24,000 nucleotides of DNA from an uncultured Peptostreptococcaceae bacterium (GCA_947283485.1 CAMYOU010000004.1:880-24879), one strand, 5' to 3'. Numbered from the stretch's first letter, positions 1-24,000 are shown. Numbers and translations: made by a program. Notes: generated by a model from the sequence alone, not told the origin.

Positions 1-1
1 C

Positions 2-226
2 CTCGGCGGCGAAACACATTTTGACCGCACGGGACATCATTTAACCGAGATCACACTCTCCCCCTCGCACAAATGGGTCAATGAAAAAATCGCCGAGATC
101 CCCATGGGCGACAAGGAACTCATCCTTATGCTGCAGAGTAAAGACGGCGACATCATCGTTCCCGCAGGCGGTACGGTCTTGCGCGCCGACGACAGAATCG
201 TCCTCATCCATGAAGACGAAGTTTGA
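2..226 (+). CDS. C-terminal fragment of a TrkA-C (RCK_C) domain protein, probably the regulatory tail of an ion transporter; the 5' end lies outside the window
   Basis: An open frame runs in from the left edge to a TGA stop at 224-226. It translates to ...LTEITLSPSHKWVNEKIAEIPMGDKELILMLQSKDGDIIVPAGGTVLRADDRIVLIHEDEV, the pattern I associate with TrkA-C domains (ligand-binding fold ending in P.G.T.L..gD.l.l). It is absent from the ORF track because there is no in-window start. Confidence 0.6.
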   Translation, partial: LGGETHFDRTGHHLTEITLSPSHKWVNEKIAEIPMGDKELILMLQSKDGDIIVPAGGTVLRADDRIVLIHEDEV

Positions 227-289
227 TCTTTAGATGCGCCGGGCATTTGATCTCGACGTGCAAAACGGGCAACACACAAAATTGACAAC

Positions 290-333
290 AAAAAACGGGC
301 ATGTTTTCCCGCCGGAAGACAAGCCCGTTTTTT
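290..333. terminator. Bidirectional rho-independent terminator hairpin
   Basis: The sequence is aaaaaaCGGGCaTGTTTTCC-cgcc-GGAAGACAaGCCCGtttttt. It forms a long interrupted stem (about 15 bp, one A/A mismatch, one G-U) with a 4-nt loop. An A-run sits on the left and a T-run on the right, so it can terminate both the plus-strand TrkA-C gene and minus-strand read-through. Confidence 0.55.
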
Positions 334-372
334 CATGCGATCGATTCGTGAGACTTCGCGAACATTTTTCAC

Positions 373-404
373 AAAAAAGTGCGTCGGGAGTTTTCCCGAC
401 ACAC
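373..404 (-). terminator. Rho-independent terminator of the opp operon
   Basis: The minus strand reads GTGTGTCGGGA-aaac-TCCCGACGCAC followed by TTTTTT. This is an 11-position stem with one mismatch, and it starts 3 nt after the stop of the 407..601 micro-ORF. Confidence 0.6.
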
Positions 405-406
405 TC

Positions 407-592
407 TTATCTGATGAAGATACGACTCACGAGATAGAGGATCCCGAAGATCGCAAGGATGACCGGTAAGACCACCGTCATCGCCGCAAGAAACATGGCG
501 AAATAATCCTTCACCGAAAAATCATTCTCGAGAATTTTCTTTCGCTTTTCCTCCAAGTCGCGTTCTCGAAGTTCTCTTGTCTCACGCTTCAT
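407..592 (-). CDS. Small single-pass membrane protein (about 61-64 aa), hypothetical, last cistron of the opp operon
   Basis: The product is MKRETRELRERDLEEKRKKILENDFSVKDYFAMFLAAMTVVLPVILAIFGILYLVSRIFIR: a charged N-terminal half and one clear hydrophobic helix. The ATG at 592 overlaps the oppF stop by 11 nt, and the track's alternative TTG start is at 601. A terminator follows immediately. There is no convincing Shine-Dalgarno, so the call is tentative. Confidence 0.4.
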   Translation of the reverse strand: MKRETRELRERDLEEKRKKILENDFSVKDYFAMFLAAMTVVLPVILAIFGILYLVSRIFIR

Positions 593-2147
593 CTTGTACA
601 AACGCTTCGTGTGCGCGTTTCGCTTCGTCTTCGTCCATGTCCATTAAATGGCATGCGACGAATCTTCCCGGACGAACTTCTTTGAAATCCGGCTCATAGG
701 TTTTGCAAATCTCCATCGCATGACGGCAGCGCGTGTGGAAACGGCAACCCGACGGCGGATTGACCGCAGACGGAATGTCGCCCTCGAGGATTTCGAGTTT
801 GGTCGCGTCCTGCTCCACGTCGGTACGCGGGATCGCCATGAGGAGTGCTTTCGTGTACGGATGCAAAGGCTCCTCGAAGAGTGCCTCCGTCTCCGACAGT
901 TCGACGAGATTGCCGAGGTACATAACGCCGATACGATCCGAGATGTATTTGACGACGGAAAGATCGTGCGTGATGAAGAGATACGTGAGATTGTTCTGTT
1001 CTCTGAGATCCTGCAAGAGGTTGATGATCTGTGACTGAATCGATACGTCGAGCGCACTTACGGCCTCATCGCAGACGATGAACTTCGGTTTCAGTGCAAG
1101 CGCACGCGCGATGCCGATACGTTGTCTCTGTCCGCCGGAGAACTGGTGCGGATAGCGATGGATGAAGTACGGTGCAAGACCGCAGTTTCCCATGACCTCT
1201 TGAATGTATTCGTTGTAGCCCTTTGCTTTTTCATTCTTGAAGATCTTATGCGCGACGACGCCCTCGCCGATGATCTGACCGACTGTCATACGCGTATTGA
1301 GTGATGAATACGGGTCTTGGAAGATGATCTGCAGATCATTGCGCAGTTTTCTCATCTCTTCTTTCGTGAGTTGCGCAAGATCGATCCCCGTGTCCCGCAT
1401 GGACTCATAGTGTTCATAACGCGGTTCGTCTTTTACTTCCTCGCGCAGTTTCGCAAGCACGGTTTCTTTTTCTTTCGCGTCTCGTTCGTGCGTTACTCTC
1501 CCGGCTTCAATTTTCGCGATTTCATCGCGAAATGATTTTCGCTCGTCGTCCGTAAGCGTCGGATTCTCCAGATTCTTTTCGATCTCGATGATCTTCGCGT
1601 TCTCATTCGCAATGCGCACAAGAGCTTCGTAGTATTCCATGAGTGCCTTCGAGACGCTCGCGAGATCCTTATGAACGAGAAGACCTCCTGCGATGCGCGC
1701 CATATTGAGATATTTGTTCTCGAGTGCGCGGGTTTTGAGCATAATCTCTTCGTCAAGTGCCAGTGCTTCTTCGTCGGTCGCCTTCTCGCGACGCGCTTTG
1801 AGCTCGATGAGCTCTTTTTCCGCCGCTTCGTACGCCGAAAATTTCGATGGAATTTCACGGATGACCGTGGACACATATTTCGGTGCCATCTCGGCAAAGG
1901 TATTGCCGTAATAGAGCGTGGAACCTTCCGTTTGATCGTAGAGCTGGATGAGCGTCCGTCCAAAGGTGGACTTCCCGCAACCCGACTCGCCGACGAGACC
2001 GAGGACTTCGCCCTCGTAGATGTCGAGCGAAATATTCTCGTTCGCGTGTACGTATTTTTGCGCACCGCCATGGAAGAGATTTTTCTTACCGACCGGGAAA
2101 TATTTGCGCAGGTTCGTCACGCGCATGAGGACTTTTTTATTCTCCAC
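582..2147 (-). CDS. oppF: Oligopeptide/dipeptide ABC transporter ATP-binding protein (OppF/DppF type) with a large internal insertion
   Basis: Motifs seen: Walker A GESGCGKST, Q-loop region IIFQDPYSSLN, signature FSGGQRQRIGIARAL, Walker B FIVCDEAVSALD, H-loop ITHDLS, and a Cys-containing C-terminal oligopeptide-transporter tail. The GTG start overlaps the oppD stop (GTGGAGAATAA) and is preceded by GGGGTGAG. The product is 521 aa, against roughly 320-340 aa as I recall for this family. Confidence 0.92.
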   Translation of the reverse strand: MENKKVLMRVTNLRKYFPVGKKNLFHGGAQKYVHANENISLDIYEGEVLGLVGESGCGKSTFGRTLIQLYDQTEGSTLYYGNTFAEMAPKYVSTVIREIPSKFSAYEAAEKELIELKARREKATDEEALALDEEIMLKTRALENKYLNMARIAGGLLVHKDLASVSKALMEYYEALVRIANENAKIIEIEKNLENPTLTDDERKSFRDEIAKIEAGRVTHERDAKEKETVLAKLREEVKDEPRYEHYESMRDTGIDLAQLTKEEMRKLRNDLQIIFQDPYSSLNTRMTVGQIIGEGVVAHKIFKNEKAKGYNEYIQEVMGNCGLAPYFIHRYPHQFSGGQRQRIGIARALALKPKFIVCDEAVSALDVSIQSQIINLLQDLREQNNLTYLFITHDLSVVKYISDRIGVMYLGNLVELSETEALFEEPLHPYTKALLMAIPRTDVEQDATKLEILEGDIPSAVNPPSGCRFHTRCRHAMEICKTYEPDFKEVRPGRFVACHLMDMDEDEAKRAHEAFVQDEA

Positions 2148-3138
2148 GGTTTCTCACCCCCTTCTCGGGATAGAAGCAACGGATCTCTTGCTTACCGTCG
2201 TTAAAACTCATAAGATCCGGGATTTCATTCTCGCATTTCTCCGTCGCGTAACGGCAACGAGGCGCAAAACGACACCCTTTCGGCAGATCGAACGGATGCG
2301 GAACGCTGCCCGGGATGGCGTTTAGACGTTTGTCTTTCGCCGTCGAGATGGACGGAATGCTCTCGAGAAGCGCTTCCGTGTAGGGATGCGAGTATTTCGT
2401 CATGCCCTCTCGGAAGATGAACTCGACCGGAGCGGATTCCACGACCTGACCGCAGTACATGACTGCGACATCGTCCGCCATCTGATTGATCACGCCGAGA
2501 TCGTGCGTGATAAACATGATCGACGCGTCGTGCGTATCCTTGAGCTCGTTCATGAGTTTGAGGATCTGGGCCTGAATCGTAACGTCGAGTGCCGTCGTCG
2601 GCTCGTCCGCAATGAGGAGCTTCGGCTCGCATGCCAGTGCCATCGCAATCATGACGCGCTGGTTCATACCGCCCGATAGCTGGAACGGATATTGTTTCAC
2701 GACGACGTGCGGATTCGGAATCTTGACCATGGCGAGGAGTTCCTCCGAGCGCTTCGCCGCTTCTTTTTTCGAAAGTTTTTGGTGCAGCATGAGCACTTCC
2801 GAGAGTTGCTTCTCCACCGTAAAGACCGGGTTCAGAGAAGTCATCGGCTCCTGGAAGATAAAAGAGATGTCGTTTCCGCGAACGTGTTGAAGCCTACGCT
2901 CGTCGAAGTCCGAAATTTTCTCGCCGTCAAACCAAATTTCACCTTCGTAGATCTTTTGGTTGCGTTCAAAAAGTTTTAAGATGCTCATCGCCGTCTGGCT
3001 CTTGCCGCTGCCCGACTCGCCGACAACACCAAGGGTCTTCCCCGCTTCGACTTTGAGCGACACGCCGTAGACGGCCTTAATAAGGCCTCTGCGCGTCTCA
3101 AAATACGTGTGTAGATCTTTGATTTCGAGTAATGCCAT
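2137..3138 (-). CDS. oppD: Oligopeptide/dipeptide ABC transporter ATP-binding protein (OppD/DppD type)
   Basis: Motifs seen: Walker A GESGSGKSQ, signature LSGGMNQRVMIAMAL, Walker B LLIADEPTTALD, H-loop ITHDLG, and a C-terminal tail with CRFAPRCRYATEKC...C. The start lies 6 nt after the oppC stop. Confidence 0.93.
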   Translation of the reverse strand: MALLEIKDLHTYFETRRGLIKAVYGVSLKVEAGKTLGVVGESGSGKSQTAMSILKLFERNQKIYEGEIWFDGEKISDFDERRLQHVRGNDISFIFQEPMTSLNPVFTVEKQLSEVLMLHQKLSKKEAAKRSEELLAMVKIPNPHVVVKQYPFQLSGGMNQRVMIAMALACEPKLLIADEPTTALDVTIQAQILKLMNELKDTHDASIMFITHDLGVINQMADDVAVMYCGQVVESAPVEFIFREGMTKYSHPYTEALLESIPSISTAKDKRLNAIPGSVPHPFDLPKGCRFAPRCRYATEKCENEIPDLMSFNDGKQEIRCFYPEKGVRNRGE

Positions 3139-3144
3139 CGTTGC

Positions 3145-5007
3145 CTACCTTTCTGCCGCTTTCGGGTCCATCGCATCTCTCAATGCGTCGCCGATGAGGT
3201 TGATCGTAAATGCGGCAAGAAATACTGCGAGTGCCGGATAGATCCATCTCCACCAATAAAGCTGCAATACTTCCGTCTTCTGCGCATTCGTAAGCATATT
3301 GCCCCAAGACGGATACGGAGCCTTGACGCCGAATCCGAGGAAAGAAAGCCCCGCCTCGGTGAGGAGGTTACCTGCATACCCGAGGGTGGCCTGTACGATG
3401 ACGATGGACAGGACGTTCGGCAAGATGTGATTGGCGATGATCTTTTTCTCACGCAATCCCAATGCACGCGCAGCAAGGATATAGTCCTTCTCGCGCTCGG
3501 ATAGGATCTGACCGCGTACAAGACGCGCGATGCCTGTCCAGCCGAGGACACCCAGGATGACCATGACGAGTAAGAGTCGCTTGTTCTGACTCGTATCCGG
3601 TGGCAAAATGACCGTCAGCGTGATGATGAGCGGATAGAACGGGAACGACGCGATGATCTCCGTAAAACGTTGCAAGAGATTGTCGACCGTGCCGCCGTAG
3701 AAACCCGAGATCATGCCGATGACGACGCCGATGAAGACTTGGATGACGACGGCGACGAACGCGATTAAAAGCGTCACGCGACCGCCCGACAATAGTCTTG
3801 CAAAGAGATCGCGACCGACATCGTCCGTACCCATGATGTAGCCGTTGTTGCCCCATGTGTCGATCGTACCGTCTTCCTTGACGGCATAGTTTTGATAATA
3901 CCCGCTGAAGAGTTTCGCGTAGGAACCCTCCGGCGTGGTTTTCGTAACATCAAAGTAATTCTTACCCCAAGTGTAGATCTTGCCCGATTCGGTACGTGCG
4001 GTGAAATAATCGACACCCGCACCGATCTCCGCAACGGGAGCGTCGAAATCGGGAAGCGTGGTCGTCCCTTCCTGCGAAGCACCCCATACTCTGAGTTTGC
4101 CGTCTTCGCAGAGTGCAAGACAACTGTACGTGCCGATGGCAACTTGTTTCACTTTGATGCCGCCCGGCTCGAGTTCCTTAGGAATATTGTAGATCGGTGA
4201 ACCCTTTGCTCCGAAAATTTGAACGCCGCCGTCCTTACGGGCCGCGATAATATTGAGCGACGAGACGTCAAAGTCTTCGACATTGTTCTTGAGTTCTTTG
4301 GGCACGCGATCGAGATTGTTCGCCATCGTGGAACCCCACACGAGGAGATTCCCTTTCTCCGTTAAAATGACCGAGAACTGAACGCCCGCGTCCATTTTCT
4401 TGACACCTTCGGAGCGCGTCACCATGGAGACGTCGCCCGGAACCGTGTCCTGACCGAAGTAGTTGTTGCCCCAACCGTAGAAATTGCCTTTGTCCGTATG
4501 GACGAGCGTGTGTCTGTCGCCGACCGCGAGGTGAACGACCTTTTCTTCCTCGAGTTGTTTCTTGAACTTATCGGGCACGACCGTCGCACCGTCGTAGTCC
4601 TTGCCCCAGAAATAGAGTTTGCCGTCCGCATTGATGCCCGCGGAGAACGTGATTCCCGAGCGGATATCGACGATATCGGCATCCGTAAGATGCTTGGGAT
4701 AGTTCATATAGCCGAAGCCGGGTCCGATGTTCTTGAGAATTCCTTGAGAATAGTAGGGGTCATATTTCAAGATCCCCGCGCCGATCATAACCGTGAGAAA
4801 AATCGCCAAGAAACCCACAAGGCCGATCATGCCGATCGGATTGTGGAGATAGTTCTTGATGATCGTCTTTACAGGCGTCGTAATCGCTTCTTCCTCGAGT
4901 AGATTCTCGGGTGCCTTGCGATTCTTCGAAGCGCGGAATAGATCAATAAAACGCGTCCAGAAGTTTTTTCCGTAGCGACGCATCTTCTTTCCGTTGTTTT
5001 CGCTCAT
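3145..5007 (-). CDS. oppC: Oligopeptide ABC transporter permease (OppC/DppC type) carrying an inserted seven-repeat RCC1-like beta-propeller domain
   Basis: The C-terminal half is a normal OppC: the GTDDVGRDLFARLL motif before TM2, an EAA-type loop YILAARALGLREKKIIANHILPN, and multiple TM helices. The N-terminus has one TM helix (IGMIGLVGFLAIFLTVMIGAGIL). Between them are seven repeats ending in ..DG/KG.h..WG. The RBS is GGAGTAGGTGA. Confidence 0.9.
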   Translation of the reverse strand: MSENNGKKMRRYGKNFWTRFIDLFRASKNRKAPENLLEEEAITTPVKTIIKNYLHNPIGMIGLVGFLAIFLTVMIGAGILKYDPYYSQGILKNIGPGFGYMNYPKHLTDADIVDIRSGITFSAGINADGKLYFWGKDYDGATVVPDKFKKQLEEEKVVHLAVGDRHTLVHTDKGNFYGWGNNYFGQDTVPGDVSMVTRSEGVKKMDAGVQFSVILTEKGNLLVWGSTMANNLDRVPKELKNNVEDFDVSSLNIIAARKDGGVQIFGAKGSPIYNIPKELEPGGIKVKQVAIGTYSCLALCEDGKLRVWGASQEGTTTLPDFDAPVAEIGAGVDYFTARTESGKIYTWGKNYFDVTKTTPEGSYAKLFSGYYQNYAVKEDGTIDTWGNNGYIMGTDDVGRDLFARLLSGGRVTLLIAFVAVVIQVFIGVVIGMISGFYGGTVDNLLQRFTEIIASFPFYPLIITLTVILPPDTSQNKRLLLVMVILGVLGWTGIARLVRGQILSEREKDYILAARALGLREKKIIANHILPNVLSIVIVQATLGYAGNLLTEAGLSFLGFGVKAPYPSWGNMLTNAQKTEVLQLYWWRWIYPALAVFLAAFTINLIGDALRDAMDPKAAER

Positions 5008-5015
5008 GATTTCAC

Positions 5016-5999
5016 CTACTCCAGTCGTATTCTCGGATCGACCAGCGCATAGCCGAGATCCGCTAAGAGATTGCCGAGGACATTCAAGAGTGCATATAAC
5101 ATATTGAGTGCCATGACGACATTGTAATCCTGTTGCATGACGCTCTCGATAAAGACTTTGCCGATTCCGTTATAGGCAAAAATCGTCTCCGTGATGGCGG
5201 CACCGCTGAACATGCCGACGATCGCCCACGCAAGAACCGTGACGACCGGAATCATCGCATTGCGAAACGCATGCGTATAGATGACGACTTTTTCCGAGAG
5301 ACCTTTGGAACGTGCCGTACGAATATAGTCCTGAGAAAGGGCGTCGATCATCGCATTGCGCACATAACGGCTCGTCGCCGCAAGCGCACCGACGGTGATC
5401 GTCGTTGCCGGCAGGATGAGATGCTGGATCCAACGAAGGAAAATCTGACCTTTCGTGAGTCCCACCGTAATCGGCATCATGCCCGCGGGGAGCCAACCGA
5501 GATGGAAGGCGAAGAAGAAAATGAGCATAAGACCGATGAAGAACGTCGGCAAGGAAATGCCGATGAGAGAAAAGATCTGCCAAAAACGATCGTACAATCC
5601 GCCGCGTTTGACCGCAGATTTGATACCGATGATGACGGAAAGAATAAAAGCGATGATGGTCGATCCGAGATTGAGATAAAAAGTATTGCGTAGCGGTTCT
5701 GCGAGAACCTGTTGAACCGGTTTGAAGTGAATCGAACTCTCTCCGAGTTCACCTTTGGCAACGCGACCGAGCCAGCGCACATATTGCACCGGAACGGGTT
5801 TGTCGTATCCGAGGTTCTTCTTGATTTGATTGTACATCGCTTGTTTTTGCGCCGGTGAGCGGAACGCGGATGGGTTCTGGGGGAGCATCGCCAGCACCGG
5901 ATCTCCGGGCATCGCCTTCAAAAGGCCGAAGAGCACCATCGAGATGATGAGGACGACCGGGATGAGGTGCAGGATGCGCTTCAGAATGTACTTGAGCAT
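5016..5999 (-). CDS. oppB: Oligopeptide ABC transporter permease (OppB/DppB type)
   Basis: The N-terminus MLKYILKRILHLIPVVLIIS is typical. An EAA-type loop YIRTARSKGLSEKVVIYTHAFRNA is present and the protein has six or more hydrophobic segments. The RBS is AAAGGAAG. Confidence 0.93.
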   Translation of the reverse strand: MLKYILKRILHLIPVVLIISMVLFGLLKAMPGDPVLAMLPQNPSAFRSPAQKQAMYNQIKKNLGYDKPVPVQYVRWLGRVAKGELGESSIHFKPVQQVLAEPLRNTFYLNLGSTIIAFILSVIIGIKSAVKRGGLYDRFWQIFSLIGISLPTFFIGLMLIFFFAFHLGWLPAGMMPITVGLTKGQIFLRWIQHLILPATTITVGALAATSRYVRNAMIDALSQDYIRTARSKGLSEKVVIYTHAFRNAMIPVVTVLAWAIVGMFSGAAITETIFAYNGIGKVFIESVMQQDYNVVMALNMLYALLNVLGNLLADLGYALVDPRIRLE

Positions 6000-6066
6000 G
6001 TGAAACTTCCTTTCTCATTTATTCTTCGGGGGTTTACCCGAGTGCTGCTTCCGAACTTTCGCAACA

Positions 6067-6120
6067 AAGAGGAAACTCGGCTCCTCTTTTTGCGAAAGCA
6101 CGGAAAAATATTTTCCGTGC
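6067..6120 (-). promoter_or_regulatory. Two further intercistronic hairpins in the oppA-oppB spacer
   Basis: 6098..6120 is GCACGGAAAA-ata-TTTTCCGTGC, a perfect 10-bp inverted repeat. 6067..6089 is AAAGAGGA-aactcggc-TCCTCTTT, an 8-bp stem. Their function (mRNA stability, processing or attenuation) is not determinable from sequence. Confidence 0.35.
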
Positions 6121-6125
6121 TTCAT

Positions 6126-6168
6126 AAAAAAAGGGAAGTAGGAGTGAAGCGAACGCCTCACTCCTTCC
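6126..6168 (-). terminator. Intra-operon rho-independent terminator/attenuator directly after oppA
   Basis: The minus strand reads GGAA-GGAGTGAGGC-gttc-GCTTCACTCC-tac-TTCC-CTTTTTTTAT: a 10-bp stem with one G-U wobble and a tetraloop, extended by 4 bp across a 3-nt bulge, then a 7-T run. It sits 8 nt after the oppA stop. I found no convincing promoter between it and oppB. Confidence 0.55.
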
Positions 6169-6175
6169 TTCAGAG

Positions 6176-8311
6176 CTATTTTGCAATCGTGAGGTTGACG
6201 ATATCTTGCGACCAATCCCAGAACGGAGTCGTTTGTAGACCTTGTACGCGATTGGTGTGGATGTCGAAGTACTCATTGGAGTAGATCGGAATCTCCGGTA
6301 GATAATCGTTGAACCACATTTGGAAATCAAACCATTTGTCGGCAAACTCTTCCGGTTTGTCCGCAGGCGTCTTTCTCATCGCCATGATGATTTCGTCTGC
6401 CTTCGGATCGTTGACGCGGTCGAGGTTGTTGTTGCCGATTTGGCTCGAATGGAATTCCGTATACGGGTCGATAACGGGCGTGAAGCTCGTTGCGAGCGAG
6501 AATGCGACATAGTCGGGTTTCTCAACGTTCGGATTGTAGAGTTTCTCGAGCAGGGTGTTGAAGTCGACGTCGACGACATTGTATTGGATGCCGGCGAGTT
6601 TGCCGTTCTTCGTAAGCTCGGATGCGATGACTTCACCGACATTCTTTGCTGCTGCTGCGTGGTTGATGAGCAGTTTCTCACCCTTTTCGTTGTATCTCCA
6701 ATAATCGAAACCTTCGGAATTGGATTCAACCATTTGTTGAGCTTTGGCAGCATCCCACGGAGTCGAGCCGTCTTTTTCAAACTTATAGGGCGTTTGATTG
6801 AGGAGTTCATTTGCATGGTCGACATTGAGGGTGTAAGCGGTAAGTTTCTCATCGAGTTGATCCGCTTTTTCCTGTGCCGTCCATTGTGCAAGTCCGTAGT
6901 AGCCGTTGAGAACCGCACCGTATCCGCCGAGGATGTTCTGGATGAAGATGTTTCTGTCCATGAGGCAAGCAATCGCTTGACGAACTTCCTTATACTTGAC
7001 GGGGCCGAGATCCGTGAGGAAACGGATCATGCCGAAGCCGTTACGTTTGTAGCTTACAGCAGTGACTTTGTCGCTATTCTGTTTTGCTTTTTCAATCTTC
7101 GAGCCTTCGATCACGCCCCAAGCGATATCGACATCACCCGAGATTGCAAGGTCTACGTCGAGCTCTTGGTTGACTTCGCGTTGAACGATGTTCTTAATGG
7201 TTGCTTTTCTACCTGCATAGTCGCCGAGGTAATCCGGGTTGAGCTCGAGGGTTGCCGTTTGGTTCTCAAAGCTTACAAGATTGTAAGGACCTGCGGTGAC
7301 ATCGGGTTTGAAGCGGTAGTTGTTGACAACGTCAAGTGCCGCATTCGTAACGACGACGTTGAGGACATCGAGATTCTCGAGATTGTCAAGGTCAGCTTGG
7401 AAGCCGGCTTTGAGTGCATCGTATTTCTCGTTGGTCTTCTTGACTTCGGCATCGTATTCGCTGCCATAGTCTTCTTTTTCAGCTTCCATTTGATCAAGTT
7501 CCGCCTTGCGGTCTTCTTCGACTTTGGTAAGCTCGTCTTCAAGACCTTTCTTGAGGGCTGCTTTGTCGGCATCACTTACTTCATAGCCTTCTTTGACCAT
7601 GAGGGACGATCCGTCAGCGCCTACTGCAAGGTTCGGTGCCCATCTGTGCATCGGAGCCGGATTGGTTGCGACGAAGGATTGTTCGAAGAAGTACGGAAGC
7701 TTCTCCGCATCGATCGTAAGCTCGAACGTGTGCTCATCTACGACTTTGACGCCGGGGAAGCTTGTGCTTTCACCGTTTCTGTAAGCGTCATAGCCTTTGA
7801 GATCTTGTCCCGGAGTGTCCTTGTATCCGAGGCGGACAAATTCTTTTCTATTCTGGAATAGGTACCGTCCGACATAGTCCCATGCGGTGATGGGCTCGCC
7901 GTCGTTCCACTTGAGATCCGGATTGAGGAAGAATCTGTAGGTCTTGGAGCCGTCTTCATTCTCGGTGATTTCGGGTTCTTTGGCATTGGTGACCTTGCTG
8001 AGTTGGAATTGACCTGCTTCATCGGTGGAATACGTCGTGTAGCCGCCATCAGAATAGAAGCCGATCAGTCTCTTGATCTGAACGTCATACGCCGAGTTCG
8101 TGAACCCGTCGATGAAGTCGCCGTTCATCTTCGCGGGAGATGCTACAACGAGGGTATCCGCATCTTGAGATGCAGCCGGTTGTACGCTCTCGGAAGATTC
8201 GCCGGTTGCCGTTTCACCGGACTGAGCCGGTGCCGGACTCTGCCCGCAAGCTGCCACGATGACCATGAGGGCCACGAGCAGGAGGGCAAGAAGTTTCTTT
8301 GATTTGAACAC
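6176..8311 (-). CDS. oppA: Peptide ABC transporter substrate-binding lipoprotein (family 5, OppA-like), oversized
   Basis: The signal peptide MFKSKKLLALLLVALMVIVAAC has a lipobox V-A-A-C (Cys22), followed by a Ser/Ala/Glu-rich linker. The body resembles the family-5 SBP fold by eye, on general composition and length rather than a named motif. The start is GTG with RBS GGAGG 6 nt upstream. It is the first gene of the opp cluster, 711 aa. Confidence 0.88.
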   Translation of the reverse strand: MFKSKKLLALLLVALMVIVAACGQSPAPAQSGETATGESSESVQPAASQDADTLVVASPAKMNGDFIDGFTNSAYDVQIKRLIGFYSDGGYTTYSTDEAGQFQLSKVTNAKEPEITENEDGSKTYRFFLNPDLKWNDGEPITAWDYVGRYLFQNRKEFVRLGYKDTPGQDLKGYDAYRNGESTSFPGVKVVDEHTFELTIDAEKLPYFFEQSFVATNPAPMHRWAPNLAVGADGSSLMVKEGYEVSDADKAALKKGLEDELTKVEEDRKAELDQMEAEKEDYGSEYDAEVKKTNEKYDALKAGFQADLDNLENLDVLNVVVTNAALDVVNNYRFKPDVTAGPYNLVSFENQTATLELNPDYLGDYAGRKATIKNIVQREVNQELDVDLAISGDVDIAWGVIEGSKIEKAKQNSDKVTAVSYKRNGFGMIRFLTDLGPVKYKEVRQAIACLMDRNIFIQNILGGYGAVLNGYYGLAQWTAQEKADQLDEKLTAYTLNVDHANELLNQTPYKFEKDGSTPWDAAKAQQMVESNSEGFDYWRYNEKGEKLLINHAAAAKNVGEVIASELTKNGKLAGIQYNVVDVDFNTLLEKLYNPNVEKPDYVAFSLATSFTPVIDPYTEFHSSQIGNNNLDRVNDPKADEIIMAMRKTPADKPEEFADKWFDFQMWFNDYLPEIPIYSNEYFDIHTNRVQGLQTTPFWDWSQDIVNLTIAK

Positions 8312-8353
8312 GTTTCTACCTCCTTTTTTTATAGGCTACGCCTATTTGCACTA

Positions 8354-8382
8354 AGTATATCGGCTTGTCGAAGAGATGTCAA
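8354..8382 (-). promoter_or_regulatory. Sigma-70-type promoter of the opp operon
   Basis: The minus strand reads TTGACA (8382..8377), a 17-nt spacer, then TATACT (8359..8354). This lies about 45 nt upstream of the oppA GTG. Confidence 0.6.
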
Positions 8383-8421
8383 CATATGAAAATGTTCTGT
8401 TAAATATGCATGCAATCGATC

Positions 8422-9525
8422 TCATGGCATAAGATCTACATTCACAAGATCAGCCAAATCTTGACCCCTCTTAGTCAAATGAATCACATTTCCATGTCGC
8501 TCGAGTAAGTTTTTTTGAATATTTTTCTGTATAATTTTTTCAAATTGACTTCGCATTTCAGGATAAATCCGAAAGATTTCTTCCGTATCGACGCCGTCAA
8601 GGAGTCTTAATCCGAGGATGAAAGCCTCCGAAACCGCGTCACCACGCGAAAGTTCTTCGACTTCCACAAAATTCTCTTGCCGCGTCCCCTTGAGATACTG
8701 TGCGAGCGAGCGCGTCGTCGTGTACCGTATACTTTTCCAAAAGCTTGCCGATCCTATACCGAATCCGAGATACGGTTCGCGCGTCCAATAGCTCGTGTTG
8801 TGCGCCGCCTCGTAGCCTGGGCGGGCAAAACTCGAGATCTCATAGTGGTGATAGCCTGCATCTTTCAAAAAATCGCGCACGCGGTGAAAGGCTTCGCGCT
8901 CCGCATCCTCGTCGGGGAGCGTGAGTTTTCCCTTTTTTTCCAAATAGGAAAAATACGTGCCTTCCTCGAGAATAAGCGAATAGGCGGAGATATGCGGGAC
9001 TTCGAGACGCACAAGGATTTCCGCATCGCACACGGCATCGTCGATTGTCTCGCCGGGGAGCGCGAGCATCATGTCGATGCTGAAGTTCTCGAAGCCGGCT
9101 TCGCGCACGATCGCGACGACTTCTTCGATATTGCCGCCGCGTCTTCCGATTCGCTCGAGAAGATGCGCATGATTCGTCTGCATGCCGACGGAGAGACGGT
9201 TCACGCCCATCGTCCGCCATGTGCGTGCGCGTTCGAGCGTCACGTCCTCCATATTGACTTCCATCGTGATTTCCCCGTCGATCGGACCGTAGCGTGCAAT
9301 CGTCTTCCTTATTATAAGGAAGAGATCGGAATCAGATAAAAAGCTCGGCGTCCCTCCGCCAAGGTAGAGCGTATGAAAAGACGCATGTGGCGTCTCTTCG
9401 TCGAGTTCTCGTAAGAGCCTCTCGACATAAGCTTTCACATGCGTCTCGCCGTGTGCAATCGTTGTAAAATCGCAGTACCGGCATTTGCTCCGGCAAAAGG
9501 GCAAATGGATGTAGATCCCCGCCAT
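8422..9525 (-). CDS. hemW: Radical SAM heme chaperone HemW (HemN-like, oxygen-independent coproporphyrinogen oxidase family)
   Basis: The N-terminus [20 protein letters not shown] carries the CxxxCxxC radical-SAM motif. The size (367 aa) and the position immediately after lepA are typical of Bacillota. Its ATG overlaps the lepA stop (TAATG). Confidence 0.9.
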   Translation of the reverse strand: MAGIYIHLPFCRSKCRYCDFTTIAHGETHVKAYVERLLRELDEETPHASFHTLYLGGGTPSFLSDSDLFLIIRKTIARYGPIDGEITMEVNMEDVTLERARTWRTMGVNRLSVGMQTNHAHLLERIGRRGGNIEEVVAIVREAGFENFSIDMMLALPGETIDDAVCDAEILVRLEVPHISAYSLILEEGTYFSYLEKKGKLTLPDEDAEREAFHRVRDFLKDAGYHHYEISSFARPGYEAAHNTSYWTREPYLGFGIGSASFWKSIRYTTTRSLAQYLKGTRQENFVEVEELSRGDAVSEAFILGLRLLDGVDTEEIFRIYPEMRSQFEKIIQKNIQKNLLERHGNVIHLTKRGQDLADLVNVDLMP

Positions 9526-11330
9526 TACTTCTCCTCGTCATATTTGAGCACGGAGAGAAATGCCTCTTGCGGAATCTCGACGTTGCCGACTTGTTGCATT
9601 CGTTTCTTGCCTTCTTTCTGTTTCTCGAGAAGTTTTTTCTTCCGGCTGATGTCGCCGCCGTAGCATTTGGCAAGGACGTCTTTCCTGAGGGCGCGTACGT
9701 TCTCGCGCGCAATGATTTTGCCGCCGATCGCCGCTTGGATCGGGATCGCAAATTGATGGCGCGGGATCGCGTCGCGCAAACGTTCGCAGATGAGTCTGCC
9801 TTTCTCGACCGCTTTGGAAGCGTGGACAATCATGGCAAAAGCGTCGACGACGTCACCGTTGATGAGGATGTCGAGTTTGACGAGATCGCTCTCTTCATAG
9901 CCGAATACTTCGTAGTCGAGCGAAGCATAGCCGCGGGTCTTGCTCTTCAAGGCATCGAAAAAGTCGTAGATGACTTCGTTTAACGGGAGTGTGTAGTGGA
10001 TGACGACACGGGTTTCCTCGAGGTATTCCATATTACGGAAGATGCCGCGTTTGTTCTGACAGAGTTCCATGATCGCGCCGACGTATTCGGTCGGTGTCAT
10101 GATGTCCGCGTGTACCATCGGCTCCTCGATTTTCTCGATCATCGTGGGATCCGGGAGACTCCCCGGGTTTTGAATTTCCGTCGTGACACCGTCTTTCGTC
10201 GTGACGCGATAGATGACGGACGGGACGGTCGTGATGAGTTCGAGATTAAATTCGCGTGCCAGTCGCTCTTGGATGACGTCCATGTGGAGAAGTCCGAGGA
10301 AACCGCAACGGTAGCCGTAACCCAGCGCGTCGGAGGTCTCCGCTTCGAATGAGAGTGCCGCATCGTTTACCTGGAGTTTCTCGAGTGCTTCGCGGACGAC
10401 GGCGTAGGAGACGCCTTCCGCGGGATAGATGCCGCAAAAGACCATCGGGAGCGCCTCTTTGTATCCGGGGAGCGGCTCGGCGGTGGGATTCTCCGCATCG
10501 GTGATGGTGTCGCCCACGCGAGCCTCGCCGACCTCTTTGATGCTTGCGACGACATAGCCGACTTCACCCGCATAGAGTGCGTCCAAAGTCTTGTGTCCGC
10601 CGGAGGAAACGCCGACTTCCGTCACGTCAAAGGTTCTGCCGGTGGACATCATGCGAATGGTCATGCCGGGCGCGAGTTTGCCGTCCATAACGCGGATGAA
10701 ACTGACGACGCCCTTGTAGCTATCATAGTAAGAGTCGAAAATGAGTGCCTTGAGCGGTGCTTCGGGATCGCCCGTCGGTGCGGGAACGTTCTTTACGATG
10801 TCCTCGAGTACGTCGTCGATGCCGATGCCCTCTTTGGCGCTGATGAGCGGAATCCCGTCGGTGTCGAGACCGATCACGTCTTCGATCTCCTCTTTGACTT
10901 CGTCTGCGCGTTGTCCGGGAAGATCGATCTTGTTGATGACAGGGAGAATCTCGAGATCCTGATCGAGTGCCAGATAGACATTGGCAAGGGTCTGCGCCTC
11001 GACGCCCTGCGTCGCGTCCACGACGAGGATCGCACCCTCACATGCCGCGAGCGAACGCGAGACTTCGTAGTTGAAATCCACGTGTCCCGGGGTGTCGATG
11101 AGATTTAAGACATAGTCCTCTCCGTCGCGGGCTTGGTAGTGAAGGCGCACGGCTTTGAGTTTGATTGTAATGCCACGCTCGCGTTCGAGATCCATCGAGT
11201 CCAAGACTTGCGCAGTCATCTCGCGTTTCGAAAGCATGCCCGTCTTCTCAATGAGTCTGTCCGCAAGTGTCGATTTGCCGTGATCGATATGCGCGATGAT
11301 GGAAAAATTACGTATTTTCTTCTGATCCAT
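9525..11330 (-). CDS. lepA: Translation elongation factor 4 (LepA)
   Basis: The protein starts [26 protein letters not shown] and has G motifs [14 protein letters not shown] and NKID plus a LepA-type C-terminus. I place the start at the ATG at 11330, where AAGGA lies 7 nt upstream. The track's ATG at 11345 has no RBS and sits 5 nt after a terminator T-run. Confidence 0.95.
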
Positions 11331-11350
11331 AGAATTTCCTTTCATTCTTC

Positions 11351-11380
11351 AAAAAAGGACTTCGCCTTTTGCGAAATCCT
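11351..11380 (-). terminator. Rho-independent terminator-like hairpin between lepB and lepA
   Basis: The minus strand reads AGGATTTCGC-aaaag-GCGAAGTCCT followed by TTTTTG: a 10-bp stem with one G-U. It begins on the last base of the lepB stop codon and ends about 20 nt before the lepA ATG. Confidence 0.5.
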
Positions 11381-12105
11381 TATTTTCCTCTCGGTACGAG
11401 CGCGAATTTGCTAAACGGAAATGCCCTGAGGACGATGACGCCGCGGATGTGATCGCGCGTGAGCGGTCCGAAAAAGCGACTGTCGTAGCTGCCTCCGGGA
11501 TTGCGATTGTCTCCCATGACAAAATAATGGTCTTCCTCGAGCGTGACTTTCCCCGTCATGGGACCTTCCTGTGTCGGGACATCCGCCTTGTACGGCTCGT
11601 CGATCGGCTCGTCGTTCACATAAACCATGCCGCCTTTCACTTCAACAGTATCTCCCGGCACGCCGATGATGCGTTTGACAAAATACCCGCGATCCTCGTG
11701 CATCGCGCCTTCCGGCGGTCGAAAATAAACGACATCTCCGCGACGATACTTGTGCCCCGCAAGAAAATCCTGCTCGGCAATGAGATAATCGAGATGCTCA
11801 AACGTCGGCGTCATACTTCTGCCGTCGACCAAAATCGTCGTAAAAAAGAATGTCTTCACGACATATACAAAGGCTATGACAATCAGTAGATCTCTAAGAA
11901 AAGACATAATCGATCTCATACGAGACGGTGCTTTTTCTTCCGTCTCTTCCATTTCTTCCATTTCTCCCGTTGTTTCCGATACGCGGTCGGTTTCGTTTGC
12001 TGCGGTTTCTTCGGTTTCTTCCATGAATTCTTCGTTCAAGGAGTATCGCTCCCTTCTTTTTCTTGAGTGTTTATTATACCACAAGCGGTAAAAAAGCGGT
12101 GACAT
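11380..12105 (-). CDS. lepB: Signal peptidase I (S26 family); start codon uncertain
   Basis: The catalytic Ser is in GRSMTPT, the Lys in FVKRIIGVPGDTV, and a C-terminal box reads VMGDNRNPGGSYDSRFFGP. The TM anchor is LLIVIAFVYVVKTFFF. The coordinates give the maximal ORF. Alternative starts are TTG 12039 (GGGAG 9 nt upstream), ATG 12024 and ATG 11919 (MRSIMSFL..., which would give a conventional short N-terminus). Confidence 0.85.
   Translation of the reverse strand: MSPLFYRLWYNKHSRKRRERYSLNEEFMEETEETAANETDRVSETTGEMEEMEETEEKAPSRMRSIMSFLRDLLIVIAFVYVVKTFFFTTILVDGRSMTPTFEHLDYLIAEQDFLAGHKYRRGDVVYFRPPEGAMHEDRGYFVKRIIGVPGDTVEVKGGMVYVNDEPIDEPYKADVPTQEGPMTGKVTLEEDHYFVMGDNRNPGGSYDSRFFGPLTRDHIRGVIVLRAFPFSKFALVPRGK
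12073..12081 (-). promoter_or_regulatory. Possible extended -10 promoter element inside the maximal lepB ORF
   Basis: The minus strand reads TGgTATAAT, a perfect extended -10, with no good -35. If it is used, the first 9 or more codons of the 241-aa ORF cannot be translated. Confidence 0.3.
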
Positions 12106-12122
12106 TCCCGTGAACTTCGCCT

Positions 12123-12638
12123 TTATTTCATTTCCCCCGCACCCATTCTCGAAAGCGGATAGAAGCGAAAGAAGACGACACCCTCGATTTCCGAGCGACG
12201 CACGGGTCCGAAGACGCGCGAGTCCTCGCTCTCGAGATGCGCGTGATTGTCGCCGAGGACAAAATATTCATCCGCACCGAGTTCCCAATGATCATGGTCG
12301 TTGTACGTCTCGAGATCCGCACTTCCCTCCTCGCGCATGCCGTTGAGATAGAGTCCGCCGTCCTTGATTTCCACGGTCATGCCGGGTGTTGCGACGACGC
12401 GTTTCACAAACTCGGCATCGGGATAGGCGGACGTGCGCACGAGGACGATGCGCCCTTTGAGGTCTTCGGGGAGATTTCTCCCTCGCGTCGCAAGGAGTCT
12501 ATCCCCCGCGCGGAGTGTCGGCTGCATGCTCGCGCCCGCGACCACGACCGTCCGAAAAAAGAGCGTCCGCATAAAAAGAACGAGGATCATCGCGAAGAGG
12601 ACCGCGACAAAAGTGGTGAGTGCTCGATTATTCTTCAT
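12123..12638 (-). CDS. lepB: Signal peptidase I (S26 family), second tandem paralog
   Basis: The catalytic Ser is in GASMQPT, the Lys in FVKRVVATPGMTV, and the C-terminal box reads VLGDNHAHLESEDSRVFGP. I place the start at ATG 12638 (MKNNRALTTFVAVLF...), with AAAGGA 5 nt upstream. The track start at 12704 and the ATG at 12680 are alternatives. Confidence 0.85.
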   Translation of the reverse strand: MKNNRALTTFVAVLFAMILVLFMRTLFFRTVVVAGASMQPTLRAGDRLLATRGRNLPEDLKGRIVLVRTSAYPDAEFVKRVVATPGMTVEIKDGGLYLNGMREEGSADLETYNDHDHWELGADEYFVLGDNHAHLESEDSRVFGPVRRSEIEGVVFFRFYPLSRMGAGEMK

Positions 12639-12752
12639 AAAAATCCTTTCTCTATATCTGATGGGGAGACTTTTTACCATGCGAATGCCTTCCCCGCATT
12701 CCATTCAAAACGGAATTTCCTCCGAGATTCTTCACAATCCATCGGTTTTTCC

Positions 12753-12781
12753 TTGCAAAAGTCACCGTCCCGTGATAGAAT
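12753..12781 (+). promoter_or_regulatory. Sigma-70-type promoter of rpsT
   Basis: TTGCAA (12753..12758), a 17-nt spacer, then TAGAAT (12776..12781) preceded by TGa, which gives an extended -10. It lies about 35 nt upstream of the rpsT ATG. Confidence 0.6.
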
Positions 12782-12814
12782 ACCATGCGTTAATAAATGT
12801 TTGGAGGTGAGCAT

Positions 12815-13087
12815 ATGGCAAATATCAGATCCGCTATGAAGCGAATCAAGACGACTGAAAAGCGCACGCTTCGCAACAAGTCCAGAAAGACGGAGTTGAA
12901 GACGCTTTCGCGCAAGTTTGAAACGTTCCTCGCGGCTGGGGACACGGAAAACGCAAGCGCAGTTCTTCGCGAACTCGACAAGAAGCTCAAACGCGCAAGC
13001 TGCAAGAACGTCATTCACAAGAATGCCGCTTCCCGCAAACTTTCGAGCCTATCGAAGAAGCTTCACGTTGCGATGAAGGAAAACTAA
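12815..13087 (+). CDS. rpsT: 30S ribosomal protein S20
   Basis: MANIRSAMKRIKTTEKRTLRNKSRKTELKT... is the canonical S20 N-terminus. GGAGGTG lies 6 nt upstream of the ATG at 12815. The track's 12797 start lacks an RBS. Confidence 0.93.
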   Translation: MANIRSAMKRIKTTEKRTLRNKSRKTELKTLSRKFETFLAAGDTENASAVLRELDKKLKRASCKNVIHKNAASRKLSSLSKKLHVAMKEN

Positions 13088-13103
13088 ACCGTCCAAGATC
13101 GAA

Positions 13104-13134
13104 GAGACCCTTACGTCCGGAGGGCTCTTTTTTT
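13104..13134 (+). terminator. Rho-independent terminator after rpsT (convergent with holA)
   Basis: GAG(a)CCC-ttacgtccgga-GGGCTC followed by TTTTTTT. This is a short 6-bp stem with one bulge and a strong T-run. Confidence 0.45.
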
Positions 13135-13142
13135 ATGCCTTT

Positions 13143-14153
13143 TTACAGAGCGAGACGGGCAAGTTCCACCGCGAGTACGTCGAGTTCTCCGGAAAAATCG
13201 ACCGGGAGTCTCTTCGAGCGTTCTTCGACATCGTAGATCTTCTCATTGGCAAGAAGGAGCGACGCGGGTGAAAAGCGTCTTGCGACGGGGATGAGTTTGT
13301 CATATTCATAGGGAGAAAGCCCCGCTTTTTTTTGCCCGGACGGATCGCCCGTAAGGGTCTTTAGCAGTGTGAGATTCCGATACTGCCGTGCCATCATCGC
13401 AAAGATCCGCGCGTCTTCGAGTCCCGACGCCCGCAAGAGATCGAGCGAGCGCAAACTCTCGCGCGTTTTTCCCGCCGCAAGTTCGTCGAGAAAACGAAAG
13501 ATCGTGCGCTTTTCAATCGTGCCGAGAACGGAGAGATCCGATTCCCTTATGACATCGCCCGATCCGCGGATGAGTCTGTCGAGTTTCTCATCGATGTCGA
13601 AGAGCGTGTCTTCTCCGTCTTTCGGAAGATAGTCCAGCGCGCGTTCAATCGCGCGAAGGATCTCGGGTGCCGCCTTTTTCTTTGCGCGTGCGAGTTTGGT
13701 GCGGATAAAGGCGCGCAGTTCCTGCGCCTGTAATTTTTTCATCTCGACGATTTCGCCCGTCTTCTCGAGTTCGCGGACGAATTTTCCGCGGAAGAGTTTT
13801 TCCGACGGCGAGAGTAGGACGAGGAGCGTCGATGCGGGGAGACTTGCGAGTCTCTCGGATACGCCTTCAAAGAGTGCTTTCATCGCGGACGCACCCGTCT
13901 TGGTAAAATCGACTTCTTCGACGAGGACAAGTTTCGTATCCGCGACAAAGGGGAGCGTGTCACACGCGGCGATGACGTCCTCGGGTTTTGCCGTGCGCGC
14001 ATCAAAACGATGCACGTTGAGATCTCCAAAATCGCCCTCAAAACGCGCGAGAACTTTGTTCTTGATATGGTTTGTGAGATACGTCTCGCGTCCGTAGACG
14101 GCGACGACGCCTCTTATCGTATCGATTGATGTAACGAGTTCTCTGTAGTCCAT
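13143..14153 (-). CDS. holA: DNA polymerase III subunit delta (HolA)
   Basis: 336 aa. The N-terminus ...GVVAVYGRETYL matches the HolA pattern (lyGeE.yL). Its position, downstream of comEC and convergent with rpsT, matches the Bacillus comE-holA / rpsT arrangement. RBS GGAGG lies 5 nt upstream of the ATG at 14153. Confidence 0.82.
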   Translation of the reverse strand: MDYRELVTSIDTIRGVVAVYGRETYLTNHIKNKVLARFEGDFGDLNVHRFDARTAKPEDVIAACDTLPFVADTKLVLVEEVDFTKTGASAMKALFEGVSERLASLPASTLLVLLSPSEKLFRGKFVRELEKTGEIVEMKKLQAQELRAFIRTKLARAKKKAAPEILRAIERALDYLPKDGEDTLFDIDEKLDRLIRGSGDVIRESDLSVLGTIEKRTIFRFLDELAAGKTRESLRSLDLLRASGLEDARIFAMMARQYRNLTLLKTLTGDPSGQKKAGLSPYEYDKLIPVARRFSPASLLLANEKIYDVEERSKRLPVDFSGELDVLAVELARLAL

Positions 14154-16333
14154 CCATACCTCCGAAAGCCCCAGACGATGACAAGATCCATGGCAAGCAC
14201 CATGAATGCGCAGATCCGATTTTTCCGCGTTCGATCTCTTAAAGTATACGGGAATTCCGTGTTTTCGTCTACAAAAATCATGCCCTCCCGATCGGTGCGA
14301 TACGTCCTCACGCCGCGTCGATCGAATCGCGCAAGCGTCTCCTCGTGCGGGTGTCCGTAGGTGTTGTTGCGCCCGGCACTCACGATCGCCGACTCGGGAC
14401 GCACGGCATCGAGAAAGAAATCGTGTGAAGACGTGCGCGAGCCGTGATGTCCCGCGTGGAGAATCTTCGCCGGCGGGATGAGGCGCACGAGCGTTGTCTC
14501 CGCGTCTTTCTCGGCGTCGCCTGGATAGAGGAGCGTGTGTCGTTTCGTCGTCACATGCGTCACGATCGAGCCGTTGTTCCCCGAAAAGGGTGTTGTAAAG
14601 AATCGAAACGTACCGTCCGCGTTTTCGTAGACATCGCCCGTCCGTACTCGGATGACAGGCACGCCCTTTCGTTTTGCCGCGCTTAATACCTCTGTGCCCA
14701 GTGGATCATCATCGAATTGCTCTGTCACGAGGAGTCTTTGCACGCGAAACGCATCAAAGAGGGCGATCGCATTTTCCACATGGTCGGCATCGGGATGTGT
14801 GAGCAAGAGCGTGTCGATCTTCGTCGTGCCGATCGCGCGGAGGAACGGAAAGAGTAAGCCCTCGCCGGAGTCAAATCGTCCGTGCCCCTCGCCTCCGGTG
14901 TCGATCACCATGGTCTCACGCCCGCGAATGACCGTCGCGTCGCCCTGCCCGATGTCCACGTGATAGAACACGGGACGCGGGAAGAACGTATGAACGGCTT
15001 GGATGAGGACGAGAAAGACAATGGATGCGCCGAGAAAACGCAAGACGGGTCTCGAGAGCCGCACACGCGGAAACGCATCCGAGAACGCCATCCAAAGAAG
15101 CACGCCATAGGCGAGGACGAGCGTCGCATCCGCCTTGCCGAAGTGAAGCGCAAGGTTCGGGAAGAGTTTTGTGAGTGCGACGAAGAGATCGAGCGGGACG
15201 GCGATGATTTTGAGGAGAGACACCCCTGCAAAACTTCCGAGAAATGGAAGAAACACGACCGTAAGCGCAAAGGCGAAAACAAAGAACGGAGCCGCGACGA
15301 GATTCGCCGCAAGGGTCACAAGCGGCACGGCACCGAAGAAGAGAAGCGTCACCGGAAATACACCGAGCCCCGCCCCAAGTGTCGTCGCGACAGGCGTACC
15401 GAGCGCGCGAAAACGCGGTGAGAGGACGAGGATCCCCGCCGTCGCCGCGAACGAGAGGAGAAACGACGGCGAGAAAAGCGCATACGGATTGATAAGGAGA
15501 ATCACGATCCACGCGACCTTGAGGCCATCTTCGGCGCAATGGAGAAACCCGAGAGCCGGTGCCGCGAGCGCGAGACTCGCCATGATCCACGCACGCACGA
15601 GTGACGGCGGAAATCCCGTGACGAGGACATAGAAAAATAAGAGGAGAATCGTCGCGGAACTCCGCATTTTGTATGTGAGCGGAAAGAGTGCGAAAAGCGT
15701 CCGGAGTATCGTCGCGAGAATGAGCACGTGCAGTCCGCTCGCCGCGAGAAGATGGGATAGTCCCACGCCACGCACACCGTTCGCCGCTCCCCCGCCGTAG
15801 CCGAAGAGCGCGTGTAAGAGAAGCTTGCCGTTCTCGCCGAGCGGTGCGAGACGCGCTTTCACCGTACGCACGAGCCGCGTCCGGATGGTTTCGCCCATCA
15901 CCGTGACCTCGTCGGTGTAGACTTTGGATCTTGCGCCGAGCGTTCTCATGTACATCTCTTCGTCGAAGCCGTAGAGATTCCTCTGCGGCATCGGGCGTTT
16001 CCGTTCCCCGCGAAAGGCGATCGTCTCGCCCGGGAGAAGAGACATCGATGTGCGTAAGAGAATCTTTCCCTCGTTCGTCCGCACGAGCGCACGCGTCCCG
16101 TCCTCATCCTCGCGCAGAACGCGCACGACAAGACCCGTGCCTTGAAAATTTCCGGAGACGAAATCCGGGGACGCAAGGAATGTGAGCACCGTCGCTGCCA
16201 GGAAAAAGATTGCAGTCTTGCGATTTTTGCACACAAAAAGACCGACGAGTCCCGCCACAATCGCATAAAATCCGAACGTCGCGGCGAGAAATACCCCTGC
16301 CGCAACGGCAAGACAACCCGTCGATCTTTTCAT
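14114..16333 (-). CDS. comEC: DNA internalization-related competence protein ComEC/Rec2
   Basis: It has an N-terminal OB-like region, a polytopic competence domain (GLSHLLAASGLHVLIL) and a C-terminal metallo-beta-lactamase domain (VDIGQGDATVI..., LLLTHPDADHVENA, HAGHHGS). I place the start at ATG 16333 (MKRSTGCLAV...), with AAGGAG upstream and 1 nt after the exporter stop. The track's 16441 start would overlap the upstream gene by 107 nt. The 3' end overlaps holA by 40 nt. Confidence 0.9.
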   Translation of the reverse strand: MKRSTGCLAVAAGVFLAATFGFYAIVAGLVGLFVCKNRKTAIFFLAATVLTFLASPDFVSGNFQGTGLVVRVLREDEDGTRALVRTNEGKILLRTSMSLLPGETIAFRGERKRPMPQRNLYGFDEEMYMRTLGARSKVYTDEVTVMGETIRTRLVRTVKARLAPLGENGKLLLHALFGYGGGAANGVRGVGLSHLLAASGLHVLILATILRTLFALFPLTYKMRSSATILLLFFYVLVTGFPPSLVRAWIMASLALAAPALGFLHCAEDGLKVAWIVILLINPYALFSPSFLLSFAATAGILVLSPRFRALGTPVATTLGAGLGVFPVTLLFFGAVPLVTLAANLVAAPFFVFAFALTVVFLPFLGSFAGVSLLKIIAVPLDLFVALTKLFPNLALHFGKADATLVLAYGVLLWMAFSDAFPRVRLSRPVLRFLGASIVFLVLIQAVHTFFPRPVFYHVDIGQGDATVIRGRETMVIDTGGEGHGRFDSGEGLLFPFLRAIGTTKIDTLLLTHPDADHVENAIALFDAFRVQRLLVTEQFDDDPLGTEVLSAAKRKGVPVIRVRTGDVYENADGTFRFFTTPFSGNNGSIVTHVTTKRHTLLYPGDAEKDAETTLVRLIPPAKILHAGHHGSRTSSHDFFLDAVRPESAIVSAGRNNTYGHPHEETLARFDRRGVRTYRTDREGMIFVDENTEFPYTLRDRTRKNRICAFMVLAMDLVIVWGFRRYGWTTENSLHQSIR

Positions 16334-16334
16334 T

Positions 16335-18098
16335 TTATGACACTCCTTCTGTTTGCATCTTGAGGCTTGCGGATTGAAAACGCGCAAGCTGCGCATAGCG
16401 TCCGTCTTTTGCCATGAGTTCTTCATGCGTCCCGCGCTCAATGATGCGCCCGTGATGCAGGACGAGAATTTCGTCCGCGCTCCGAATCGTCGAAAGTCGA
16501 TGCGCGATGATCAGCGTCGTACGATTTTTCTTCACGACCTCGACGGCGTGCGTGATCCGTTGTTCCGTCTCGCTGTCGATATTCGAAGTCGCCTCGTCGA
16601 GGACGAGGATCTCCGGATTGTGTGCGAGTGCGCGTGCAAAACTGATGAGCTGCCTCTCGCCCGCGCTGAACGTCGTGCCCTTCTCGGTGACGGGCGCATC
16701 AATCCCGCCTGCCCGATCGAGAAGACTCTGCGCCCCGACTTCGCGGAGTGCGCGAACGGCGTCCTCACGCGTCACCCGTTTGTCGCCGAGTGCGATATTG
16801 TCGTAGACCGATCCCGTAAAGAGATACGGATCCTGTAGGACAATCCCCATGCGATCGCGCAGTTTCCTCCGTGCGACCGTCCGCGTATCCGTCTCGCCGA
16901 TGCGGATGATGCCGGAATCGGGATCGTAGAAACGGAAGAGGAGATTCATCATCGAGGATTTGCCGCTCCCCGTCGCGCCGACGAGTGCCACGGTTTTGCC
17001 TTTCGGCAGATGGAACGAAATATCCTTCAGAACCTCCTCGCCCTCGACATAGGAAAAATGGACATCTCGAAAATCGACATCGCCGTAATCCTTAAGCGCG
17101 TCGCCCTCCACGGACTCCGTCTCCATATTGAAGAGTTCAAAGATATGATCCGCCGCGGAAAACGCGCGCTGCACATTGCCGAGTGTCTGCATGAGGTTCT
17201 GCACTTGCCTGAAGAGAATCGAAATATACTGCGTGAGCGAATAGAGGATCCCGACGCTCACCGCATACGCGCCCGTGATTTTGCCGTAGCCGAAATAGTA
17301 GAGCACGCCCGCCATACACAGACCGCTGAACAGTTCGATGATGTTGAACGAAAACGCACCCGAAACCCGATTGAAACGGTAATTCGTCTTGAGCCAGCCC
17401 TCGTTTTCACGTCGAAAATCTTTTCGCATCGCCTCCTCGGCGCCGAAAGCAGAGAGGATTTTCATCCCCGCAATGGACTCGTGGACGACCGCGTTGACCG
17501 CCGAGAGATGGGCGCGCAGTTTGGTGTGGAGCGCATTTGTCCGTTTGGAATAATAGCGCATCGCCGGGATAAAGAGTACCCACAGGAGCAGAGAATAGAA
17601 AAAGAGTTTCGGATCGATGGCGTAGATTGCCACGTAGACCCCGACGAGATAGAGCACGTTCATGATCATCTGCCACGCGATGATCTCGTAGAGCGACTGC
17701 AGGTGATTGGTGTCGTTCGTGATGCGTGAAACCACCGTGCCGACCGGCAGACTGTCAAAATATCGGATCGGAAATTCCTGAATGCGATGAAAGACATCGC
17801 GACGGAGTTCCAGCGCAATCTCGTTTGCCGCGCGATTGAAAGTGGTGTTCGAGAGATAGCGAAAGAGTGCCATCGTGAGCATGAGCGCGACATAGAGCCC
17901 GAGGAGTTTATAAAAGACGGATTTATGCACGATACCGATGCCTTCGGCGAGCGTTCCGTCTAAGAGTTTCGCGATGATTCTCGGCGCGATGACCTCGATC
18001 GCGATCGTCACCGTCGCGAAGACGACCCCGAGTGTCATCGTCCACTTCCCTCGGAGAAAATATTCCCACAGGAGTCTGTTTCTCGATTTATGCTTCAA
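16335..18098 (-). CDS. ABC exporter half-transporter (TMD-NBD), subunit with canonical Walker B but degenerate signature
   Basis: An N-terminal six-helix type-I exporter TMD is followed by Walker A GATGSGKSS, signature FSAGERQLISFARAL (non-consensus), Walker B ILVLDEATSNID and H-loop IIAHRLS. The TTG start overlaps the upstream stop by 11 nt (TTGAAGCATAA), with GGAGG 9 nt upstream. Confidence 0.9.
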   Translation of the reverse strand: MKHKSRNRLLWEYFLRGKWTMTLGVVFATVTIAIEVIAPRIIAKLLDGTLAEGIGIVHKSVFYKLLGLYVALMLTMALFRYLSNTTFNRAANEIALELRRDVFHRIQEFPIRYFDSLPVGTVVSRITNDTNHLQSLYEIIAWQMIMNVLYLVGVYVAIYAIDPKLFFYSLLLWVLFIPAMRYYSKRTNALHTKLRAHLSAVNAVVHESIAGMKILSAFGAEEAMRKDFRRENEGWLKTNYRFNRVSGAFSFNIIELFSGLCMAGVLYYFGYGKITGAYAVSVGILYSLTQYISILFRQVQNLMQTLGNVQRAFSAADHIFELFNMETESVEGDALKDYGDVDFRDVHFSYVEGEEVLKDISFHLPKGKTVALVGATGSGKSSMMNLLFRFYDPDSGIIRIGETDTRTVARRKLRDRMGIVLQDPYLFTGSVYDNIALGDKRVTREDAVRALREVGAQSLLDRAGGIDAPVTEKGTTFSAGERQLISFARALAHNPEILVLDEATSNIDSETEQRITHAVEVVKKNRTTLIIAHRLSTIRSADEILVLHHGRIIERGTHEELMAKDGRYAQLARFQSASLKMQTEGVS

Positions 18099-19827
18099 TG
18101 GTCATCGCCTCCATTTCTTGGAGTTTGTATTCCTCTTGATAGTAACCCGGTCTCTTCACGAGTTCGTCGTGCGTCCCGCGATCGATGATCCGACCATGTT
18201 CCATGACGAGGATGAGATCCGCGTCTTTCACCGCCGAGAGACGATGGCTTACGATGAGATTCGTCATCCCCGCGCGTTCACGCCGAAGCGACGTGAGAAT
18301 ATTCTTCTCCGTCTGCGCATCGACTGCGGAGAGCGCGTCGTCGAGGATCAGGATCTCGGGTTCGGTAAGGAGTGCGCGTGCAATCGAGATGCGTTGTTTT
18401 TGCCCGCCCGAGAGCGAAACGCCTTTCTCCCCCGCGAGCGTATCGAGTCCGTCCTTGAGTTGCGGGATGTCTTTGGCAAAATCCGCCGCAAGGATTGCAG
18501 CTTGCACCTCTTCTTCCGTCGCGTCGGGACGTGCGAGTTTGATGTTCTCGAGCACCGTTTTGGAAAAAATGATATTCTCCTGCGTCACGAGACCGATCTT
18601 TGCGCGTTGACTCTCGACCGAGAAATGCTCGACGGGTTCGCCGTTTACGAGATAGCTTTTCTCATTCGGATAAAAACGCAAGAACTGATCGATGAGCGTC
18701 GACTTGCCCGAGCCTGTGCGCCCGACGATCCCCACGGTCATGCCGCGCCCTATGGTGAGCGTAATGTCCTCGAGATTCTTGTGATCGCTCGACGGATAGG
18801 TAAAATCGTAGTCCCGCATCTCGAAAGACGCGAACGCATCGAGTGGTTTCCCGCTCGTCCAATCGGGTGCGGGGGCCCGGAGGACCTGTTCGATGCGGTC
18901 GAGACCCGCCTTGCCTCGGCTCTGCGTGTTCACGATCTCCGAGAGCGCGAACATCGGCCAGGTAAATTGCCCGACATAGAGCATGAAGGCGAGGAGTGAA
19001 CCGAGCGTGATCTGCCCTTGGCGTAGAAGCGCCGCCCCGTAGAGAAGCGCGACGATATAGGAGAGCGTCGCGATGATCCGCGCCGCCGGAAAAAAGAGCG
19101 CGGAGAGTCGCAAAGCCGCGATGTTGCGGTCATAGATCACATGCGCACGCCTTGCAAACTTCACTTTCTCGCGTTCTTCCGTGCCGAACGCGCGCACGAC
19201 ACGCACACCCTCGACATTCTCCACGACGAGATCGTTGAGATCGCTCTTCGCCTCCTCCGCCGCGCGATATCTTTTGTACGCGACATTGCCGAGTTGTTTC
19301 GTCCCGTAAAAGAGGAGCAAAAACGGCGCAATCGACGCGAGGGTGAGTTTCCACGACGTCGTCGCAATCATCACGATGACGAGGAAAATCGGCATGACGA
19401 TTCCGTCCGCGATACACATGACGCCGAAACCCGCCATCTCCGTCACGCTATCGATATCGCCCGTCACGCGGTTCATAAGATCTCCCGAGCCGAAACGTTC
19501 GTAGAAGACGGGATCTTCCGTGAAAAAATGCTCCATGAGTTTCGAGCGCAAAGTCGCACCCAGCGTATCCGACGCATTCCAGAGATGCATCTGCCAGAGA
19601 TAACTCAGTACGTAGTTAAGCACTGTTGCAAGCACAATCAGCCCCACGACTTTTACGAGCCCGTCGACCGTCGCCGTCCCCTTGCTGAGCGCGTCGATTA
19701 AGAGCGACATGAGGCGCGGCGGCGCGAGGATCAAAAGATCCGAGAGAATGAGCAACGGAAAAGCGATGCGATACATCTTTTTTTCCTTGCGGATATGCCA
19801 TCCGATTTTTCGATACCCTTCAAACAT
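18088..19827 (-). CDS. ABC exporter half-transporter (TMD-NBD), subunit with Asp replacing the catalytic Glu
   Basis: A type-I exporter TMD is followed by Walker A GRTGSGKST, consensus signature LSGGQKQRISIARAL, Walker B ILILDDALSAVD (D instead of the catalytic E) and H-loop IVSHRLS. RBS GGAGG lies upstream of the ATG at 19827. Confidence 0.9.
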   Translation of the reverse strand: MFEGYRKIGWHIRKEKKMYRIAFPLLILSDLLILAPPRLMSLLIDALSKGTATVDGLVKVVGLIVLATVLNYVLSYLWQMHLWNASDTLGATLRSKLMEHFFTEDPVFYERFGSGDLMNRVTGDIDSVTEMAGFGVMCIADGIVMPIFLVIVMIATTSWKLTLASIAPFLLLFYGTKQLGNVAYKRYRAAEEAKSDLNDLVVENVEGVRVVRAFGTEEREKVKFARRAHVIYDRNIAALRLSALFFPAARIIATLSYIVALLYGAALLRQGQITLGSLLAFMLYVGQFTWPMFALSEIVNTQSRGKAGLDRIEQVLRAPAPDWTSGKPLDAFASFEMRDYDFTYPSSDHKNLEDITLTIGRGMTVGIVGRTGSGKSTLIDQFLRFYPNEKSYLVNGEPVEHFSVESQRAKIGLVTQENIIFSKTVLENIKLARPDATEEEVQAAILAADFAKDIPQLKDGLDTLAGEKGVSLSGGQKQRISIARALLTEPEILILDDALSAVDAQTEKNILTSLRRERAGMTNLIVSHRLSAVKDADLILVMEHGRIIDRGTHDELVKRPGYYQEEYKLQEMEAMTIEA

Positions 19828-19851
19828 GGTCTACCTCCAATGATGAGCATT

Positions 19852-19880
19852 ATTATATCAGATGACGCCGCCATAATAAA
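19852..19880 (-). promoter_or_regulatory. Promoter for the exporter-exporter-comEC-holA transcription unit
   Basis: The minus strand reads TGaTATAAT, a perfect extended -10 (19860..19852). The -35 is weak: TTTATT (19880..19875) at a 17-nt spacing. It lies about 25 nt upstream of the ATG at 19827. Confidence 0.5.
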
Positions 19881-19903
19881 CAATGCTCAGTTCTCCGGAA
19901 ACG

Positions 19904-19932
19904 CTGATTTTCTCATTCATTTCTGTTACAAT
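19904..19932 (+). promoter_or_regulatory. Divergent promoter for the AlaX-like/ychF unit
   Basis: TGtTACAAT gives an extended -10 (19924..19932). The -35 is weak: CTGATT at a 17-nt spacing. It lies about 20 nt upstream of the ATG at 19952. Confidence 0.4.
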
Positions 19933-19951
19933 TGGACAAAAGGAGGCTTCC

Positions 19952-21028
19952 ATGGATCATCTCTATCTCGACAATCCCTATCTTCGCAAAATTCGCGCCA
20001 ATATCATCGAACAGACGCAGAGCAACGAAGGTGTTCATATTGTACTCGACAAGACCGTCTTTCGTCCCGGCGAGATCGGCACCATCGACGGCGAGAACGT
20101 CATCGCCGTCTTCACGGATCAGGACAAGATCATCCACCGTGTCGCCGCAAGAATCCCCGGACCCGAAGTGACCGTGGAAGTGGATGAGCGTTCCCGCGCG
20201 CAGATGCTCGCGAATCGCACCGCCAGTGCCATCATTGAGGGACTCTTACGCCGTATCTATGCCGCCGAAGTGGAAAAAATTGAATTTGACCTCAAGCGCG
20301 GCTTTACGATGATCCTCAAGGGGACTGAATACATCGACGATGATTTTCACATCCTCGTGTCCCTCTCCAACGCCATCGTGCGAAATGCCGTGGCGACGCG
20401 CATCTATACGGAAAAGGGCACGCGCATGCTCGAGATCCCGACGCTCCCTCCCATGCCTTGGAGCGAATCCGTCGCGGATAATACCGGCGAAGTCGGCGGC
20501 ATTGCACTCAATGTGAACCGCGACGAAGACGGCGTTTCGTTCACCGTCATCGCCGGAGCAGAATACGAGCGTCTCACCTCCGAGTGGCTCGCGCGTCTCG
20601 GCGACGAACGCGATATCGACGAAGTCTTTTCGAAAGTCCTCTCCTGGGAAAGTGCCGTGAAGAAAGGCGCGGAAGAAAACGCCCGACTCACGAAAGAAGT
20701 CGCCCATCTTCGGCGCGAGATCCTCACGAAAGCCAAGAGTGCCTATCGCGGACTCGTCTTTGTGAAGCATCATTTTGACACCCCCGTCGAAAGTCTCGCA
20801 GAGCTTGCCGACAGAAGCGGCGACGTCTTCCTCTTGTCCGAATCCGGCGGCAAAGTCTACATCCGCGTGAAAGACAAACGACTCTCACCCAAGACCTTTA
20901 TGAATCTTTTTCAGACCTATACCGACACGCCCCCTGCGGAAGTCTATCTCTACGAGGGCACCGCAAAAGAGCCGGAGGAGTTCTTGGAAAATCTCTACGA
21001 AGCCATGAAGAAAAAATTAAGAGGCTAG
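19952..21028 (+). CDS. AlaX-L-like protein (alanyl-tRNA-synthetase-related N-terminal barrel, editing-like core and DHHA1-like tail) apparently lacking the zinc-binding histidines
   Basis: I place the start at ATG 19952, with GGAGG 6 nt upstream; the track's 19883 start has no RBS. The N-terminus MDHLYLDNPYLRKIRANIIEQTQSNEGVHIVLDKTVFRPGEIGTIDGENV resembles, from my memory of the family, the AlaX/AlaRS-C pattern (LYyeDpYlkef.a.V......g...vvLDkT.FyP.gGGQp.D.G.I.g). The C-terminal ...LLSESGGKVYIRVKDKRLS is DHHA1-like. Confidence 0.55.
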   Translation: MDHLYLDNPYLRKIRANIIEQTQSNEGVHIVLDKTVFRPGEIGTIDGENVIAVFTDQDKIIHRVAARIPGPEVTVEVDERSRAQMLANRTASAIIEGLLRRIYAAEVEKIEFDLKRGFTMILKGTEYIDDDFHILVSLSNAIVRNAVATRIYTEKGTRMLEIPTLPPMPWSESVADNTGEVGGIALNVNRDEDGVSFTVIAGAEYERLTSEWLARLGDERDIDEVFSKVLSWESAVKKGAEENARLTKEVAHLRREILTKAKSAYRGLVFVKHHFDTPVESLAELADRSGDVFLLSESGGKVYIRVKDKRLSPKTFMNLFQTYTDTPPAEVYLYEGTAKEPEEFLENLYEAMKKKLRG

Positions 21029-21073
21029 GCCTCGATACGCACCGAAGACCCAATCGGGAAAGGAGAACCCAAT

Positions 21074-22171
21074 ATGAAACTCGGAATCGTCGGACTTCCC
21101 AATGTCGGGAAGTCGACCCTTTTTAACGCCATCACCAATCAAAAAGCCGATGCGCAGAACTATCCTTTCTGCACCATCGACCCCAATGTCGGACTCGTCG
21201 AAGTCCCCGACCCGAGACTCAAAGTCCTCGCCGAATACAGTCACGCGAAGAGAATCGTCCCCGCCGCCATCGAATTTTATGACATCGCGGGACTCGTCCG
21301 CGGCGCGTCCAAAGGCGAAGGTCTCGGCAATAAATTCCTCGCGAACATCCGCGAAGTCGCCGCCATCGTCCACGTCCTGAGACTCTTCGAAGACGAGAAC
21401 GTCGTCCACGTCGACGGCAGTGTCGACCCCGCGCGCGACATCGAAACCATCGAGACCGAACTCATCTTCGCCGATCTCGAAGTCCTCGAGAAACGCAAGA
21501 CCCGCCTTGAGAAACAAGTGAAAGGCGACAGGACTTTGGCAGGTGAACTCGAGTTCACGAAAAAACTCATCGCGAGACTCGAATGCGGCATGAGCGCACG
21601 CGGCTCGGCAGAGACCGAAGACGAAGAAAAATGGCTTCGGGAAATGCAACTCTTAACCGCGAAACCCGTGATCTACGTCGCGAACGTCTCCGAAGACGAT
21701 CTCATGGATCCTAAGTCCCTCCCCGCCTATCGCGCCGTCGAAGAAATCGCCGCCAAGACCGGTGCACGCGTCCTCGCCATCAGTGCCGCCATCGAAGCGG
21801 AACTCTCCACGCTCGACCCTGAAGAACGCGCGGAATATTTACACGATCTCGGCGTCGAATCCTCCGGACTCGAAAGACTCATCCGCGTAAGCTACGATCT
21901 TCTCGGTCTCATGAGTTTTATCACCACCGGCGAAATCGAGACCCGCGCATGGACGATCAAGAAAAACACCCGCGCCCAGAACGCCGCCGGCAAAATTCAC
22001 TCCGACATCGAACGCGGATTCATCCGTGCGGAAATCATCTCCTATGACGTCCTCGTCGGAGAAGCCGAGGGCAGCATGCAAAAGGCCCGCGAAAAAGGTC
22101 TCATTCGCTCCGAAGGCAAAGACTATATCATGCAAGAGGGCGATATCGTGCTTTTCCGCTTCAATGTGTGA
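21074..22171 (+). CDS. ychF: Redox-regulated ribosome-binding ATPase YchF
   Basis: MKLGIVGLPNVGKSTLFNAIT carries the G1 motif. The coiled-coil insert and the C-terminal TGS-like domain (...FIRAEIISYDVLV...GKDYIMQEGDIVLFRFNV) are canonical for YchF. The RBS is GGAGAA. Confidence 0.95.
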   Translation: MKLGIVGLPNVGKSTLFNAITNQKADAQNYPFCTIDPNVGLVEVPDPRLKVLAEYSHAKRIVPAAIEFYDIAGLVRGASKGEGLGNKFLANIREVAAIVHVLRLFEDENVVHVDGSVDPARDIETIETELIFADLEVLEKRKTRLEKQVKGDRTLAGELEFTKKLIARLECGMSARGSAETEDEEKWLREMQLLTAKPVIYVANVSEDDLMDPKSLPAYRAVEEIAAKTGARVLAISAAIEAELSTLDPEERAEYLHDLGVESSGLERLIRVSYDLLGLMSFITTGEIETRAWTIKKNTRAQNAAGKIHSDIERGFIRAEIISYDVLVGEAEGSMQKAREKGLIRSEGKDYIMQEGDIVLFRFNV

Positions 22172-22188
22172 GCAAAGATCGAACCCCA

Positions 22189-22216
22189 AAGGACTTCCCC
22201 GCGAAGTCCTTTTTTG
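22189..22216 (+). terminator. Rho-independent terminator after ychF
   Basis: AAGGACTTC-cccgc-GAAGTCCTT followed by TTTTGA: a perfect 9-bp stem. It lies about 17 nt after the ychF stop. Confidence 0.65.
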
Positions 22217-22285
22217 ATGCGCCAAAACATCCCTGTCCCGACTTCTTCCATATCTTTTTGGGTATATACATTTTAAGGAGGGATC

Positions 22286-22534
22286 ATGATGAATACCAAA
22301 GACAAAATTGAACTCATTGTTTCCGATACGTGCCCGTATTGCAGAAAAGTAGAAGAGTATCTTAAAACGCGTGAAGATCTCACGGTTGCGATTCGCAGTA
22401 TCAACGACGATACGGAGGCTCGAGAAAAACTCATGGAAAAGGGCGGCATGATGCAAGTGCCGTGTCTCTTCGTCGGCGACGAGCCGATGTACGAATCGGA
22501 AGATATCATCAAGTTCTTAAAAGGGCTCGAATAG
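22286..22534 (+). CDS. Glutaredoxin-like small thiol-disulfide oxidoreductase (thioredoxin fold)
   Basis: 82 aa with a CPYC active-site motif near the N-terminus (IELIVSDTCPYCRKVEEYL). The downstream motif ..VPCLFVGDEPMYESEDIIKFL corresponds to the cis-Pro and GG-like region. RBS AAGGAGGG lies 4-7 nt upstream. Confidence 0.82.
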   Translation: MMNTKDKIELIVSDTCPYCRKVEEYLKTREDLTVAIRSINDDTEAREKLMEKGGMMQVPCLFVGDEPMYESEDIIKFLKGLE

Positions 22535-22544
22535 TCCATAAGAA

Positions 22545-22573
22545 GGCTCGCGCAAGGACGCGGGTCTTTTTTT
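22545..22573 (+). terminator. Rho-independent terminator after the glutaredoxin-like gene
   Basis: GGCTCGCG-caagga-CGCGGGTC (8 bp including two G-U pairs) followed by TTTTTTT. Confidence 0.55.
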
Positions 22574-22601
22574 GCGCCCGAACCCATACCTATGGTATAA
22601 A
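22572..22601 (+). promoter_or_regulatory. Promoter of the XRE regulator, with an overlapping palindrome
   Basis: TTGCGC (22572..22577), an 18-nt spacer, then TGgTATAAA giving an extended -10 (22596..22601). The 13-bp palindrome ATACC-tat-GGTAT (22586..22598) overlaps the -10. Confidence 0.45.
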
Positions 22602-22681
22602 ATTTCATCTCCAAAACATACGGTTTGTGGGTTCTCTTTTCCTTTTTCATCTGCGATAATGAAGCTGAAAGGAGGGGTTCG

Positions 22682-23755
22682 ATGAAACTTCATCTTCCCC
22701 GTGAAATCCGCGCGTTTCGCACGGAGAACGGCGTGACACAGGAGGCGCTCGCGGAGGTGCTGGGCGTGAGTGTCGGCGCGGTATATAAATGGGAAAAAGG
22801 TCTTTCGCAACCGTCGCTCGGGAATCTCGCGGCGATGGCGGATTTTTTCGATACGTCGGTGGATGTCTTAATCGGCTATGAGGCGTTTGACAATCGTCTT
22901 GCGGCGAGTGTCGCGCGTCTCAAAGAGTATTTCCATAAGAAGGATCCTACGGGGCTTGACTATGCAAAACGGATGCTCGTGAAATATCCACATGCCTTTG
23001 ACGTCGTCTATACGAGTGCGGATCTCTATTTCGTCTTCGGTCTCGAGTCGCAAGATAAGAAAAAACTCGCGCGGGCGTTGGAACTCTACGAGTCGTCGCT
23101 CGCGCTTCTCTCGCAAAATCGCAATCCAGAGATCGGCGAGACGACGATTTACGGTGCGATGGCGCAGGCGGCACTCGTCATGGGGCGCACGGATGAGGCT
23201 CTCGAGATGCTTAGAGATCACAATACGAACGGCATTTTCAATTCGGCGATCGGGATTACGCTCTCGAGGGATGACAAGCGTTACGAGGATGCGCTCGAGC
23301 CGCTTTCGAGTGCCCTGATCAAGCATGTGAGTGAGCTCGTCGGCACCGGTTTCGGCTATTTGAACGTCTATCTCCGACAAGAGGATTTCGCATCGGCAAA
23401 GGAGCTCGCTCTCTGGATGACAACGCTCCTCGCGGGTCTCAAGGACGAAGCGCATCCGAGTATCTTCGACAAGACGAACGCCGTCTTCCATGTGATCCTC
23501 GCGCATATCGCCCTCAAGACGAACGACACGGCGAAAGCCGAAGCGTACCTGCGCACCGCCAAGAACATCGCGGATCGTTTTGACGCGGTAGGCTCGTACA
23601 ATTTTCGACAGATCCGTTTTGTCACGATGACAAAACAGGCGACCGCGTACGACACGCTGGGCGAAACCGCCGAGATCGCGATCCGCAATACTTGTAAAGA
23701 ATTGGAAAACAAAGAACTGACACGACTCTGGAAGGAGGTCTCTCATGAATCCTAA
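22682..23755 (+). CDS. XRE-family helix-turn-helix transcriptional regulator with a long helical (TPR-like) C-terminal domain
   Basis: I place the start at ATG 22682, with AAGGAGGGG 5 nt upstream; the track's 22625 TTG start lacks an RBS. The N-terminal HTH_3 pattern is IRAFRTENGVTQEALAEVLGVSVGAVYKWEKGLSQPSLGNLAAMADFFDTSVDVLIGY. The remaining 290 aa or so are alpha-helical repeat-like by composition, for example ARALELYESSLALL, EALEMLRD and AKAEAYLRTAKNIA. Confidence 0.85.
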   Translation: MKLHLPREIRAFRTENGVTQEALAEVLGVSVGAVYKWEKGLSQPSLGNLAAMADFFDTSVDVLIGYEAFDNRLAASVARLKEYFHKKDPTGLDYAKRMLVKYPHAFDVVYTSADLYFVFGLESQDKKKLARALELYESSLALLSQNRNPEIGETTIYGAMAQAALVMGRTDEALEMLRDHNTNGIFNSAIGITLSRDDKRYEDALEPLSSALIKHVSELVGTGFGYLNVYLRQEDFASAKELALWMTTLLAGLKDEAHPSIFDKTNAVFHVILAHIALKTNDTAKAEAYLRTAKNIADRFDAVGSYNFRQIRFVTMTKQATAYDTLGETAEIAIRNTCKELENKELTRLWKEVSHES

Positions 23756-24000
23756 AAATCTGCAAAAAGAACTCACGCGATCGTTTTATCGCGGCAACGG
23801 TTGGTGGCTTACGCTCTCGATCATAAGTTCCCTCGCGCTCGGCTCGCTCAATATCATCGTCTCATGGCTGATGAAAGAACTCATCGACACGGCATCGGGC
23901 GTGGCGGGCGCATATCCCGTCGCGTTTCTCCTCAAACTCTCAATCGCTTTTGTTCTCTTCATGACGGTCCTATTTCTCATTCAATACGCGGCGAAACCGC
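23745..24000 (+). CDS. ABC exporter (type-I TMD) N-terminal fragment; the 3' end lies outside the window
   Basis: The ATG at 23745 has GGAGG 5 nt upstream and overlaps the regulator stop by 11 nt (ATGAATCCTAA). MNPKNLQKELTRSFYRGNGWWLTLSIISSLALGSLNIIVSWLMKELIDTASG... is the typical start of an ABC_membrane domain. The frame remains open to the window edge. Confidence 0.7.
   Translation, partial: MNPKNLQKELTRSFYRGNGWWLTLSIISSLALGSLNIIVSWLMKELIDTASGVAGAYPVAFLLKLSIAFVLFMTVLFLIQYAAKP

Follow-up and report, generated by a model that had tools for sequence, protein, structure and literature searches.

Type I ABC importers are textbook machines in which the periplasmic loops of the permeases are normally short. 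To our knowledge, the P2 domain of MalF is the single well-studied exception, and it changed views of how binding proteins dock; in the MalFGK2-MalE complex, as reportedly described by Oldham et al. in 2007, it forms a large folded periplasmic loop domain that contacts the docked MalE. An extracytoplasmic soluble domain is also found covalently attached to the TMD in OpuA and GlnPQ, two ABC importers of Gram-positive bacteria. Nutrients, pheromones and muropeptides are taken up through the Opp systems, which also provide entry routes for peptide antibiotics. The canonical OppC and DppC permeases of these systems, such as E. coli OppC (PDB: 8z21_B) and DppC (PDB: 8z1v_B), M. tuberculosis OppC (PDB: 8j5q_C) and the S. 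aureus-type Opp4C (NF045476), are ~280-300 aa long and have a TM1-TM2 loop of ~25-30 residues.

In the 24,000-nucleotide window analysed here, we observe a version of OppC that almost certainly represents a genuine, vertically conserved insertion of a ~280-aa seven-bladed β-propeller of the BLIP-II/RCC1_2 type into the TM1-TM2 loop of the permease of a PepT-family type I importer of the oligopeptide type. With near certainty, the fusion belongs to a monoderm member of the Bacillota and lies in a chromosomal operon of the order oppA-B-C-D-F-(small gene). The resemblance of the inserted propeller to MalF-P2 of the E. coli maltose importer is one of analogy and not of homology: both are folded domains in a TMD loop of a type I ABC importer, but MalF-P2 is an Ig-like domain of ~180 aa in the TM3-TM4 loop of a CUT1 system, whereas the OppC propeller comprises ~280 aa between TM1 and TM2 of a PepT system. 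Further, contact with the substrate-binding protein (SBP) has been demonstrated for the former, whereas for the latter we infer it. In OpuA and GlnPQ the fused domain is the SBP itself, placed at a terminus, whereas here the SBP is a separate lipoprotein and the propeller lies within a loop. The sequence-only reading knew of no characterised ABC importer permease with such a propeller, and in the literature library searched we likewise found no paper that combines RCC1 with OppC, a permease or BPD_transp_1, or a β-propeller with OppC. The family is nevertheless already public under a generic name, the database entry for the fusion protein reading just "ABC transporter permease subunit".

The OppC-type permease and its propeller insert

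The gene for the fusion protein, oppC-RCC1 (3145..5007; this and all other features described below are on the minus strand), is a single uninterrupted ORF of 620 aa, about twice the length of a canonical OppC, in agreement with the sequence-only reading. Residues 1-84 (4756..5007) comprise a cytoplasmic, K/R-rich N-terminus, with 12 K/R in its 56 residues, and TM1 (AF2 helix 57-79), as delineated by the OppC_N match, the AF2 helix and hydrophobicity. The hydrophobic stretch of TM1 (53-82) is the sole one before residue 401, with none in 83-400, and the pre-TM2 motif GTDDVGRD occupies residues 393-400 (3808..3831), directly after the last blade; the earlier placement of the insert between these two landmarks thus holds. 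Within the motif, G393, D395, G398 and R399 are invariant in the family. The remainder, residues 401-620 (3148..3807), forms the permease core with TM2-TM6, recognised by BPD_transp_1 and Foldseek matches, and includes a coupling (EAA-equivalent) loop at ~508-520 that reads AARALGLREKKIIANHILPN. Both Pfam domains anticipated for the permease part were matched: BPD_transp_1 (PF00528) at residues 427-617 with E=2e-32 (112.9 bits against a cutoff of 26.4), and OppC_N at residues 45-87 with 21.2 bits, just below its cutoff of 23.9; members of the propeller-bearing family score 36-49 bits for OppC_N.

Canonical OppC and DppC proteins share with this protein TM1, the GTDxxGRD motif, the five-helix BPD_transp_1 core and the coupling loop, as well as the OppA, OppB, OppD and OppF partners. 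Their alignments to it begin at the GTDDVGRD region, and both NCBIfam and PDB sequences of OppC/DppC match residues ~385-617 only, with 36-39% identity and 1.9-3.5 Å rmsd; hence ~300 residues constitute an insertion relative to the canonical ~300-aa OppC, lying in what is elsewhere a short loop. In the AF2 model, the core superposes on E. coli OppC (8z21_B) with an rmsd of 1.9 Å and 39% identity (Foldseek), and the Foldseek matches of the membrane part comprise OppC/DppC of both E. coli and M. tuberculosis. The best NCBIfam match is Opp4C (NF045476; residues 387-616), with 318 bits against a cutoff of 350; the remaining models score far short of theirs. No equivalog-level identity to a named transporter (Opp4C, OppC, DppC, NikC or others) is thus reached in NCBIfam, and the substrate is not assignable by equivalog.

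The propeller itself spans residues ~110-390 (3838..4680) and has three strands per blade, as delineated by Pfam, a blade HMM, AF2 and Foldseek; the range first proposed for it, 3838..4764, takes in residues 82-390. An HMM of the blade, derived from family members, detects exactly seven blades, at residues 111-137, 155-182, 200-227, 242-267, 285-310, 324-350 and 362-388 (4597-4677, 4462-4545, 4327-4410, 4207-4284, 4078-4155, 3958-4038 and 3844-3924, for blades 1 to 7 respectively). All seven repeat strings that had been quoted as RCC1-type from inspection of the sequence lie where they were placed. The match to known propellers is far beyond chance: RCC1_2 (PF13540) is found in four stretches of the insert with E=2e-33 (113.7 bits against a cutoff of 22), and phmmer searches against the PDB recover HERC2, BLIP-II, RPGR and UVR8 at 1e-16 to 1e-13. 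The full-length RCC1-like model WD40_RLD (PF25390) gives E=1.5e-38 and 133.5 bits, under its gathering cutoff of 150. The blades of the OppC propeller are 38-45 aa long, as against ~50 aa in the eukaryotic RCC1 described by WD40_RLD, and are therefore of the short BLIP-II type and not of the eukaryotic RCC1 type. The dipeptide WG is invariant in blades 1, 2, 3, 5, 6 and 7, with FG in blade 4.

An AF2 model of the whole protein, built on a 60-sequence MSA, has a mean pLDDT of 83.7 and a pTM of 0.75, with pLDDT values of ~89-95 over the blocks of the propeller, and presents one coherent folded molecule containing 7 x 3 β-strands. The best Foldseek match of the modelled insert is BLIP-II (3qi0_A), on whose entire 268-aa seven-bladed structure it superposes with TMt 0.87, an rmsd of 2.3 Å and 27% identity. 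As modelled, then, the insert is a closed seven-bladed ring, which bears out both the earlier proposal that seven blades would close a propeller and the expectation of an RCC1 or β-propeller match by HMM and by structure. BLIP-II of Streptomyces exfoliatus (PDB: 1jtd, 3qi0, 3qhy) shares with the OppC propeller its seven ~40-aa blades, three main strands, bacterial origin and extracytoplasmic location, but it is a free secreted binder of class A beta-lactamases, whereas the OppC propeller is embedded as a domain within a polytopic membrane protein; nothing points to beta-lactamase binding by the latter. The three-stranded architecture of the BLIP-II blades was reportedly noted by Lim et al. in 2001. 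The ectodomain of the plant receptor kinase ACR4 "CRINKLY" (PDB: 7a0j; Foldseek TMt 0.73) is also a seven-bladed RCC1-like extracellular domain of a membrane protein, but there it is the N-terminal ectodomain of a eukaryotic single-pass kinase with no transport role, as opposed to a loop insertion. The best sequence relatives of the insert outside OppC are giant multi-propeller proteins of 2000-7000 aa. In some homologues, the inter-blade loops hold nested domains of 300-420 aa.

Several observations suggest that the propeller lies outside the cell, as had been proposed on topological grounds. The N-terminus is rich in K/R; DppB and DppC, homologues with solved structures, have their TM1-TM2 region in the periplasm (PMC12136057); and the parity of the TM segments, taken from the AF2 helices, is fixed because the coupling loop at 508-520 must be cytoplasmic. 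Given this probable location, a Ran-GEF activity of the domain is implausible. The propeller also appears to be rigidly mounted on the permease. The linker from TM1 to blade 1 (residues 85-109; 4681..4755), with the consensus PYYSQGxLKNIxPGxGYM, is modelled with pLDDT 84-90 and has a mean identity to the query of 57%, as against 41% for the propeller; in the family alignment its N93 and Y100 are invariant, and P96, G97 and P104 are conserved at 90% or more. On the other side, blade 7 stops 5 residues ahead of GTDDVGRD.

Distribution and operon context

The design is conserved among hundreds of anaerobic Gram-positive bacteria. Clustering at 90% identity gives more than 120 clusters of proteins with the same fusion, with full-length members of 586-671 aa and 48-94% identity, and in ~35 full-length clusters at 50% identity among 1.8 billion representatives. 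Scanning with a full-length OppC-propeller alignment recovered 48 genome loci with the fusion from Tissierellia, Clostridia, Erysipelotrichia and Mollicutes-like taxa. The carriers are gut, skin and animal-associated anaerobes (Anaerococcus, Peptoniphilaceae, Erysipelotrichaceae, Lachnospiraceae and Oscillospiraceae), and isolates among them include Anaerococcus, Ndongobacter, Dielma, Erysipelothrix, Sellimonas and Peloplasma. This breadth answers the question of how widely the fusion occurs and runs counter to the concern, raised with the original observation, that it might be an assembly or annotation artefact, in the form of a chimeric contig or of two genes joined by a sequencing error. 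The ORF is unbroken, AF2 folds the fusion as a single coherent molecule, and the identical architecture is seen on long contigs of the isolates A. marasmi (1.95 Mb) and N. massiliensis (1.86 Mb) and on the complete chromosome of E. inopinata DSM 15511. Because the fusion recurs in so many independent clusters and in isolate genomes, a chimeric assembly is ruled out, and the chance of any such artefact is negligible. Apparent OppC inserts in two Staphylococcus/Bacillus loci (L067 and L077) arose from tblastn matches that extended into oppB, a paralogue; in these loci OppC has 297-302 aa, and OppA and OppF are normal. A Mollicutes MAG (L050) belonging to the clade has an OppC with a 25-residue loop in place of the propeller and retains the small membrane protein described below, which suggests that the propeller is dispensable for basic transport.

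The opp genes of the window span 582..8311 and encode an OppA-type SBP, OppB, the fusion permease, and OppD and OppF with oligo_HPY C-terminal domains; the order oppA-B-C-D-F is kept in the 48 related loci, and the fusion always lies within such an operon. OppA (6176..8311) is a lipoprotein of 711 aa identified by SBP_bac_5 and the lipobox VAAC, with a two-helix hairpin insert at residues 247-309 (helices 247-277 and 279-309 in an AF2 model of pLDDT 90.6). In fold it best matches AppA of B. subtilis and OppA of L. lactis, and this modelled likeness to oligopeptide binders lends indirect support to peptides as the probable cargo of the system. The OppAs of the clade are very acidic lipoproteins of 600-800 aa, and Anaerococcus loci have 2-3 tandem OppA paralogues per single translocator. 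The hairpin is limited to OppAs of 700 aa and more; it is missing from those of ~600 aa in Erysipelotrichaceae and Oscillospiraceae, although these too are paired with a propeller-bearing OppC; the case for the hairpin as the partner of the propeller is thereby weakened.

OppB (327 aa; 5016..5999; BPD_transp_1) keeps the canonical N-terminal periplasmic region with the scoop motif, matched by BPD_transp_1_N at residues 1-84. OppD (333 aa; 2137..3138; ABC_tran and oligo_HPY) is of canonical length, and both it and OppF carry 4-Cys C-terminal motifs. OppF (521 aa; 582..2147) has a charged insert of ~180 aa that splits its ABC domain, such that ABC_tran matches in two stretches, the second of which (residues 256-363) corresponds to profile positions 45-136; E. 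coli OppF (8z21_D) aligns to residues 255-486 only. OppF reaches at least 440 aa in 37 of 44 propeller loci and is of normal length in the other 7. The last gene (407..601), recognised as an ORF and by an HMM, encodes a single-pass membrane protein of 64 aa that is a candidate sixth component. Homologues of 60-70 aa were detected by the HMM in 43 of the 48 propeller loci, lying directly after oppF in L001-L004, and none was matched in canonical Opp loci; no Pfam family matches the protein. An obligatory set of propeller, OppF insert and small protein is contradicted by the 7 propeller loci with a normal OppF and by the small protein of L050, which occurs without a propeller. The flanking genes differ between loci, with no conserved neighbours; some loci adjoin genes for an M3 oligoendopeptidase, an Amidase_5/choline-binding wall hydrolase or GlmS.

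Possible roles of the propeller

The sequence-only reading suggested that the propeller could dock or gate OppA, bind cell-wall or host glycopeptides, or act as a second module for substrate capture; these and other conceivable roles can be ranked by likelihood. The SBP of E. coli DppABCDF sits as a cap over both TMDs, and the TM1-TM2 region of DppB forms a scoop motif that contacts the SBP (PMC12136057). By analogy with MalF-P2, we tentatively favour, as the likeliest of the roles considered, an extracytoplasmic platform for the docking or retention of OppA. The short and highly conserved linker on the TM1 side, together with the ~10 residues leading to TM2 on the other, would make the propeller a fixed platform at the rim of OppBC, where the lipid-anchored OppA lands. 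There, it might take hold of a single OppA lobe, whichever of several OppA paralogues is docking, so that the local concentration of the binding protein rises and OppA is oriented above the translocation pore and the scoop motif of OppB. In a cell that lacks an outer membrane, both the delivery of peptides and the activation of the ATPases by the SBP could thereby gain in efficiency, with transport proper proceeding by the canonical alternating-access cycle of OppBCDF. The scoop region retained by OppB, the tight tether with a linker more conserved than the propeller and with blade 7 close to GTDDVGRD, and the dependence of the system on a lipoprotein SBP, with paralogous OppAs sharing one translocator in Anaerococcus, would all be consistent with docking. 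RCC1-like propellers are, furthermore, protein-protein interaction modules in all the solved cases that we retrieved (BLIP-II with beta-lactamase, RPGR, UVR8, HERC2 and the ACR4 ectodomain). Against the docking of OppA stand four observations. Simple charge complementarity is ruled out, as both sides are acidic (net charge -3 to -100 for the OppAs, and mostly acidic propellers at -2 to -36); no feature of OppA was found to track the propeller in all loci; no conserved patch hinting at a binding site was seen on the propeller beyond the structural WG, GxxH and P; and L050 has no propeller.

It is somewhat unlikely, yet worth weighing, that the propeller recognises something else than OppA, either an envelope polymer, such as peptidoglycan stem peptides or teichoic acids, or a protease or hydrolase that is secreted or anchored in the wall. 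Such binding, to the same degree of likelihood, would bring the importer to the sites at which peptides or muropeptides arise and couple extracellular degradation to uptake. This would accord with the nature of the closest solved fold, BLIP-II being a secreted bacterial propeller that binds an extracytoplasmic beta-lactamase, and with the giant (2000-7000 aa) multi-propeller proteins that are the nearest relatives outside OppC. The propeller is also less conserved than the TMD (41% versus a mean of 70% identity to the query over residues 391-620), and its loops accommodate domains of 300-420 aa, as is typical of an adaptive outward surface; in addition, the M3 oligoendopeptidase, the Amidase_5/choline-binding wall hydrolase and GlmS are encoded next to some loci. 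However, neighbouring genes vary between loci, the operon contains no linked gene for a candidate partner, and the top 50 Foldseek matches include no lectin or peptidoglycan-binding propeller. A more elaborate proposal, which we regard as unlikely, is that the propeller, more than a cradle for OppA, is a receptor for a specific external partner (a protein of the host or a neighbouring cell, a fragment of peptidoglycan, or a protease or hydrolase in the wall or the medium) and that, with the small subunit and the OppF insert, it defines a hitherto unrecognised six-component class of peptide importers in which extracellular recognition is physically coupled to ATP-driven uptake or regulates it. 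The homologues with nested 300-420-aa domains would then be, with equally little likelihood, variants of differing specificity.

β-propellers frequently bind small ligands in their central funnel. This general property, and the position of the insert at the periplasmic mouth, where sealing of the cavity by a TM1-TM2 element matters for transport in DppABCDF (PMC12136057), would suit a propeller that handles the substrate. It might capture peptides or glycopeptides directly, as a second receptor that works without the SBP, or it might close off the outward-facing cavity like a lid or gate, keeping released peptide from escaping and extending the role of the DppB scoop motif. Either form is distinctly improbable: oppA genes are always present, OppB retains its own scoop region, and a search for blade-specific conserved residues across the family yielded canonical structural positions alone (WG, GxxH and P), leaving no conserved non-structural residues to line a putative pocket. 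We also know of no peptide-binding pocket in propellers of the RCC1_2/BLIP-II type. There is a similarly slim, if anything slightly slimmer, chance that the propeller has a structural or regulatory role and no specific external ligand, serving to stabilise or chaperone the assembly of OppBC, to oligomerise transporters, to shield the complex from proteases or phages, or to relay a signal from outside to the OppF insert and the small protein. The combination of accessory parts (the small single-pass protein in 43/48 loci and the OppF insert in 37/44) speaks for it, and L050 would fit a modulatory, non-essential role. On the other hand, because the parts are separable, an obligatory signalling axis is unlikely, and the retention of seven blades across Tissierellia, Clostridia, Erysipelotrichia and Mollicutes-like taxa points to a specific, selected function.

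Taken together, these loci identify a whole clade of probable peptide importers with an interaction propeller that would adjoin the docking site, an unannotated small membrane subunit and an insert in one ATPase. Should the propeller hold OppA, the clade would offer a natural system for the recruitment of lipid-anchored binding proteins in monoderm bacteria; should it bind another target, peptide uptake would be linked to an external partner. As Opp systems import pheromones and muropeptides and admit peptide antibiotics, the consequences of an accessory receptor domain could extend to signalling, to colonisation and to the uptake of drugs.

Putative regulatory sites and affinities with the Mollicutes systems

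The Opp systems of the Mollicutes (JCVI-syn MMSYN1_0166-0168) provide a further point of comparison, as the propeller clade takes in Erysipelotrichia and Mollicutes-like genomes. The 649-position model of mycoplasma OppF matches the OppF of the window in three stretches (E=4.7e-94), which suggests an insert at a comparable place. In contrast, a propeller is absent from the 307-position model of mycoplasma OppC, and the scores here fall below the mycoplasma equivalog cutoffs.

Two short elements adjoin oppA. Upstream of it lies a promoter-like site, TTGACA-17-TATACT (8354..8382), recognised purely as an 11/12 match to the consensus. Directly after its stop codon is an 11-bp stem-loop (6140..6165), terminator-like by pattern match, which could possibly serve as an attenuator between the gene for the binding protein and those for the permeases.

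The OppC insert, its fold and topology

The minus-strand operon comprises oppA (6176..8311, 711 aa), oppB (5016..5999, 327 aa), oppC (3145..5007, 620 aa), oppD (2137..3138, 333 aa) and oppF (582..2147, 521 aa). By all sequence and fold criteria tested its OppC belongs to the OppC/DppC permease family, with Pfam matches to BPD_transp_1 (residues 427-617) and, near threshold, OppC_N (residues 45-87); it reaches no equivalog cutoff among the NCBIfam models. Only residues ~385-617 align to the NCBIfam OppC/DppC/NikC models and to the PDB sequences of E. coli OppC/DppC and M. tuberculosis OppC/DppC, and hence ~300 residues have been inserted after TM1 and ahead of the pre-TM2 motif GTDDVGRD (residues 393-400, as the sequence-only reading had placed it). 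Apart from this insert the protein is an ordinary OppC.

That reading had proposed seven RCC1-type blades within 3838..4764 (OppC residues 82-390), and all seven repeat strings are found where it put them. The proposal is borne out by a Pfam RCC1_2 match (E=2e-33, 113.7 bits versus a cutoff of 22), exactly seven matches of a family-derived blade HMM in the insert, and an AF2 model that drew on an alignment of 60 homologues (mean pLDDT 83.7, pTM 0.75; insert 89-95), in which DSSP delineates seven three-strand sets (112-135, 157-180, 202-225, 243-266, 286-309, 325-348 and 363-386). WD40_RLD also matches, with E=1.5e-38, under its gathering cutoff. The blade register, strand/turn/strand/xDG/strand-WG/...P, is repeated seven times with a period of 38-45 residues. 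In Foldseek searches against the PDB the first-ranked structure is BLIP-II (3qi0_A; TMt 0.87, rmsd 2.3 Å, 27% identity), with the whole 268-aa protein covered, followed by the membrane cores of E. coli DppC/OppC and M. tuberculosis OppC and, further down, by UVR8, RPGR, HERC1/2, RCC1 and the ACR4 ectodomain. The insert falls within the RCC1_2/BLIP-II group of propellers, and the blade periods, together with BLIP-II as the best fold for the model, point to a compact short-bladed propeller of this type and not a eukaryotic-type RCC1 domain.

By homology rather than measurement, the propeller is predicted to lie outside the cell, as had been claimed, because the OppC N-terminus is rich in K/R (12 among 56 residues), TM1 (53-82) is the sole hydrophobic stretch ahead of residue 401, the solved E. 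coli DppBCDF/DppABCDF structures show six TM helices per TMD with a periplasmic TM1-TM2 region (PMC12136057), and the coupling loop (~508-520) has to face the cytoplasm, thereby fixing the TM parity.

Distribution and conservation

A search of 5.8 billion proteins recovered over 120 protein clusters, 586-671 aa in length, combining RCC1_2 and BPD_transp_1 at 48-94% identity, from Anaerococcus spp., Ndongobacter massiliensis, Peptoniphilaceae, Tissierellia, Lachnospiraceae, Saccharofermentanales and Eubacteriales among the named sources, and ~35 full-length fusion clusters are present among 1.8 billion 50%-identity representatives. Scanning GTDB species genomes yielded 48 loci with a propeller OppC, including those of Dielma fastidiosa, Erysipelothrix inopinata (complete chromosome), Sellimonas intestinalis, Anaerosporobacter faecicola, Peloplasma aerotolerans and many Oscillospiraceae and Erysipelotrichaceae MAGs. 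The fusion is thus widespread, and the notion that the insert is an assembly artefact is rejected as vanishingly improbable, since these clusters and loci, a complete chromosome among them, share it. The order oppA(s)-oppB-oppC-oppD-oppF is retained at every propeller locus. In the family alignment the blade WG is invariant in six blades, blade 4 having FG, and the post-blade prolines are likewise invariant; mean identity to the OppC of the window is 41% for the propeller, 57% for the TM1-propeller linker and 70% for the TMD.

The propeller-OppC is real, conserved and uncharacterised: NCBI and UniRef already contain its sequences, generically named, all the fusion clusters being labelled only 'ABC transporter permease subunit'. 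Literature searches combining RCC1 with OppC, permease, oligopeptide or BPD_transp_1, and beta-propeller with OppC, found no description of the architecture in the library covered, in agreement with the earlier statement that no characterised importer permease of this design was known.

Accessory parts of the clade

Directly after oppF lies a gene (407..601, minus strand) for a 64-aa single-pass membrane protein with a charged N-terminal half and a C-terminal TM helix. Across the clade this protein has 59-74 aa, adjoins the 3' end of oppF, carries the motif kD..AMflAAm..v.P ahead of its TM helix and matches no Pfam family. An HMM built from six copies and run over 86 fetched loci was positive in 46, namely 43 of the 48 propeller loci plus L048, L050 and L052, while all the canonical Opp loci retrieved were negative. 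The protein is probably a sixth, unannotated subunit of the Opp systems in this clade.

OppF itself, at 521 aa versus the usual ~330, has a highly charged ~180-aa insert (roughly residues 85-255, DNA ~1383..1895, minus strand), helical or coiled-coil in appearance by sequence only, which separates the Walker A region from the 'IIFQDP' segment, so that ABC_tran matches in two pieces. The insert (OppF of at least 440 aa) occurs in 37 of 44 propeller loci, the remaining seven being Oscillospiraceae MAGs; mycoplasma OppF (model NF043078) presents a similar situation. The OppAs of the clade are 597-805 aa long and extremely acidic (net charge down to -100). That of the window is a lipoprotein modelled by AF2 (pLDDT 90.6) as a cluster-C SBP that most closely resembles B. 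subtilis AppA and L. lactis OppA, with a high-confidence acidic insert (residues 247-332, DNA ~7316..7573, minus strand). Within this, residues 247-309 form an antiparallel hairpin of two ~31-residue helices, a predicted arm of roughly 45 Å as estimated from helix length, and a third helix follows in the insert; within the clade, only OppAs in the 700+-aa class carry the hairpin.

In Staphylococcus and Bacillus, the closest canonical relatives, OppC is 297-302 aa, OppA ~572 aa and OppF ~330 aa long. A natural propeller-less comparator is locus L050 of a Mollicutes MAG (PULR01000065.1), whose OppC (1558..2592, plus strand; 344 aa, TMD 52% identical) has a 25-residue TM1-TM2 loop in place of the propeller, alongside the small membrane protein gene and an OppF of normal length. 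Propeller, OppF insert, small protein and OppA hairpin are separable parts, because the hairpin is missing from short OppAs, OppF is normal in some propeller loci, and L050 has the small protein without the propeller.

The C-terminal regions of OppD and OppF each contain four cysteines (C-x5-C-x6-C-x17/18-C), a 6/7/18-19 spacing that matches the [4Fe-4S]-binding cysteines of E. coli DppD/DppF (PMC12136057). By pattern match, the oppA stop codon is at once followed by an 11-bp GC-rich stem-loop (6140..6165, minus strand) within the 176-bp oppA-oppB spacer, and a near-consensus promoter-like site, TTGACA-17-TATACT, lies upstream of oppA (8354..8382, minus strand); both would be consistent with expression of the binding protein above that of the translocator. 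Elsewhere, a 381-aa ORF without a Pfam match (19883..21028, plus strand) is situated amid housekeeping genes, its neighbours being HemW, LepA, two signal peptidases, HolA, ComEC, two ABC exporters and YchF.

Possible roles and origin of the propeller

The propeller is a rigid-looking, conserved seven-bladed protein-interaction fold within an SBP-dependent peptide-type importer; a conserved linker of 25 residues connects it to TM1, and ~10 residues separate it from TM2. In homologues the SBP caps both TMDs, and the DppB scoop motif, a TM1-TM2 element of the paralogous subunit, reaches into the cleft of the SBP and closes off the outward-facing cavity (PMC12136057). In the favoured model the propeller would stand at the rim of the SBP docking surface, touch OppA and act as a MalF-P2-like docking and retention platform, a reading that we hold tentatively and as somewhat short of probable; the likeness to MalF-P2 is a functional analogy only, as both loop and fold differ. 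Counting against docking of OppA, both partners are acidic, none of the OppA features follows the propeller through all the propeller loci compared, and no conserved non-structural surface patch was found on it. The propeller could instead bind a partner other than OppA, for instance a polymer of the wall or a secreted enzyme (hydrolase or protease), which we judge unlikely; direct capture of substrate or gating is more doubtful, and a structural or regulatory role slightly more so again. The finding would gain in interest if the propeller were an independent receptor of a six-component importer, and the hypotheses on its role are testable.

Other OppC-type permeases of 588-781 aa (P0254, P0259, P0260, P0270, P0268 and locus L085) have equally large TM1-TM2 inserts; these show neither RCC1 blades nor a Pfam match, except for IF2_N repeats in P0268, and P0260 adjoins an 847-aa SBP. 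Because such non-RCC1 inserts occupy the same loop, it looks like a general insertion hot spot that accepts accessory ectodomains. Insertions are also tolerated in the inter-blade loops around blades 2-5 of OppC homologues: P0130 (1142 aa), P0132 (1072 aa), P0137, P0147, P0159 and locus L086 keep seven blades with unannotated domains of 300-420 aa nested between them, and P0147, with 11 blade-HMM matches, may contain two propellers. Outside the OppCs, the insert finds its best matches in giant proteins (P0121, P0124, P0141, P0148 and others) that are 2000-7000 aa long and have up to 31 matched stretches of RCC1_2 type; the propeller in OppC may have evolved from proteins of this kind.
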